Shown: in pieces, positions 1-64,000 of the stretch
Layout: every line of letters begins with the position of its first letter
Numbering within the stretch: position 1 is the stretch's first letter
Assembly: GCA_041563955.1 (NCBI GenBank)
Contig: JBFGQV010000002.1
Span: 147 to 64,146 of the forward strand
Length of the DNA: 64,000 bases
Source of the DNA: Alphaproteobacteria bacterium
GTDB taxonomy: Bacteria; Pseudomonadota; Alphaproteobacteria; UBA8366; JADFVY01
Reading direction: 5' to 3'
The notes under the pieces: model-generated
Databases searched by the model: none
Seen by the model: only the letters and a program-made list of their open reading frames with translations
Told to the model about the DNA's origin: nothing
Program-made: the position numbers and the translations under genes

Positions 1-347
1 TCCAGGACGAGGCGCTGCTCGAAACGGTGCTGGCCGAACCGCGCCAGCGCTTCACCGCCAGCACCTTGACCGATGCCGCCGCCGTGCGCGCCGACCTTGC
101 GAGAGTGCGGCAGCAGGGTTACGCGATCTGCATCGGCGAACTCGATCCGGGCGTGGCCAGCTATGCCTGCCCGGTCCGCATGGAAGGCGTCGATGTGATC
201 TACGCGGTCGGACTCGTCGGCCTGGAGAAGCGGATCCGTCGCTTCGACGCGACGGAGATCGTCGCCGCCCTGCGCGACGTGGCGGACCATCTTGCGCAGC
301 AACTGCAGATGGGCCTTCCGGCCGTCCCGACGGAGTTCGTGGCATGA
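1..347 (+). CDS. IclR-family transcriptional regulator, C-terminal effector-binding part (5' end lies outside the window)
   Basis: The frame is open from the window edge. The translation ...QDEALLETVLAEPRQRFTASTLTD...VRQQGYAICIGELDPGVASYACPV matches the typical IclR C-terminal domain pattern. The stop overlaps the next gene's start (ATGA at 344-347). Confidence 0.7.
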   Translation, partial: QDEALLETVLAEPRQRFTASTLTDAAAVRADLARVRQQGYAICIGELDPGVASYACPVRMEGVDVIYAVGLVGLEKRIRRFDATEIVAALRDVADHLAQQLQMGLPAVPTEFVA

Positions 348-2356
348 GCGGCGGCTGGCAGGCCGGGGTCGACGTCGGCGGCACCTTCATCGACGTGGTC
401 GCGCGGAATGCGGCTACGGGGGAGGCGCGCGCCGCAAAAGTCCGCACAAGGACGGACGATCGGGTTGCCGGCATCCGGTCGGCGTTGGCCGCGGTCGGTC
501 TCGACTGGGATGATGTCGACGACCTGATCCACGGCACCACCATGGCGACCAACGCCATCGTCGAGGGCAAGCTGGCGGATGTGGCGCTGATCGCAACGCA
601 GGGCTTCGCCGACACGCTGGAGATCGGCCGCCAGAACCGCCGGCATCTCTATCGGCTGGACCTGCCGCCCAAGACGCCGCCGCAGGTGCGGGCGGAACGA
701 CGCTTCGAAGTGGTGGAGCGGCTCGATCATAGCGGACGCATTGTCACGCCGCTCGATCCCCGCTCGGCGCAGGCCGCGCTGGACGGCGCCGTCGCGAGTG
801 GCGTAAAGGCGGTCGCGGTGGCGCTGCTGCATGCCTACGCCAATGACTGCCATGAGCGCGCGCTGGCCGAGGCGCTGGCGGATCGCGTTCCCTATGTCGC
901 GCTGTCCAGCCGGGTCAATCCCGAGGCCCGCGAATACGAACGGACGGCGACGACGGTGCTGAGCGCGAGCCTGATGCCGCTCGTGGCCCGGTATCTCGAC
1001 GATCTGGAGGCGGCCAAGCCGGACCGGTCGCGGCTCCACCTGTTTCATTCCGCGGGCGGCATGGCCTCGCCGGCGGCCGTGCGCGACCAGCCGTCGGGCC
1101 TCGCGCTGTCCGGCCCCGCCGCGGGCGTCGCGGCGGCCGCGCTCGTCGCCACCGAGCTCGGCATCGAGCATGCCATCAGCTTCGACATGGGCGGCACCAC
1201 AACGGACGTCTGTTTGATCACCGGCGGCCGGGCGGAAGTCGACAGCGATCGCAGCGTTGCGGGACGACCGTTGCGCCAGGCGATGGTGGCGGTCGAGTCG
1301 ATCGGCGCCGGCGGCGGCTCGATCGCCCGACTCGACCACGGCGCGCTGACCGTCGGTCCGGACAGCGCCGGCGCCGACCCGGGCCCGGCCTCCTACGGCA
1401 TTGGCGGCACCGACCCGACGGTGACCGACGCCAACCTCCTGCTCGGCTACATGTCCACGAAGCGCCTGCTGGGCGGCGAAATCCAGCTGGATGCCGCCGC
1501 AGCGCGCGACGCCATCACGCCGCTCGCCGAAGCCATGAGCGTGGCGCCCGAGGAGGCGGCGCTCGGCATCGTACGGGTCGCCAACGCCAGCATGACGCGG
1601 GCGCTCGGCCGCATCACCGTGGAGCGCGGCATCGACGGGCGCGACTGCGCGCTGATCGCCTTCGGCGGCGCCGGGCCGATGCACGCGGTCGCGGTGGCGC
1701 GCGCCTTCGGCATCTCCAGGGTGGTCGTGCCGGCCTTCTCCAGCGTGTTTTCCGCTTTGGGGTGCGTTGCCGCCGAAAAGAGCTACACGCAGGCGCAGAC
1801 GTTCCGAATGGCATCGGGGGATTGGCAGCCCGGCGCGGTGCTGGACGCCCAGGAAAGCCTGCGGGCGCGCCTCGCCGCACCGCTGCTCGCCGCCGGACAC
1901 GATGTGGATCAACTGGAGACGCAGACCGTCGCCGGCGTCCGTTACAGCGGCCAGAGCTATGCGGTCGAGGTACCGAACCCGGCACTGGACGACCCGGCAA
2001 CGCTGGGCGAAGCCTTCCGCAGCCTGCACGCGCGGCTGTACGGCTTCGCGACCGACGAGCCGTGGGAGCTGGTCGCGTTGCGGCTGACCGTATCGGTGCC
2101 GCGCAAGGCCGAAAACGGCGTGGGACACGCGGCGACCCCGGCGACCGCCGGGGCCCCTAGCGCCGATTGCGTGTTCGCACCGGACGGCCCGGTGCCGACG
2201 CGGCGCCTGGACCGGGGCATGCTCTCCGCCGGAGAGCGAATCGCCGGTCCGGCCATCATCGAGGATCCGTGGTCGACGACCGTGCTGCCGCCCGGCGCCG
2301 CGCTGCGCGCCGACGAAAACGGCCATTTGCATATCGATGTCGGGGGCGCCGCATGA
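344..2356 (+). CDS. Hydantoinase/oxoprolinase family protein, A (HyuA-like, ATP-dependent) subunit
   Basis: 670 aa. N-terminus GVDVGGTFIDVV and later FDMGGTTTDV are the actin-like ATPase motifs typical of HyuA/OplA-type proteins. Coupled by ATGA to both flanking genes. Confidence 0.85.
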   Translation: MSGGWQAGVDVGGTFIDVVARNAATGEARAAKVRTRTDDRVAGIRSALAAVGLDWDDVDDLIHGTTMATNAIVEGKLADVALIATQGFADTLEIGRQNRRHLYRLDLPPKTPPQVRAERRFEVVERLDHSGRIVTPLDPRSAQAALDGAVASGVKAVAVALLHAYANDCHERALAEALADRVPYVALSSRVNPEAREYERTATTVLSASLMPLVARYLDDLEAAKPDRSRLHLFHSAGGMASPAAVRDQPSGLALSGPAAGVAAAALVATELGIEHAISFDMGGTTTDVCLITGGRAEVDSDRSVAGRPLRQAMVAVESIGAGGGSIARLDHGALTVGPDSAGADPGPASYGIGGTDPTVTDANLLLGYMSTKRLLGGEIQLDAAAARDAITPLAEAMSVAPEEAALGIVRVANASMTRALGRITVERGIDGRDCALIAFGGAGPMHAVAVARAFGISRVVVPAFSSVFSALGCVAAEKSYTQAQTFRMASGDWQPGAVLDAQESLRARLAAPLLAAGHDVDQLETQTVAGVRYSGQSYAVEVPNPALDDPATLGEAFRSLHARLYGFATDEPWELVALRLTVSVPRKAENGVGHAATPATAGAPSADCVFAPDGPVPTRRLDRGMLSAGERIAGPAIIEDPWSTTVLPPGAALRADENGHLHIDVGGAA

Positions 2357-3945
2357 CGTTCGCCGTCGATCCCGTTACGCTCGAGGTGATCCGCAACGGG
2401 CTGACCGCCATCGCCGAGGAGATGTCGCTCGTGGTGATGCGCTCGGCACGCTCACCGCTGCTGCGCGAGGCCGGCGACCTGTCGTCGGCGCTGACCGATG
2501 CAGACGGCGAGTTGATCGCGCAGGGGCGCGACATCCCGATGCATCTCGGTGTCATGAGCTTCACGGTGAAGGAGTTCCTGAAGCGCGTGCCGAAGGCGCG
2601 GCTCGCCCCGGGCGACGTCTGGTTCCTCAACCTGCCGGAGGTGGGCGGCAACCACCTGCCGGACGTCAAGGCCATCCGGCCGGTCTTTGCCGACGGTGCG
2701 ATCCGCGCGTTTGCGGTCAGCCTCGCGCACTGGGCCGATATCGGCGGTGCGGTTCCGGGGTCCTATGTCGCAGGCGCGACCGATGCCTGGCAGGAGGGCC
2801 TGCGCATCGCGCCGACGCGCCTGTTCACGGCGGACGGGCCGGACCGCGAAAAACTGGACCTGATCCTGGCCAATGTTCGCGGCGCGGAGGAGCGCGAGGG
2901 CGACATCCTTGCCCAGATGGCCGCGACCCGGGCGGCCGAGGCGGCGTTGCAGCGGGTGTTCGACGCCCACGGCCTCGACGTCGTGGAAGCCACGATCGCC
3001 GCCATCCACGACCGGGCGGAGGCGCAGATGCGCGCGGCGCTGAGGGCCCTGCCCGACGGCGTCTACGACGGCGAGGATTTCCTCGACGACGACGGCGCCG
3101 GGGGGCCGCCCCTGCCGATCCGCGTGTCGGTGACGCTGGAGGGCGACCGCGCCGTCTTCGATTTCACCGGATGCGGCGATGCCGCACGCGGGCCGCTCAA
3201 CACGACGCCGTTCATCGCCGCCGCCGCGGTGTTCTATGTCGTCAAGACGCTGGTCGGGCCCGACATCCAGCCGAGCGGCGGCTGCTACCGGCCGCTGGAG
3301 GTGCGAACGCGCGCCGGTTCGGTGCTCGACCCCGGCCCCGACAAGCCGGTCGTCGGCGGCAATCACGAGACGTCGCAGCGCGTGGCGGATGCGGTGTTCC
3401 GGGCATTCGAGCCGGCGCTGCCCGAGGCGCTGAGCGCCGGCGGGCCGACCACTTCGGGCCTCCTGCTGTTTGGAGGGCGGCGCGAGGACGGCGTCTGGAC
3501 CACCCTGTACGAAACCCATGGCGGCGGCGAAGGCGCGCGGGCGGACCGCGACGGCGCGCCGGTGATCCGCGTTCACATGTCGAACGTGATGAACACGCCG
3601 GCCGAGATCATCGAGGCGGAATACCCGATCGACGTCGTCACGCAGGCTTTGCGGCGCGGCTCCGGCGGCGCCGGCCGGCACCGCGGCGGCGACGGCGTGC
3701 GGCGCGAGTACCGCATGCGGGTCGACGACGTTTCGCTGACCTCGATGTTCGAGCGTCGCGTGGTGCCGCCCTACGGCCTGCAGGGCGGCAAGGACGGCGC
3801 GCCATTCCGGGTCACCATGGTGCGCGCCGATGGGGCGACCGAGGATCTGCCCGGCAAGGCGAATGTGCGACTGGTACGAGGCGACCGTGTCATCGTGGAA
3901 AGCTGCGGCGGCGGCGGCTACGGCGCACCGGACGCGAAAGACTGA
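2353..3945 (+). CDS. Hydantoinase B/oxoprolinase family protein (HyuB-like subunit)
   Basis: The internal ATG at 2353 gives MTFAVDPVTLEVIRNGLTAIAEEM..., the canonical HyuB N-terminus. It overlaps the hyuA-like stop as ATGA. The 62 upstream codons in the track ORF are Arg-rich shadow sequence. Confidence 0.85.
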   Translation: MTFAVDPVTLEVIRNGLTAIAEEMSLVVMRSARSPLLREAGDLSSALTDADGELIAQGRDIPMHLGVMSFTVKEFLKRVPKARLAPGDVWFLNLPEVGGNHLPDVKAIRPVFADGAIRAFAVSLAHWADIGGAVPGSYVAGATDAWQEGLRIAPTRLFTADGPDREKLDLILANVRGAEEREGDILAQMAATRAAEAALQRVFDAHGLDVVEATIAAIHDRAEAQMRAALRALPDGVYDGEDFLDDDGAGGPPLPIRVSVTLEGDRAVFDFTGCGDAARGPLNTTPFIAAAAVFYVVKTLVGPDIQPSGGCYRPLEVRTRAGSVLDPGPDKPVVGGNHETSQRVADAVFRAFEPALPEALSAGGPTTSGLLLFGGRREDGVWTTLYETHGGGEGARADRDGAPVIRVHMSNVMNTPAEIIEAEYPIDVVTQALRRGSGGAGRHRGGDGVRREYRMRVDDVSLTSMFERRVVPPYGLQGGKDGAPFRVTMVRADGATEDLPGKANVRLVRGDRVIVESCGGGGYGAPDAKD

Positions 3946-3965
3946 TTCTGCAGGGAGGCGGACAT

Positions 3966-4748
3966 ATGAAACTGGAAGGCAGGAAGGCGATCATCACCGG
4001 CGCAGCCAAGGGCATGGGCGCCGCCATCACCACCACCCTGGCCCGCGAAGGTGCCGATATCGTCCTCGGCGCCCGCGACATGGCGGCGCTGGAGGAGGTC
4101 GCGGGCACCGTGCGCGGCATGGGCCGCGACGCGCACTGCGTGTCGGTGGACGTCACCCAGGAGGACCAGGTCAGGGCCATGGTCGACACCGCGAAGGACG
4201 CGTTCGGCGGGCGCATCGACATCCTCGTCAACGTCGCCGGCGTCACCGGTCCGATCGAGACGCCGGTCCAGGACATCGAGGTTGCCGATTTCGACTACGT
4301 GATCACCGCCAACGTGCGCGGCACCTTCCTTCCCATCAAGCATGTCATGCCGGTGATGATCGCCCAGAAATATGGCAAGATCGTCAATATCGGCGGCACT
4401 TCCGGGCTGCGCGGCTATCCGATGCGGACCGCATACAGCGCCTCCAAATGGGCGGTGCGCGGACTCACCCGGACCGTGGCGCTGGAGGCAGGGCCGCACA
4501 ACGTCAACGTCAACGCCGTCTGTCCCGGTATCGTCGAGACGCCGCGCATGCAGAAGCTGTGCGAGGAGAAAGCGCGAATCCGCGGCTGGACGCGGGAGCA
4601 GGTTTACGAGGAATATGTCGACGACATGGCGTTGCGGCGCGTGACGACGCCGCAGGACATCGCCAATGCGGTCCTGTTCATGGCCAGCGACGACAGCCGC
4701 AACATGGCCGGCCAGGAAGTCACGGTGGACGGCGGCTGGGACGTCTGA
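3966..4748 (+). CDS. SDR-family oxidoreductase (short-chain dehydrogenase/reductase)
   Basis: MKLEGRKAIITGAAKGMGAAI carries the TGxxxGxG cofactor motif. YSASKWAV carries the catalytic YxxxK. About 260 aa. Confidence 0.85.
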   Translation: MKLEGRKAIITGAAKGMGAAITTTLAREGADIVLGARDMAALEEVAGTVRGMGRDAHCVSVDVTQEDQVRAMVDTAKDAFGGRIDILVNVAGVTGPIETPVQDIEVADFDYVITANVRGTFLPIKHVMPVMIAQKYGKIVNIGGTSGLRGYPMRTAYSASKWAVRGLTRTVALEAGPHNVNVNAVCPGIVETPRMQKLCEEKARIRGWTREQVYEEYVDDMALRRVTTPQDIANAVLFMASDDSRNMAGQEVTVDGGWDV

Positions 4749-4772
4749 CGGCGCACGAAGGGAGCAGCAATC

Positions 4773-5633
4773 ATGCTCGGTGATTTCGATCTGCAGATGC
4801 CGGACAGCCTGGAGGAGGCACTGGGCCTGCTGGCCGACGGCGACGCGCCGGCGCTTCTATCCGGGGGGACGAACATGCTGGTCGACATGCGCGCCGGCAG
4901 TGCCCGGCCGAACCGCGTGATCTCGCTGGCCCGGCTGGCGAGGCTGCGCTGGATCGAGGAGCGCGACCACCGTATCGCCATCGGCGCCGGCACGACGGTG
5001 AGCGACCTGCTGCGTGATGCGCGGATCGCGGTGCACGGCGCCTCGCTGGTCGAGGCGTCCCGGCAGTTTGCCGGGCAGATGGTGCGCAACACCGCAACCG
5101 TCGCCGGCAACGTCGCTTACGGTTCGCCGGCCGCCGACCTGGTGCCGCCGCTGATGGCGCTGGACGCCGAGGTCACGCTGATGTCGAGATCGGATACGCG
5201 GACGGTGCCGCTGGCGGATTTCTATGCCGGTTACAGACAGACCGTGCGACGCACGGATGAACTGATTGCCGGGATTTCCTGGCCGAAACGCGAACCTGGG
5301 TCGGCCGACCTGTTCTACAAGCTGGCCCGCCGCAAGGGTGACGCCATCACGGTGACCGGCGTCGCGGTGGCGCTGGGCATGACGGACGGACGCTGCACCA
5401 ACGTCCGGATCGCGCTCGGTGCCGTCGCACCGACGGTCATACGCGTACGTGCGGCCGAGGCGACGCTGGAAGGCGAGGCGCCCGTCGAGAACGTGATCGA
5501 GGAAGCCGCGCGGCAGGCGGCGCGGGACTGCAGCCCGATCGACGACGTCCGCGCCAGCGCCGACTACCGGCGTCACACGGTTCACGTGCTGGTCCGGCGT
5601 CTCGTCGGCCAGGCGGTCGAGCAGGCGCGTTGA
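4773..5633 (+). CDS. Xanthine dehydrogenase/CoxM-type FAD-binding medium subunit of a molybdenum hydroxylase
   Basis: 286 aa. LLSGGTNMLVDMR and ATVAGNV motifs are typical of the FAD-binding molybdopterin dehydrogenase subunit. It sits immediately upstream of the 2Fe-2S and Mo subunits. Confidence 0.85.
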   Translation: MLGDFDLQMPDSLEEALGLLADGDAPALLSGGTNMLVDMRAGSARPNRVISLARLARLRWIEERDHRIAIGAGTTVSDLLRDARIAVHGASLVEASRQFAGQMVRNTATVAGNVAYGSPAADLVPPLMALDAEVTLMSRSDTRTVPLADFYAGYRQTVRRTDELIAGISWPKREPGSADLFYKLARRKGDAITVTGVAVALGMTDGRCTNVRIALGAVAPTVIRVRAAEATLEGEAPVENVIEEAARQAARDCSPIDDVRASADYRRHTVHVLVRRLVGQAVEQAR

Positions 5634-5646
5634 GGGAGGGCATTTC

Positions 5647-6135
5647 ATGACAAGCGAAAAGACCATAACCCTGGACATCAACGGCCGCCGCGAAACCGTG
5701 ACGATACCGGCGCACCGCACCTTGCTCGAGACGCTGCGCGCCATCGGCCATGTCGAGGTCAAGTCCGGCTGCGAGAAGGGCGATTGCGGCGCCTGCGCCG
5801 TGCTGGTTGACGGGGTGGCGGTGGACAGCTGCCTGACCCTCGCCTGGACCGTCGAGGGCCGCGCCATCACCACGGTCACCGGCCTCGGCAGCGTCGACGC
5901 GCTGCATCCGCTGCAGCAGGCCTTCGCCGAGACCGGCGCCGCCCAGTGCGGCTACTGCACGCCGGGCCTGATCATCGCGGCGCAGTCTTTGCTGAACGAC
6001 GATGCGGATCCGGACGAGGACGACATCCGGCTGGCGCTGAGCGGCAATCTCTGCCGCTGCACCGGCTACACCAAGGTGTTCGAGGCGGTGGCGCAGGCCG
6101 CCCGGGCGATGAAGGCGACGGGAGGCCGGTCATGA
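5647..6135 (+). CDS. (2Fe-2S)-binding small subunit of a molybdenum hydroxylase
   Basis: 162 aa with [16 protein letters not shown] and CGYCTPG...CRCTGY, the two canonical [2Fe-2S] cysteine clusters. Confidence 0.9.
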
Positions 6136-8462
6136 CCGCTGAGAGCCCCGCAAATGTGGAGTTCCGCCAGGTCGGCAAGGCGCTGACCCGCACCGATGCG
6201 CCGGGCAAGGCGACGGGCCGCACGCCCTATGCCGGCGACTACACGATGCCCGGCATGCTCCACGCGCGGGTGCTGCGCAGCCCCGAGGCGAGCGCCCGGC
6301 TCACCCGCATCGACGCCGCCGAGGCGCGCGCTTTGGCCGGCGTTGCCTGCGTGCTGACCGGACCGGACCTGCCGGACCGCCTCGCGCCCACCGACATTCC
6401 CGGCCAGACCGGGCAGAAACGCAAGGATACCGGCCAGCCGATCCTGGTGCGCGACCGCGTGCGCTATTATGGCGAGCCGCTCGCCCTGATCGCCGCCGAG
6501 ACCCCCGACATCGCCGAGCAGGCGCTGCAGCTCGTCGACTATGAGCTGGAGCCGCTCGCCGGCGTCTACGACCCGGAGGCGGCGCTGCAGCCGGGCGCGC
6601 CGATCATCCAGGGCGCCGACAACATCGTGGCGTCGCAGAAGATGCGCAAGGGCGACATCGACAAGGGCTTCGCCGAGGCCGACCTGATCGTCGAGCGCAC
6701 CTACCGGACCCAGTTCATCGAGCACGCCTTCCTGGAGCCCGAGGTCGGGCTCGCCTGGGTCGACGAGAACGACGTCGTCAACATCCGCGTTGCAACCCAG
6801 GTGATCGAGCATTTCCGCGGCATCGCCGACGCCGTCGGGGTGCCGCACAACAAGATCCGCATCCGCGGTGCCCTGGTGGGCGGCGGCTTCGGCGGCAAGG
6901 AGGACGTGACGGTCGAAACCTACCTTGCGCTGCTGGCCCTGCACACAGGGCGGCCGGTGCGGCTCGAGTTCACGCGCGAGGACTCGTTCCTCGGCCACGG
7001 CAAGCGGCACCCGTTCAAGATGACGTACAAGACAGGCGTGTCGAAAGACGGCCGGATCACGGCGCTGGAGGTCCGCCTGCTCGCCGACGCCGGCGCCTAC
7101 GTGTTCCTGTCGCCCTACGTGCTGCTCTACGCCGCGGTGGCGGCGCCCGGCCCGTACCGCATCGACAATCTGTTCGTCGACGGCAAGGCGGTGGCGACCA
7201 ACAACATGTTCACCAGCGCGTTCCGCGGCTTCGGCGGCGCCCAGGCCTGCATCGCCTACGAGCAGCAGATGGACGAGGTGGCGAAGGCACTGGACATGGA
7301 CCGCATCGAGTTCCGACGGCGGAATTATCTGAAGACCGGCGAGAAACTGGCCACCGGGGTGCCGATCCAGAGCGCGGTTTGGACCGAGGAATGCGTCGAC
7401 CGCGCGCTGGACGCCCTCGGCGAGCCGGGCACGCCGCCGCATCCCGCGGTGAGGGTCGGCCGCGGCGTCGCCGCCTATCAGCAGTCCTACGGCCGCATCA
7501 CCTGGCTGCACGACACCTCGGAATGCTGGGTCGGCGTCGAGGTCGACGGCACCGTGATCGTGCGCTCCGGGGTGACCGACATCGGCGCCGGCCAGGTCTC
7601 CGCCCTCGGCCAGATCGCCGCCGAGCTGCTTGGCGTCGGGCTCGAGGACGTGGTCATCTACAACAGCGATTCCGCGGTCACGCCGCTGGCCGGCACGACC
7701 ACCGCGACGCGCGCCCTGTACATGACCGGCAACGCCTGTCGGATGGCGGCCGCGGCGGTACGCGAGAGGCTGGTACAACGGGCGGCCACGGCCTTCGGCG
7801 TCGCGCCGGGCGAGGTCGACCTCGCCGGCAACAGGGCCTTCGTCATCGACCGCCCGGACAAGGGCATGGACTTCGTCGACCTCGTCAAGCTGTGCGCCGC
7901 CGAAGGCGTGCACCGCTCCGAACTTGCCATCTTCCGCGCCCCGTTCACCGACCCGATCGACCCGGAGACCGGCCAGGGCCAGGTCCATCCCGACTACACC
8001 TACGGCGCCCATGCGGTGGAGGTCGCGGTCGACACCGAGACCGGAGAGGTCACGGTGCTGAAGAGCGTCGGCGCGCACGACGTCGGCCAGGCGATCAACC
8101 CGGCCGCGGTCGAGGGCCAGATCGAGGGCGGCGCGGCGCAGGGCCAGGGTTATGCCCTTAGCGAGGAGCTGCTGTACGAGGCCGGCAAGCTGGTCACGCC
8201 GTCATTGAGCGAATACCTGATGCCGACCTCGATGGACATGCCGAAGGTGCAGTCGATCATCCTCGAATCGCGCAGCGGCCTGGGGCCCTTCGGGTCGAAG
8301 GGCATCGGCGAGCCGTCGCTCACCCCGGTCGCCCCGGCCATCGCCAACGCGGTCGCCGACGCCATCGGCAGCCGCGTCTTCGAGCTGCCGATCACGCCGG
8401 AACGGGTGGTCCGGGCGTTGCGGGCGAAGGCGGAGGCGGCAGATCAGGCAAACCGGACATGA
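6132..8462 (+). CDS. Molybdopterin-binding large subunit of a xanthine dehydrogenase/aldehyde oxidase family hydroxylase
   Basis: ATG at 6132 overlaps the small-subunit stop (ATGA). AFRGFGGAQ and SKGIGEPS (active-site Glu loop) motifs are present. About 776 aa. Confidence 0.9.
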   Translation: MTAESPANVEFRQVGKALTRTDAPGKATGRTPYAGDYTMPGMLHARVLRSPEASARLTRIDAAEARALAGVACVLTGPDLPDRLAPTDIPGQTGQKRKDTGQPILVRDRVRYYGEPLALIAAETPDIAEQALQLVDYELEPLAGVYDPEAALQPGAPIIQGADNIVASQKMRKGDIDKGFAEADLIVERTYRTQFIEHAFLEPEVGLAWVDENDVVNIRVATQVIEHFRGIADAVGVPHNKIRIRGALVGGGFGGKEDVTVETYLALLALHTGRPVRLEFTREDSFLGHGKRHPFKMTYKTGVSKDGRITALEVRLLADAGAYVFLSPYVLLYAAVAAPGPYRIDNLFVDGKAVATNNMFTSAFRGFGGAQACIAYEQQMDEVAKALDMDRIEFRRRNYLKTGEKLATGVPIQSAVWTEECVDRALDALGEPGTPPHPAVRVGRGVAAYQQSYGRITWLHDTSECWVGVEVDGTVIVRSGVTDIGAGQVSALGQIAAELLGVGLEDVVIYNSDSAVTPLAGTTTATRALYMTGNACRMAAAAVRERLVQRAATAFGVAPGEVDLAGNRAFVIDRPDKGMDFVDLVKLCAAEGVHRSELAIFRAPFTDPIDPETGQGQVHPDYTYGAHAVEVAVDTETGEVTVLKSVGAHDVGQAINPAAVEGQIEGGAAQGQGYALSEELLYEAGKLVTPSLSEYLMPTSMDMPKVQSIILESRSGLGPFGSKGIGEPSLTPVAPAIANAVADAIGSRVFELPITPERVVRALRAKAEAADQANRT

Positions 8463-8968
8463 TCCGGCCGGAGCGCCCGGGTGACATCCCGGCGATCCGC
8501 GCGGTCAACCGCCTGGCCTTCGGGCAGGCGGACGAGGCCGATCTGGTCGATGCGCTGCGCGACGGCGGCTATGCGATCGCCTCGCTGGTCGCCGAGGATG
8601 AGGGCGACGTCGTCGGGCATATCCTGTTCAGCCGCCTTACGATCGAGGCGGCAGGACGCACGATCGCGGCGGCCGCGCTGGCACCGATGGCGGTGTTGCC
8701 GGAGCGTCAGCGCGAGGGCATCGGCTCGGCGCTGGTCGAGGCGGGGCTCGCGGCCTGCCGGGAGGCGGGCGTTTCCGCCGTCGTGGTGCTGGGCCATCCC
8801 AGCTATTACCCGCGGTTCGGGTTCTCGGCCGAAATCGCCCGGCGCCTGCGCCATCCCTTTCCGGCGGCCGGCGATGCCTTCATGGCGTTGGAACTGATTC
8901 CCGGCAGCCTCGACATCGAGGATGCCGCCGTGCGCTACGCGCCACCGTTCGGTATTGCGGGCGATTGA
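8459..8968 (+). CDS. GNAT-family N-acetyltransferase
   Basis: 169 aa. LPERQREGIGSALV resembles the acetyl-CoA binding Q/RxxGxG/A motif. The start overlaps the Mo-subunit stop (ATGA). Confidence 0.75.
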   Translation: MIRPERPGDIPAIRAVNRLAFGQADEADLVDALRDGGYAIASLVAEDEGDVVGHILFSRLTIEAAGRTIAAAALAPMAVLPERQREGIGSALVEAGLAACREAGVSAVVVLGHPSYYPRFGFSAEIARRLRHPFPAAGDAFMALELIPGSLDIEDAAVRYAPPFGIAGD

Positions 8969-9019
8969 GCGGCGCCGGGACCTCGCCAGCATCGAATTGT
9001 CCGGAAGGTTGGGAAGGTC

Positions 9020-9106
9020 TGGTGCCCCCGGGGAGACTCGAACTCCCACTCCGTTGCCGGAAACAGATTTTGAGTCTGCCGCGTCTACCAGTTCCGCCAC
9101 AGGGGC
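9020..9106 (-). tRNA. tRNA-Leu (anticodon CAA)
   Basis: The reverse complement reads GCCCCTGTGGCGGAACTGGTAGACGCGGCAGACTCAAAATCTGTTTCCGGCAACGGAGTGGGAGTTCGAGTCTCCCCGGGGGCACCA. It has a 7-bp acceptor stem, anticodon loop CTCAAAA, a long variable arm, a GTTCGAGTC T-loop and an encoded CCA. Confidence 0.9.
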
Positions 9107-9232
9107 ATGCGACCTGCGGATTGCCGCATCATACGCGGGCGGCGGCGCGGGTCAATCGCGCGTGTCATATGGGGTGCTGACGCGGCGCATGCGAGCCTGT
9201 ATGCTCGCGCGCCGCAACCGCGGGAGATCCCG

Positions 9233-9829
9233 ATGAAGTCACCGCTGCGACCCCTGTACGACTGGACCATGGAAAAGGCCGGCGACAGGCGCGCGCTACC
9301 GTGGCTGGCCGGGATCTCCTTCGTCGAAAGCTCGTTCTTCCCGATCCCGCCCGACATCATGGTGATCCCGATGGTGCTGGCCGACCGGGCCCGCGCCTGG
9401 CTGATCGCCGGCGTATGCACCGCGGCTTCGGTGCTGGGCGGGTTCTTCGGCTACCTGATCGGTTTCTTCCTGTTCGAGGCGATCGGCCAGCCGATCATCG
9501 AACTGTACGGCCTGGAGGACGCCTTCGCCCGGTTTCAGGGGGCCTACGCCGAATACGGCGCGGTCATCGTGTTCGGCTTCGGCCTGACGCCGCTGCCCTA
9601 CAAGGTCATCACCATCGCCAGCGGCGTCGCCGCCCTCAACCCGGTCATTTTCGGCCTCGCCTCGTTGACCAGCCGCGGGCTGCGCTTCTTCCTCGAAGCA
9701 GCGTTGCTGTACTGGCTCGGGCCGCCGGTGCGCGCCTTCATCGAGAAGCGCCTGGAGCTGGTGACGCTGGCCGTATTTGTCCTTGGCCTCGCGGGATTCA
9801 TCGCCGTAAAATACCTTTTTGAATCATAG
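9233..9829 (+). CDS. YqaA/DedA-superfamily membrane protein
   Basis: The internal ATG gives MKSPLRPLYDW...ISFVESSFFPIPPDIMVIPMVL, the typical YqaA-type signature. Multiple hydrophobic segments. Confidence 0.75.
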   Translation: MKSPLRPLYDWTMEKAGDRRALPWLAGISFVESSFFPIPPDIMVIPMVLADRARAWLIAGVCTAASVLGGFFGYLIGFFLFEAIGQPIIELYGLEDAFARFQGAYAEYGAVIVFGFGLTPLPYKVITIASGVAALNPVIFGLASLTSRGLRFFLEAALLYWLGPPVRAFIEKRLELVTLAVFVLGLAGFIAVKYLFES

Positions 9830-9841
9830 GGAAAGTTCTTG

Positions 9842-10318
9842 ATGCGCACCTCTCCCAACACGATCCCGGGCCTGATCCTGCTGGTCACCGTGGGCGTGCT
9901 TTCGGCGGCCTACAGCGCCCAGTATATCGGCGGCCTGCGGCCCTGCATTCTCTGCCTGTACAGCCGCATCCCCTGGTTCATCGCCGGTGGGCTGATGCTG
10001 GTGACGATCCTGCTGCATTTTTCCGGTCCCGGGCGCCGCGGCATCCTCTTGCTGACCGGGCTGGCCATGCTGGTCGGCACCGGGATCAGTGTCTACCATG
10101 TCGGCGTCGAGCAGGGATACTTCCAGCCGCCGGACGCTTGCAGCGCCCAGGAAATGCCGGCCAATCTGGAGCAGCTCAAAGCGTTGCTGAACACCGCCGC
10201 GCCGCCACGCTGCGACGAGATTCCGTGGCAGATGTACGGGATATCGCTGGCCGGCTACAACGTCATCGCATCCTTTGCCATGGCTTTGGCCGCCTTCATC
10301 GGCATAAGGCGGGCGTGA
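9842..10318 (+). CDS. dsbB: Disulfide bond formation protein B (DsbB family)
   Basis: The first periplasmic loop carries a CxxC pair (RPCILCLY) and a second Cys pair occurs later (DACS...PPRCDE). Four hydrophobic segments. GGGAAAG lies 6 nt upstream of the ATG at 9842. Confidence 0.75.
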   Translation: MRTSPNTIPGLILLVTVGVLSAAYSAQYIGGLRPCILCLYSRIPWFIAGGLMLVTILLHFSGPGRRGILLLTGLAMLVGTGISVYHVGVEQGYFQPPDACSAQEMPANLEQLKALLNTAAPPRCDEIPWQMYGISLAGYNVIASFAMALAAFIGIRRA

Positions 10319-10902
10319 TGACGGCGCGCCGGACTGCCGACGGACCCGCGGCCGGGCCCCGCTGGCTCCCCGGCGATCCGGCCGGCCGCGCCGTGGTCGA
10401 GCGGATCGTGCGGGTCGACCATGCGGGCGAGTACGGGGCCAGCCGGATCTACGCGGGGCAGCTCGCGGTCCTCGGGCGCAAACACCCGGCCTACGGCGAA
10501 ATCCGGCGCATGGCGGAGCAGGAGGAACGTCATCTCAGGACGTTCGAGAAGCTGATCGTCGAGCGCCGCGTGCGGCCGACCGCGCTGGCACCGCTCTGGC
10601 ACGTCGCGGGGTTCGCCCTCGGCGCCGGCACGGCACTGCTGGGCGCGCGGGCGGCGATGGCTTGCACCGTGGCCATCGAGGAGACCATAGACGAGCACTA
10701 TGCGGGCCAGGCCGCGGCCCTGGAGGACCTGCCGGAGGAGTCGGAGCTCAAGGCGGTGGTCGAGGAGTTCCGCGCCGACGAACTGGAACACCGCGACACC
10801 GCGCTGGCGCACGGCGCCGAGGGGGCCCCCGGCTATCCGGTGCTGTCGGCGGCGATCAAGGCGGGCTCGCGGCTCGCCATCTGGCTGTCTGAGCGGGTGT
10901 AG
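10318..10902 (+). CDS. coq7: Demethoxyubiquinone hydroxylase (Coq7 family, di-iron)
   Basis: RVDHAGEYGA, EQEERHL, EETIDEHY and ELEHRD form the repeated ExxH di-iron motifs of Coq7. The ATG at 10318 overlaps the dsbB stop. Confidence 0.85.
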   Translation: MTARRTADGPAAGPRWLPGDPAGRAVVERIVRVDHAGEYGASRIYAGQLAVLGRKHPAYGEIRRMAEQEERHLRTFEKLIVERRVRPTALAPLWHVAGFALGAGTALLGARAAMACTVAIEETIDEHYAGQAAALEDLPEESELKAVVEEFRADELEHRDTALAHGAEGAPGYPVLSAAIKAGSRLAIWLSERV

Positions 10903-10953
10903 GGCGTCCGCCCGGGCGCATCCCGGAACAACCGCACCCGGACGCCGGCCCGA

Positions 10954-11517
10954 TCAGTACGGATCGAGCTCGGTATCCCAGTACAGGAAGTCACGCCAGG
11001 ATTCGTGCAGGAAGTTCGGCGGGAAGGCGCGGCCATGCTCCTGCAGCTGCCACGTCGTCGGCCGGTAGGGCGGGCGGCGCGGCACCATCCGGCACTCCCG
11101 CGGCAGGCGACTGCCCTTGCGCAGGTTGCAGGGTCCGCAGGCGGCGACGACGTTCTCCCAGATCGTCCGGCCGCCGCGCGAGCGCGGCACCACGTGATCG
11201 AAGGTCAGGTCATGGGCCGGCGCGGCATCGCCGCAGTACTGGCAGACAAAACGGTCGCGCAGGAACACGTTGAACCGCGTGAACGCGGCGCTGCGCTTGG
11301 TCGGCACATATTCCTTCAGGGAGATGACGCTTGGCAGGCGCATCTGCATGGACGGTGAGTGGACCTCGAGATCGTATTCCGAGACGATGTTGACGCGCTC
11401 GAGGAAGACTGCCTTCACCGCCTCCTGCCAGGGCCAGAGGGACAGGGGGAAGTAGCTGAGCGGCCGGAAGTCGGCGTTCAGCACCAGGGCCGGGCAGATA
11501 TGCGTTTCGACGGTCAT
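10954..11517 (-). CDS. HNH endonuclease domain protein
   Basis: 187 aa. CQYCG...DHVVPRSRGGRTIWENVVAACGPCNLRKG is a complete HNH/zinc-finger motif. Confidence 0.8.
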   Translation of the reverse strand: MTVETHICPALVLNADFRPLSYFPLSLWPWQEAVKAVFLERVNIVSEYDLEVHSPSMQMRLPSVISLKEYVPTKRSAAFTRFNVFLRDRFVCQYCGDAAPAHDLTFDHVVPRSRGGRTIWENVVAACGPCNLRKGSRLPRECRMVPRRPPYRPTTWQLQEHGRAFPPNFLHESWRDFLYWDTELDPY

Positions 11518-11679
11518 CCTTCTGTCATCGTTTTGCCGTGTCGGGATGGGCGCCCCGACACGCGCATTGTAGATACCCGACCGTTAAGGCAATTACAAGA
11601 TATCGTGGCTTTTGAGACGATTACGACACGATAGGGGCTAGAAACGGTCATCCGGCGAGGGTTCGGACCGCCGGGAACC

Positions 11680-12309
11680 CTAACGCCCGGTCCAGGAATA
11701 GTAATGCCACAGCAGCAATGCCGCGGGACCGCGCCACGGGCGCCAGGTCTCGGCGATTTCCATCAGAGCGGCCCGGTCCGGGCGCGCGTCGAGCCGCTTG
11801 AGCCGCTGCGCGCCGATCATCAGGGCGAGGTCGTCGGCCGGGAAGGCGTCCGGACGGCCAAGCGCGAACAGAAGATAGATCTCGGCGCTCCAGCGACCGA
11901 TGCCGCGCAACCGCACCAGCTCGTCGATCACGTCGCCGTCGGCCCGGCCGGCGAGACCGTCGAGTTCGACGGCGCCGGACAGCACGGCCTCTGCCAGGCT
12001 GCGCGCGTAGCCCGCCTTCTGGCGGCTCAGCCCGACGGCGCGCAGCGCATCCTCGTCGAGTGCGAGCACGGTCTGCGGGCTCAGCGGATCGGCGGCGCGC
12101 ACCAGCCGGTCCCAGATCGTCGCCGCCGCGGCCTTCGACACCTGCTGCGCGACGATCGCGCCGAGCAGCGCCTCGAAGCCCGGCTCGCGGCGACGCAGCG
12201 GCGGCGGCCCGGCCTCCGTCAGCGCCCGTGCAACGTCGCCATCGGTCGCCGCGAGCGCAGCAAGGCCCTGCTCGAGCGTGTCTTCGGTCAGAACGAGAGC
12301 TGGCGCCAT
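11680..12309 (-). CDS. alkA: DNA-3-methyladenine glycosylase II (HhH-GPD family, AlkA-like)
   Basis: 209 aa. LRGIGRWSAEIYLLFALGRPDAFPADDLAL is the helix-hairpin-helix plus catalytic Asp region of AlkA-type glycosylases. Confidence 0.75.
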   Translation of the reverse strand: MAPALVLTEDTLEQGLAALAATDGDVARALTEAGPPPLRRREPGFEALLGAIVAQQVSKAAAATIWDRLVRAADPLSPQTVLALDEDALRAVGLSRQKAGYARSLAEAVLSGAVELDGLAGRADGDVIDELVRLRGIGRWSAEIYLLFALGRPDAFPADDLALMIGAQRLKRLDARPDRAALMEIAETWRPWRGPAALLLWHYYSWTGR

Positions 12310-12318
12310 GGCGCCAGC
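12299..12318. repeat. Perfect 20-nt palindrome GCTGGCGCCATGGCGCCAGC spanning the alkA start codon
   Basis: Read directly. It is self-complementary. The central CATG contains the alkA ATG on the minus strand. It shares a 19-nt core with the site at 14342-14360. Confidence 0.8.
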
Positions 12319-12321
12319 CTA

Positions 12322-13365
12322 CTAGACGCCGGCGTCGCGCAAAAGGGGCTCAAGCGAGGGGTGAATGTTCGACGATGTGTTACGGATGAAGGCCAGCAAC
12401 GCCCTCTCGTTATCGTCCAGCGTGTTGTCGCGGTTCAGGCGGCCCAGCAACCAGCGCGCCTCCTCCTCGTCCACAGCCTCGCGTTCGAGCGCAATGCCGG
12501 CGTCGCGCGCTTCCGCCTCGAGGTCGCGCGCACGCACCGGCTTGTTGATGGCCTGCAGCGCGAGCGAGAACCGCGCTTCGAGATCCGCACGGCGGCGACC
12601 GAATGTCTCGCTCGTGATCTTCGCCGTCTCGCTGCCGACCTTCTTGAGAAAACCGCCGACGCCGTCCCGCTCCTTCAGCCACTGTTCGCGACGCAGCACC
12701 TCCTCCGCGGTTGGCGGCGCCGGAATCTCACGCGGAAACATCAGGTGGTTGCCGATCGCATAGACGAAGAGGCTCTTCCAGGCCGCGGCATTCTCTTCGC
12801 GGACGGTGCCGTCGTTGAGATCGAAGAGCGCGTCGGCCTCTGCGCGCGTAACGCGGATCCTGCCGGCGCTGGCCGGCGCATAGACGGCGCGCTTGATCAA
12901 CTCGATATCGATGGCGTCGATGACCTTGGGTCTGCGATCGCGACCATACGCCGCGGCATCGGGCTCCAGGACGCTCTCCTTCACCGCAAGCAGGACGAAT
13001 TCCGCCAGTTCGGCCGGCACCCATTCTGCCCAGTGCAGGATATTGGCCAGCGCCTCCAGCTCCGTCGCGCTGTCGATCCGGTTGTTGCGCAGGATCTGCC
13101 GGCGCAGATAGCGGGCCTTGTCGTCATCGACATAGCCCCGGGGCACCGCCTTCCAGACGAAGTAGTCGGTCAGCGTGTCGACAAAGAGCTGGTCCCAGCT
13201 CTCGTGCTTCTCGCGGCATTCGTCGTTGAGCCGAAAGACCGCGTCGATCTCGGCCTGATCGGCCTCGCCATCCTCGAAGATCTCGCGGCGCAGGCGTACG
13301 ACATCGTCCGCGGTCATGCAGCCGCGGGCAAGTACGGCCTCGGCTGTTGCCAGAGCTTGCGACAT
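12322..13365 (-). CDS. Hypothetical protein with four TerB-like repeats
   Basis: Start chosen at MSQALATAEAV (ATG at 13365). About 35-aa units recur with the pattern [VI]-x-x-[DE]-[DE]-A-R-x-L...D-x-x-E-x-x-AL, for example VTRAEADALFDLNDG and VDEEEARWLLGRLNRDNTLDDNERALLAFI. GC3-rich codon usage. Lies 12 nt upstream of alkA on the same strand. Confidence 0.6.
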   Translation of the reverse strand: MSQALATAEAVLARGCMTADDVVRLRREIFEDGEADQAEIDAVFRLNDECREKHESWDQLFVDTLTDYFVWKAVPRGYVDDDKARYLRRQILRNNRIDSATELEALANILHWAEWVPAELAEFVLLAVKESVLEPDAAAYGRDRRPKVIDAIDIELIKRAVYAPASAGRIRVTRAEADALFDLNDGTVREENAAAWKSLFVYAIGNHLMFPREIPAPPTAEEVLRREQWLKERDGVGGFLKKVGSETAKITSETFGRRRADLEARFSLALQAINKPVRARDLEAEARDAGIALEREAVDEEEARWLLGRLNRDNTLDDNERALLAFIRNTSSNIHPSLEPLLRDAGV

Positions 13366-13482
13366 GGTCTCTAAAGGTCCTCCCGCGCTGTTGGCGCACC
13401 ATCGCAGACGCGTCGGTGAGCAGAATTCCGTGTCGGGCCGGCATTCGCATCGGATGCCGTCGGCCCTTATAGTCCGCATCCT

Positions 13483-14337
13483 ATGAATGAATTACAAACG
13501 ACCGTGACCCGTTTCGCGCCCAGCCCGACCGGCCGGCTGCATGTCGGCCACGCCTACAGCGCCCTGTTCGCGGCGCGCGGCGCTGCGGATGCGGGCGGGC
13601 GCTTTCTGCTGCGCATCGAGGATATCGACAAGGGCCGCTGCCGGCGGGAATTCGAGGACGGGATCTACGAGGACCTCGCATGGCTGGGACTGACCTGGGA
13701 ACGACCGGTGCGGCGCCAGTCCGCGCAACTGGGCGATTATCGGGCCGCACTTGAACAACTACATAAGATGGACCTGTTATATCCCTGTTTTTGCACGAGA
13801 AAAGAAATCATGCAGGAGGTGGACTCCGCAAACCGTGCGCCACACGGCCCGGACGGACCGCTCTACCCCGGCACCTGCCGCGCGCATACGACGGAAGAGC
13901 GCCGCGACCTTATCGCGGCCGGCGAGCCGCACGCGTTGCGGCTCGACATGGCGAAGGCGGCGTTCCTCGCAGGACCGCTGACGTTCACGGATCTTGAGCG
14001 CGGGACGATCGCGGTCGACGGCCCCGGCTGCGGCGATGTCGTGCTGGCCCGCAAGGACGTGCCGACCAGCTACCACCTTGCGGTCTCCGTCGACGATGCG
14101 ATCCAGGGCGTCACGCTGGTCACCCGCGGCGCCGATCTGCTGCACGCGACCCACGTCCACCGGATCCTGCAGGCCCTGCTGGACCTGCCAGAGCCGCAAT
14201 ACCGCCACCACAAGCTGCTGACCGGCGCCGACGGCCGGCGTTTCGCCAAGCGCGACCGCAGCCTGACCCTTGCGGCGCTGCGTGCGGACGGCAAAAGCCC
14301 GGCGGAAGTGCGGGCGATGGCAGGGTTTCCCGATTGA
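13483..14337 (+). CDS. gluQ: tRNA glutamyl-Q(34) synthetase (GluQRS)
   Basis: RFAPSPTGRLHVGHAYSALF (HIGH-type motif), FLLRIEDID and the short 284-aa length without an anticodon-binding domain are characteristic of GluQRS. Confidence 0.85.
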   Translation: MNELQTTVTRFAPSPTGRLHVGHAYSALFAARGAADAGGRFLLRIEDIDKGRCRREFEDGIYEDLAWLGLTWERPVRRQSAQLGDYRAALEQLHKMDLLYPCFCTRKEIMQEVDSANRAPHGPDGPLYPGTCRAHTTEERRDLIAAGEPHALRLDMAKAAFLAGPLTFTDLERGTIAVDGPGCGDVVLARKDVPTSYHLAVSVDDAIQGVTLVTRGADLLHATHVHRILQALLDLPEPQYRHHKLLTGADGRRFAKRDRSLTLAALRADGKSPAEVRAMAGFPD

Positions 14338-14341
14338 CGGT

Positions 14342-14360
14342 CTGGCGCCATGGCGCCAGC
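14342..14360. repeat. Second copy of the CTGGCGCCATGGCGCCAGC palindrome, between the convergent gluQ and Nudix genes
   Basis: Read directly. The 18-nt perfect palindrome lies in the 31-nt gap between the stops at 14337 and 14369 and could form a 7-bp hairpin with a CATG loop. Confidence 0.8.
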
Positions 14361-14368
14361 TCCGGACC

Positions 14369-15256
14369 CTATCCTGTTCGTCCAAGGCCGCGGCAAAGCT
14401 GGACGTAATCCGGCTCGTTGTCGGCGTCGATCAGGCCGTGGCGGAGCAGGAAGTCGATGATGACGAGGCTGCAGTTGAACTTGAACGCGAAGCTCTCGCG
14501 CACGGTTTCGATGACCCGCGCGATGGGCCACAATTCGAACGCCTCCACCTCGCCGTCGGTGTTGCGCGGCGTGAATACCGCCGGCAGCTCCAGGTCGTAG
14601 CAGAACTGCTGGTCGGGTTTCAGCCCTTCCTCGCACTGGTGGCAGTAGGCGATCGACCCGACGGGACGGGCCCGGGCGGCGAGACCGGCCGGGATATCGG
14701 CCTCCTCGGCGCACTCCTTGACGACGTTCTCCGTCAGCCCGATTCCAATCGGCTGGCCGCCAGCCACCATGTTGTCGAGCATGCCCGGATAGGTCGGCTT
14801 GTCGCGTGCGCGCCGCGCGACCCACATGTGGATGCCGTCGGATTTGCGCACGTAGCCGTTGACGTGCACGCCCCAGCTGCGCACGCCGAGCCACGGGCAG
14901 GTTGCACGCTCGATCTGCAGCAGCGGCGCCTCGCCCCATTGGCGCATCACCGGGTACATCTCACCGTGCCAGTCCGGGAATTCGCCGGCCTCGCGCAGGG
15001 CGCCGAGCATCCCGTCGAACGCGGCGCTGCGGTTTGCGAAGCCGTCGAGGCCCGGGGCCAGCGTCACGCCGTCCGGCCCGACCGTCACAGCATCGGCAAA
15101 CGCCCGCAGCCGGTCGACCCGGTCGCGCCGGATCCGGCCGACCGTCTGTCCGGCCACGTCGAACGGGACGAAGTCGTTGGGAGTCCAGTTGTTGCAGTGG
15201 CGGATATGATCGATGAAAGCCACGATTGGGGGGTCACCCCACCGGCGGCGGCGCAT
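14369..15256 (-). CDS. Nudix-family hydrolase with N-terminal DUF4743-like domain (start uncertain; alternative GTG at 15223)
   Basis: A degenerate Nudix box GGQPIGIGLTENVVKECAEEADI is present. The overall layout resembles thiamine-pyrophosphokinase-related Nudix proteins. The 5' end overlaps the cyclase stop by 23 nt if 15256 is the start. Confidence 0.7.
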   Translation of the reverse strand: MRRRRWGDPPIVAFIDHIRHCNNWTPNDFVPFDVAGQTVGRIRRDRVDRLRAFADAVTVGPDGVTLAPGLDGFANRSAAFDGMLGALREAGEFPDWHGEMYPVMRQWGEAPLLQIERATCPWLGVRSWGVHVNGYVRKSDGIHMWVARRARDKPTYPGMLDNMVAGGQPIGIGLTENVVKECAEEADIPAGLAARARPVGSIAYCHQCEEGLKPDQQFCYDLELPAVFTPRNTDGEVEAFELWPIARVIETVRESFAFKFNCSLVIIDFLLRHGLIDADNEPDYVQLCRGLGRTG

Positions 15257-16460
15257 ACACGCGCCGCGCCGATTCGACTCCGCGCAGCGCGGTCTCCCCC
15301 AGCGCCTCCCAGTCCAGCGGCAACAGGTGCGAAAATGCGTTCGAGACGACGATCCGCCGGCCGAGCGTCTTGGTCAGGCCCTCGAGCCGCACGGCCTCGT
15401 TGACGGCCGGCCCAATGGCGGTGAAGTCGATCCGCTCCGGCACTCCGACATTGCCGAACAGCACCTCGCCGACATGGAGGGCGAGGCCGAATTCAAGCGG
15501 CGGTTCGCCGCGCTCGACGTGCACCGCGTTCAGCCGTCCCAGGCGGCGCTCGGCATCCTGCGCCGCGGCCCAGGCCATGCGGGCGGCGCGCGGGCCGCCG
15601 CCCGGGCCCTCGATGTGGAAGATCGCCAGCACCGCATCGCCGATGAAGCGCAGCACCTCGCCGCCGTGGTCGAGCACCGCGCCCGCCGTGCATTCGAAAT
15701 ACCCGTTCAGCAGTTCCAGGAACGCCGGTCCGGCCAGACGCTCTGCCAGCGACGTCGAGTCGCGGAGGTCGCTGTACCAGATTACGGCGTTCAGGAGGGC
15801 GCCGTCACCCCGCCGGATCTGGCCCTCCAGCACGCGCCGTCCTGCGTTGGGGCCGAGATAGGCGGTGACGACATTGCGCGCCGTCTGCTCGCGCTTCGCC
15901 ATCTTGATGCCGACAGCGAGTCGGCCCTGGACGCGCCGTAACACCGAGAGATCCTGATCCTCGAATCCGCCGGGCCGATCAGTGGCCCAGCTCACCATCA
16001 TGCCATCCTGCTGCTGCCGGGCCTGCGATTCGATGCCGAACAGCGACAGACATGCAAAATACTCGGTGATGCCGCAATGCCGCAGCTCGACCAGAAGCGG
16101 GTATTTCGCCCAGGCGCCGCCCGCCACCGCCAGCGGTATCCGCAACTCGGTCTCACCGCTGTCCTCAAGGCGCTTCAGCGGACTCTGCTCCCATTCGCGG
16201 CTCGGCTCGTCGGTCCGGCGGTGACTTAGCAGCTCCGGCGCCTGGCCGCGCCACCAACGAAAACTGATAGCGCCGACCAGCGGATGAAGGGTGCGAACAG
16301 CCAGATGACCCCGGCGCAATGGAACGCCCGCCTTGCACAGGCGGTCGCACACGCCGACGAAGAGCTTTTCCATGTCGGCGTCGATCAGCGACTGGCTCAC
16401 CACCCAGTCGGTGATTTCACGGATGGCGGCGTCTCGGCTGGCGTCCATCATGTCTCCCAT
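15234..16460 (-). CDS. Class III adenylate/guanylate cyclase with uncharacterised N-terminal sensor domain
   Basis: 408 aa. The C-terminal half contains VIWYSDLRDSTSLAE, RFIGDAVLAIF and GPAVNEAVRLEG, which are classical CHD cyclase motifs. Confidence 0.85.
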   Translation of the reverse strand: MGDMMDASRDAAIREITDWVVSQSLIDADMEKLFVGVCDRLCKAGVPLRRGHLAVRTLHPLVGAISFRWWRGQAPELLSHRRTDEPSREWEQSPLKRLEDSGETELRIPLAVAGGAWAKYPLLVELRHCGITEYFACLSLFGIESQARQQQDGMMVSWATDRPGGFEDQDLSVLRRVQGRLAVGIKMAKREQTARNVVTAYLGPNAGRRVLEGQIRRGDGALLNAVIWYSDLRDSTSLAERLAGPAFLELLNGYFECTAGAVLDHGGEVLRFIGDAVLAIFHIEGPGGGPRAARMAWAAAQDAERRLGRLNAVHVERGEPPLEFGLALHVGEVLFGNVGVPERIDFTAIGPAVNEAVRLEGLTKTLGRRIVVSNAFSHLLPLDWEALGETALRGVESARRVYAPPPVG

Positions 16461-16545
16461 TCAGGGAAATCTGGACTCATCGCGCGAGTTCGGCAAGCGG
16501 ATCGGCGGGCGCGTCGGGTCCCCTCGCCGGTGGGCGGTCGGCCAC

Positions 16546-16866
16546 TCACCCCTTTTCCGCCGTCAGCACCGTCGACACGCCCCAGACCTGGCGCAGGCAG
16601 CCGGCGATGTGGCGCGCCATTTGCGCCTCCATGCCCTGCACTTGCAGATCGATCGTCAACTCGCCGGTCGGGGCGATCCTGCTGTGCCACAGGCTGGGCA
16701 CCAGCCCGCGCTTTGCGAACAACTCCAGCACACGCGGCATGATGCCGGGGTCGGCATCGGCGACGACGGAAAAACAGGCGGTGGTATTCTGGCTCTGCGG
16801 CGCGAATGAGCGCTCAACGAAATCCCGGTACATGTAACGCAGCCTCATAGGTCTGGGGGTATGCAC
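16546..16866 (-). CDS. Small ACT-like domain protein (hypothetical; start uncertain: GTG 16866, ATG 16848 or 16833)
   Basis: ACFSVVADADPGIMPRVLELFAKRGLVPSLWHS...LTIDLQV follows the beta-alpha-beta ACT pattern seen in acetolactate synthase small subunits. Confidence 0.5.
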   Translation of the reverse strand: MHTPRPMRLRYMYRDFVERSFAPQSQNTTACFSVVADADPGIMPRVLELFAKRGLVPSLWHSRIAPTGELTIDLQVQGMEAQMARHIAGCLRQVWGVSTVLTAEKG

Positions 16867-17018
16867 GAATCAATGCGGCCCGGCCCTCGATAAGGGCCGG
16901 GAGGCTAATTCGCGCCCCGAGACGTTTGTTGCACTGCGTCATCATGAGGACGGCACAATACGCCCGCCGCCGGCCGGAATCAAGGGAGGCGGGAAGACGG
17001 TCTCACCGGGGCCCGCGG

Positions 17019-17954
17019 CTACGACGGGATCAGCTGGATCAGCACCGCCAGGCTGCCCAGCGCCAACGCCGTGGACAGCACCACCGACATGCCGATTCCA
17101 CCGGACGCGACCTCGTAGCGGTGGGCCAGCACGAAGACGTTGATTCCCGCCGGCATCGCCGCCAGGAGCACGGCGACCCAGACCCACGAGTCCTGGACGG
17201 CGAACACCTGCGTTGCCAGCACCCAGACGATGGCTGGATGCAGCACGAGCTTGACCGCCGAGACGACGAACGCCTCCTTCAGGCCGCCGGTCACCGGATA
17301 CTGGGCAAGGACCCCGCCCAGCGCGAACAGCGCGAGGGGCCCGGCGGTATCGGCCAGGGTCGCGATCACGTTGTCGATCGGGCCGGGCAACGGCGGTCCA
17401 TACAATCCGTAAAGCGCGCCGGCGACGAGCGCGACGATGAACGGGTTGTGGATCAGCTCGCCGACGGTCTCCTTCGCCACCTTGCCGATGGTGCCGCCCT
17501 GGCGCCGGCCGACGCTGATCACCGTGACCACCAGCGGCACCATGATCAGCCCGTGCACGCCGATCAGGATGAACAGCGGAACAGTTGCCGAGTCGCCGAG
17601 AATGCCGAGCACCACGGGAATGCCCATCAGCACCGTGTTGGAATACGAGGCGGCACCGCCGAACACGCCCTGGTGCGACAGCCCGTTATGGAAGATGCCG
17701 CCCGCCGCGAGCATGCCGATGACGAAGGCGGCGAGCGCGCCCAGATAGTAGGACAGCAGGAAGCCCCAGGGGATTTCAGCGGGAATGGTCGCGCGGGAGG
17801 TATAGCGGAACAGCAGCAGCGGGACGGCGACGCCGAACACGTAATGCGCGACGCCGTCGACTCCGATCTGGCGGAACAGCCGCAGCTTCGCCATCAGCCA
17901 TCCGATCAGGACGATGGTGAAGGTGGGCAGGATGCTGTCAAGGACGCTGTCCAA
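17019..17954 (-). CDS. AEC (auxin efflux carrier) family transporter, copy 1
   Basis: A TTG start at 17954 is preceded by GGAGG about 8 nt upstream. The N-terminus LDSVLDSILPTFTIVLIGW is typical of AEC permeases. About 10 hydrophobic segments. Confidence 0.8.
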   Translation of the reverse strand: MDSVLDSILPTFTIVLIGWLMAKLRLFRQIGVDGVAHYVFGVAVPLLLFRYTSRATIPAEIPWGFLLSYYLGALAAFVIGMLAAGGIFHNGLSHQGVFGGAASYSNTVLMGIPVVLGILGDSATVPLFILIGVHGLIMVPLVVTVISVGRRQGGTIGKVAKETVGELIHNPFIVALVAGALYGLYGPPLPGPIDNVIATLADTAGPLALFALGGVLAQYPVTGGLKEAFVVSAVKLVLHPAIVWVLATQVFAVQDSWVWVAVLLAAMPAGINVFVLAHRYEVASGGIGMSVVLSTALALGSLAVLIQLIPS

Positions 17955-18074
17955 TTTGCCAATCCTCCGTGCGGCGCCGACGCGGACATCGTTGCGGCCG
18001 GCGCGGCATGGCCAGATTAGGCGGGGAAAGCTGAATTTTGGGTTACCGGCCGGCACCGGCGCGCGGCCGGACCG

Positions 18075-19013
18075 TCAGGAACGCTCGATCAGCCATATCA
18101 GGCCGGAGACCGTCGCCGCGCCGAGCGCCGTCGACAGGACGATGGTGGTGCCGGCGGTCGCCGTACCGGCGCCGTAGCGGTTGGCGAAGATGAAGACGTT
18201 GACCCCGGTCGGCATCGCCGACAGCAGGGTCACCGCGCCGGCCCAAATCGGATCGAGGCCGAACACGCGGGTCGCCAGCAGCCAGACGATCAGCGGCTGG
18301 ACGACGAGCTTGAGGGCGGAGATGACCAGCGCCTCGGCGACGTGGCCCGTGATGCGATACCGGGCCAGCGTGCCGCCGAGCACGAACAGCGCGACCGGCG
18401 CGCCGGCGCCGCCGAGCATGCGAATGATGTCGTCGACCGGCCCGGGCAGGGGCGGGCCGATCCGGCCGTACACGACGCCGCCGATCAGCCCGATGACGAG
18501 GGGATTGCGGATCAGGTCGAAAAGCGTTTCGCGAAGGCCACCCAGCATCGCGCCGGCGCGCCGCTGTCCCATGCCCAGGACGATCACCAGCAGCGGCAGC
18601 AGGACGGCGTTGTGGACGCCGATCACGAGGAACAGGGGCACCGAGCCCGCGTCTCCGAAGACCGCCAGGACGATCGGGATGCCGAGCAGCACGAGGTTCG
18701 AGAAGCAGGCGCTGCCCGCGAAGGCGCCCTGCTCGGACAACCCCTTGCGGAAGACCAGCGCCGCGATCAGCATCCCCGCGCCGAACACCGCGTAGATGCC
18801 GAGGTAATACGACAGAAGCACGTCCCATGGGATGTCGTCGGGCAGCCGCGCGGTGGCCAGGGTGCGGAACAGCAGCAGCGGGATCGCGACGCTGAAGACG
18901 AAGTGGGAGATGCCGTCGATCGCCGCCGGTCCGAAGACGCCGGCGCGGGCGAGCACCCAGCCGACCACGACGATGCCGAAGACCGGCGCGACGATTTCGA
19001 GAACGCTTTCCAA
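18075..19013 (-). CDS. AEC (auxin efflux carrier) family transporter, copy 2 (paralogue of the adjacent gene)
   Basis: A TTG at 19013 gives LESVLEIVAPVFGIVVVGW, collinear with copy 1 over its whole length. Confidence 0.8.
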   Translation of the reverse strand: MESVLEIVAPVFGIVVVGWVLARAGVFGPAAIDGISHFVFSVAIPLLLFRTLATARLPDDIPWDVLLSYYLGIYAVFGAGMLIAALVFRKGLSEQGAFAGSACFSNLVLLGIPIVLAVFGDAGSVPLFLVIGVHNAVLLPLLVIVLGMGQRRAGAMLGGLRETLFDLIRNPLVIGLIGGVVYGRIGPPLPGPVDDIIRMLGGAGAPVALFVLGGTLARYRITGHVAEALVISALKLVVQPLIVWLLATRVFGLDPIWAGAVTLLSAMPTGVNVFIFANRYGAGTATAGTTIVLSTALGAATVSGLIWLIERS

Positions 19014-19190
19014 GGGTCGGGGCTCGGCCGAATCAAGGCAGGGGCGACGGTGCGGAGGTTCGACAGTCGCCGATCGCCAACCCACTTGCAAGGCCGAAAG
19101 CGGCAGCGCGCCCGCGGAGCGTACGAATTCTGTGGACTTGCCGGGCGTCAGCGCACATATGTCCGGAGCAGAAGTTTGCGGATACCCCTG

Positions 19191-19445
19191 ATGTCTGACC
19201 TGTGGATCTATCACCGCCGCCCGTCCAGCCTAGTCCGTTACCGTCACGGCGGGGCGGCAGCGTTCGACCCGGCCATGCGGTCGCCGTTGGCGAAGGCCGT
19301 GGTCCAGGCCGCGGCAGTCGAACCCGGCGACGACGAGAAGATCCTGCAGTTTCCCCTGCCGCCCCAGGCGCCGCGGCCGCCGCGGTCGAGCAAGCGGCGG
19401 CGGGGCCGCGTGAAGCCAACGAAACCAAAGAAGCGGGACAGCTAG
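19191..19445 (+). CDS. Hypothetical small protein with strongly basic C-terminal tail
   Basis: ATG at 19191, 84 aa (MSDLWIYHRRPSS...KRRRGRVKPTKPKKRDS). Third codon positions are mostly G/C. It sits in an otherwise unassigned gap, and its stop overlaps the ecm stop by 4 nt. I recognise no homology. Confidence 0.3.
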   Translation: MSDLWIYHRRPSSLVRYRHGGAAAFDPAMRSPLAKAVVQAAAVEPGDDEKILQFPLPPQAPRPPRSSKRRRGRVKPTKPKKRDS

Positions 19446-21463
19446 GAGCCCGCTGCGCCCTCAAGCAGCTCGACGATCTCTTCCAGCGTCCGGTTCAGCT
19501 CATAGTCCTTGGGCGTGTAGATCCGGGCCACCCCCATATTGATGAGCGCGCCCTGGTCGGCCGGCGGGATGATGCCGCCGACCACGACCGGCACATCGCC
19601 GAGCCCCGCCTCACGCAGCAGCTGGATGACTTCGCGCACCAGCTCGACGTGGCTGCCGGACAGGATCGACAGGCCGACGACATTGGCCTGCGTGCGTTTG
19701 ACGGACTCAACGATCTCGCTTGGTGTCTGCCGGATGCCCTCATAGACTACATCGAACCCCGCCAGCTGCGCCCGCAGGGCGACCTGCTCGGCGCCGTTGG
19801 AATGCCCGTCCAGTCCCGGCTTGCCGACCACCATGGTGACCGCGCGGCCGAGACGTGCGTTCAGCGCGTCGACCCGCGCCGAAAGCGACGAAAGCCGCGC
19901 GTCGGTGGTTTCGGCCTTGTCCCCGACGCCGGTCGGCGCCCGGTACTCCCCGAACACCCGGCGCAGCGCATCGCCCCATTCGCCGGTCGTCACGCCGGCG
20001 TGGGCGCAGGCGATCGACGCCTCCATGACGTTCTCGCCGTCGCGGGCGGCCCGTTCCAGGTGCGCCAGTGCGGCGCCGGCCGCCGCACCGTCGCGCGCCG
20101 CGCGCCACGCGACGAGGTTGCGGATCTGCGCGTCTTCCGCCGTGTGATCGACGTGCAACACCGTCCCGTCATCCGCGGTAAGCGGCGACTCCGCCCCGTC
20201 GGTGTAGACGTTCACGCCGACCACCGGCTGCGCCCCCGACTCGATCGCCGCAACGCGCGCCGCGTTGGAGCGGACCAGCTGCGCCTTCATGTACCCGGAT
20301 TCGACCGCGGCGACGGCGCCGCCCATCGCCTCGATGACGGCCAGCTCGGCGCGCGCCTCGTCCTTGAGTTCCGCGACCTTCGCCGCGATCACGGGCGAGC
20401 CGTCGAACAGGTCGGCGAACTCCAGAAGGTCCGTCTCATGGGCGACGATCTGCTGCAGCCGAAGGCTCCACTGCTGGTCCCACGGGCGCGGCAGGCCGAG
20501 GGCCTCGTTCCAGGCGGGGAGCTGGATGGCGCGGGCGCGGGCGTTCTTCGACAGCACCACGGCGAGCATCTCGAGCAGGATGCGATAGACGTTGTTCTCC
20601 GGCTGCTGTTCCGTCAGCCCCAGCGAATTGACCTGCACGCCATAGCGGAAGCGGCGGAGCTTCTCGTCCGCGATGCCGTAGCGGTCGCGGCACAGCTCGT
20701 CCCACAGCTCGGTGAACGCGCGCATCTTGCACATTTCGGTAACGAAACGAATGCCCGCATTGACGAAAAAGCTGATGCGTCCAACGGCTTGCGGGAAGTC
20801 CGCCGCCGCGACCTGGCCGCCGGCGCGCAGGCGGTCGAGCACCGCCATCGCATTGGCCAGCGCGTAGGCGAGCTCCTGGGCCGGCGTCGCCCCCGCCTCC
20901 TGCAAATGGTAGGAACAGATGTTGATCGGGTTCCATTTGGGAATCTCGCGGCAGGTAAACGCGATCACGTCCTCGGTGAGCCGAAGGCTCGCGGCCGGCG
21001 GAAAGATGTGGGTGCCGCGCGACAGGTACTCCTTGACGACATCGTTCTGGGTGGTGCCGGCGAGGTCCGCGCGGGCCGCGCCCTGCCGTTCCGCCGCCGC
21101 GACGTACAGCGCCAGCAGCCAGGCGGCCGGCGCGTTGATCGTCATCGACGTGTTCATGCGGGCCAGCGGGATGTCCTCGAACAGGGCCTCCATGTCGCCG
21201 AGATGCGAGACCGGCACGCCGACCTTGCCGACCTCGCCGCGGGCCAGCGCATGGTCGCTGTCGTAGGCCGTCTGGGTCGGCAGGTCGAAGGCGACCGACA
21301 GCCCGGTCTGGCCGCGTTGCAGATTTGTGCGGTACAGCGCGTTGGAGGCGGCCGCCGAGCTGTGGCCGGAATAGGTGCGGATCAGCCAGGGCCGGTCGCG
21401 ATCCGGCCGGTCCGGCCCCGGGTCAGCCGTCGGAGACCCTTTGTTTTGTCGCGATTTTCCCAT
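19442..21463 (-). CDS. ecm: Ethylmalonyl-CoA mutase (MeaA/Ecm; B12-dependent acyl-CoA mutase with fused cobalamin-binding domain)
   Basis: 673-aa single-chain mutase. PWLIRTYSGHSS...GQTGLSVAFDLPTQTAYDSDHALARGEVGKVGVPV is the MeaA-type substrate-domain signature. The C-terminus carries the B12 domain (VVGKPGLDGHSNGAEQV, DxHxxG). Divergent from ccr. Confidence 0.85.
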   Translation of the reverse strand: MGKSRQNKGSPTADPGPDRPDRDRPWLIRTYSGHSSAAASNALYRTNLQRGQTGLSVAFDLPTQTAYDSDHALARGEVGKVGVPVSHLGDMEALFEDIPLARMNTSMTINAPAAWLLALYVAAAERQGAARADLAGTTQNDVVKEYLSRGTHIFPPAASLRLTEDVIAFTCREIPKWNPINICSYHLQEAGATPAQELAYALANAMAVLDRLRAGGQVAAADFPQAVGRISFFVNAGIRFVTEMCKMRAFTELWDELCRDRYGIADEKLRRFRYGVQVNSLGLTEQQPENNVYRILLEMLAVVLSKNARARAIQLPAWNEALGLPRPWDQQWSLRLQQIVAHETDLLEFADLFDGSPVIAAKVAELKDEARAELAVIEAMGGAVAAVESGYMKAQLVRSNAARVAAIESGAQPVVGVNVYTDGAESPLTADDGTVLHVDHTAEDAQIRNLVAWRAARDGAAAGAALAHLERAARDGENVMEASIACAHAGVTTGEWGDALRRVFGEYRAPTGVGDKAETTDARLSSLSARVDALNARLGRAVTMVVGKPGLDGHSNGAEQVALRAQLAGFDVVYEGIRQTPSEIVESVKRTQANVVGLSILSGSHVELVREVIQLLREAGLGDVPVVVGGIIPPADQGALINMGVARIYTPKDYELNRTLEEIVELLEGAAGS

Positions 21464-21562
21464 TCTTCCCGTATCCCGGTGTGATTCGAACCGGTGCGCC
21501 CGCGTGCTCGACCGCGGTCATAATGTGTTATGATCGGCCTTCAATCTGAAACAAGCTGTCTT

Positions 21563-21601
21563 ATTGTGCAATGCAAAATTTTGGTGTACCGATTGTGCAA
21601 T
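21563..21601. promoter_or_regulatory. Two copies of the pseudo-palindrome ATTGTGCAAT in the ecm-ccr divergent intergenic region (candidate operator)
   Basis: ATTGTGCAAT occurs at 21563-21572 and 21592-21601, in the most AT-rich part of the 177-bp intergenic region. The first copy extends into TGCAATGCA (TGC-N3-GCA). Confidence 0.4.
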
Positions 21602-21640
21602 CGCAGCATGGAAACGGACTCTCGCGGAGACGGGCAAGAG

Positions 21641-22921
21641 ATGAGCAAGCCAGCTGAAGTCGTCGATATCACGGCGAATCTGCCGAAGAAGGACCTGTAC
21701 GAGATCGGCGAAATTCCCCCGCTCGGCCATGTGCCGAAACAGATGTATGCCTGGGCGATCCGGCGTGAGCGTCACGGCGAGCCGGAGGAGGCCATGCAGG
21801 TCGAGGTCCTCGAGGTGCCGCCGATCGACAGCCACGAGGTGCTGGTCATGGTGATGTCCGCGGGCGTCAACTACAACGGCGTTTGGGCGTCGCTCGGCGT
21901 GCCGGTCTCGGTGTTCGACGTGCACAAGGCGGACTACCACATCGCCGGCTCGGACGCCGCCGGCATCGTCTGGGCGGTCGGCTCCAAGGTCAAGCGCTGG
22001 AAGGTCGGAGACGAGGTCGTGGTGCACTGCAACCAGGACGACGGCGACGACGAGGAGTGCAACGGCGGCGACCCGATGTTCTCGCCGTCGCAGCGCATCT
22101 GGGGCTACGAGACGCCGGACGGCTCCTTTGCTCAGTTCACCCGCGTGCAGGCGCAGCAGTTGATGCCGCGGCCCCAGCACCTGACCTGGGAGGAGAGCGG
22201 CTGCTACATCCTGACCCTGGCGACCGCCTACCGCATGCTGTTCGGGCACCGGCCGCATACCTTGAAGCCGAGCCAGAACGTGCTGGTCTGGGGCGCCTCG
22301 GGCGGACTCGGCTCGATGGCGATCCAGCTGATCGCGACGGCCGGCGGCAACGCCATCGGCGTGATCTCGGACGAGAGCAAGCGCGATTTCGTCGTGCAGA
22401 TGGGCGCACGCGGCATCATCAACCGCAGGGATTTCAATTGCTGGGGTCGCCTGCCCGAGGTCGGGTCCTCGGAGTTCAACGACTACATGAAGGAGGTCCG
22501 CAAGTTCGGCAAGGCGATCTGGGACCACACCGGCAAGGGCAACGACGTCGACTTCGTGTTCGAGCATCCCGGCGAGGCGACGTTTCCGGTCTCCTGCTTC
22601 GTCGTCAAGCGCGGCGGCATGGTGGTGTTCTGCGCCGGTACCACGGGCTACAACCTGACCTTCGACGCGCGCTTCGTGTGGATGCGCCAGAAGCGCATCC
22701 AGGGCAGCCATTTCGCCAACCTGATGCAGGCCAGCCAGGCCAACAAGCTGATGGTCGAGCGGCGCATCGACCCGTGCATGTCGGAGGTGTTCGCCTGGGA
22801 CGACATCCCCCGCGCCCACGCCAAGATGCGCGCCAACGAGCACAAGCCGGGCAACATGGCGGTGCTGGTGCAGGCGAAACGCCCGGGACTGCGCACCTTC
22901 GAGGACGTCGTCGAGGGATAG
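21641..22921 (+). CDS. ccr: Crotonyl-CoA carboxylase/reductase
   Basis: From the ATG at 21641: ...KKDLYEIGEIPPLGHVPKQMYAWAIRRERHGEP...SHEVLVMVMSAGVNYNG, nearly collinear with characterised Ccr N-termini. About 426 aa. Confidence 0.9.
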   Translation: MSKPAEVVDITANLPKKDLYEIGEIPPLGHVPKQMYAWAIRRERHGEPEEAMQVEVLEVPPIDSHEVLVMVMSAGVNYNGVWASLGVPVSVFDVHKADYHIAGSDAAGIVWAVGSKVKRWKVGDEVVVHCNQDDGDDEECNGGDPMFSPSQRIWGYETPDGSFAQFTRVQAQQLMPRPQHLTWEESGCYILTLATAYRMLFGHRPHTLKPSQNVLVWGASGGLGSMAIQLIATAGGNAIGVISDESKRDFVVQMGARGIINRRDFNCWGRLPEVGSSEFNDYMKEVRKFGKAIWDHTGKGNDVDFVFEHPGEATFPVSCFVVKRGGMVVFCAGTTGYNLTFDARFVWMRQKRIQGSHFANLMQASQANKLMVERRIDPCMSEVFAWDDIPRAHAKMRANEHKPGNMAVLVQAKRPGLRTFEDVVEG

Positions 22922-23055
22922 CGCGTGAGGGCCTACGGCATCGCCCGGCACCCCTGGGCGGACATGCGGGGCCGTGCCGATGGTAACCGAATGTTAGGTG
23001 AATCCGGTCTATGCCGGCGGCGCAGGACGTCTGGATTCATGGGTTGGACGATGTC

Positions 23056-24369
23056 ATGCGGCTTTGGCTCGTACTTTTCGTGTCCGTTGCGGTCGCCGGT
23101 TGCGCGGGGGATCCGTACACAGCCGTCGCGCCGGAGAAATGCGTCGGCTGCGACAGTAGCGGCGTGGCAAAGCGTGCGCAGGCCGCGGCCAAGGGGCGGA
23201 CCGAGCCGGTACCGAAATGTTCCGTGCCGGAAGAGGATTCCCCGATGGTGAGCTTCTCGCGCGGCGTCGACCCGGCCCGGATGCTGACGGTGGCTGCGGT
23301 CGGCGACGTGCTGCTGCACGACCGGCTGCAGAAATACGCCGCCGGCCACAAGGACGGGTTCTACGCGATGATGGAACCGGTGGCCGACATCATCCGGGCC
23401 GCGGATGTCTCGTTCGCCAATCTCGAGGGGCCGGCGGCGGCCGGGGTTACGGCCAGCGGCCGCAAGGTGAAGGAACCGGCGGGCCGCTATGACGGCAGGA
23501 TCTACGCCGGCTACCCGAGCTTCAACTATCACCCGTCGATCGCCGCCGATCTGAAGCGGGCCGGTTTCGACGTCGTGCTGACCGCCAACAACCACGCGCT
23601 GGACCGGCTGTCCGCCGGGGCCGACGGGACCGTCCGCGCGCTCGAGGCGGTCGGGCTGTCCTTTACGGGCAGTCGCGCGAAGACGGACAAGGACCGGCCA
23701 TGGCATACGATCACGCCGGTCGCCGGGGCGGGCGGCATGTTCAACATCGCCTGGCTGGGCTGCACCTACGGCGTCAACGAACAGCCGGATCCGCACCGCC
23801 AGATCCTCAACTGCTTCGAGGACCGCGACCTGATCCTCGAGCATATCGCGGCCCTGCGCACCCGCAAGGACGTACACGGCGTGATCTTCGCGCCGCACTG
23901 GGGCACCGAGTACCGGCACAAGCCCAACAAGAAGCAGAAGGCGCTGGCCTACGATGCGCTGGAAGCCGGGGCCATCGCCGTCCTCGGCACGCACAGCCAC
24001 GTCGTCTCGCCATGGGAGAAGTACGTCACGGGGGACGGCCGCGAGACCTTCATCACCTACTCGCTGGGCAATTTCGTGAGCAACCAGGAAGGGCTGGCGC
24101 GCCGGGCCTCGCTCATCCTGTTGCTCGGCCTGACGCCCGACGCGACCGGCGAGGAACTGGCGGTGGCGGCGGCGGGATGGATCCCGATCCACATGTACCG
24201 GGCGGACGGCAAGGGAATAAAGGGTCCCATCCATGCCGAAGCCATTGACCGGACGAACGGCCGCAAGAGGGCCATGGACCTGCTGCTGAAACACCTGCCG
24301 GCGGACAACATCCATCCGCCGACCACCGATTTCTGGGCGGGCAACGCCTGCCGACCGGCAATATCCTAG
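23056..24369 (+). CDS. CapA-family (PGA_cap, metallophosphatase-fold) lipoprotein
   Basis: MRLWLVLFVSVAVAGC is a signal peptide plus lipobox. AAVGDVLLH...SFANLEGP...LTANNHALD are the CapA/metallophosphoesterase motifs. Confidence 0.75.
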   Translation: MRLWLVLFVSVAVAGCAGDPYTAVAPEKCVGCDSSGVAKRAQAAAKGRTEPVPKCSVPEEDSPMVSFSRGVDPARMLTVAAVGDVLLHDRLQKYAAGHKDGFYAMMEPVADIIRAADVSFANLEGPAAAGVTASGRKVKEPAGRYDGRIYAGYPSFNYHPSIAADLKRAGFDVVLTANNHALDRLSAGADGTVRALEAVGLSFTGSRAKTDKDRPWHTITPVAGAGGMFNIAWLGCTYGVNEQPDPHRQILNCFEDRDLILEHIAALRTRKDVHGVIFAPHWGTEYRHKPNKKQKALAYDALEAGAIAVLGTHSHVVSPWEKYVTGDGRETFITYSLGNFVSNQEGLARRASLILLLGLTPDATGEELAVAAAGWIPIHMYRADGKGIKGPIHAEAIDRTNGRKRAMDLLLKHLPADNIHPPTTDFWAGNACRPAIS

Positions 24370-24379
24370 GATATCGGGC

Positions 24380-26035
24380 ATGACAACGAACGCCGGCGCG
24401 GCGGATCTCCTCGACACCTGCGCGGGTGCGCTTGCCGCCGCCGAGACGCTGCTGGACGCGGCGCGGTCGGGCGTTGCGGCGGCGGTGCTGCGGGAGGGCC
24501 GGGTCGATGCCGCGCTGCTCGATCGCGAGCAGTTTGCCGTGCACGGCTTCGCCTGGATGGCGACCTATGTCGAGGCGCTGCGCCAGATGCGCGACTGGGC
24601 CGGGCGCTGCCGCGAGGGCGGGTCGTTCGGGGAGCTGGAATCGCTGATCCTGCGGGCGGCGTTCGGCGAGTACTGCGCCCAGCTTTCCGGCGGCATCGCG
24701 TTGAGCCAGGTGGAGGTCGCACGACCCGCCGATATGGGGGTTCCCGAAGCCGCGGTCGAATCCTTCCGCCGGGCAATTCCGGCCATCATATCCTCCGGCA
24801 ACACCGCGGCGGTGCGCCAGCGCATCGCAGAATTGATCGCAGAGGGCAATTTCGGTGCCGCCGCGCTCGGCGACGAGATGCTGGAGATGGTGCGCGACCA
24901 GTTTCGACGCTTCGCGGAGGAGCAGGTGGCCCCGCACTGCCATGAATGGCACAAGCTTGATGCGTTGATTCCCATAGAAATCATCGAGCAGCTCGCCGAA
25001 CTCGGCGTGTTCGGGCTGACCGTGCCGGAGACCCATGGCGGGCTCGGCATGGGCAAGGCGGCGATGTGCGTGGTCACCGAGGAGCTGGCGCGCGGCTATA
25101 TCGGCGTCGGCTCACTGGGCACCCGCTCCGAGATTGCGGCCGAGCTGATCCGCCTCGGCGGCACCGAGGCGCAGAAGGAGACATGGCTGCCCAGGATCGC
25201 CTCCGGCGAGGTCCTGCCGACTGCCGTATTCACCGAGCCCGCCACCGGCTCCGACCTCGGCGCGCTGAAGACGCGCGCGGTGCGCGACGGCGCGGTGTAT
25301 CGGATTATCGGGAACAAGACCTGGATCACCCATGCGGCGCGCAGCGACATCATGACCCTGCTGGCCCGCACCGACCCGGAGTCCAAGGACCATCGCGGCC
25401 TGTCCATGTTCATCGCCGAGAAGCCACGCGGCACGGATGCGGACCCGTTCCCGGCACAGGGCATGACCGGCACCGAGATTCGCGTGCTCGGCTATCGCGG
25501 CATGAAGGAATACGAGATCGGCTTCGACAACTTCGCGGTCGCGGCGGAGAATCTGCTTGGCGGCGAAGAGGGGCAGGGATTCCGGCAGCTCATGGCGACC
25601 TTCGAATCGGCCCGCGTGCAGACGGCGGCGCGCGCTGTCGGCGTCGCCCAGAACGCGATGGAGCTGGGTCTCGCCTACGCCAGGGACCGCATCCAGTTCG
25701 GTCGGCCGATCGCCGAATTCCCGCGCGTCGCCGGCAAGCTCGCCTGGATGGCGGTGGAAACCATGATCGCCCGCCAGATCACCCTGTTCGCGGCGCGCGA
25801 GAAGGATTCCGACCGCCGCTGCGACATCGAGGCCGGCATGGCCAAGCTGCTGGCCGCCCGCGTCGCCTGGGCCAATGCGGACAACGCGCTGCAGATCCAC
25901 GGCGGCAACGGCTATGCCGAGGAGTATGAGATCTCGCGGGTGCTATGCGACGCCAGAATTCTGAACATCTTCGAGGGCGCCGCCGAGATCCAGGCGCAGG
26001 TCATCGCCCGCGGCCTGCTGAGTCGGCGCAATTGA
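24380..26035 (+). CDS. mcd: (2S)-Methylsuccinyl-CoA dehydrogenase-like acyl-CoA dehydrogenase with ~170-aa N-terminal extension
   Basis: 551 aa, against ~380 aa for standard ACADs. The ACAD core includes TEPATGSDL, KTWITHA and IHGGNGYAEEYEISR. The long N-terminal extension and the position next to ccr/ecm/etfBA fit Mcd of the ethylmalonyl-CoA pathway. Confidence 0.7.
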   Translation: MTTNAGAADLLDTCAGALAAAETLLDAARSGVAAAVLREGRVDAALLDREQFAVHGFAWMATYVEALRQMRDWAGRCREGGSFGELESLILRAAFGEYCAQLSGGIALSQVEVARPADMGVPEAAVESFRRAIPAIISSGNTAAVRQRIAELIAEGNFGAAALGDEMLEMVRDQFRRFAEEQVAPHCHEWHKLDALIPIEIIEQLAELGVFGLTVPETHGGLGMGKAAMCVVTEELARGYIGVGSLGTRSEIAAELIRLGGTEAQKETWLPRIASGEVLPTAVFTEPATGSDLGALKTRAVRDGAVYRIIGNKTWITHAARSDIMTLLARTDPESKDHRGLSMFIAEKPRGTDADPFPAQGMTGTEIRVLGYRGMKEYEIGFDNFAVAAENLLGGEEGQGFRQLMATFESARVQTAARAVGVAQNAMELGLAYARDRIQFGRPIAEFPRVAGKLAWMAVETMIARQITLFAAREKDSDRRCDIEAGMAKLLAARVAWANADNALQIHGGNGYAEEYEISRVLCDARILNIFEGAAEIQAQVIARGLLSRRN

Positions 26036-26135
26036 AAAATCTCTTTGTTGCCACAATCTCTTAAGCCTTTTTGAACCGTTAATGCCCTAGCCTGTAGCGC
26101 AATCTGGTCCGCCTTTGACAGGGGACGCAATTGCG

Positions 26136-27800
26136 ATGGCCAAGAGAGCATCGGCGCGCGAAGAGGCGCTGGAACTGCTTGCGGGCAGAACCGCATTCGG
26201 CGCTGCGTTTTTCGACGTGGCGGCGGAGGCGCTCGTCTCGGGCCTCGATTACCGGCTAGGCGGTGTCGGCCTCCTGTCCGCGGACCGCAAGAACGTTGAG
26301 CTGCTGTCGCTTCACGATCGCAAGGGCAAGGAGGGTGCGCGCAGTTACCCGTTGGCCGGGTCGCCGTGCCAAAGGGCCTACAAGGCCAAAACCAAGCAGC
26401 CGCATGTCTTCATCTCGGGACGCGCCCTGAAGCGCTACACGAATATCGCCGGGCTGGGAAAGGTCGAGGCGACCTGCTATCGCAGCGAGGTGTTCTACGG
26501 CCTGGACGGCAAGCCGGCGGGCCATGTATTCGCGGCCGGAACCCGGGAGGACGACGATGATTCCGACGCGCGGGCGTTCTTCCGGCTCGTAAGCCAGCGT
26601 GTCGGCGCCGAATACAACCGGGGCCTCGCGGAGGAAGCGCTCAAGCAGAGCGAGCTGCGAACGCGCGCCGCCGAGCAGCGCCTGCGGGACGCCGTGGAAA
26701 GCCTGTCCGACGGGTTCGCGCTGTACGATTCCGACGACCGCTTGGTCCTCTATAATCAGAAATGGTTGGAGCTCTACGGATACTCGGAGGAAGACGCCCG
26801 GCCCGGCGTCCTCTATGAGGATCTGGTGCGCCTGGATGCCGCGCGCGAGGCGGTTGCGGGCGACGTTGACGCCTATGTCCGGCAACGGCTGGCTTACCGG
26901 CGGCGGTTCCTCGGCTCGTTCGATCTGCAGCTGCGGGACGGACGCTGGATCACGATACGCGAGCGCGGCACGTCGGACGGCGGCATCGTCGGTGTCCAGA
27001 CCGACATCACCGACCGCATGGAAGCCATCGAATCGCTGCTCGGCGAGAAGACGGCAGCCGAACAGGCCAGCGCAGCGAAATCCGAGGATCTCATCAAGAT
27101 CAGCCACGAATTGCGCACACCGCTCAACGCCATCGCAGGCTTCGGCCATATCATCAAGTCGGCCTCGTTCGGGCCGCTCGGCAATCCGAGATACCAGGAA
27201 TATGCCAGTGACATCGTGGCGGCGGCCGAACATGTGCTCGGATTGATCACGGGAATTCTCGACCGGGCGAAAGCGGACTCCGCCGGCCTGTCGCTGCAGG
27301 AGGAGACCATCGACGTCGCCGAGACGGTCCGCGCGGCGCTGGTGTTTGTGCGCGACGCGGCGGCGAACAAGCGGATCGCCATCGACCTGTATCTCGCCGA
27401 CGACATGCCGAAGCTGCGCGCCGACCCGCGCAAACTCAAGCAGATCCTGCTCAATCTGCTGGCCAACGGGGTCAAATTCACGGCCGAGGGTGGCCGGGTC
27501 ATGGTCATCGTGCGGGCCAACCGCGACGAGGGGTTTGTGTTCGAGATCGCGGATACGGGGCCCGGCATCGCCGACGAGGATATCGATCACGTGCTGCGCG
27601 AATACGGGCAGGTGCACGGCGAGGAACCTGCAAACGAGGAGGGAACCGGTCTCGGGTTGCCGCTGGCGTCGAGCCTCGCGGCGCTACATGACGGGGTGTT
27701 GGAGCTCGACAGCGCGGTCGGATTCGGCACGCTCGTGACCGTGCGACTGCCTTGGGAACGGGCGGTTTTCAACGAGGACGGCCGGCGCGCCAGCGTATGA
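26136..27800 (+). CDS. Soluble PAS-domain sensor histidine kinase (no adjacent response regulator)
   Basis: PAS-like segment LRDAVESLSDGFALYDSDDRLVLYN. H-box ISHELRTPLNAI, N-box LLNLLANGVKFT, G1 ADTGPGI, G2 GTGLGLPLA. No hydrophobic segments. Confidence 0.85.
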   Translation: MAKRASAREEALELLAGRTAFGAAFFDVAAEALVSGLDYRLGGVGLLSADRKNVELLSLHDRKGKEGARSYPLAGSPCQRAYKAKTKQPHVFISGRALKRYTNIAGLGKVEATCYRSEVFYGLDGKPAGHVFAAGTREDDDDSDARAFFRLVSQRVGAEYNRGLAEEALKQSELRTRAAEQRLRDAVESLSDGFALYDSDDRLVLYNQKWLELYGYSEEDARPGVLYEDLVRLDAAREAVAGDVDAYVRQRLAYRRRFLGSFDLQLRDGRWITIRERGTSDGGIVGVQTDITDRMEAIESLLGEKTAAEQASAAKSEDLIKISHELRTPLNAIAGFGHIIKSASFGPLGNPRYQEYASDIVAAAEHVLGLITGILDRAKADSAGLSLQEETIDVAETVRAALVFVRDAAANKRIAIDLYLADDMPKLRADPRKLKQILLNLLANGVKFTAEGGRVMVIVRANRDEGFVFEIADTGPGIADEDIDHVLREYGQVHGEEPANEEGTGLGLPLASSLAALHDGVLELDSAVGFGTLVTVRLPWERAVFNEDGRRASV

Positions 27801-27881
27801 CGCGAGGGACGACCGGCCCGCTTGGCCGCGCCGCACCGCGCCGAGGTGATCGAGCGCCGCGTGCCGTTCGACGGTAATCGA

Positions 27882-27911
27882 TTGGCATCTGCCGGGGCGA
27901 CGCGCTATATC
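27882..27911 (+). promoter_or_regulatory. Candidate sigma-70 promoter (TTGGCA-18 nt-TATATC) directly abutting the HIG1-like ORF
   Basis: The -10 hexamer ends 7 nt before the ATG at 27919, and there is no Shine-Dalgarno in between. Pattern match only. Confidence 0.3.
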
Positions 27912-27918
27912 GCTGGGC

Positions 27919-28119
27919 ATGTCCGACACCCTGACCATTCTGCTGTTCGTGGCCATGGGCATCACGGTCGTGGTGCTGTTTACCGGTCTCATCTCGATGG
28001 CGCGCGGCGGCGCGTTCAACCGCAAGCACTCCAACCGGCTGATGCGTCTGCGGGTGCTTTTCCAGGGCATCGCGGTCCTGATCTTCGTGTTGCTGGCATT
28101 CGTCTTCAAAGGCGACTGA
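27919..28119 (+). CDS. Twin-transmembrane-helix small protein (HIG1-domain like)
   Basis: 66 aa with two hydrophobic helices separated by MARGGAFNRKHSNRLMRLRV, the typical HIG1/twin-TM small protein pattern. Confidence 0.7.
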   Translation: MSDTLTILLFVAMGITVVVLFTGLISMARGGAFNRKHSNRLMRLRVLFQGIAVLIFVLLAFVFKGD

Positions 28120-28127
28120 GGCCGCGC

Positions 28128-28691
28128 ATGGTCAAGCTGACGAAAATCTACACACGCGGCGGCGATGCCGGCGAGACCTCGCTGGGCGACGGCACCCGCG
28201 TGCGCAAGGATGCGTTGCGCGTCGACGCCTACGGAACGGTCGATGAGGCCAATGCGGCAATCGGCATCGCCCGCCTGGCCACGCAGGGCGAGCCCGACGC
28301 CATGCTCGGCCGGATCCAGAACGATCTGTTCGATCTCGGTGCGGACCTTTGCCGACCGGAGGGCGGGCACAGGGCCGAAGGCGGGTTGCGCGTCACCGCA
28401 GTCCAGGTGGCGCGGCTCGAGGCCGAGATCGACCGGCTGAATGCGGATCTCGCGCCGCTCGAGAGCTTCGTCCTGCCCGGCGGCAGCGCGGCCGCCGCAC
28501 ACCTTCACCTCGCACGCACGATAACGCGACGTGCCGAGCGGCTGGCGGTGGCCCTCGCCAAGGCGGAGCCGGTCAACCCGGAGGCAGTCCGGTACTTGAA
28601 CAGGCTGTCTGATTTGCTGTTCGTCCTGGCCCGCCACTGCAACGATGGCGGGGCCGGCGACGTGCTGTGGACGCCGGGCGCGAATCGGTAA
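28128..28691 (+). CDS. ATP:cob(I)alamin adenosyltransferase, PduO type
   Basis: MVKLTKIYTRGGDAGETSL...DAYGTVDEANA is the canonical PduO-type N-terminus. About 187 aa. Confidence 0.85.
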   Translation: MVKLTKIYTRGGDAGETSLGDGTRVRKDALRVDAYGTVDEANAAIGIARLATQGEPDAMLGRIQNDLFDLGADLCRPEGGHRAEGGLRVTAVQVARLEAEIDRLNADLAPLESFVLPGGSAAAAHLHLARTITRRAERLAVALAKAEPVNPEAVRYLNRLSDLLFVLARHCNDGGAGDVLWTPGANR

Positions 28692-28798
28692 CCGGCGGGG
28701 CGCCCGCGCCGGACAATCATCGTTGACCGGCGGTCGCGGGCCGGAGACCGGATCGCAACCCGGGCACGGTGCCGTTGTTTTGCGACTGCGAAATGTTC

Positions 28799-28851
28799 TG
28801 CCGCATTGCGGCAATCCTTGCCTTGACAGGGGTTGTGCCCGGTCCTAAACA
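28799..28851 (+). promoter_or_regulatory. Palindrome TGCCGCA-T-TGCGGCA followed by a candidate promoter TTGACA-17 nt-TAAACA upstream of etfB
   Basis: The inverted repeat is at 28799-28813, the -35 at 28823-28828 and the -10 at 28846-28851. The etfB ATG is at 28901. Confidence 0.35.
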
Positions 28852-28900
28852 GGGGCGTTTTCGCTGCCGCGCACCATCCCCACTGTCGCAGGGAGCCATC

Positions 28901-29650
28901 ATGAAAATTCTCGTCGCCGTGAAGCGCGTCATCGATCCCAACGTCAAGGTCCGCGTCAAGGCGGACGGCACGGGGGTCGAGACCGCGAACGTCAAAATGG
29001 CCATGAACCCGTTCGACGAAATTGCCGTCGAGGAGGCCATCCGCATGCGCGAGGCCGGCAAGGCAGAAGAAGTCGTCGCCGTTTCGATCGGCGCGCGCCA
29101 GGTCCAGGAGACGATCCGCACGGCGCTGGCCATGGGCGCGGACCGTGGCATCCACGTCGCGTCCGACGAAGAGATCCAGCCGCTGGCGGCGGCCAAGCTC
29201 CTGAAGGCGGTGGTCGAGAAGGAACAGCCGCAATTCGTGATTCTCGGCAAGCAGGCGATCGATGACGATGCCGGACAGACCGGGCAGATGCTGGCCGGAC
29301 TGCTCGGCTGGAGCCAGGCGACCTTCGCCTCGAAGATCGTGATCGGGGACGGCGAGGCGGAGATTACGCGCGAGGTCGACGGCGGGCTCGAGACGATCAA
29401 GTCGAAGCTGCCGGTCGTGGTGACCACCGACCTGCGCCTCAACGAGCCGCGCTACGCCTCGCTGCCGAACATCATGAAGGCGAAGAAGAAGCCCATCGAG
29501 GAGATCTCGCCGGCCGATCTGGGTGCCGACGCGGCGCCGCGGCTCAAGCTCGTCAAGGTCGTCGAGCCGCCGAAACGCAAGGCCGGGGTGAAGGTCGAGT
29601 CGGCCGCCGAGCTGGTGGACAAGCTGAGAAACGAAGCGAAGGTGATCTGA
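28901..29650 (+). CDS. etfB: Electron transfer flavoprotein beta subunit
   Basis: [20 protein letters not shown]...[12 protein letters not shown] is the canonical EtfB N-terminus. Confidence 0.9.
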
Positions 29651-29653
29651 ATC

Positions 29654-30595
29654 ATGAGTGTCCTGGTCATCGCAGAGCACGACGACGCCGAGCTGAAGCC
29701 GGCGACACTGAACACGGTTACCGCGGCCAAGGCGCTCGGCCAGGAGATCCACGTGCTGGTGGTCGGGGACGGCTGCGCCGATGTCGCCGCGAGCGCAGCG
29801 AAGATCGACGGCGTGGCCAAGGTGCTGGTCGCAGATGCTCCGGAATACGCGCACCGCCTGGCCGAGAACGTCGTCAACCTGCTGGTCGGCCTCGCCGACG
29901 GCTACAGCCACATCCTTGCGCCGCACACGACGTCGGGCAAGAACATCCTGCCCCGCGTTGCGGCCCTGCTGGACACCCAGCAGGTATCGGACATCACCGC
30001 CGTGGTCTCCGAGGACACCTTCGAGCGGCCGATCTACGCCGGGAACGGCATTGCCACGGTGCAGGCGACGGATGCGAAGAAACTGGTGACGGTGCGCGCC
30101 ACCGCATTCGAGCCGGCCGACGAGGACGGCGGATCGGCCGCGGTCGAGCCGGTCGCCGCGACGGGCGATGCCGGCCTGTCGAGTTTCGTGCGGGCCGAGA
30201 CCAGCCAATCCGAGCGGCCGGAACTCACCTCGGCCAAGATCATCATCTCCGGCGGCCGCGGCATGCAGTCGGGCGAGAACTTCCAGATGCTGGAGCGCGT
30301 CGCCGACAAGCTGGGGGCGGCGGTCGGCGCCAGCCGCGCCGCCGTCGATGCCGGGTTCGTGCCGAACGACTACCAGGTCGGCCAGACCGGCAAGATCGTG
30401 GCCCCCGACCTGTATATCGCGGTGGGGCTGTCCGGCGCCATCCAGCATCTCGCCGGCATGAAGGATTCGAAGGTCATCGTTGCGATCAACAAGGACGAGG
30501 AGGCGCCGATCTTCCAGGTCGCCGATTACGGCATCGTGGGCGACCTGTTCGATGTCGTTCCGCAGCTGGAGGCGGAGCTCGACAAGCTGGGCTGA
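29654..30595 (+). CDS. etfA: Electron transfer flavoprotein alpha subunit
   Basis: 313 aa. The C-terminal FAD motif is [37 protein letters not shown]. Confidence 0.9.
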
Positions 30596-30646
30596 GGCCG
30601 GCGCGGCGCCGCGCGTCCGCAGAACGAGAAAAAGGATTTCGGTCTT

Positions 30647-31519
30647 ATGATCAAGACAATCGGCGTGATCGGCGCCGGCCAGATGGGCAACGGTATCGCG
30701 CATGTGGCGGCCCTTGCGGGCTACGACGTGAAGCTCCTGGACGTCTCGCAGGAGCAGATCGACAAGGCCCTGTCGACGATCGACCGCAACTTGGACCGGC
30801 AGATCAAGCGCAAGAAGATCAGCAAGGAGGACAAGGACGCCGCGCTGGCCCGCATCGAAACCGGGCAGGACTACGCCATCTTCGGCGATTGCGATATCGT
30901 GATCGAGGCGGCGACGGAGAACGAGGAGATCAAGCGCTCGATCTTCAAGGCGCTGGTGCCGCATCTGAACGAGACCGCGCTGGTCGCCACCAACACCTCG
31001 TCGCTGTCGATCACGCGCCTCGCCACCGTGACGGACCGGCCGGAGCGCTTCATCGGCATGCATTTCATGAACCCGGTGCCGGTGATGAAGCTGATCGAGC
31101 TGATCCGCGGCCTGGCGACCAACGACGAGACCTTCCAGGCGGTGCGCAAGCTGTCGGAGGATCTCGGCAAGACGATCGCCGTGGCCGAGGATTTTCCGGC
31201 CTTCATCGTCAACCGCATCCTGCTGCCGATGATCAACGAGGCGATCTATACGCTGTACGAGGGGGTCGGCGGGGTCGAGGCCATCGACACGGCGATGAAG
31301 CTGGGCGCGAACCATCCGATGGGCCCGCTGGAGCTCGCCGACTTCATCGGGCTGGATGTGTGCCTGTCGGTGATGCAGGTGCTGTACGACGGGCTCGCCG
31401 ATTCGAAATACCGGCCGTGCCCGCTGCTGGTCAAGTATGTCGAAGCCGGCTGGCTTGGCCGCAAGTCGGGCCGCGGCTTTTACGACTACGGCGGCGAAAC
31501 GCCGGTCCCGACACGGTGA
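30647..31519 (+). CDS. hbd: 3-Hydroxybutyryl-CoA dehydrogenase (NAD-dependent 3-hydroxyacyl-CoA dehydrogenase)
   Basis: [14 protein letters not shown] is the Rossmann motif. TNTSSLSIT and [13 protein letters not shown] are motifs of the Hbd family. 290 aa. Confidence 0.9.
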
Positions 31520-31606
31520 CGTCGGTCAACCCGCTGCGCCGCGGCGAGCGACCGGAGGCGTGAAACGAGCCCATGCGTTAGGGTTTTCCGCGGGGTTCGG
31601 GGCCCG

Positions 31607-32239
31607 TTAATTGTCCGACAGCTTCCTGGGCGGACCGGGGCGGCAGGCGCAGCCGGCCTTGTCGAGCCGGTCGTCCCTGCCCTCTCGCAGGTAGTGCCGG
31701 ATCAGGGCGATGCCCTCCTCGGAGTCCCATTCCGCGTAGCCCGGCAGCTCGCCGACGACGCGCCCCTCGCGATCTATGAGGAAGGTCCAGGGCAGGGCCC
31801 GCATGCCGAGCGCCTGACCGAGTTTCATCTTCGGATCGAGAAACAGGTCGAGCCGGTGGATGTCGAGCTTCTCGAGAAACGGGGCGGCCACCGCGGCGCC
31901 GCCGCGGTCCTGGTTGACCGCCAGAACGCGCAGCCCCTCGCCCCCGAGTTCGAACTGCAGCCTGTCGAGCGAGGGCAGTTCGCGGATGCAGGGGGCGCAC
32001 CAGGTGGCCCAGAAGTTGACCAGCAGGACGCGGCCCTTGAAGTCGCCGAGCTTGACCTCGGACCCGTTTCCGGCGAGGAACGGGGTCTGCGACGCTGGAA
32101 GCGGCGGGTCTTTGAAGCTAAATTGCTCCATCCAGCCGGTTACGGGCGGCGGCTCGTCCGCGCCGGCGGGTCCGCTCAGCACACCGGAGACGGCGCCAAA
32201 ACCGATGGCCAGGGCCACGATGCAGACATTCTTGTTCAT
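31607..32239 (-). CDS. TlpA-like periplasmic thiol:disulfide oxidoreductase (thioredoxin fold)
   Basis: Start at [14 protein letters not shown] (signal/anchor). [14 protein letters not shown] is the CxxC active site. Confidence 0.8.
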
Positions 32240-32266
32240 ACCTGTCTCCCGCCGATGGACGCGGCC

Positions 32267-33649
32267 ATGAGCGCCAACGAAATGTGGGGCGGGCGTTTCG
32301 CCGCCGGGCCGTCGGACGTGATGGAACGGATCAACGCATCCATCGGCTTCGATTGGCGACTCTACGCCCAGGACATCGCGGCGTCCAAGGCTCATTGCGC
32401 GATGCTGGTGGACCAGGGGATCGTCGGCGCCGAGGACGGCGCGGCGATCCAGGACGGCCTCGATGGCATCCTGAAGGAAATCGAGTCGGGACGCTTCGAA
32501 TTCAAGCCCGCCCTGGAAGACATTCACATGAACGTCGAGGCCCGCCTTGCCGAATTGATCGGCGAGCCTGCCGGCCGCCTGCACACGGCGCGCAGCCGGA
32601 ACGACCAGGTAGCGACGGATTTCCGGCTCTGGGTGCGGGACCGGATCGACGCGCTGGATATGCAGCTGGGTGATCTGCTGGGGGTACTGATCGACCGGGC
32701 GGAGGCGGAGGCCGACACGCTGATGCCCGGCTTCACCCATTTGCAGTCGGCGCAGCCGGTCACCTTCGGGCATCACCTGATGGCCTATGTCGAGATGTTC
32801 GGGCGCGACCGGAGCCGGTTCGCGGACTGCCGCAAACGGCTCAACGAATGCCCGCTGGGCGCGGCCGCGCTGGCGGGAACGTCGTTTCCGATCGACCGCA
32901 GGAAGACCGCCAAGGCGCTTGGCTTCAACCGGCCCATGGCGAATTCCCTCGACGCCGTGTCCGCGCGCGACTTCGCCCTCGAATTCCTCGCCGCGGCCGC
33001 GATCTGCGCCACCCATCTGTCACGCCTCAACGAGGAGATCGTGCTGTGGTGCTCGGAGCAGTTCGGCTTTGTCCGTCTGTCCGACGCGTTCACCACGGGC
33101 TCCTCGATCATGCCGCAGAAGCGCAATCCCGACGCCGCGGAGCTGGCGCGCGCCAAGGCCGGCCGCATCGTCGGCGCGCTGACCGCGCTGATGGTGGTGA
33201 TGAAGGGCCTGCCTCTGGCCTACGGCAAGGACATGCAGGAGGACAAGGAGCCGGTCTTCGATGCGGCCGGATCGCTGGCGCTGGCGCTGGCCGCGACGTC
33301 CGGCATGGTCGGCGATCTTAAGGCGGACCGGGCCGCCATGCGGGCGGCGCTCGAGCCCGGATTTCCGACGGCGACGGATCTTGCCGACTGGCTGGTCCGG
33401 GTGCTTGGACTGCCGTTCCGCCAGGCGCATCACGTCACGGGTCGCCTCGTCGCACTGGCCGAAGAGCGGACCTGCCAGCTGGCAGATTTGGCGCTTGCGG
33501 ACATGCAGGCGATCGAGCCGCGCATCACCGCGGACCTGTTCGACGTGCTGTCGCCGGAGAATTCGGTGCGCAGCCGCACCAGCCTCGGCGGGACGGCGCC
33601 CGCATGCGTCCGCAAGGCCGCCGCCGCGGCACGGAAACGCCTGCTGTGA
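32267..33649 (+). CDS. argH: Argininosuccinate lyase
   Basis: [15 protein letters not shown]..., [13 protein letters not shown] (the fumarate lyase signature GSSxMPxKxN). An alternative start lies 12 nt upstream at 32255. Confidence 0.9.
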
Positions 33650-33783
33650 GCCGCCGCCGCTTTCTGGGCCTGATGGCGGGCGCAGCCGCCGCCACTGTCG
33701 GCGGCTGCGGCAAGAAGGGCCGGCCGAAGCCGCCGGAGCCGGAACGAAGCAGGTTTCCACGCCAGTATCCGAAGCCGGAATGA
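33646..33783 (+). CDS. Small LptM/YifL/LppL-like lipoprotein with twin-arginine-like signal (not in the supplied ORF track)
   Basis: A GTG at 33646 overlaps the argH stop (GTGA). The 45-aa product is [45 protein letters not shown]. It has a lipobox VGGC followed by GKKG-P, as in LptM-type lipopeptides. Its stop overlaps the lysA start (ATGA at 33780-33783). Confidence 0.55.
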
Positions 33784-35051
33784 ATCACTTCCAGTATATC
33801 GACGGCGAACTGCACGCCGAGGACGTCCCGCTTGCCGAGATCGCCAGCGACGTCGGGACGCCGTTCTACTGCTATGCGACTGCGACCCTGGAACGTCACT
33901 ACAGGGTGTTCGCAAAGGCATTCGCAGGCCACGACGCGCTGATCTGCTATGCCGTCAAGGCGAACGCCAACGTTGCGGTCATACGCACGCTGGCGGATCT
34001 CGGGGCCGGCGCCGACGTGGTGTCGGGCGGTGAGCTGCGCAAGGCGCTGGCCGGCGGCGTGCCGCCCGAGCGCATCGTCTTTTCCGGCGTCGGCAAGACC
34101 CGCGTGGAAATGGCGCATGCCCTAGACTGCGGGATCATGCAGCTGAACGTCGAATCGGTCCCGGAGCTGGAGGCGCTGAGCGCGATCGCGACGGACAAGG
34201 GCGTGACCGCAGATATCGGGATCCGCATCAATCCCGACGTCGACGCGCGGACCCATGCGAAGATCTCCACCGGCAAGGCGGAGAACAAGTTCGGCATCGC
34301 CGTCTCGGCCACCGCCGACGTCTTCGCGCGGGCGGAGGCACTGCCGGGCATCCGGCCGGTCTCCGTTGCGGTCCATATCGGATCGCAGCTGACCGACCTG
34401 GAGCCGTTTCGCGCCGCGTTCACCAAGCTCGCGGCGCTGGTCCGGGAGCTGCGCGGCCGCGGACACAGGATCGAGCGCGTCGATCTCGGCGGCGGGCTGG
34501 GCATTCCCTACCGCGAGGAGGCGCCGCCCCTGCCGATCGACTACTCGGCAATGGTCAAGGACACGGTCGGCGACCTCGGCTGCCAGCTTGTCTTCGAGCC
34601 GGGGCGGATGCTGGTGGGCAACGCCGGCATCCTGGTCAGCCGCGTGATCTACGTGAAGGAGGGCGAGGCCAAGCGCTTCGTCATCATCGATGCGGCGATG
34701 AACGACCTCTTGCGCCCAGCGATGTACGATGCATGGCACGAGATCCGGCCGGTCACGGCCCCGCTGCCCGACGCGCCGGCCGCGCCGGTGGACGTCGTCG
34801 GACCGGCCTGCGAGACCAGCGACACCTTTGCGCGGCAACGCAATCTCACACCTGTTCGTGAAGGCGATCTTGTGGCAATCTTAACCGCCGGCGCGTATGG
34901 TTCGGCGATGGCGTCGACATACAATATGCGGTTGCTGACGCCGGAGGTGCTGGTGCGCGGCGCGCAATGGTCGGTTGTGCGTGCGCGGCCCAGCTATGAA
35001 GATCTGCTTCGGCAGGAGGCTCTGGCCAAATGGCAGGATGGCCCTAGATAG
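33780..35051 (+). CDS. lysA: Diaminopimelate decarboxylase
   Basis: [18 protein letters not shown]...GTPFYCY...YAVKANAN (PLP lysine), and GGGLGIPY. About 423 aa. Confidence 0.9.
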   Translation: MNHFQYIDGELHAEDVPLAEIASDVGTPFYCYATATLERHYRVFAKAFAGHDALICYAVKANANVAVIRTLADLGAGADVVSGGELRKALAGGVPPERIVFSGVGKTRVEMAHALDCGIMQLNVESVPELEALSAIATDKGVTADIGIRINPDVDARTHAKISTGKAENKFGIAVSATADVFARAEALPGIRPVSVAVHIGSQLTDLEPFRAAFTKLAALVRELRGRGHRIERVDLGGGLGIPYREEAPPLPIDYSAMVKDTVGDLGCQLVFEPGRMLVGNAGILVSRVIYVKEGEAKRFVIIDAAMNDLLRPAMYDAWHEIRPVTAPLPDAPAAPVDVVGPACETSDTFARQRNLTPVREGDLVAILTAGAYGSAMASTYNMRLLTPEVLVRGAQWSVVRARPSYEDLLRQEALAKWQDGPR

Positions 35052-35080
35052 CTATTGCGGCGGATGGCAGAGGATTTCGC

Positions 35081-37591
35081 ATGATCAGACAGCGTGAGGA
35101 TGCCTACTGGCTCTTGCGGGTATCGCTATCCGCGGTGGTGCTGTTTTGCGAGCGTTTGTGGCGGGCGCTGTGGCCGGCCCTGGGGATCGCCGGGGTGTTC
35201 GTCGCGCTGGCCCTGTTCGATGCGTTCGCCGCAGTTCCGGGCTGGCTGCACGGTGTTGCCCTGTTCGTCTTCGCAATGGCGCTGGCGACCGCGCTTTGGC
35301 GCGAATTCAGCCGGTTCCGGATGCCGGAGCACACGGCCGCACGCCGCCGGCTCGAGCGGGTCAACGAGCTGACCCATCGGCCGCTGGAAGCGCTGGATGA
35401 CGATGTTGCCGGCGGCGCCGACGCCGATCCGGTGACGCGCGCCCTGTGGCAACGGCATCAGACGCGGATGCGCGAATCCATCGCCGGGCTGAGGGTCGGC
35501 GCGCCGCATCCGAGGCTCGCCCGAAAAGACCGTCACGCCCTGCGTTTCGGCATTGTGATCGCTCTCGGCATTTCGGTCATCGTTGCCGGCGACGATGCCG
35601 GAAACCGGCTGCTGCAAGCATTGCTGCCGGATGTTTCCGCCATGCCGGCGCGCGATGCGAAACTCGATGCCTGGCTGACGCCGCCCGAATACACCGGCAA
35701 GCCGCCCGTCTTCCTGGCCGGCGGCGCCGATCGAAAGGCGCCCGACGGCCCGATCACGGCGCCCCAGGGCAGCCTTCTGGTGGCCCAGGTCAGCGACGCA
35801 GGATCGGCGCCCGTGGTCAGGCTGCCCGGGCGCGAGGAAGACGGGACGGCGTTCGACGCCACCGCGGAGAGCAGTTACCGCATTCGGATTCCGCTCGAGG
35901 AGGACGGCCGCGTGGCGGTCCAGCTGGAGGGGCGCGACCTCGGGGCGTGGGATGTCGTGATCATCCCCGACCGGGCGCCGACCGTCGCCTTCCTCAGCGA
36001 GCCGGGGGAGACGGCTCTCGGCGCGTTGCGCATCGATTTCGAGGCGCACGACGATTACGGCCTGGCAGGGGTTACCGCGACGATCCGCAGGGAGGAGGGC
36101 TCCGCCGCCGACTCCGACGCAATCGTCTTCGACCTGCCGCTGCCCGGGCTCAATGCCACCGACGCGGCCGGCACCGGGTACCAGGATCTGACCCCACATC
36201 CCTGGGCCGGCCTGCCGGTTCTGGTGCAGCTGACGGCGCGCGACGGCCGGGGCCAGCGGGGGATGAGCGGCGCGATCAGCATCGTCCTGCCGGAGCGGAT
36301 CTTCAACCACCCCGTGGCGCGCGAGATCATCGCCCAGCGCAAGCGCCTGACAGCGGAGCCGGAGGCGGCGCGCGACTCGGTCGGGGCCGAGCTGCAGGGG
36401 ATTGCCGGTCGCACTGACGCCTATGACGGCGACGTCGTCGTGTTCATGGCGCTGTACACCGCCAGCCGGCGCCTCAAATACGGTACCGCGGCGGATACCA
36501 TCGAAGCGGTCCAGAAGCTGCTGTGGGACACTGCGCTGCGACTCGAAGACGGCGAGCTGTCGCTCGCCGCACGGGAGCTGCGCCGCCTGCAGCAGGAGCT
36601 TATGGAGGCGCTCGCCAACGATGCGTCGGACGAGGAACTTGCGCGGCTGATCGATGAGCTCGAGGCCGCACTCAACGAGCTGCTCGATGCCCTGGCCCGC
36701 ATGGAGCCGCAGGATACGGAGGGGCTGCCGTTCGATCCCGAGGCGCTGGCGATGACCCGGCAGGAACTGAAGGACCTCTTTGACCGCATGCGCGAGCTGG
36801 CGCAGACCGGCGCCAAGGACGCGGCACGGCAGATGCTCGCCGAACTTCAGAATCTGCTCGAGAATCTGCAGGCTGGCCGCATGGGACAAGCGCCGCAGCA
36901 GTTCCGCCAGGGCATGCAGATGCTGGATGCCTTGCAGGAGTTGATCCAGGGGCAACAGGAGCTGCTTGACCGCACCTATGGCGAGGCCCAACGGCGGAGC
37001 GAACAGGGCGGCCAGCCGCAGCCGCGAAACCGTGATGGGTCGCAGCAGGGCCAGCAGCAGGGTCAGCAGGGCCAACAGCAGGGTCAGCAAGGCCAGCAGG
37101 GTGGTCGCGGGTCCGTTGACACGGCCCTGCAGGAGGCGTTGCGCCGCGAGCTCGGCGAAATCATGCGCCAGTTGGGCGAGGTGACCGGTGAGATCCCGCG
37201 GCAGTTCGGACGGGCGGAAGGTGCGATGCGCCGGTCGACGGATGCTTTGCGCTCGGACCAGCCGGGCGCGGCGGTGCCGCCGCAGACCGAGGCCCTCGAC
37301 CAGTTGCGGGAAGGCGCCCGGGCGGCGACCGAACAGCTCATGCAGCAGTTCGGCGGCATGCAGGCCGGCTTCCAGCGTGGGCAGCCGAGCATGCAGTTCG
37401 GCCAACGGGACCCGCTGGGCCGCCGGACGGAGGGCAATCAGGGAATGACCCAGGGCGACGTGGAGATTCCCGGCGAAAGTGATATCCAGCGCGCCCGCAG
37501 GATTCTCGAGGAACTGCGCCGGCGCGCCGGGGAGCGCGAGCGGCCTCCGGTGGAACGCGATTACATAGACCGGCTTCTCGAACCCTACTGA
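35081..37591 (+). CDS. TIGR02302/DUF4175-family membrane protein with Gln/Gly low-complexity region
   Basis: 836 aa. N-terminal TM helices, a long coiled-coil-like Glu/Leu-rich part, and a QQGQQQGQQGQQQGQQGQQGG tract. Its position after lysA is typical of alphaproteobacteria. Confidence 0.75.
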   Translation: MIRQREDAYWLLRVSLSAVVLFCERLWRALWPALGIAGVFVALALFDAFAAVPGWLHGVALFVFAMALATALWREFSRFRMPEHTAARRRLERVNELTHRPLEALDDDVAGGADADPVTRALWQRHQTRMRESIAGLRVGAPHPRLARKDRHALRFGIVIALGISVIVAGDDAGNRLLQALLPDVSAMPARDAKLDAWLTPPEYTGKPPVFLAGGADRKAPDGPITAPQGSLLVAQVSDAGSAPVVRLPGREEDGTAFDATAESSYRIRIPLEEDGRVAVQLEGRDLGAWDVVIIPDRAPTVAFLSEPGETALGALRIDFEAHDDYGLAGVTATIRREEGSAADSDAIVFDLPLPGLNATDAAGTGYQDLTPHPWAGLPVLVQLTARDGRGQRGMSGAISIVLPERIFNHPVAREIIAQRKRLTAEPEAARDSVGAELQGIAGRTDAYDGDVVVFMALYTASRRLKYGTAADTIEAVQKLLWDTALRLEDGELSLAARELRRLQQELMEALANDASDEELARLIDELEAALNELLDALARMEPQDTEGLPFDPEALAMTRQELKDLFDRMRELAQTGAKDAARQMLAELQNLLENLQAGRMGQAPQQFRQGMQMLDALQELIQGQQELLDRTYGEAQRRSEQGGQPQPRNRDGSQQGQQQGQQGQQQGQQGQQGGRGSVDTALQEALRRELGEIMRQLGEVTGEIPRQFGRAEGAMRRSTDALRSDQPGAAVPPQTEALDQLREGARAATEQLMQQFGGMQAGFQRGQPSMQFGQRDPLGRRTEGNQGMTQGDVEIPGESDIQRARRILEELRRRAGERERPPVERDYIDRLLEPY
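37043..37103 (+). repeat. Imperfect CAGCAGGGY tandem repeat encoding a (QQG)n tract inside the TIGR02302-family gene
   Basis: cagcagggccagcagcagggtcagcagggccaacagcagggtcagcaaggccagcagggt, read directly. Confidence 0.8.
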
Positions 37592-38241
37592 ATTCCGGGC
37601 GGAACGACGGCGCGCTCGCCCTGTCCGGCAGGCGCCGCAGCGTCCGGCTTCAACGCCCGAATGCCGGTGCCGGTGGCGGGCGGCGCGACATCACCGGTGG
37701 ATGGCGTACCGGGTTTCGGGGCGACGCCGCCCGGCCCGAAACGGCCGGTCACGACGCCGAGCGCAAACAGTGCAATCACGACCAGGCACAGCACCAACAG
37801 GAAGATCTTGAACTTGCGCCCGCCCTTGCGCGGTGCGGCCTGCTCGACGGGTTTTGTCGCGGCGGCGGCCGCCTCGGGTGGCGTTGCCGTGGCGGCTGCC
37901 GGGGTCCCGGACGCGCCGGCGCTCTCGCCCCCGACATCCGTCTTGCCGCCGGCTTCCGATGGAACGGCGGCCGCAGCGACGGCGGATTCCGACGCCGGCC
38001 GCGGCGCGACAGCGGTATCCGCGGCCGCCGGCGCCGCCGCCGACGGTTCGGCGGCAGCTGCCTGCTGAGATGCCGGTTTTGGAGGCCGCAACGCGAACTG
38101 CCCTGTCGGCGTCGGCGTGCCGTCCCGGCGCACCCGCCACACATGGGCGCATTTCGCGCAACGAACCTTGCGTCCGTCGGGCTTCAGAAGCGCCGGATCC
38201 ACCTTGAACCGGGTGTGGCAGGCTGGGCAGGAAACGATCAT
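37585..38241 (-). CDS. MJ0042-type zinc-ribbon protein with Pro/Ala-rich linker and C-terminal TM segment
   Basis: Start at MIVSCPACHTRFKVDPALLKPDGRKVRCAKCAHVW (CxxC...CxxC). This is followed by a Pro/Ala-rich low-complexity stretch and the hydrophobic helix IFLLVLCLVVIALFALGVV. Confidence 0.7.
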   Translation of the reverse strand: MIVSCPACHTRFKVDPALLKPDGRKVRCAKCAHVWRVRRDGTPTPTGQFALRPPKPASQQAAAAEPSAAAPAAADTAVAPRPASESAVAAAAVPSEAGGKTDVGGESAGASGTPAAATATPPEAAAAATKPVEQAAPRKGGRKFKIFLLVLCLVVIALFALGVVTGRFGPGGVAPKPGTPSTGDVAPPATGTGIRALKPDAAAPAGQGERAVVPPGIQ

Positions 38242-38394
38242 GCCGGACGGAGGGACCTGCTGTTGGGGTCGATCAGGCAGGTATAGGTTGTCGCCCGGTG
38301 ACTTGCAAGAACAGCGCTTTACGGCCCCGCGGTTTCCATGCCATGTTGGAGGCGGGAACGAACGCCCCCCGCGGAATGGAACCACCCGAATATC

Positions 38395-39147
38395 TTGTCC
38401 GAAAATCAGACCTTTAAGAACGCCGTTCGTTTCGAGAATGTTGGCATGCGCTATGGCACCGGCCCCGAAGTGCTGCGCGAAGTCACGTTTTCCCTCGCTC
38501 CGGGCTCGTTTCATTTCCTGACCGGCCGCAGCGGCGCCGGCAAATCCTCGCTGCTCAAGCTCATGTATCTGGCGCACCGCCCGAGCCGCGGCCTGATTAC
38601 CCTGTTCGACGAGGATATCGCGACGGTCCCGCGCGGCCGGCTGCCTCTGCTGCGTCGCCGTATCGGCGTCGTGTTCCAGGAATTCCGGCTGCTCAACCAC
38701 CTGTCCGCGTTCGACAACGTCGCGCTGCCGCTGCGCGTCGCCGGCGTGCGCGACAGCACGGTGCGCAAGAACGTCCGGGAGCTCCTGCACTGGACGGGTC
38801 TGGCCGACCATCTGGAGGCGCGGCCGCCGACCCTGTCCGGCGGCCAGCAGCAACGCGTCGCCATCGCCCGCGCGATTATCGCAAAGCCCAGCCTGCTGTT
38901 GGCCGACGAGCCGACCGGCAACGTCGACGAGGCGATGGGCGTGCGCCTGCTCTACCTGTTCGAGGAGCTGAACCGGATGGGAACGACGGTGGTCATCGCA
39001 ACCCACAGCGAGGCGCTGATATCGCGTTTCCGACACCCGGTCCTGCATCTGGAGGACGACGTGTTGGCCGCGCGCGAGATGCCGGCGCACCGTTCGGCGG
39101 TATCCGTGCATCCTTCCGCGCCACGGGCCGGCGGGCCGAAGCCATGA
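38395..39147 (+). CDS. ftsE: Cell division ATP-binding protein FtsE (start uncertain: TTG 38395 or ATG 38338)
   Basis: [11 protein letters not shown]..., Walker [13 protein letters not shown] signature LSGGQQQRV, Walker B LLLADEP. Confidence 0.85.
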
Positions 39148-40031
39148 TCCGCCGGCGCGGAGACCTCGTCCTGTCGCGCGAGCCGTCGGCCCGGCTGGTG
39201 CCGTGGATCATCGGTCTTATGACCTATCTCGCCTGCCTGATGCTGGCCGGGTCGCTGCTGCTGTCGGAGCTCCTGGACCAGTGGAGCAGCAACCTGACCG
39301 GCACCGTGACGGTCCAGGTGATGCCGGTCGAGGAGGAGTCGGCCGAGGCGATGGATGACCGCGTTGCGCGCCTGGTCGAATTGCTGCGGCGGACCCGCGG
39401 CGTGGCCACGGCGCGGGCCATCCCGCTGCCGGAGATCTCGGACCTCCTGGAGCCGTGGCTCGGTGCCGGCGCGCCGCTTGAGGACCTGCCGCTGCCCCGC
39501 CTGATCGACGTCAGGTTCGACGAGGCGGCGCCGCCATCCATGGAGATGCTGCGATCGACGCTCTCGAACGCCGATCCCGGCGCCATCGTGGATGATCATG
39601 GCGTCTGGCGGGATCAACTGGCCGGACTCATCGGGGCGTTGGGGGCGGTCGCCGGCTTCATCGTCCTGCTGGTCGCCGTCGCGACGGTGGGAATCGTGAT
39701 CTTCGCCACCCGGAGCGGCATGGCCGCGCACCAGGACGTCATAGAGGTTCTGCATCTGATCGGCGCACGCGATGTCTTCATCGCGCGGCAGTTCCAGAAT
39801 CTGGCCCTGTCACAGGGTTTCCGCGGCGGGCTGATCGGCCTTGTCCTCGGCGCTGCGACATTGTGGGGCCTGAGCCACGCGGCATCCCGGCTGGATACCT
39901 CGATGCTGCCGCCCGTCGCGCTTCTCACATGGCATTGGGGCGTGCTCGCGGCATTGCCGCTGGCCACCGCCCTCATCTCCAACTGGACGGCCAAGCGGAC
40001 CGTGGTGCGAAGCCTGCGCAAATTGGTGTAA
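39144..40031 (+). CDS. ftsX: FtsX-like cell division permease
   Basis: The ATG overlaps the ftsE stop (ATGA). 295 aa, with one N-terminal TM, a periplasmic domain and three C-terminal TMs. Confidence 0.8.
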   Translation: MIRRRGDLVLSREPSARLVPWIIGLMTYLACLMLAGSLLLSELLDQWSSNLTGTVTVQVMPVEEESAEAMDDRVARLVELLRRTRGVATARAIPLPEISDLLEPWLGAGAPLEDLPLPRLIDVRFDEAAPPSMEMLRSTLSNADPGAIVDDHGVWRDQLAGLIGALGAVAGFIVLLVAVATVGIVIFATRSGMAAHQDVIEVLHLIGARDVFIARQFQNLALSQGFRGGLIGLVLGAATLWGLSHAASRLDTSMLPPVALLTWHWGVLAALPLATALISNWTAKRTVVRSLRKLV

Positions 40032-40081
40032 CAATGGGCCGATGTCGAGATACGCAATGAACCGCCGGCAGGCGAGCCGCG

Positions 40082-40705
40082 ATGTTCCGGCATAGGCGTG
40101 CGCGGCGGCGGCAACGCCGGATGGCGGTGCTGCTCGCCCTTCTGGTCGCCGGGCTGGGCCTCTGGGGCTGGGGGCTGACCCGGTTCGTCGACGACATCCC
40201 TCGCGCTGTCGTCGATGACCAGCGCCGCACGGATGCGATCGTCGTGCTGACCGGCGGTACCTTGCGGCTCGAAGCCGCATTCGCGCTGTTTTCCAGCGGA
40301 ACCGCAGAGAAGCTCCTGGTGTCGGGAGTCGACAAGAGCGTACCCATAGACGAGGTCCTGCGTATCACGGGAATGACACGCGAGGACATGGCGTGCTGCG
40401 TTACGCTTGGCTACATGGCACAGGACACGGGGAGCAATGCCAGCGAAAGCGCCGCATGGGTGCGTGGCAACGGAATCAAGTCGATCCGGCTCGTCACCGC
40501 CGGGTACCACATGCCGCGAAGTCTCCTGGAATTCCGGGCCGCGCTCCCGGATGTCGAAATCGTCCCCCACCCCGTGTTTCCGGAGCATGTGATGATCGGC
40601 GAATGGTGGCGCCGTCCCGGCACGGCCCGGCTGGTCATAGGCGAATACAACAAATACCTGCTCGCTGCGCTTCGCACGCTCTTCGGCATCGGGGGCGGCA
40701 CGTGA
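40082..40705 (+). CDS. YdcF/ElyC-family (DUF218) protein
   Basis: An N-terminal TM followed by DAIVVLTGG...LLVSG...GYHMPRS, the DUF218 hallmarks. Confidence 0.75.
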   Translation: MFRHRRARRRQRRMAVLLALLVAGLGLWGWGLTRFVDDIPRAVVDDQRRTDAIVVLTGGTLRLEAAFALFSSGTAEKLLVSGVDKSVPIDEVLRITGMTREDMACCVTLGYMAQDTGSNASESAAWVRGNGIKSIRLVTAGYHMPRSLLEFRAALPDVEIVPHPVFPEHVMIGEWWRRPGTARLVIGEYNKYLLAALRTLFGIGGGT

Positions 40706-41499
40706 CGGCGACGCAATATTTGCGGTCTTTTCTCTTCACACTGGCGTTCAACGCGACCACCGTCGCAATGAGCCTGCTTGTCGTGCCGGCGCTCGTCCTG
40801 CCCTACCGCCTGGTGCTGGTCAGCAAGCAGCTCTGGCTCCGCGTCGTGCTGTGGCAGATCCGGCGCGTCATCGGCATCGATTTCGAGCAGCGGGGAACGG
40901 AGAACATCCCCGCAGGCCCCGTTATCTTCGCAGCCAAGCACCAGTCGGCATGGGACACGCTGGGCCCGAGCTACGTTCAGCCCGAAATGGTGTTCGTCCT
41001 CAAACGCGAACTCACCTGGATCCCGGTGTGGGGCTGGTATCTGATCCGCATCGGCATGATACCGATCGATCGGGCCAGGGGCATCACCGCGCTGAAACGT
41101 GTCGTGGAACGGGCCCGCAGGACCATCGCCCTGGGCCGGTCGGTGCTGATTTTTCCGCAGGGGACCCGGACGCCGCCGGGGGCCAAGCGACCGTACCTGC
41201 CCGGTGTTGCCGCCCTCTACGCCGGTCTCGGCGTGCCCGTGGTTCCGGTGGCCCTCAATTCCGGGCTGTTCTGGCCGCGCCGGAAGCTGGTCAAGTGGCC
41301 GGGCACGATCACGGTGGAATATCTGGAGCCGATCGCGCCGGGCCTCGATCGCAAGACCTTCATGAGGACACTGGCCGACCGGATCGAGTCCGCGACGGCC
41401 CGTCTCGAAATCGAAGCTCTCGACCGATTTCCCTGGTTGCCGCCGTTCGAGAACGGCGAGCGTCGGTCGGATGCCGGTCGCGCGCCGGTAAAAACATAA
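40702..41499 (+). CDS. plsC: 1-Acyl-sn-glycerol-3-phosphate acyltransferase
   Basis: A GTG at 40702 overlaps the ydcF-like stop (GTGA). AAKHQSAWDT is the HxxxxD acyltransferase motif, and FPQGTRT is block III. Confidence 0.8.
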   Translation: MTATQYLRSFLFTLAFNATTVAMSLLVVPALVLPYRLVLVSKQLWLRVVLWQIRRVIGIDFEQRGTENIPAGPVIFAAKHQSAWDTLGPSYVQPEMVFVLKRELTWIPVWGWYLIRIGMIPIDRARGITALKRVVERARRTIALGRSVLIFPQGTRTPPGAKRPYLPGVAALYAGLGVPVVPVALNSGLFWPRRKLVKWPGTITVEYLEPIAPGLDRKTFMRTLADRIESATARLEIEALDRFPWLPPFENGERRSDAGRAPVKT

Positions 41500-41579
41500 C
41501 GAGAACATCGTTTGACCCCCGAACAGCGAGGGGTTATGAATCGCGATGTGCCGGAGCGGCGATATCAAAACGGGCGGTC

Positions 41580-43889
41580 ATGGAATCCCTCAGCGCCATC
41601 GCACGACAGATCTGGGACATGAAGTACCGGCTGAAAGCGCCGGACGGCAGCCCAGTGGACGAGACGATCGAGGACAGCTGGCGCCGCGTCGCGGCGGCAC
41701 TGGCGGATGCCGAAGCCGATGCGCCTGCATGGATCGGGCAGTTTTTCGAGGCGCTGTCGGGGTTCCGCTTCCTGCCGGCCGGCCGCATCCTGGCCGGGGC
41801 GGGAACCGGCCGCGACGTCACGCTGTTCAACTGCTTCGTCATGGGCTCGATTCCGGACGACATGTCCGGCATCTTCACGCATCTGCGCGAGGCCGCGCTG
41901 ACCCTGCAGCAGGGTGGCGGCATCGGTTACGACTTCTCAACGCTGCGACCCAAGGGCGCACCGGTCCGCGGCGTTGGCGCCGACGCCTCCGGTCCGTTGA
42001 GCTTCATGGACGTATGGGACGCCAAGTGCCGCACCATCATGAGCGCCGGCTACCGGCGCGGCGCCATGATGGCGACGCTGCGCTGCGACCACCCGGACAT
42101 CCAATCCTTCATACGCGCCAAGGCGGAGCCTGGACGCCTTCGCATGTTCAACCTTTCGGTCCTCGTCACCGACTCCTTCATGCAGGCGGTGCGCGAGGAC
42201 GCCGACTGGCCCCTGGTGTTCGGTGGCAAGACCTTCGCAACCCTGCGGGCGCGTGAGCTGTGGGACGAGATCATGCGGGCGACGTATGAATACGCCGAGC
42301 CCGGGGTGATCTTCATCGACCGCGTCAACCGGCTCAACAATCTTTCCTATCTCGAGGAGATCTTCAGCACCAACCCGTGCGGCGAGCAGCCGCTGCCGCC
42401 ATACGGCGCGTGCCTGCTCGGATCGATCAACCTGGCCCGACTCGTGCAGTCGCCGTTCACCGCCAGGGCGCGGCTCGATATCAAGGAAATGGAGCGGCTG
42501 ATCCCGATCGCGGTCCGGATGTTGGACAACGCCATCGACGTCTCGCGCTTTCCGCTGGACCGCCAGCGCGAGGAGGCGATGAACAAGCGGCGCATCGGCC
42601 TCGGTGTGACGGGTCTCGGCGACGCGCTGATCATGTGTCGGCAGCCTTATGGCGGCGCCAAGGCGGTCGCACTGACGGAGCGGTGGATGGCGGCCTTCCG
42701 CAATGCCGCCTACCGCGCGTCGATCGAGCTGGCGCGCGAAAAAGGCCCGTTCCCGCTGTTCGACCGGGAAAAATACCTGGCCGGCGAGAGCATCGCCGCG
42801 CTGCCGCAGGAATTGCGGGACGGTATCGCCGAGCACGGGATACGCAACGCCCTTGTTACCTCGATCGCGCCCACCGGGACGATCTCGTTGCTCGCGGACA
42901 ACGTGTCTTCGGGGATCGAACCGGTGTTCAGCTACCGCTTTACCCGCAGCGTGCTGATGCCGGACGGCAGCCGCCGCGACGAAGAAGTGGTGGATTACGC
43001 GTGCCGGGAGTTCCATGCGCTCAAGGGCGATGATGCGCCGCTTCCCGATTATTTCACCGATACCCGGACCCTCGCCCCGGATGCGCATATCGTGATGCAG
43101 GCCGCAGTGCAGAAATATATCGACAGCTCGATCTCGAAGACCATCAACCTGCCGGACGACATCGCCTTCGAGGATTTCAAGGACGTCTATTTGCGCGCCT
43201 ACGAACTCGGCTGCAAGGGCTGCACGACCTATCGCCCGAACGTGGTGACCGGCGCGGTCCTGACTGCGCCGGAGGCGGCAAAGGCGGAAGCGGCGGAAGC
43301 GCCGGAGGCGGCGGAAGCGCCGGAGGCGGTGAAGACCGAAGCGCCGCCAGCCGCCGAGTCGGAGCCGGGCATCGTCTACATGACGCAGCCGCTGGAGCGG
43401 CCGGAGGCACTGGTCGGCAAGACCTACAAGCTGCGCTGGCCGGAAAGCGAGCACGCCTTCTACGTGACCGTCAACGACATCGTGCAGGACGGGCGCCGGC
43501 GGCCGTTCGAGGTTTTCATCAATTCGGCCAATCTCGAGCACTACGCCTGGACCGTCGCGCTGACCCGAATGATCAGCGCCGTGTTCCGGCGCGGCGGCGA
43601 TGTCACCTTCGTGGTGCGCGAGCTCAAGAGCATCTTCGATCCACGCGGCGGCTCGTGGATGGAAGGCCGCTACGTGCCCTCACTGCTGGCCGCGATCGGC
43701 AACGTCATCGAACAGCACATGATCGCGATCGGTTTCATCCCGGAACCGGAGAAACCGAAGATCGTGGCGATGGAACGGGCAGTGGGCGAGTCGCCGCGGC
43801 GGTTCTGTCCGAAATGCGGCCAACCCGGGCTGGTGCACCGCGAAGGGTGCGACCTGTGCCCGTCCTGCGGATACTCGAAATGCAGCTGA
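41580..43889 (+). CDS. nrdJ: Adenosylcobalamin-dependent (class II) ribonucleotide reductase
   Basis: Start at MESLSAIARQIWDMKYRL. FLPAGRIL, NCFV, NPCGEQPLPPYGACLLGS (active-site Cys/Glu) and SKTINLP motifs are present. The C-terminal zinc-ribbon tail is CPKCG...CPSCGYSKCS. Confidence 0.9.
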   Translation: MESLSAIARQIWDMKYRLKAPDGSPVDETIEDSWRRVAAALADAEADAPAWIGQFFEALSGFRFLPAGRILAGAGTGRDVTLFNCFVMGSIPDDMSGIFTHLREAALTLQQGGGIGYDFSTLRPKGAPVRGVGADASGPLSFMDVWDAKCRTIMSAGYRRGAMMATLRCDHPDIQSFIRAKAEPGRLRMFNLSVLVTDSFMQAVREDADWPLVFGGKTFATLRARELWDEIMRATYEYAEPGVIFIDRVNRLNNLSYLEEIFSTNPCGEQPLPPYGACLLGSINLARLVQSPFTARARLDIKEMERLIPIAVRMLDNAIDVSRFPLDRQREEAMNKRRIGLGVTGLGDALIMCRQPYGGAKAVALTERWMAAFRNAAYRASIELAREKGPFPLFDREKYLAGESIAALPQELRDGIAEHGIRNALVTSIAPTGTISLLADNVSSGIEPVFSYRFTRSVLMPDGSRRDEEVVDYACREFHALKGDDAPLPDYFTDTRTLAPDAHIVMQAAVQKYIDSSISKTINLPDDIAFEDFKDVYLRAYELGCKGCTTYRPNVVTGAVLTAPEAAKAEAAEAPEAAEAPEAVKTEAPPAAESEPGIVYMTQPLERPEALVGKTYKLRWPESEHAFYVTVNDIVQDGRRRPFEVFINSANLEHYAWTVALTRMISAVFRRGGDVTFVVRELKSIFDPRGGSWMEGRYVPSLLAAIGNVIEQHMIAIGFIPEPEKPKIVAMERAVGESPRRFCPKCGQPGLVHREGCDLCPSCGYSKCS
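43293..43328 (+). repeat. Perfect 18-bp tandem duplication (GCGGAAGCGCCGGAGGCG x2) inside the nrdJ linker
   Basis: Read directly. It encodes the repeated AEAPEA within the Ala/Glu/Pro-rich segment APEAAKAEAAEAPEAAEAPEAVKTEAPPAAE. Confidence 0.85.
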
Positions 43890-43893
43890 CATC

Positions 43894-44112
43894 GTGATGG
43901 CAAGGCAGCGGCAATGCCCGAAATGCAAGGCGGCGATCGACGGCTATGTCGACGCGTGTCCGTCCTGCGGCTTCGAGAAACCGGTGCCGCTGCCCTGGCA
44001 TGTGTACGGACTGATGGCACTGATGTTCGTGGCCGCGATGTGGTTCCTGATCGATCTCGACGCGATCGCCCGCGCGATCCTGTCGGTCCGCGAAGGACTG
44101 CGGGCCAGGTGA
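43894..44112 (+). CDS. Small membrane-anchored zinc-ribbon protein (hypothetical)
   Basis: GTG 43894 / ATG 43897, 5-8 nt after the nrdJ stop. The 72-aa product carries CPKCKAAIDGYVDACPSCGFEK, then the hydrophobic helix VYGLMALMFVAAMWFLI. Confidence 0.5.
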   Translation: MMARQRQCPKCKAAIDGYVDACPSCGFEKPVPLPWHVYGLMALMFVAAMWFLIDLDAIARAILSVREGLRAR

Positions 44113-44149
44113 CCGTGCCGGTCGCGACGCTCAAGACGGACCGCCCCGC

Positions 44150-46015
44150 ATGATTCAGACGCCCTTCGTACTGATCGACGACAGCCTGACGGGCCGGCTC
44201 GGCGGCCGTTGCCGGCTGTTCGTCGATCCGGTCGAGATCGTCTCCTGCAGTGATTCGGACGGCGTCGGCGCGGCGCTGGATGCGATTTCCCGCGCGGGTG
44301 CGCGCGGACTCCATGCCGCCGGCTTCCTGTCGTACGAGCTCGGTTACGCGCTCGAGCCGAAGCTGACGGCCTTGATGCCCCCGACGCGGCCGACGCCGCT
44401 GATCTGGATGGGCCTGTTTCGAAGTCCGAAGACACTGGTCTGGCGCGCCGCGCGGCGGGCCCTGTATGCGGGCCGGCGGCCCGGCGACTGGGAGATCATG
44501 CGCTCGCGGCACTCGCTCGACCGGGATGCCTATCTCCAACGGGTCGGCGCCGTGCGTGAGTACATCGCCGCCGGCGACGTCTACCAGATCAACCTGACCT
44601 TCAAAGAACGGTTCGACTGGCGCGGCGATCCGATCGCGCTGTACGAGACGCTGCGGCGGCGGCAGCGCGTCAACCACGGCGCGATGATCGGCGGGCCCGA
44701 CTGGTACGTGCTGTCGCATTCCCCCGAGCTGTTCTTCGAGACGGACGGCCGCGCCATCGTCACGCGCCCGATGAAGGGGACCGCACCACGCGGGCTCACG
44801 GCCGTCGAGGACAGCGCGCTTGCCGGCTGGCTATGCTCGGACGAGAAATCGCGGGCCGAGAATCTGATGATCGTCGACCTGCTCCGCAACGACTTGGGGC
44901 GCATCGCGGAAACCGGCAGCGTCGGCGTTCCGCACCTGTTTGCCGTCGAAAGCTACCGATCGGTGCACCAGATGACCTCGACCGTCGAGGCCCGACTGCG
45001 CGGCGGGGCCGGCATTCGTGAGGTTATCGCCGCGCTGTTCCCCTGCGGCTCGGTGACCGGCGCGCCGAAGATCAGGGCAATGGAGATCATCCGCGAACTC
45101 GAAACCGCTCCGCGCGGCGTCTACACCGGCGCGATCGGCGCCGTCGACCCGGACGGCACCGCCCGCTTCAACGTCGCCATCCGCACGCTGTTCCTCGAGC
45201 GGGGCGGACATGGCGAATTGGGCATCGGCAGCGGCATCGTCTTCGATTCCGACCCCGCGGCCGAGCACGACGAATGCCTGCTCAAAGGCCGGTTCCTCAC
45301 GGCACCGGAAGAGCGGTTCCAGTTGATCGAGACCATGCGCTGGCGGCGCGACGAGGGGTATTACCTGCTGGACCGCCACCTGGACCGCCTGGCTGCATCG
45401 GCGCAACGCTTTTGCATCCGGTACGCCGGCTGCGGTGTCCGGGACAGGCTCGCCAAGCTGGCGGACCGCCTCGACTCGCCGACACGGGTGCGGATCACGC
45501 TGGACGAGGATGGCCGGCTGGCGCTGGAATCCACGCCGCTGGATCCGGCCGCCATCGGCCGCACCGATCTCCGCTTCGCGCTGGCGGAACGCCGGGTCGA
45601 CAGCGGCAATCCCTTCCTCTACCACAAGACGACGCGGCGCGAGGTGCTCGACGCCGAGCGTGTCCGGCTCGCCGCGGCAACCGGCTGTGACGAGGTGGTG
45701 TTCTGCAACGAGCGCGGCGAGCTGACCGAAGGCAGCTACACCACCCTCTTCGTCGAGCGCGACGGACTCCTGTTCACGCCGCCGCTGTCGTGCGGCCTTC
45801 TGGATGGCACGCTCCGTCGCGAACTTCTCGAGACCGGCGAGCACGACGTCCGGGAACGGGTGATGTATCCGAAGGATCTGGATTCGGCGGACGCGATCTG
45901 GCTCGGAAATTCGGTCCGCGGCCTGCAGCGGGCACGGGCGGTCGCGGGCCTGGAGCACGCGTTCAGCGGCGCGCCTCGACCAGGGCGTGCAGGCGGTGGA
46001 GCGGGCCGTCGGTGA
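44150..46015 (+). CDS. pabB: Aminodeoxychorismate synthase component I fused to aminodeoxychorismate lyase-like (class IV aminotransferase) domain
   Basis: The N-terminal ~420 aa carry chorismate-binding enzyme motifs (FPCGSVTGAPKIRAMEII, GVYTGAIG). The C-terminal ~190 aa, starting FQLIETMRW..., have the PabC/IlvE-fold layout. Confidence 0.8.
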   Translation: MIQTPFVLIDDSLTGRLGGRCRLFVDPVEIVSCSDSDGVGAALDAISRAGARGLHAAGFLSYELGYALEPKLTALMPPTRPTPLIWMGLFRSPKTLVWRAARRALYAGRRPGDWEIMRSRHSLDRDAYLQRVGAVREYIAAGDVYQINLTFKERFDWRGDPIALYETLRRRQRVNHGAMIGGPDWYVLSHSPELFFETDGRAIVTRPMKGTAPRGLTAVEDSALAGWLCSDEKSRAENLMIVDLLRNDLGRIAETGSVGVPHLFAVESYRSVHQMTSTVEARLRGGAGIREVIAALFPCGSVTGAPKIRAMEIIRELETAPRGVYTGAIGAVDPDGTARFNVAIRTLFLERGGHGELGIGSGIVFDSDPAAEHDECLLKGRFLTAPEERFQLIETMRWRRDEGYYLLDRHLDRLAASAQRFCIRYAGCGVRDRLAKLADRLDSPTRVRITLDEDGRLALESTPLDPAAIGRTDLRFALAERRVDSGNPFLYHKTTRREVLDAERVRLAAATGCDEVVFCNERGELTEGSYTTLFVERDGLLFTPPLSCGLLDGTLRRELLETGEHDVRERVMYPKDLDSADAIWLGNSVRGLQRARAVAGLEHAFSGAPRPGRAGGGAGRR

Positions 46016-46553
46016 TGCCGAGGAGATCCAGATGCCGGACCGTGTTGGCGAGGTAGTCGCGGTTGTGGCCGCCCTTGCCGACGCCCTGGCGGATCAGCCT
46101 GACCATCTCGCCCACGTGGAGGCCGCCGGCATATTGCCGATGATCCCGCTCGACGGTGAAGGCGTGGCAGGCCAGACGCTCACTGGCCCGACGCGGGTAT
46201 ACGAGGCGCGGTCGGTAGACACCGAGCACCATCTCGCGGTCCCACAGATAGCCAAGCGTCTCGCGGGCCCGGGCGCGGGCGACGCGATAGGCGATGCCCC
46301 GGCACGAGCCGCCGCGGTCGAGTCCGAGCACGAGGCCCGGTCGGTCCGGGGTGCCGCGATAGCGGTGCGAATAGACGCAGAACGACCGGTGCCAGCCATG
46401 GAGCAGCGCCGTGCACGACTCGGCATGAGCGAACCCCGGGTCCCACATCAGCGAGCCGTAGGCGAAGACCCAGATGTCCGACTCGATGACGATCGAATCG
46501 AGAAAAGCCCGCTTGCGGCGCGCCAGATCGTTCGCGGATATGTCGTCGGGCAT
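45963..46553 (-). CDS. ChaC-family gamma-glutamylcyclotransferase
   Basis: Start at MPDDISAND. VFAYGSLMWDPGF is the YGSL motif. LDRGGSC and LWDREM are typical ChaC blocks. Confidence 0.8.
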   Translation of the reverse strand: MPDDISANDLARRKRAFLDSIVIESDIWVFAYGSLMWDPGFAHAESCTALLHGWHRSFCVYSHRYRGTPDRPGLVLGLDRGGSCRGIAYRVARARARETLGYLWDREMVLGVYRPRLVYPRRASERLACHAFTVERDHRQYAGGLHVGEMVRLIRQGVGKGGHNRDYLANTVRHLDLLGITDGPLHRLHALVEARR

Positions 46554-46564
46554 GGCGGCGGGCG

Positions 46565-47533
46565 TCAGGCGTCCGTCTCCCCGCCGTCTTCCGCCTCGGT
46601 GGCGATGAAGCGGCCGGCCTGACCCATCTCGACGACGCCGCGGCGGATCTCGCGGGTCCGCCGGAACAGCTCCTCGAGGGTCTCGCCCTCGCCCCACCGG
46701 ATGGCGCGCTGCAGCGCCGTCAGGTCCTCGACGAAGCGGCCGAGCATCTCCAGGACCGCGTCGCGATTGTTCAGGAACACGTCGCGCCACATCACCGGAT
46801 CGGAGCCCGCGATGCGGGTGAAATCCCGGAAGCCACCGGCCGAGTACTTGATCACCTCGCTGGTCTCCACGACGTCGCCGTTGTCCACCGCCTCGCGGCG
46901 CAGCTGCGATTCGAGATCCGCCGCGGTGCCGACGATCGTGTAGGCGATCAGATGCGGCAGATGCGAGGTGATGGCCAGCACCCGGTCATGGTGGTGCGCA
47001 TCCATGAACTCGACCCGGCTGCCAGCGCGGCGCCAGAGATCGGCCATCCGGTCGATCGCGTCGTCGTCGGTGCCGGGTGGCGGGGTGAGGATGCAGTAGC
47101 GGTGCTCGAACAGCTCCGCGAAGCCGGAGTCCGGCCCGGAATGCTCGGTGCCGGCGACTGGGTGGCCGGGGACGAAATGCACGCCCGCCGGCAGCAACGG
47201 CCCGACATCGCGAATCACTGCCATCTTGACCGAGCCGACGTCGGAGACGATCGCCCCGGGCTTGAGGGACGGTGCAAAGCGGGCCGCAAGATCGCCGAAA
47301 GTGCTCACCGGCGTGCACAGCATGACGAGATCCGCGTCGCTCACCGCGTCCGCGACGTCTTCATGGACGCTGTCGACGAATCCGAGCTCCATCGCCCGGT
47401 CGCGGGTCGCCCGGGTGCTGGCGCAGCCGGCGATGTGGGCCACCATGCCGTCCCGCTTCATCACCCAGGCCAGCGACGAGCCCTCTAGGCCGAGGCCGAT
47501 CATCGCGACCCGCTCGAACAGGATCTTGCTCAC
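46565..47533 (-). CDS. tyrC: Prephenate/arogenate dehydrogenase
   Basis: VAMIGLGLEGSSLA is the Rossmann motif. DVGSVK and HPVAGTEHSGP motifs are present. The start overlaps the hisC stop by 4 nt. Confidence 0.85.
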   Translation of the reverse strand: MSKILFERVAMIGLGLEGSSLAWVMKRDGMVAHIAGCASTRATRDRAMELGFVDSVHEDVADAVSDADLVMLCTPVSTFGDLAARFAPSLKPGAIVSDVGSVKMAVIRDVGPLLPAGVHFVPGHPVAGTEHSGPDSGFAELFEHRYCILTPPPGTDDDAIDRMADLWRRAGSRVEFMDAHHHDRVLAITSHLPHLIAYTIVGTAADLESQLRREAVDNGDVVETSEVIKYSAGGFRDFTRIAGSDPVMWRDVFLNNRDAVLEMLGRFVEDLTALQRAIRWGEGETLEELFRRTREIRRGVVEMGQAGRFIATEAEDGGETDA

Positions 47534-48618
47534 GACGCCTCCAGAATTTCGGCAAGTGCCGCCACGAGGGCTCGGTTCTCGTCCTCGAGTCCGACGGTGA
47601 CGCGCAACGACTCGGGCAGGCCGTAGGCGCCCATCAGCCGCGCGATGATCCCCCGCGACCAGAGGAACCGATAGGCCGCGTCGGCGCTGGCCTTGTCGGC
47701 GAAGCGCACGAGGACGAAGTTGCCGGCGGACGGCGGCACCTCCAGTCCAAGTCCGCCGATCTGCTGCGTCAGCCAGGCGAGCCAGCGGCTGTTGTGGTCG
47801 CGGCTGGCCCGCGCATGCTCCCTGTCGCCGACCGCGGCGATTCCGGCGGCCTGCGCCGGCGCCGTTGTGTTGAAGGGGCCGCGCATTCGGTTCAGGACAT
47901 CGATGATCGCCGGCGGGCCGTAGGCCCAGCCGAGGCGCAGCGCAGCGAGCCCGAAGATCTTGGAGAACGTCCGCAACATCACGACATTGTCGTACTCGGC
48001 CGCCAGGTCGGCCCCCGCGGTATAGTCGGGAAGATCGACGTACTCAGCGTAAGCCGCGTCGATCGCGAGGATCACGTCCGGGCGCAACTCCTCACGCAGC
48101 CGCCGCAGCTCCGAGGCCGGCAGGTAGCTGCCGGTCGGATTGTTGGGATTGGCCAGGAACAGCAGGCGGGTCTGCTCGCTCACCCGGTCCAGCAGCGCAT
48201 CGACATTCGCCGTAAGGTTGGTCTCGGGCGCCATCACCGGCGTCGCGCCCGCCGTCTTCGCAGAGATCGCATACATCAGGAAACCGTACTGGCTCTGCAG
48301 AACCTCGTCGCCCGGCCCGGCATAGGCCTTGATCAGCAGCGCGATCAGCTCGTCCGAGCCGGCGCCGCAGACGATGCGCTCGGGATCGAGGCCGAATCGG
48401 GTGCCGATGGCCTGCCGCAGATCGTCGGCCCCGCCTTCCGGATAGCGGTGCAACGTCTCTGCGGCTGCCCGATACGCCTCCTTCGCATGCGGGCTGGGCC
48501 CCAGCGGGTTCTCGTTGGCGGACAGGACGATCACCCGGTCGACGCCGGCAACCTCGTGGCTGCCGCCGACATAGGGGGCGACGTCCATCACGCCGGGACG
48601 CGGTGTCGGGGTGGTCAT
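47530..48618 (-). CDS. hisC: Histidinol-phosphate aminotransferase
   Basis: Start at MTTPTPRPGV. LSANENPLGPSP, NPNNPTG and TFSKIFGLAALRLGW (PLP lysine) motifs are present. Confidence 0.85.
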   Translation of the reverse strand: MTTPTPRPGVMDVAPYVGGSHEVAGVDRVIVLSANENPLGPSPHAKEAYRAAAETLHRYPEGGADDLRQAIGTRFGLDPERIVCGAGSDELIALLIKAYAGPGDEVLQSQYGFLMYAISAKTAGATPVMAPETNLTANVDALLDRVSEQTRLLFLANPNNPTGSYLPASELRRLREELRPDVILAIDAAYAEYVDLPDYTAGADLAAEYDNVVMLRTFSKIFGLAALRLGWAYGPPAIIDVLNRMRGPFNTTAPAQAAGIAAVGDREHARASRDHNSRWLAWLTQQIGGLGLEVPPSAGNFVLVRFADKASADAAYRFLWSRGIIARLMGAYGLPESLRVTVGLEDENRALVAALAEILEAS

Positions 48619-48656
48619 GCGCTCTGTCCTGCCATCGGTTGCATGCACGCCATCGT

Positions 48657-49517
48657 TCAGAGTCGCGACGGCTCGGACAACGGCACGGGATAGACACCGA
48701 CGATCTGCGCCCGCGCCACGTGTTCCTGCGCAATCAGCAGTGCCAGCCGCGGGTCTCCGGCCTCCAGGAACCCGGCCGTCTCGGCCAGGTAGTGCAGGCT
48801 GCCGTCGGTGGCGGCGCAGACCAGCCGCCCCTCCAGACCGACCCGGCCGAGCATGTCGGCGAAGAATGCGCGGCGCCGCGCCTCGGTCGTCTCGATCAGG
48901 ATCAGGCTACGGTCATCGCCCGTCGGCTCCGGGGCGATGCGCGCGATCACCAGCGCCTGGGCCTTGCTGTCCCGCACGTTTCCTGTGCCGGCAAACGGCA
49001 GACGCAGGACGACGCGCGGGGCGTCGGCGGACCACAGCCCGGCCCACCAGGGGCGGTCGTCCTCCTCGGACGGATACGGCAGGACGCCGTGGGTCACCGT
49101 CCCGTCGGCGACGCCGGCGACCACGTCGCGTCGCGCCGAGCGGGCCGAGACCGCCGTGCAGCTGCCGAAATAGTCCCGCGACAGGTCCCACAGGCCGCCA
49201 CGCTCATCGTCGAAGACGGCCACGCTGTACGGCCCCTGCATGGCGGTCACCGCCGAGATGATCTCGCGCCAGACGCGGACCAGCGAGCCGCGCGGAAACG
49301 GGCCGTCGTGCCGGGCCGCGAGACGCCGCAGAATCTCGGCCTCGCGACCCGGGCGCATGCCGGAAGCCGCCTGCTCGCCCTTGGCCGCCGCGATGTTCTC
49401 GACGATGGCGGCGCGCCGCATGATCAGGTCATGCAGCGCGGTATCGATCTCGTCGATCGCGGTGCGCAGATCGTCCAGTCTGTCCTGTGGCCTGTCCATG
49501 ACCGCACTGTGTCCCAT
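48657..49517 (-). CDS. Chorismate mutase domain protein with C-terminal prephenate-dehydratase-like region (start 49517 or 49499)
   Basis: LRTAIDEIDTALHDLIMRRAAIVENIA...RPGREAEILRRL is an AroQ-type chorismate mutase helix pattern. It lies upstream of hisC-tyrC on the same strand. Confidence 0.7.
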   Translation of the reverse strand: MGHSAVMDRPQDRLDDLRTAIDEIDTALHDLIMRRAAIVENIAAAKGEQAASGMRPGREAEILRRLAARHDGPFPRGSLVRVWREIISAVTAMQGPYSVAVFDDERGGLWDLSRDYFGSCTAVSARSARRDVVAGVADGTVTHGVLPYPSEEDDRPWWAGLWSADAPRVVLRLPFAGTGNVRDSKAQALVIARIAPEPTGDDRSLILIETTEARRRAFFADMLGRVGLEGRLVCAATDGSLHYLAETAGFLEAGDPRLALLIAQEHVARAQIVGVYPVPLSEPSRL

Positions 49518-49644
49518 GCCCGGACCCCCCGGGAAATTTGGGTTATTAGCAGGTTGCCGCGCGGCTGTCAGCAGTTGCCGCCGCACCGCCCGCACGGCGA
49601 AGTAATCATTGACGGGCCAAGACTTCGACTCTAGCTATTCGGCC

Positions 49645-50790
49645 ATGTCGGAACCCGCGTTCACATTGCCCGGCCACCGGATCGAACTGGGCGGCGACGA
49701 GAAGCTGCGCCTCGACTGCGGCGTCGCCCTCGGCCCGTTTCCGCTTGCCTACCAGACATACGGCGAGCTGAACGCCGACAAGTCGAACGCGATTCTGGTC
49801 TGCCATGCGCTGACCGGCGACCAGTTCGTCGCCGAGACGCACCCGATCACCGGCAAGCCGGGTTGGTGGGATCTTATGGTGGGGTCGGGCAAGCCGCTCG
49901 ACACCGACCGGTACTTCATCATCTGCGCCAACGTGCTCGGCGGATGCCTCGGCACGGTCGGCCCCAAGGAGACCGATCCAGCCACCGGCAAGCCCTATGG
50001 GCTGAGCTTTCCGGTCATCACGATCGCCGACATGGTGCGCGCCCAGCGCATGCTGATCGACCATCTCGGCATCGACCAGCTATTCGCGGTCCTCGGCGGA
50101 TCGATGGGGGCGATGCAGGTCCTGGACTGGGCCGCGCGCTATCCGGAGCGGGTGTTCGCGGCAGTTCCGATCGCTGGCGCGGCGCGCCATTCCGCCCAGA
50201 ACATCGCATTCCACGAAGTCGGGCGCCAAGCCATCATGGCGGACCCGGACTGGCATGGCGGCGACTATCTGCTGCACGGCACCCGGCCGCATCGCGGCCT
50301 CGCCGTGGCGCGCATGGCGGCGCACATCACCTACCTCTCGGAAACCGCCCTGCACCGCAAGTTCGGTCGCAGCCTGCAGGACCGCGAGGCCCTGACCTAT
50401 GGATTCGACGCCGATTTCCAGGTCGAGAGCTACCTGCGGCACCAGGGCATCACCTTCGTCGAGCGGTTCGACGCCAATTCCTATCTCTACATCACCCGGG
50501 CGATGGATTATTTCGACCTGGCCGCCGAGTTCGGGTCGATCGCCGCCGCCTTCGAGAGCACGCCGGTGCGGTACTGCCTGATCTCCTTTACCAGCGACTG
50601 GCTGTTCCCGACCTCGGAAAGCCGGGCCGTCGTGCACGCCCTCAACGCGGTGGCCGCGAATGTCAGCTTCGTCGAGCTGGAATCGGACAAGGGCCACGAC
50701 GCCTTCCTGCTCGACGAGCCGGAATTCCGCGACGTTCTTTCGGGATTCCTGAACGGCTGCGCCGAGCACCGGGGCCTGAACGGGACATGA
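49645..50790 (+). CDS. metX: Homoserine O-acetyltransferase
   Basis: [10 protein letters not shown]..., GGSMGAM (nucleophile elbow GxSxG) and SFTSDWLFP are MetX hallmarks. Confidence 0.9.
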
Positions 50791-51407
50791 ACGGTCCCGC
50801 CGCCTCGCTCCGCGTCGATCTGCAACTGATCGCGCAGATGGTCGCCCCGGGCAGTCGGGTTCTCGATGTCGGCTGCGGCGACGGCGCGCTGCTGCAGCAC
50901 CTGTGGAAGACCAAGGAGGTCGACGGGCGCGGCATCGAGCTCAGCCAGGCCGGGGTGAATGCCTGCGTGCGCAACGGGCTGTCGGTGATCCAGGGCGATG
51001 CCGACACCGACCTGAAGGACTACCCGTCCGATGCCTTCGACTACGTGATTCTCAGCCAGACGCTGCAGGCGACGCACAACCCCCGCATCGTTCTCGACCA
51101 TATGGCGCGGATCGGACGGCGCTCGATCGTCTCGTTTCCGAACTTCGGATATTGGCGGGTCCGTCTCGGCCTGCTCCTCGGAGGCCGGATGCCGGTGACG
51201 AAAGACCTGCCGAACCAGTGGTATGAGACGCCGAACATCCATTTCTGCACGATCCGGGACTTCGTGATTCTCGGGCGCGAGATGAATCTCCTTGTCGAGC
51301 GCGGCCTCGCGCTGAACGGCGAAGGACGGCCGCTGGGCCTCGACCCCGCCGGCGCCGTGGCGAATCTGATGGCGGTGCAGGCGGTGTTCCTGCTGCGGCG
51401 CTCCTGA
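50787..51407 (+). CDS. metW: Methionine biosynthesis protein MetW
   Basis: The ATG overlaps the metX stop (ATGA). [12 protein letters not shown] is the SAM-MTase-like motif. [11 protein letters not shown] is typical of MetW. Confidence 0.9.
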
Positions 51408-51431
51408 CGCACGGGTGTCGCCATCGCGCGA

Positions 51432-51842
51432 TCAGTCGCCCGCGCGTTCGTCGGCGAGACGCTCCAACGCCTCCATATCGTCGTCGGAAAAGCCGAAATG
51501 GTGCCCGATCTCGTGGATGATCACGTGGCGCACCAGATGCCCGAGCTCTTCGCCGGTCTCGCACCAGTAGTCGAGCAGCGGCCGCCGGTAGAGAAAGATC
51601 ATATTGACGTCCTGACGGACGCCGACCGCCTCCTCGTTGTCCAGCGACACGCCGGAATACAGGCCGAGCAGATCGAACTCCGTCTCGAGCTCCATCTCGC
51701 GGCAGGTCTCGGGATCCGGGAAATCCTGGACGCGGATAACCACATCGCGCACGTGACGGCGCAGCTCGTCGGGGATCGCCGCCAACGCCGCGCGGGCGAG
51801 GACCTCGAGATCGTCCAGGGAAGGCGCGTAGGTTCCGGTCAT
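51432..51842 (-). CDS. Zincin-like metallopeptidase family protein (DUF1025)
   Basis: HEIGHHFG is an HExxH motif near the C-terminus. About 136 aa from the ATG at 51842. Confidence 0.75.
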   Translation of the reverse strand: MTGTYAPSLDDLEVLARAALAAIPDELRRHVRDVVIRVQDFPDPETCREMELETEFDLLGLYSGVSLDNEEAVGVRQDVNMIFLYRRPLLDYWCETGEELGHLVRHVIIHEIGHHFGFSDDDMEALERLADERAGD

Positions 51843-51910
51843 GGCCGGCAACAATAGCCGCGCCGGCGGCCGCGCACTAGATTGATGGCAGGCTGGATGA
51901 GGAGAAGGCC

Positions 51911-52201
51911 ATGGTCGAAAAACTGTCGCGCGAGGAACGCCGTGCCGCCCTTGCCGAGCTGGGCGGCTGGCGCGATGCAGCTGATCGCGATGCGATCGTC
52001 AGGAGTTTCCAGTTCCGGGACTTCAACGAGGCGTTCGGATTCATGGCGCGGGTCGCCATCGAGGCGGAACGCATGAATCACCACCCCGAGTGGTCCAACG
52101 TGTACAACCGTGTCGAGGTGACGCTGACGACGCATGATTGCGGCGGCCTGAGCGAGCGCGACATCGCGCTGGCGCGTTTCATCGACCGTGCGGCCGGTTA
52201 G
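51911..52201 (+). CDS. phhB: 4a-Hydroxytetrahydrobiopterin (pterin-4-alpha-carbinolamine) dehydratase
   Basis: 96 aa. [17 protein letters not shown]...[18 protein letters not shown] is the PCD signature. Confidence 0.85.
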
Positions 52202-52959
52202 CGCGGCTGCATCCGCAGGGCGCTGTCGAGCCGCACGATCTCGCCGTTCAGGACCGGGTTGCCGACCATGTGCATGACGAGGGCGGCGAATTCCTCCGGT
52301 TTGCCGAACCGCTTGGGGAACGGCAGCGTCGCGGCGAGGCTGTCCCGTACATCCTCGGGCAGGCCGCGCAGCAGGGGCGTCGCGAACAGGCCCGGCGCGA
52401 TGGCCAGCACGCGCACCCCGATGGTCGCGAATTCGCGGGCGGCCGGCAGGGTCAGGGCGGCGACGGCGCCCTTCGAGGCGGCATAGGCGGACTGCCCGAC
52501 CTGACCCTCGAAGGCCGCAATCGATGCGGTATTGACGATGACCCCCCGTTCGCCGTCGGCGTTCGCGGTTCGGCCCGCCATTTCGGCGGCGGCAAGCCGC
52601 ATGACGTTGAACGTGCCGATCAGGTTGACCTGGATGACCTGCTGGAAATCCTCCAGCGGCATCGGGCCGTCGGTGCCGACGATGCGCCGCGCCGGCGCGA
52701 TGCCGGCGCAGCTCACCGCGATGCCGCACGGGCCGTGCGCCGATCGCGCCTCGTCCATCGCCACGGCGACCGCTTCCGCATCGGCGACGTTGCAGCCCAG
52801 CCCGAGCCCGCCAATGGTGTTGGCGACGGCAACCGCGCTGTTGCCGTCGCGGTCGAGAATGGTCACCTGCGCACCGGCCGCGGCCAGCGCCTGCGCCGTG
52901 GCGGCGCCGAGGCCCGACGCGCCACCCGTTACGATCGCCGCGACTCCTCCGACATCCAT
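52198..52959 (-). CDS. SDR-family 3-hydroxyacyl-CoA dehydrogenase (type II HADH-like)
   Basis: Start at [29 protein letters not shown] carries YxxxK. The layout is typical of HSD17B10-like enzymes. The 3' end overlaps the phhB stop by 4 nt. Confidence 0.8.
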
Positions 52960-53019
52960 GGCCGTCCCTCCTGTAGCGGTACACCGCGCGGTATAGCAGA
53001 AGCGGTGCGTCGTCACTAT

Positions 53020-53400
53020 ATGCCAGTGATGAGCACGAATCTGCCTGTCCCGTTCCCCCATCCGGATCCCCGGCCGGACGACGAGGCGAAGATCCGGGAC
53101 GGCTTCTGGCGCAAGGTGCGGCGCTACGCCCGGCACATCCCGTTCGCCGAGGAGGCGGTGGCGGCCTGGTACTGCACCCGTGATCCGAAGACGCCACCTC
53201 GGATCAGGGCCGTTGCGGTGGCGGCCCTGGCCTATTTCGTCATTCCCACGGATGCGCTGCCGGACTTCCTGCCGACCCTGGGGTTTGCGGATGATGCCGC
53301 CATGTTCTGGGCGGTCTGGCAGATGATCGCCAATCATGTCACCAACGAGCACCGGCAGCTGGCGGCACAGGCCCTCGACGCGGAGAATTTGCGCGAATAA
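53020..53400 (+). CDS. YkvA-family (DUF1232) membrane protein (start 53020 or 53029)
   Basis: AALAYFVIPTDALPDFLPTLGFADDAAM is the DUF1232 core motif. Confidence 0.7.
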   Translation: MPVMSTNLPVPFPHPDPRPDDEAKIRDGFWRKVRRYARHIPFAEEAVAAWYCTRDPKTPPRIRAVAVAALAYFVIPTDALPDFLPTLGFADDAAMFWAVWQMIANHVTNEHRQLAAQALDAENLRE

Positions 53401-53469
53401 GCTGCCCCATGGCGCGGCTGCGGCTCGCCCCGCGCCGGCACCGCAGTCAATCAGGGGGGACATCGCATC

Positions 53470-53754
53470 ATGGAATTTCTGGTCGTCGCACTGGACGGAA
53501 CCGACGCGCAGGCGCTCGATCGCCGGATGGCCGCGCGCGAGGCGCATTTGGCAGGAGTCGCCACTCTCAGGGAGAAGGGCATTTTCCGCGCCGGGGGCGC
53601 GATACTGGATGATGATGGCAATATGGTCGGCTCTGCCGTGATATACGAATGCCCGGACCGGGACACGGTCGAGAAATGCGTGGCCGACGACCCTTACAGC
53701 AAGGGCGATGTGTGGCGAAATGTGACGATCTACCCGTTTCGGATGGTCCGCTGA
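53470..53754 (+). CDS. YciI-family protein
   Basis: 94 aa. MEFLVVALD...REAHLA...DPY...V matches the YciI-like fold pattern. Confidence 0.7.
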   Translation: MEFLVVALDGTDAQALDRRMAAREAHLAGVATLREKGIFRAGGAILDDDGNMVGSAVIYECPDRDTVEKCVADDPYSKGDVWRNVTIYPFRMVR

Positions 53755-53772
53755 TCAAGGCGGAGACTGCCG

Positions 53773-55725
<1,953 letters not shown>

Positions 55726-55755
55726 CGGGCCGCACGCACAGGCGCGAAAACGGGC

Positions 55756-57603
55756 ATGGAAAAGAAGACGCAGCTCAGCATCTGGTACTTCATCCTGGCG
55801 ATTCTCGCGATCCTGTTCCTGCAGAGCCTGTGGACCGAGTCGCAGACCTACGAGCGCATCCCCTACAGCGAATTCCGCAAATACCTCGCCGAGGGCAAGA
55901 TCGTCGAGGTCGTCGTCTCGGAGACCACGGTGCGCGGCAAGCTGAGCGAGCCGATCGACGGCCGACAGCAGGTTGTCGCCGTGCGGGTCGAGCCGGATCT
56001 CGCCAGGGATCTCGATACGTTCGGGGTCGATTACACCGGCACCGTCGAGAGCACCTTCCTGCGCGATGTGCTGTCGTGGGTCGTCCCGATCCTGATCTTC
56101 TTCGGCCTCTACATGTTCGTCCTGCGGCGGCTGTTCGAGCGGGGCGGGTTCGGCGGCGGGGGCGGCGGCTTCATGTCGGTCGGCCGCAGCAAGGCAAAGA
56201 TCTATATGGAAACCGACACCAAGGTGACGTTCGAGGATGTCGCCGGGGTCGACGAGGCCAAGCTCGAGCTGCAGGAAATCGTGCTGTTCCTGAAGGATCC
56301 CCGGACCTATGGTCGGCTCGGCGGCCGCGTACCCAAGGGCGTGCTGCTGGTCGGCCCGCCGGGGACCGGCAAGACCCTGCTGGCGCGGGCGGTGGCCGGC
56401 GAGGCCGGGGTGCCGTTCTTCTCGATCAACGGCTCGGAGTTCGTGGAGATGTTCGTCGGCGTCGGCGCGGCGCGCGTGCGCGACCTGTTCGAGCAGGCGC
56501 GGCAGAAGGCGCCGGCCATCATCTTCATCGACGAGCTCGATGCGCTGGGCCGGGCCCGCGGCCTGTCGCCGGTCGGCGGCGGCGGCCACGACGAGAAGGA
56601 GCAGACCCTGAACCAGCTGCTGGCCGAGCTCGACGGCTTCGATCCGTCGACCGGCCTGATCCTGCTGGCCGCCACCAACCGGCCGGAGATCCTCGACCCG
56701 GCGCTGCTGCGCGCCGGCCGCTTCGACCGCCAGGTGCTGGTCGACCGGCCGGACAAGATCGGCCGCGTCCAGATCCTCAACATCCACCTGCGCAAGATCA
56801 AGCTGGCCGAAGACATTGACCCCGAAATCATCGCCTCGCTGACGCCGGGATTCAGCGGCGCCGACCTCGCCAACCTCGCCAACGAGGCGGCGCTCCTGGC
56901 GACCCGCCGCGGCGGCACCGACGTGACCATGGACGATTTCACCGCGGCGATCGAGCGCATCGTCGCCGGGCTGGAAAAGAAGAACCGGCTCCTCAACCCG
57001 CTCGAGCGCAAGGTCGTCGCACATCACGAGATGGGCCATGCGCTGGTCTCGCTATCGCTCGGCGGCATCGAGAGGGTGCATAAGGTCTCGATCATTCCGC
57101 GCGGCATCGGATCACTGGGATATACGATTCAGCGGCCCACCGAGGAGCGCTACCTGATGACGCGGGAAGAGCTGGAGAACAAGATGGCGGTCCTGCTCGG
57201 CGGCCGGGCCGCCGAGTCGCTGGTGTTCGGCCATCTGTCGACGGGCGCCGCGGACGATCTGTCGAAGGCGACCGACATCGCGCGCTCAATGGTGACCCGA
57301 TACGGCATGGTCGAGTCGCTCGGGCACGTGACCTACGATACCGAACCGCGCTCGTTCCTCGACGTGCAGCAGCGGCCGACCATGCTGGAGCGGCAGTACA
57401 GTGAGGAAACCGCGCGCGAGATCGACTGCGCCGTGCGCGAGATCCTCGATGCCGCCTACGAGAAGGCCAGCGCGATCCTGACCGAGCGGCGCAAGGATCT
57501 GGAAAAGGGCGCCGACGCGCTGCTCGAGAAGGAGACGCTGAGCGAGGACGAGCTCACCGCCATCGTCGGGTCGGCACGGACCCCGGCGGCCGCGGCACAA
57601 TAG
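55756..57603 (+). CDS. ftsH: ATP-dependent zinc metalloprotease FtsH
   Basis: One N-terminal TM plus a second TM. Walker A GPPGTGKT, Walker [31 protein letters not shown], zinc site HEMGHAL. Confidence 0.9.
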
Positions 57604-57669
57604 GGCGCAACACGGGTTGCGGCGTCGCCGCCCGGGCCCCATATGCGTCGGGCGGGGCCATATCCGGGC

Positions 57670-57698
57670 TTGCCTTTGCAGGCGGCTTTGCGTAATGT
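57670..57698 (+). promoter_or_regulatory. Candidate sigma-70 promoter for tRNA-Arg (TTGCCT-17 nt-TAATGT)
   Basis: The hexamers at 57670-57675 and 57693-57698 have a 17-nt spacer and lie about 40 nt upstream of the mature tRNA 5' end. Pattern match only. Confidence 0.3.
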
Positions 57699-57736
57699 CC
57701 GCGCCGCCGCCCTGGGCGGCACACCCCGCAAGAGAT

Positions 57737-57813
57737 GCGCCCGTAGCTCAACTGGACAGAGTACCTGACTACGGATCAGGGGGTTGGGGGTTCGAATCCT
57801 CCCGGGCGCGCCA
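57737..57813 (+). tRNA. tRNA-Arg (anticodon ACG)
   Basis: GCGCCCGTAGCTCAACTGGACAGAGTACCTGACTACGGATCAGGGGGTTGGGGGTTCGAATCCTCCCGGGCGCGCCA. It has a 7-bp acceptor stem, anticodon loop CTACGGA, a GTTCGAATC T-loop and an encoded CCA. Confidence 0.9.
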
Positions 57814-57906
57814 TTCCCGAAATCCGCGAACCGAACCGGCCGGCCCGGTGCACCGGACCGGCGCTGGCGCACGCGCGAGGTTCGGATGTCGCCGTGCGGA
57901 CGGCGC

Positions 57907-59226
57907 TCAGATCAGGTCCAGCAGGATGTCGAGCGCCCACAGGCCGAAGATCGTGGCCCCGGCATGGACCGCGAGGGTCACGCCATAGCCGAGGCCGATG
58001 GCCGACACGGCGAGGAGGCCCATCGGGCGCACGTCGGACGGCTGCGTGTCCATGTGCCAGACGCCGACGCCGCCGAACGCGGCAACGGCCGCGATGATGT
58101 AGTCGCCGAGCCAGGCGAAGCCGATGATGCCGCCCGCAGCCACCGCCAGCAAGATGCGGCGCGCCCAGGCGGCGCCGAAGGAATGCAGCACCGCGCGCAG
58201 CACCTGGCCGCCGTCGAGCGGCAGGATCGGCAGGAGCTGCAGAAGGTTCAGGCCGCCGACACCGAGGGCCAGTGCGGCCGTGATCACGACATAGCTCTCC
58301 GGCGGGTCGAGATACTGCGCCAGCTCGAACCAGCCGGGCACCGCCGTCAGCCACGGCGGGGCCAACGCCACCGTGACGGCCAGCAGGATCGCACAGGGAA
58401 TGATGCTGATCGCGGGCCCCATCAGGGCGCAAAACGCCTCGTCGAAGCGCGTCCTGTGCGGGTGGTTGCCGACCGCGACCCCGCCGAGGAAGGGCAGCAG
58501 CATGATCCGCGGCGCCGGATGCCCGCTCATCCGGAAGGCGAGCCAGTGGCCGAACTCGTGCACGATCAGGATCGCCGCCAGCGCGAGGGCGGCGATCCAG
58601 CCGAGCCACAGGGCAAAGCTACCCAGCGCGACGGCGGACAGGGCGAGCGTCTTCCACGTGAAGGCGCCGGGCGGGGATTTCGGGGCAACGACATCCGATT
58701 CGCTGACGCGCTTGAGCTCCCGTACATACCGGCCGATCGCGCGCCGGACCGCAACATACTGCCACAGGGAGGCGGTTTCGCCGCGCCAAGAATAGGACAC
58801 CTGTGTTCCGCCCGGAACCTCCCGGAATTCGACGATATCGCGCGTGTCCTCGCCGAGCGGCCACGGCTTGCCATCGACTTCCAGCACCCGCGATTCAACG
58901 CGGTCGGGTTTCCGCTCCTCGATGATCTCCGCGCGCACCGTTGCGAACGCGGTGCGGTGGCCGCCGCTGCGATCGATGGTCTGCTCGACGATCAGGGGCG
59001 ACTCCTGCACCACCTGCTGTCCGACGACGTGCGGGTGGAGGGCGGCGCTGCGGGAATCCGAAGACTCGATCTGATGGGCCTCCCAGACCGTATCACGGGG
59101 CGCCGCGACATGCGTTCCGACCGTGAACTGCCGCGGTCTTCGGAACGGCAGCGACAGGGCGATCAGCGCGACGAGGAAGCCGAATACGCCCCATGGGACA
59201 AGGATCAGGAGTAGCTGGCTTGCCAT
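57907..59226 (-). CDS. Site-2 protease (M50) family membrane metalloprotease fused to an N-terminal SRPBCC/START-like domain
   Basis: 439 aa. An N-terminal TM is followed by ~150 aa with an SRPBCC-like pattern (APRDTVWEAH...VEFREVPGGTQVSYSW). The membrane domain carries HEFGH and NLLQLLPILPLDGG (NxxPxxxLDG). Confidence 0.7.
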   Translation of the reverse strand: MASQLLLILVPWGVFGFLVALIALSLPFRRPRQFTVGTHVAAPRDTVWEAHQIESSDSRSAALHPHVVGQQVVQESPLIVEQTIDRSGGHRTAFATVRAEIIEERKPDRVESRVLEVDGKPWPLGEDTRDIVEFREVPGGTQVSYSWRGETASLWQYVAVRRAIGRYVRELKRVSESDVVAPKSPPGAFTWKTLALSAVALGSFALWLGWIAALALAAILIVHEFGHWLAFRMSGHPAPRIMLLPFLGGVAVGNHPHRTRFDEAFCALMGPAISIIPCAILLAVTVALAPPWLTAVPGWFELAQYLDPPESYVVITAALALGVGGLNLLQLLPILPLDGGQVLRAVLHSFGAAWARRILLAVAAGGIIGFAWLGDYIIAAVAAFGGVGVWHMDTQPSDVRPMGLLAVSAIGLGYGVTLAVHAGATIFGLWALDILLDLI

Positions 59227-59467
59227 GAACGCCCCCTTGCAGCCGGCATCAGCGGTGGCCCGCCGACTCTCGCGCCGTTCGCTTAAGGGCGGGTGAACGA
59301 TAGCTAAAATGCGCAGTGATTGCCGTATCGCCGGCTGGCGCCGCGGCGCCGGCGTTTAAACGGAACGTTAACCGCAGGCTGCTATCATCGCGGCGTCGAC
59401 ATCGGTCGGCGGACCCGTGCGATGCCGTGCCGGGCCTCAGGAAACCGGACAACGGGAGTTTCGAGTC

Positions 59468-59719
59468 GTGACAGGACAGGACTACAATGCGCGGATGGCG
59501 GCTCTGTGGATCTTGCACGCCACCGTATGCGTCAAGCTCCTCAAGGCGCACGGCAGGACGCTGCACGCCGAGAATTTCGAGGCGGCGTTGCGGGAGTTCG
59601 CGGACATTGTCGCCGATGAGGTCGGCCACGACACCCTGACCGAGGCGATGGACTGGGCCGCCGGCCAGGTGTCCGTCTACGGCAACGATCTCGACCAGGA
59701 GCCGGTTTCGATCCACTGA
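59468..59719 (+). CDS. Hypothetical small protein
   Basis: A GTG at 59468 is preceded by GGGAG 9 nt upstream. 83 aa. A hairpin plus T-tract follows. I recognise no family. Confidence 0.35.
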   Translation: MTGQDYNARMAALWILHATVCVKLLKAHGRTLHAENFEAALREFADIVADEVGHDTLTEAMDWAAGQVSVYGNDLDQEPVSIH

Positions 59720-59749
59720 GCCGGAACCTCAGCGCCAAACTGGTTCAGC

Positions 59750-59790
59750 CATGGCCCGTCCCCGAACGCGAGGCGGGCCATGACGTTTTC
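59750..59790. terminator. Bidirectional hairpin between convergent genes (ATGGCCCG-15 nt-CGGGCCAT, then GACGTTTTC)
   Basis: An 8-9 bp GC-rich inverted repeat at 59751-59758 / 59774-59781 has a short T-run on the + strand. It lies between the stops at 59719 (+) and 59814 (-). Confidence 0.45.
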
Positions 59791-59813
59791 GGGTGCCTCC
59801 AGGGCAGCGGAAT

Positions 59814-60602
59814 TTAGATTCGCTCACCCCCCTGGAGCGGGGTGAACCGAACCGACAGGACGCGCCGGCGGCGCAACTCACCGCTGGCGGTCTTTTCGAT
59901 GAGCGTGAGGAACTGGGGCCCGTCCCGGGGGCCGAGCGGGAGCACCATGCGCCCGCCCGGCTTCAGCTGCCGCAGCAGCACCGGCGGCACGTGGTCGACG
60001 GCCTCCTTGATGATGATGGCGTCGAACGGCGCCTGGCGCGGCGCCCCGTAATAGCCGTCCGAAGCGATCACCTCGACGTTGTCGTAGCCGAGGCGCTTCA
60101 GCCTGGCCGATGCTTCCAGCGCCAGGGGCGCCAGCACTTCCACGCTGACCACGCGCCGCGCCAGTTTGGACAGCACCGCAGCGTGGTAACCGGCGCCCGT
60201 GCCGGTCTCGAAGACGACGTCGTCCGGCGCGATCCGCGCGAGGTGGGTCATGAGGGCGACGAGGTAGGGCTGGGCGATGCTCTGCTCGTCGCTTACGGGG
60301 AGCGGCGTGTCGGCGTAGGCGAAATCCGTCAACGCCTCTGGAACGAACAGATGACGGGGCACTTCGCCCATGACTTCCATGACCCGGGGATCGATCTCCG
60401 ACACGCCGGTCTCGTCCGCCGCGATGGCGGTGTGGGCGCCGATCGTGCGGAGCATATCGATCCGCTCCGACACCCGATCTCCGTCGTCCCCCGCCCGTTC
60501 GGCGCTGGTGGCGGCCGCCACGGCACACAGAATGACCGCCGCCGCCGCCAGGCGCCGGGCCATGCGAAACAGCCATCGCAGGACATGCCGAACCGTCTTC
60601 AT
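59814..60602 (-). CDS. pcm: Protein-L-isoaspartate O-methyltransferase with N-terminal signal/anchor sequence
   Basis: VPRHLFVP, QSIAQPYLVALM and VFETGTGAGYHAAVL (SAM motif I) are Pcm hallmarks. The N-terminus MKTVRHVLRWLFRMARRLAAAAVILCAVAAATSA looks like a Sec signal peptide. Confidence 0.8.
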   Translation of the reverse strand: MKTVRHVLRWLFRMARRLAAAAVILCAVAAATSAERAGDDGDRVSERIDMLRTIGAHTAIAADETGVSEIDPRVMEVMGEVPRHLFVPEALTDFAYADTPLPVSDEQSIAQPYLVALMTHLARIAPDDVVFETGTGAGYHAAVLSKLARRVVSVEVLAPLALEASARLKRLGYDNVEVIASDGYYGAPRQAPFDAIIIKEAVDHVPPVLLRQLKPGGRMVLPLGPRDGPQFLTLIEKTASGELRRRRVLSVRFTPLQGGERI

Positions 60603-60642
60603 CCGGCCAACCTATCACATTTTCGAGCGCAGTTCGCGTTCC

Positions 60643-60658
60643 TGGCACGAAATCTGCT
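60643..60658 (+). promoter_or_regulatory. Sigma-54 (RpoN) -24/-12 promoter, copy 1: TGGCACGAAATCTGCT
   Basis: It matches the consensus TGGCACG-N4-TTGCW at all positions except one (CTGC for TTGC). The GC of the -12 element lies 12 nt before the first base of the conserved 34-mer. Confidence 0.6.
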
Positions 60659-60668
60659 TATAATATCC

Positions 60669-60726
60669 GTGCAACCCTTCCTTATGCCAACTCGGCCCCG
60701 ATGCAGATGTCATCGGGGTTTTTTTT
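60669..60726 (+). ncRNA. Candidate sigma-54-dependent small RNA, copy 1 (~58 nt)
   Basis: The conserved 34-mer GTGCAACCCTTCCTTATGCCAACTCGGCCCCGAT (60669-60702) runs into the hairpin CCCCGATG/CATCGGGG followed by T8 (60719-60726). There is no RBS or credible ORF. Confidence 0.6.
60696..60726 (+). terminator. Rho-independent terminator of sRNA copy 1
   Basis: An 8-bp GC-rich stem (60696-60703 / 60711-60718), a 7-nt loop and eight consecutive T. Confidence 0.7.
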
Positions 60727-60807
60727 GGCGGCCTTCCCGGGCCCTTCCGGCGATCCCGCGCGGCAAGCGACACATTCGATCGTTGATGTCGTTCGATGGG
60801 CGGAAGA

Positions 60808-60823
60808 TGGCACGGTCTTTGCT
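60808..60823 (+). promoter_or_regulatory. Sigma-54 (RpoN) -24/-12 promoter, copy 2: TGGCACGGTCTTTGCT
   Basis: A full match to TGGCACG-N4-TTGCW. It has the same 10-nt non-conserved spacer to the conserved 34-mer as copy 1. Confidence 0.65.
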
Positions 60824-60833
60824 TCTCGTATGT

Positions 60834-60905
60834 GTGCAACCCTTCCTTATGCCAACTCGGCCCCGATACCGTTTTTTCGAGAACGCGTATCGGGGCCTTT
60901 TTATT
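60834..60905 (+). ncRNA. Candidate sigma-54-dependent small RNA, copy 2 (~70 nt)
   Basis: The identical 34-mer at 60834-60867 runs into the hairpin GGCCCCGATAC/GTATCGGGGCC (60859-60869 / 60887-60897), followed by TTTTTATT. Confidence 0.6.
60859..60905 (+). terminator. Rho-independent terminator of sRNA copy 2
   Basis: An 11-bp GC-rich stem, possibly extended by an inner CGTT/AACG pairing, followed by TTTTTATT. Confidence 0.65.
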
Positions 60906-61061
60906 CTCTAGAAATCAAAACGTTATGGCGGGTGTTTCGGCCGCTGACTACAACCGGGTCGCAGTCGCATGTTGCAAGATGCAACGAAATGGCCTTGCGG
61001 AATGCAATCCCGGGTGGCCGCTAAGTCCACGGCAGGATTGTGGTTTTGCCCTGCCCGGCGG

Positions 61062-61541
61062 TCAGGGTGCCTGGCGGCGGTCCGGCGGCCTGATACGGCC
61101 ATCCCACAGGCCGCGACGGGCCCTGCGCGCGTCCTCCTGATCGACGCGGTACCGATCGATACCCTCCATGGCTTCCGCCCAGCCGCTACGGACGAGGGCT
61201 TCGTTGACGTCACGCTCACCAACGTAACAGGTCGCATAGGGCACGCTGTCCGGCGTGCGCTGGTCCTCCAGATCGCAGGACACGCGATAACCATCGGCAA
61301 GTCGAATCAGCTCCGCCCACGCGACGACACCGCACCGAAATCGCCGCTCGCCGGCGTCGCAGGTCGCGTCGGGCCGCGGTGCCTGCGAGCCGTAGAGGCG
61401 GATGGTCGCGTCACCGACCGCGATTTCATTGCCGGACCGCACCTCGGCGACACCCTCGATTTCCTGCGCGCCGGCGCCCGTGGCGACGGCCATTGCGACA
61501 ATCACGGTGGGGATCAGCGCGGATCGTGCAGGGACTAACAT
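61062..61541 (-). CDS. Secreted thermonuclease (SNase-like) family protein
   Basis: Start at MLVPARSALIPTVIVAMAVATGAGA (signal peptide). IRLYGSQAP...CG...A...L...NEALVRSGWA follows the staphylococcal nuclease-like pattern. Confidence 0.7.
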   Translation of the reverse strand: MLVPARSALIPTVIVAMAVATGAGAQEIEGVAEVRSGNEIAVGDATIRLYGSQAPRPDATCDAGERRFRCGVVAWAELIRLADGYRVSCDLEDQRTPDSVPYATCYVGERDVNEALVRSGWAEAMEGIDRYRVDQEDARRARRGLWDGRIRPPDRRQAP

Positions 61542-61699
61542 CGGCGGCTCCGGGAGGTTGGCGTTATGCGATAATAGCCGGCTTACCGCAAAGCGAAATC
61601 GGCAATATCGCGCGGTACGGGATTGGTGTGACATATCGCCGATGAATGGCTACAGTAGGGCATCATCCAGTCCGTTGGCAAAGACTAGCACTCTCAAGC

Positions 61700-63928
61700 A
61701 TGATCCGTTTCCTGCACTGTGCCGTTCTGGCCGCTGCACTGGCAGTGGTATGGCTGCCCGCCGGCGCGGGCGCCGCGGAAGCACCGCCGCCATCCGTCAC
61801 GGTGGCTGAGCTCGAAGATCTCGTGGCGACGCTCGAGGATGAGGGCGAGCGCCAGGAACTGGTGCAGCGGCTGCGAACGCTCATCGAGTTGAAGAGGGCC
61901 GAGGGCCAAGTGCAGGAACCGGCGGACCAGACGCTCGGCACCCTGCTGGTCGACCAGCTGTCGGCGTACAGTGAGGAACTCGGCCGCCAGCTATCCGCGC
62001 TCGCCGCGGCCGTGCTGAAGATTCCGGCAAGCCTCGCAGGTCTGCGCGACCAGCTGCTCGACCCCGAAGTTCGAGAGGTGTGGCTTATCGGACTGCTGTC
62101 GTTCGTCGCCGTGGTCGGCGTCGGCCTGATCGTCTCACGCCTCGTCCAGTTCATCCTGAAACGGCCGTTACAGGCGGTCTCCCATCGCACAGATGAGAGC
62201 GTGCTGGTCATGGTTCCGCTGCTGCTCGCGCGCCTCGTGCTGATTCTGGTGCCGCCGCTTGCCTTCGCCGGCGCAGGCTGGGCCGCCGTCAGCGTCTTCG
62301 AGGCGGAGAGTATCGCGCGCCCGGTGGCGTTGTCGATCATCTACGCGGTCGCGCTCGCCGGCGCCGTGAACGCCGTGGCGCGCACGCTGCTGGCACCGGC
62401 AGCGGCGACCGCACGGCCGATATCCGTGACCAATGAAACCGCGGAATACCTCTACATCTGGGTGCGGCGGATAACCGACCTTGGCATCTACGGGTACTTC
62501 ACGGTCGAGATTGCCGGACTGCTGGGACTGCCGGTTCCCGCACAAAGCCTGCTGATCAAGCTGATCGGCCTGGTGCTGACGTCGTTCCTGGTCATGATGA
62601 TCCTGCAGAACCGGCGGCCGGTGGCCGACTATATCGGTGCCCATAATGGCGGCCGTCTGGCGACCCTGCGGCAGCGGTTTGCGGATCTCTGGCACGTGAT
62701 GGCGATCCTGTACATCGTGCTCGTCTACCTGGTCTGGGTCGTCGGCATACCCGGCGGATTCACCTATATGATTCGATCCACCGCGCTGAGCCTGCTGGCG
62801 CTGACGGCGGTCGTGATCCTGTTGAATTTAGCGATGCGCTTCGTCGACCGCACCTTCGCCCTGTCCGACGAGGTCAAGACCCGACTGCCGGGCCTGGAGG
62901 CGCGCGTCAACCGCTACCTTCCCGTGGTCAAGACGGTTCTGCGGGGCGTTGCCTGGCTGGTTGCGATCCTGGCCGTCCTGCAGGCTTGGGGGGTGGACAT
63001 CCTCGTCTGGCTGAGTGAGCCGGCCGGTCGGGCACTACTGGGGCGCATCGCCAGCATCGGCGCCATCATACTGCTGGCGCTGGTCGGCTGGGAGGCGATC
63101 AGCGCCGCCGTCGAGCGTTACTTGACCTCCGAGGAGACCACGCCGAGCCAGCGGGCCCGCACATTGCTGCCGCTGCTGCGCAAGGTAACGCTCGTCATCC
63201 TCACCGTGGTGGTCGGGCTCACGGTGCTGTCGGAGCTGGGCATCAACATCGCACCGCTGCTGGCCGGCGCCGGGGTCGTCGGCCTGGCCGTGGGGTTCGG
63301 CGCGCAGACGCTGGTCCGCGACGTGATCACGGGCCTGTTCATCCTGATCGAGGACACGGTGTCGGTCGGCGACTTCGTCACGCTGGGCGGCCACGGGGGC
63401 ACCGTCGAGGCCCTGTCGATCCGCTCGATCCGGCTGCGCGACCCGTCGGGCACGGTCCACACGATTCCGTTCAGCGACGTCACCACCGTGATCAACTACA
63501 CTCGCGAATTCGCCTATGCGGTGCTCGACATCGGCGTCGCCTACAAGGAGGACGTGGATGCGGTCTCACGGGTGATCGAGGCGGCGGGCGCAGAGTTGCG
63601 CCAGGATCCGGTCCTGGCCGAATCCGTTCTTGACGACGTGCAGCTTCTGGGGCTCGACAGGTTCGATGACTCCGCCGTCGTCATCAAGGCGCGGATCAAG
63701 ACGGCGCCGGGCATGCAGTGGGCCGTGCGGCGCGCCTTCAACCGTCTTCTCAAGCAGCGATTCGATGCGGAGGGGATCGAGATCCCGTTCCCGCAACGGA
63801 CGGTCTGGTTCGCACAGGAGCCGCAGCCGGCAGAGCCGACGGGGCGCGTGGCGGGCGAGGCGGCCGGCAGCCGCGACGCACCGACTGCGGACACCGCGAA
63901 CGACGCCGCGCAGGACAGGGACGGCTGA
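61700..63928 (+). CDS. MscS-family mechanosensitive channel with extended N-terminal multi-TM region
   Basis: Start at MIRFLHCAVLAAALAVVWLPAGAGA (signal peptide). The pore/beta-domain region is GVVGLAVGFGAQTLVRDVITGLFILIEDTVSVGDFV...G.VE.LSIRSIRLRD. Confidence 0.85.
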   Translation: MIRFLHCAVLAAALAVVWLPAGAGAAEAPPPSVTVAELEDLVATLEDEGERQELVQRLRTLIELKRAEGQVQEPADQTLGTLLVDQLSAYSEELGRQLSALAAAVLKIPASLAGLRDQLLDPEVREVWLIGLLSFVAVVGVGLIVSRLVQFILKRPLQAVSHRTDESVLVMVPLLLARLVLILVPPLAFAGAGWAAVSVFEAESIARPVALSIIYAVALAGAVNAVARTLLAPAAATARPISVTNETAEYLYIWVRRITDLGIYGYFTVEIAGLLGLPVPAQSLLIKLIGLVLTSFLVMMILQNRRPVADYIGAHNGGRLATLRQRFADLWHVMAILYIVLVYLVWVVGIPGGFTYMIRSTALSLLALTAVVILLNLAMRFVDRTFALSDEVKTRLPGLEARVNRYLPVVKTVLRGVAWLVAILAVLQAWGVDILVWLSEPAGRALLGRIASIGAIILLALVGWEAISAAVERYLTSEETTPSQRARTLLPLLRKVTLVILTVVVGLTVLSELGINIAPLLAGAGVVGLAVGFGAQTLVRDVITGLFILIEDTVSVGDFVTLGGHGGTVEALSIRSIRLRDPSGTVHTIPFSDVTTVINYTREFAYAVLDIGVAYKEDVDAVSRVIEAAGAELRQDPVLAESVLDDVQLLGLDRFDDSAVVIKARIKTAPGMQWAVRRAFNRLLKQRFDAEGIEIPFPQRTVWFAQEPQPAEPTGRVAGEAAGSRDAPTADTANDAAQDRDG

Positions 63929-63932
63929 AGCG

Positions 63933-64000
63933 TTACCCGGCCATGCCGCCGGCGCGTGCAAGCTTTTTCGCGGGAAATCTCAGGGTCACCCGGGTCCCGG
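63933..64000 (-). CDS. Possible 3' end of a histidine-kinase-like gene running out of the window
   Basis: The reverse-strand frame reads ...GTRVTLRFPAKKLARAGGMAG-stop. G-T-x-h-x-h-x-h-P is a typical HATPase_c C-terminal strand. Only 22 codons are visible. Confidence 0.25.
   Translation of the reverse strand, partial: GTRVTLRFPAKKLARAGGMAG

Follow-up and report, generated by a model that had tools for sequence, protein, structure and literature searches.

The Qrr1-5 small RNAs (sRNAs) of Vibrio (Rfam RF00378) are sibling RNAs activated by phosphorylated LuxO (LuxO~P) and sigma-54. Promoters of the sigma-54 type stay inactive unless an ATP-hydrolysing enhancer-binding protein (bEBP) acts on them. 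CrcZ/CrcY and NrsZ of Pseudomonas are further sigma-54-dependent sRNAs. In Alphaproteobacteria, the alpha-r14/NfeR1 and CcsR RNAs have CCUCCUCCC loops. We know of no sigma-54 control in these two families, nor in the anti-hemB and Betaproteobacteria toxic sRNA families, and to our knowledge very few sigma-54-driven riboregulators have been found in Alphaproteobacteria at all. GlmY/GlmZ of Enterobacteria, Pxr of Myxococcus, which occurs as tandem paralogues, and NcS25 of Burkholderia are also described as sigma-54 dependent in published accounts.

Two RNA genes which look like an undescribed "sibling" family of regulatory RNAs were found in the 64-kb stretch of alphaproteobacterial DNA that was analysed, hereafter called the window. 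A 34-nt sequence, GTGCAACCCTTCCTTATGCCAACTCGGCCCCGAT, occurs in two exact copies on the + strand, at 60669-60702 and 60834-60867, as reported in the preliminary description, all of whose sequence observations hold wherever they could be checked. Both copies lie between pcm (59814-60602, - strand; PF01135, E = 9e-52) and what had been called a nuclease gene, here identified as a weak SNase-like ORF (61062-61634, - strand; PF00565, 21.4 bits). No third copy of the 34-mer was present in the window when 3 mismatches were allowed, and 0 of 100 shuffled sequences gave any match. A repeat search showed that the full repeat is a 60-nt unit (60643-60702 and 60808-60867), 85 % identical between the copies, with a spacing of 165. 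Neither copy is followed by a co-oriented (+ strand) gene, the next gene being convergent, and each unit has the layout of a stand-alone short transcription unit with a GC-rich hairpin and U-tail. The predicted sRNA 1, the short-terminator paralogue of ~58 nt (60669-60726, + strand), scored 59.7 bits with the covariance model, and the predicted sRNA 2, the long-terminator paralogue of ~69-72 nt (60834-60905, + strand), 93.4 bits. In sRNA 1 the conservation across lineages begins at +3, and its 3' end is the hairpin plus T8.

Each gene is preceded by a promoter of the sigma-54 type on the + strand. P1 (TGGCACGAAATCTGCT, 60643-60658), whose GG occupies -25/-24 and whose GC occupies -13/-12 when 60669 is counted as +1, has one mismatch to the consensus TGGCACG-N4-TTGCW (quoted in PMC4999443), and P2 (TGGCACGGTCTTTGCT, 60808-60823) matches it perfectly. 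The earlier claim of a near-consensus RpoN promoter sequence in the same register before each copy was borne out, TGGCAC-N5-(T)TGC occurring twice with the -24 GG and the -12 GC conserved across ~25 lineages. The pattern per se is not rare (3 matches at <=1 mismatch, against 1.4 expected), and the elements are significant because of their register and conservation, not because of pattern rarity alone. TGGCA[CT]-N5/6-TGC was found upstream of 49/49 distinct copies, in a register that gives GG at -25/-24 and GC at -13/-12. TGGCA[CT] and TGC stand in constant register in all type-1 copies, and when 29 type-2 upstream regions were profiled by position, conservation was confined to -26 to -18 and -15 to -12. 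Across the 351 kb of DNA examined, promoter-like sites of this kind preceded these RNAs, with a single exception (L034:2327). The 10 nt between promoter and +1 are not conserved between the copies (TATAATATCC versus TCTCGTATGT), as had been observed before. The -12 elements differ as well, being NTGC in P1 and the consensus TTGC in P2, and in most lineages a TATAAT-like hexamer follows P1 and not P2.

A further conserved element, (T/G)ATCAC(A/T)TTTTCG(A/C)GCGC (60613-60630, + strand), precedes the -24 element by ~30 nt in P1, and in P1 only. When the upstream regions were read by eye, it was found at constant distance in ~21 of 25 distinct lineages, and it is kept in L016 and L023, both of which are without pcm. 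An IHF site was considered for this element, which by eye matches WATCAANNNNTTR only partially, and is not claimed.

As stated in the preliminary description, each copy ends in a GC-rich hairpin followed by a T-run. A terminator scan placed the predicted intrinsic terminator of sRNA 1 at 60694-60726 (+ strand), with the hairpin at 60694-60720 and the T-run (T8) at 60719-60726. That of sRNA 2 (60859-60905, + strand) was recognized by folding and consists of a hairpin at 60859-60897 and then UUUUUAUU; the hairpin plus TTTTTATT had a folding energy of -29.3 kcal/mol (z = -5.7). In the type-1 terminator 4 pairs are changed on both sides, and 94.7 % of the cells were paired, compared with 29-43 % in slid controls. 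In the type-2 terminator 6 of the 11 pairs are changed on both sides (33 cells), a score that was reached in 0 of 500 shuffles. Over both terminator types, sliding reduced the paired share from ~94 % to 29-49 %. The compensatory support that had been claimed for an RNA structure thus stands in so far as the terminator helices of both types covary across species, whereas the argument as first made, by comparing the window's own two copies, is weak. In the comparison with related genomes, which had been suggested as a way of looking for covariation, ~25 lineages were found to conserve the promoter dinucleotides and the transcribed block along with the covarying terminators.

The two RNAs have a 22-nt 5' block in common, GCAACCCUUCCUUAUGCCAACU, which is near-invariant in sRNA 1 (60671-60692, + strand) and invariant in sRNA 2 (60836-60857, + strand; identical in 26/26 aligned type-2 copies). 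It includes the C/U-rich motif CCCUUCCUU, at 60675-60683 and 60840-60848, respectively. GCAACCCTTCCTTATGC is kept in 49/49 distinct copies and the full block, GCAACCCTTCCTTATGCCAACT, in nearly all of them. The first 17 nt are identical in every one of the 49, and deviations past nt 17 occur in two type-1 lineages only (GCU in L027; CAAACU in L018/L035). Folding predicted that the block is mostly unpaired. A small 5' stem (GCA/UGC) is constant in all lineages and has no covariation support because it never varies. The poorly conserved parts are the spacer from -12 to +1, the DNA between the genes and the hairpin loops, the 5' block being identical or nearly so. Such strict invariance over 22 nt implies a function of importance, probably directed at several targets, in this lineage, which is known from metagenomes only.

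Scans with part of the transcribed core only, without the promoter, identified 11 real loci in 185,579 species genomes and 15 in JGI metagenomes; in almost every one of these loci there are two copies, separated by 125-190 bp. About 25 related lineages carry the locus, all of them uncultured and represented by Alphaproteobacteria/"Rhodospirillales" MAGs or metagenome contigs. Each genome has it once, and in nearly every case both genes are there. The exact sequence of the window is contained in the runs SRR29257391, SRR25158358 and SRR29257534, and related loci are contained in the JGI samples Ga0224496/0224497/0224501/0224512 and 3300041074-3300041083. The sample names of the environmental metagenomes suggest sand filters and wastewater. 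SNase-like and MscS genes adjoin the pair in every case, and the pair is intact in L016 and L023 despite the missing pcm. L027, with a pcm of 62 % identity, retains the pair, while in L028, L046 and L047 (pcm 57-62 % identity) synteny is lost, and the covariance model detected no sRNA in L028; the boundary of the family therefore lies roughly at this clade. Two Aequorivita-like contigs (L019 and L040) gave chance core matches without promoter or terminator and were discarded.

At gathering thresholds Rfam returned tRNAs from the whole window and no matching family at this locus, and a search of a 601-nt region at E<=10 gave sub-threshold look-alikes only, the best with 20.4 bits. No description of these RNAs was found in the full-text literature on the sequence or on sigma-54 sRNAs in Alphaproteobacteria/Rhodospirillales. 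These results agree with the suggestion made earlier that the family may be undescribed, and all proposed checks that can be made in silico spoke for the preliminary interpretation.

Two palindromes are located downstream of sRNA 2, at +138 and +161 from its start. Palindrome A (TTGCAAGATGCAA, 60972-60984) is a candidate enhancer site at which a bEBP could act and lies 23 bp, centre to centre, from palindrome B (TTGCGGAATGCAA, 60995-61007). The consensus of LuxO, the Vibrio activator (TTGCAWWWTGCAA), is matched at 12/13 positions by palindrome A and at 11/13 by the other. The palindromes are of the general form TYGCRRRWTGCRA. Counted from the start of sRNA 2, palindrome A is found at +137 to +141 in most lineages, and its GC and TGC never vary. 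Of the 27 loci listed, 18 have A and B 22-23 bp apart. The distance to P1 is not conserved, and the palindromes are downstream of both promoters; no LuxO-type palindromes were found upstream of P1 or between the two RNA genes. The palindromes were also considered as an RNA hairpin, a reading which fails because the variants, among them U2/G12 and C2/A12 combinations, are not compensatory. They could also serve a purpose other than that of an enhancer. A six-frame search for a bEBP gene (GAFTGA, ESELFG, Walker-A) identified none in the window or within 10 kb at any locus, and none was nearby in a 20-kb view of the complete chromosome. A conserved REC-PAS-HisKA-HATPase kinase beyond MscS is a syntenic neighbour only.

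The reading we favour, and consider probable, is that the locus contains two paralogous trans-acting sRNA genes (~58 and ~70 nt), activated by sigma-54 and a bEBP, whose products pair with ribosome-binding sites. From the sequence we infer transcription of the genes, their dependence on RpoN and a bEBP, an enhancer role of the palindromes, the base-pairing mode and the participation of Hfq. Each gene would be read from its own sigma-54 (RpoN) promoter, with the start at or <=2 nt from 60669 or 60834, and each transcript would stop at its own intrinsic terminator. Since sigma-54 promoters need a bEBP, the pair is probably switched on by a signal-controlled activator of the NtrC family. The best candidate enhancer would be the TTGCA-N3-TGCAA-type palindromes at 60972-61007, from which the activator could reach the promoter(s) via DNA looping. 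The C/U-rich core of the common 22-nt segment resembles the 3' end of 16S rRNA and would most likely pair with several mRNAs at their purine-rich ribosome-binding sites (…AAGGAAGG…), so that translation is blocked, probably with Hfq. The siblings would share targets and probably differ in regulation or stability, given their differing promoter details and terminators. No target stood out in an 11-mer complement search, or when RNAduplex was applied to the window's 884 candidate start regions. Scans for the 8-mer complement and start codons gave no target in 351 kb, <2 % of a genome being searchable, and duplexes with the conserved neighbour genes revealed no complementary ribosome-binding site. 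Against a GC-rich background, duplex energies are uninformative for target calls.

The finding of no target in the 351 kb would also fit real sigma-54 transcripts that bind or titrate a protein, or act on another RNA as sponge or decoy, instead of pairing with ribosome-binding sites. The (near-)identity of the 5' block in both paralogues, while the pcm proteins diverge to 62 % identity, and its 22 invariant nt, more than the 7-10 nt needed for a typical seed, could be explained in the same way. However, Qrr sRNAs likewise retain ~30 invariant nt, the + strand is without GGA or other known protein-binding repeats, and an RNA with a single short motif is ill suited as a sponge. A base-pairing sRNA classically has a single-stranded, C/U-rich 5' end and a terminator with a U-tail, as is the case here, and we regard a protein-binding or decoy function as unlikely.

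Action in cis, whether by antisense or transcription interference on the divergent pcm or the convergent SNase-like gene, or as promoter or operator DNA for these genes, appears quite unlikely. On the - strand, across the 5' end of sRNA 1, lies a sigma-70-like sequence (TTGGCA-17-GATATT) directed into pcm, and both the TATAAT-like hexamer after P1 and the constant SNase-like and MscS neighbours could be read as signs of such a link. The pair is nevertheless unchanged where pcm is missing (L016, L023), and the second copy adjoins no gene start, 156 nt separating the end of sRNA 2 from the SNase stop. The duplexes predicted with 5' regions of the neighbours are unremarkable, and they are not conserved.

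It is very improbable that the functional transcripts come from the - strand and resemble the GGA-in-loop RNAs bound by CsrA/RsmA; on that strand the hairpin loop reads AUAAGGAAGGGU and a small stem-loop displays AAGGAAGGG, but there is no conserved promoter, the homopolymer run comes before and not after the strong hairpin, and in 49/49 copies both the sigma-54 elements and the T-runs read along the + strand. The chance that the units encode small peptides is negligible: the conserved block does contain an ATG (AUGCCAACU…), yet no Shine-Dalgarno sequence precedes it, and linker indels of 1-3 nt (CAACUCGG, CAACUCUGG, CAAACUAAGG), variable hairpin lengths and variable first nucleotides (GUG, CUG, CCG, AUG, UUG, ACG) break the reading frame between lineages. 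The tandem repetition and hairpin content might suggest a dispersed REP/MITE-like repeat, as raised in the preliminary description, or a recombination remnant without gene function. This alternative is already refuted: exact search and the covariance model each gave just two copies in the 64-kb window, a complete 3.86-Mb chromosome has a single pair, synteny holds throughout, and there are two distinct paralogue types, each orthologously conserved.

If the two base-pairing sRNAs are expressed as predicted, they would form a new, cleanly delimited family among the few sigma-54-driven riboregulators. The compact layout of ~400 bp, in which each gene has a promoter and a terminator, a candidate enhancer is common to both, and an upstream element is specific to one promoter, would make an attractive model for differential control of sibling sRNAs and for a downstream enhancer serving tandem sigma-54 promoters. 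No concept is overturned, and the value of the locus is that of a well-supported candidate for Rfam.

Among the look-alikes in Rfam, anti-hemB (RF02837) scored 20.4 bits where 49.5 are required and the Betaproteobacteria toxic sRNA (RF02278) 13.7 bits where 50 are required. Both, like alpha-r14/NfeR1 and CcsR, are short, with an exposed C/U-rich anti-Shine-Dalgarno motif in a loop or at the 5' end and a GC-rich terminator, and an exposed motif of this type is likely to be the working principle of the RNAs described here as well, the motif being CCCUUCCUU here and CCUCC(UCCC) in theirs. GlmY/GlmZ, Pxr, NcS25, CrcZ/CrcY and NrsZ have in common with the present genes the -24/-12 promoter, in their case with a dedicated bEBP, and some of them are duplicated; they differ in lineage, size and seed, and no Rfam family among them was matched. 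Downstream enhancers have a precedent in the FlrC-dependent flagellar promoters of Vibrio cholerae, where natural enhancer sites downstream of the sigma-54 start are true enhancers (PMC6504787). This is the geometry proposed here, although the FlrC promoters drive protein-coding flagellar genes and the binding motif is unrelated.

The Qrr covariance model, with four stem-loops and a conserved 32-nt region, gave no match at the gathering threshold or at E<=10. The RNAs described here are shorter (58-70 nt) and have one real hairpin, and their genes are adjacent in tandem, whereas the Qrr genes are scattered. The palindromes are downstream, in contrast to the LuxO sites (TTGCAW3TGCAA) at about -90 to -150, no luxO-like gene is adjacent, and the host is alphaproteobacterial. 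In both systems, however, there are multiple sibling sRNAs, each with a sigma-54 promoter and an intrinsic terminator to itself, the siblings have a long, invariant stretch of single-stranded RNA in common while the rest has diverged, and tandem 13-bp palindromes of the form TTGCA-N3-TGCAA are found near the genes. The locus might be an alphaproteobacterial counterpart of LuxO-Qrr, in which a phosphorelay-controlled NtrC-family activator with LuxO-like specificity (TTGCA-N3-TGCAA) would act from a shared downstream enhancer on two sibling sRNAs and, via sigma-54, reprogramme translation of a regulon. We consider this unlikely; were it true, an uncultured lineage would possess a "bEBP -> sibling sRNAs" decision circuit that either evolved independently or has been shared since ancient times, with a natural downstream enhancer for two promoters.

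The preliminary description reported a 34-mer, GTGCAACCCTTCCTTATGCCAACTCGGCCCCGAT, occurring twice in the same orientation, and a search recovered these two copies (60669-60702 and 60834-60867, plus strand) and no others in the 64-kb window with up to 3 mismatches allowed; shuffled sequences gave no match. The full repeat found by a repeat search of the window is a 60-nt unit (60643-60702 and 60808-60867, plus strand, 85% identical, spacing 165) which starts at promoter-like elements. The pair is flanked by pcm (59814-60602, minus strand; PF01135, E = 9e-52) and a weak SNase-like ORF (61062-61634, minus strand; PF00565, 21.4 bits), beyond which lies a large MscS-type channel gene (61646-63928). 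No plus-strand gene was found downstream of either unit. The only Rfam or ARAGORN matches in the window are tRNA-Leu(CAA) (9020-9106, minus strand) and tRNA-Arg(ACG) (57737-57813, plus strand).

The window's pcm protein has exact matches only in short metagenome contigs, and its homologues (62-86% identity) lie in loci with the same gene order of kinase, MscS, SNase-like ORF, gap and pcm. Both units are conserved when the gaps are aligned, with TGGC.C and TGC of each promoter and the block GCAACCCTTCCTTATGCCAACT invariant; conservation does not extend to the 10-nt spacer, the inter-unit DNA or the loops of the hairpins. A genome scan with CAACCCTTCCTTATGCCAAC as query (185,579 species, one genome per species) matched 12 stretches, 11 of them real and all from MAGs of uncultured Alphaproteobacteria/"Rhodospirillales", a few contigs evidently being mis-binned. 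Ten of these 11 loci have two exact matches 125-190 bp apart; the related locus L018 has a second copy with a different linker. The sole complete chromosome, CP070634.1 (3.86 Mb), carries just one pair. Of the 16 stretches matched in the JGI metagenomes, 15 are real; one copy in locus L034 is interrupted by NN. In the metagenome locus L030 (minus strand, approximately 1772-1843) a single long-hairpin copy directly adjoins pcm, so the duplication is not universal. Two Aequorivita-like (Bacteroidota) sequences (L019:2204-2223 and L040:715-735) contain the 20-mer core once, with neither promoter nor terminator, and were rejected as chance matches, a caution for pattern scans. Mis-binning is suggested by the MAG labels, Flavobacteriales and Akkermansiaceae, of the contigs CAYFYY010000019.1 (L024) and CAXMQC01 (L021, L026), which carry the locus. 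The L021 and L026 contigs share a bin; they are broken or overlapping at the sRNA pair and differ slightly, suggesting a strain mixture.

The promoter-like elements stand at the same distance and in the same register before each copy, as had been described: P1, TGGCACGAAATCTGCT (60643-60658, plus strand), and P2, TGGCACGGTCTTTGCT (60808-60823, plus strand), both located by pattern match. The pattern alone is unremarkable in 64 kb (3 matches at ≤1 mismatch against 1.4 expected), and the weight of the match comes from cross-lineage conservation and register, not from pattern frequency. Because the scan queries covered no more than part of the transcribed core, promoter conservation serves as an independent test, and TGGCA[CT]-N5/6-TGC precedes all 49 distinct transcribed sequences. 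In the 29 distinct upstream regions of sRNA 2 and its orthologues (type 2), numbered relative to where the identity block starts, information is concentrated at -26 to -18 (TGGCACGGT) and -15 to -12 (TTGC) and is near zero elsewhere. The resulting register, GG at -25/-24 and GC at -13/-12, agrees with the sigma-54 consensus TGGCACG-N4-TTGCW (PMC4999443). Conservation of the RNA across lineages begins at +3, the first two bases being GU, CU, CC, AU, UU, AC or GG, and transcription starts no more than 2 nt from 60669 and 60834 would fit these data. Sites of this promoter-like form in 351 kb of locus DNA were found only before these RNAs, plus one at L034:2327.

P1 differs consistently from P2, which has the consensus TTGC. 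P1 has NTGC at -12 and, in most lineages, a TATAAT-like hexamer directly after the -12 element (60659-60664), and an upstream conserved element, (T/G)ATCAC(A/T)TTTTCG(A/C)GCGC (60613-60630), lies about 30 nt before its -24 element; P2 has neither the hexamer nor the upstream element. The upstream element, seen in approximately 21 of 25 lineages in a by-eye reading of upstream sequences, matches an IHF site only partially. It is kept in L016 and L023, two loci without pcm, and therefore belongs to the promoter region of sRNA 1. A sigma-70-like site on the minus strand, TTGGCA-17-GATATT (60690 to 60662), is directed towards pcm. The region may combine sigma-70 and sigma-54 promoters that overlap, or pcm may have a divergent promoter that overlaps sRNA 1. 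In locus L012 (3893-3960, minus strand of the locus) the P1 segment GTTGGCGCGAAAGTTGCT is tandemly duplicated, with TGGCGC replacing TGGCAC.

The predicted RNAs persist as two orthologous types, a short-hairpin type 1 of about 58 nt (sRNA 1, 60669-60726, plus strand) and a long-hairpin type 2 of about 70 nt (sRNA 2, 60834-60905, plus strand). The hairpin and T-run previously noted at the end of each copy were recovered on the plus strand by a terminator scan for sRNA 1 (60694-60720 plus T8) and by folding for sRNA 2 (60859-60897 plus TTTTTATT; -29.3 kcal/mol, z = -5.7). Covariation across relatives, proposed earlier as a check, was found in both terminator stems: 6 of 11 outer-stem pairs were changed on both sides in type 2 (26 sequences) and 4 of 11 in type 1 (23 sequences), corresponding to 33 and 14 cells, respectively. 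Standard pairs were formed in 94.0% (type 2) and 94.7% (type 1) of the cells, against 32-49% and 29-43% in slid controls, and the covariation score was attained by 0/500 shuffles for each type. The three-pair 5' stem (GCA/UGC) is invariant and is thus neither supported nor refuted by covariation. The predicted MFE structure has CCCUUCCUU in a single-stranded loop of 11 nt. No type-2 copy departs from the block GCAACCCUUCCUUAUGCCAACU, and among the type-1 lineages only two do (GCU in L027; CAAACU in L018/L035); all 49 copies share its first 17 nt, despite pcm divergence to 62% identity. The structure of the two predicted genes is demonstrated by this comparative evidence. The original observation is confirmed, and its interpretation has the support that sequence analysis can give.

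Outside the region first described, two palindromes, A (TTGCAAGATGCAA, 60972-60984) and B (TTGCGGAATGCAA, 60995-61007, 23 bp from A), lie between the sRNA 2 terminator and the stop codon of the SNase-like ORF. In 21 of the 27 listed loci site A starts at +137 to +141 relative to the start of sRNA 2, and B follows 22-23 bp after A, about two helical turns, in 18 of the 27; both are more degenerate in L030. Their consensus is TYGCRRRWTGCRA, with GC and TGC invariant, and since the variation is not compensatory they are read as a DNA site, not an RNA helix. They match the Vibrio LuxO enhancer consensus TTGCAWWWTGCAA, which precedes the qrr genes in one or two copies (PMC11443567; PMC10162802), at 12/13 and 11/13 positions. 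FlrC offers a documented case of downstream enhancers (PMC6504787). The distance to P2 is fixed and that to P1 changes with inter-gene spacing; the palindromes are therefore regarded as a candidate enhancer of P2, possibly serving both promoters.

Two sibling trans-acting sRNAs are the best-supported reading of the locus. Each would be transcribed from its own sigma-54 promoter, with an NtrC-family activator in control, and the shared C/U-rich 5' segment, which resembles the 3' end of 16S rRNA with one extra U, would pair with purine-rich ribosome-binding sites. Expression, dependence on RpoN and an enhancer-binding protein (bEBP), enhancer function, Hfq involvement and targets are what we infer for the pair. 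A search of the window, of every locus and of the complete chromosome within 10 kb of the pair found no bEBP gene. No complement was found in the window beyond the sRNA genes' own antisense, and neither 884 start regions nor 8-mer scans of all loci gave a standout target, a weak negative result given that these searches covered <2% of a genome. A protein-binding or sponge RNA is less likely, as is cis or antisense action on pcm or the SNase-like gene; pairing with conserved neighbour genes gave no conserved duplex. An RNA of the minus strand presenting a GGA loop is also less likely. A dispersed REP/MITE-like repeat, named earlier as an alternative, is less likely, because a covariance model built from long-hairpin copies matches, apart from the hairpin antisense, nothing in the window but the two copies (scores of 93 and 60 bits), indicating a single-locus gene pair, and CP070634.1 likewise has one pair. 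A small peptide is less likely too, since no reading frame can be conserved across the linker indels and the variable first bases.

A small ORF without Pfam match (59417-59719, plus strand, 83-100 aa) lies between pcm and an M50 peptidase gene; every related locus retains it, even L016, where there is no pcm. By eye, the PCMT protein carries at its N-terminus a hydrophobic segment that resembles a signal, and the SNase-like ORF seemingly has one too. PCMT is normally a cytoplasmic repair enzyme, for which such a segment would be unusual. The neighbourhood, including MscS and the M50 peptidase, looks envelope-related.

No Rfam 15 family matched the sRNA region at threshold when the earlier question of an existing family was addressed; the best score was for anti-hemB (20.4 bits, 49.5 required), Betaproteobacteria toxic sRNA scored 13.7 bits (50 required), and Qrr gave no match even below threshold. 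The sequence was not found in a full-text literature search, nor was anything equivalent found among sigma-54 sRNAs of this group. The predicted pair is, by these comparisons, an undescribed family of putatively sigma-54-dependent sibling sRNAs. It is a solid, experimentally tractable candidate, not conceptually surprising and with no phenotype tied to it yet; its twist is the conserved LuxO-like candidate enhancer downstream. Alpha- and Betaproteobacteria have anti-Shine-Dalgarno loop sRNAs that the pair resembles only in its proposed working principle. Nearest in proposed function is Vibrio Qrr, with sibling sRNAs, sigma-54, a long invariant segment and LuxO-type palindromes, but the pair differs from Qrr in sequence, structure and position of the candidate enhancer.
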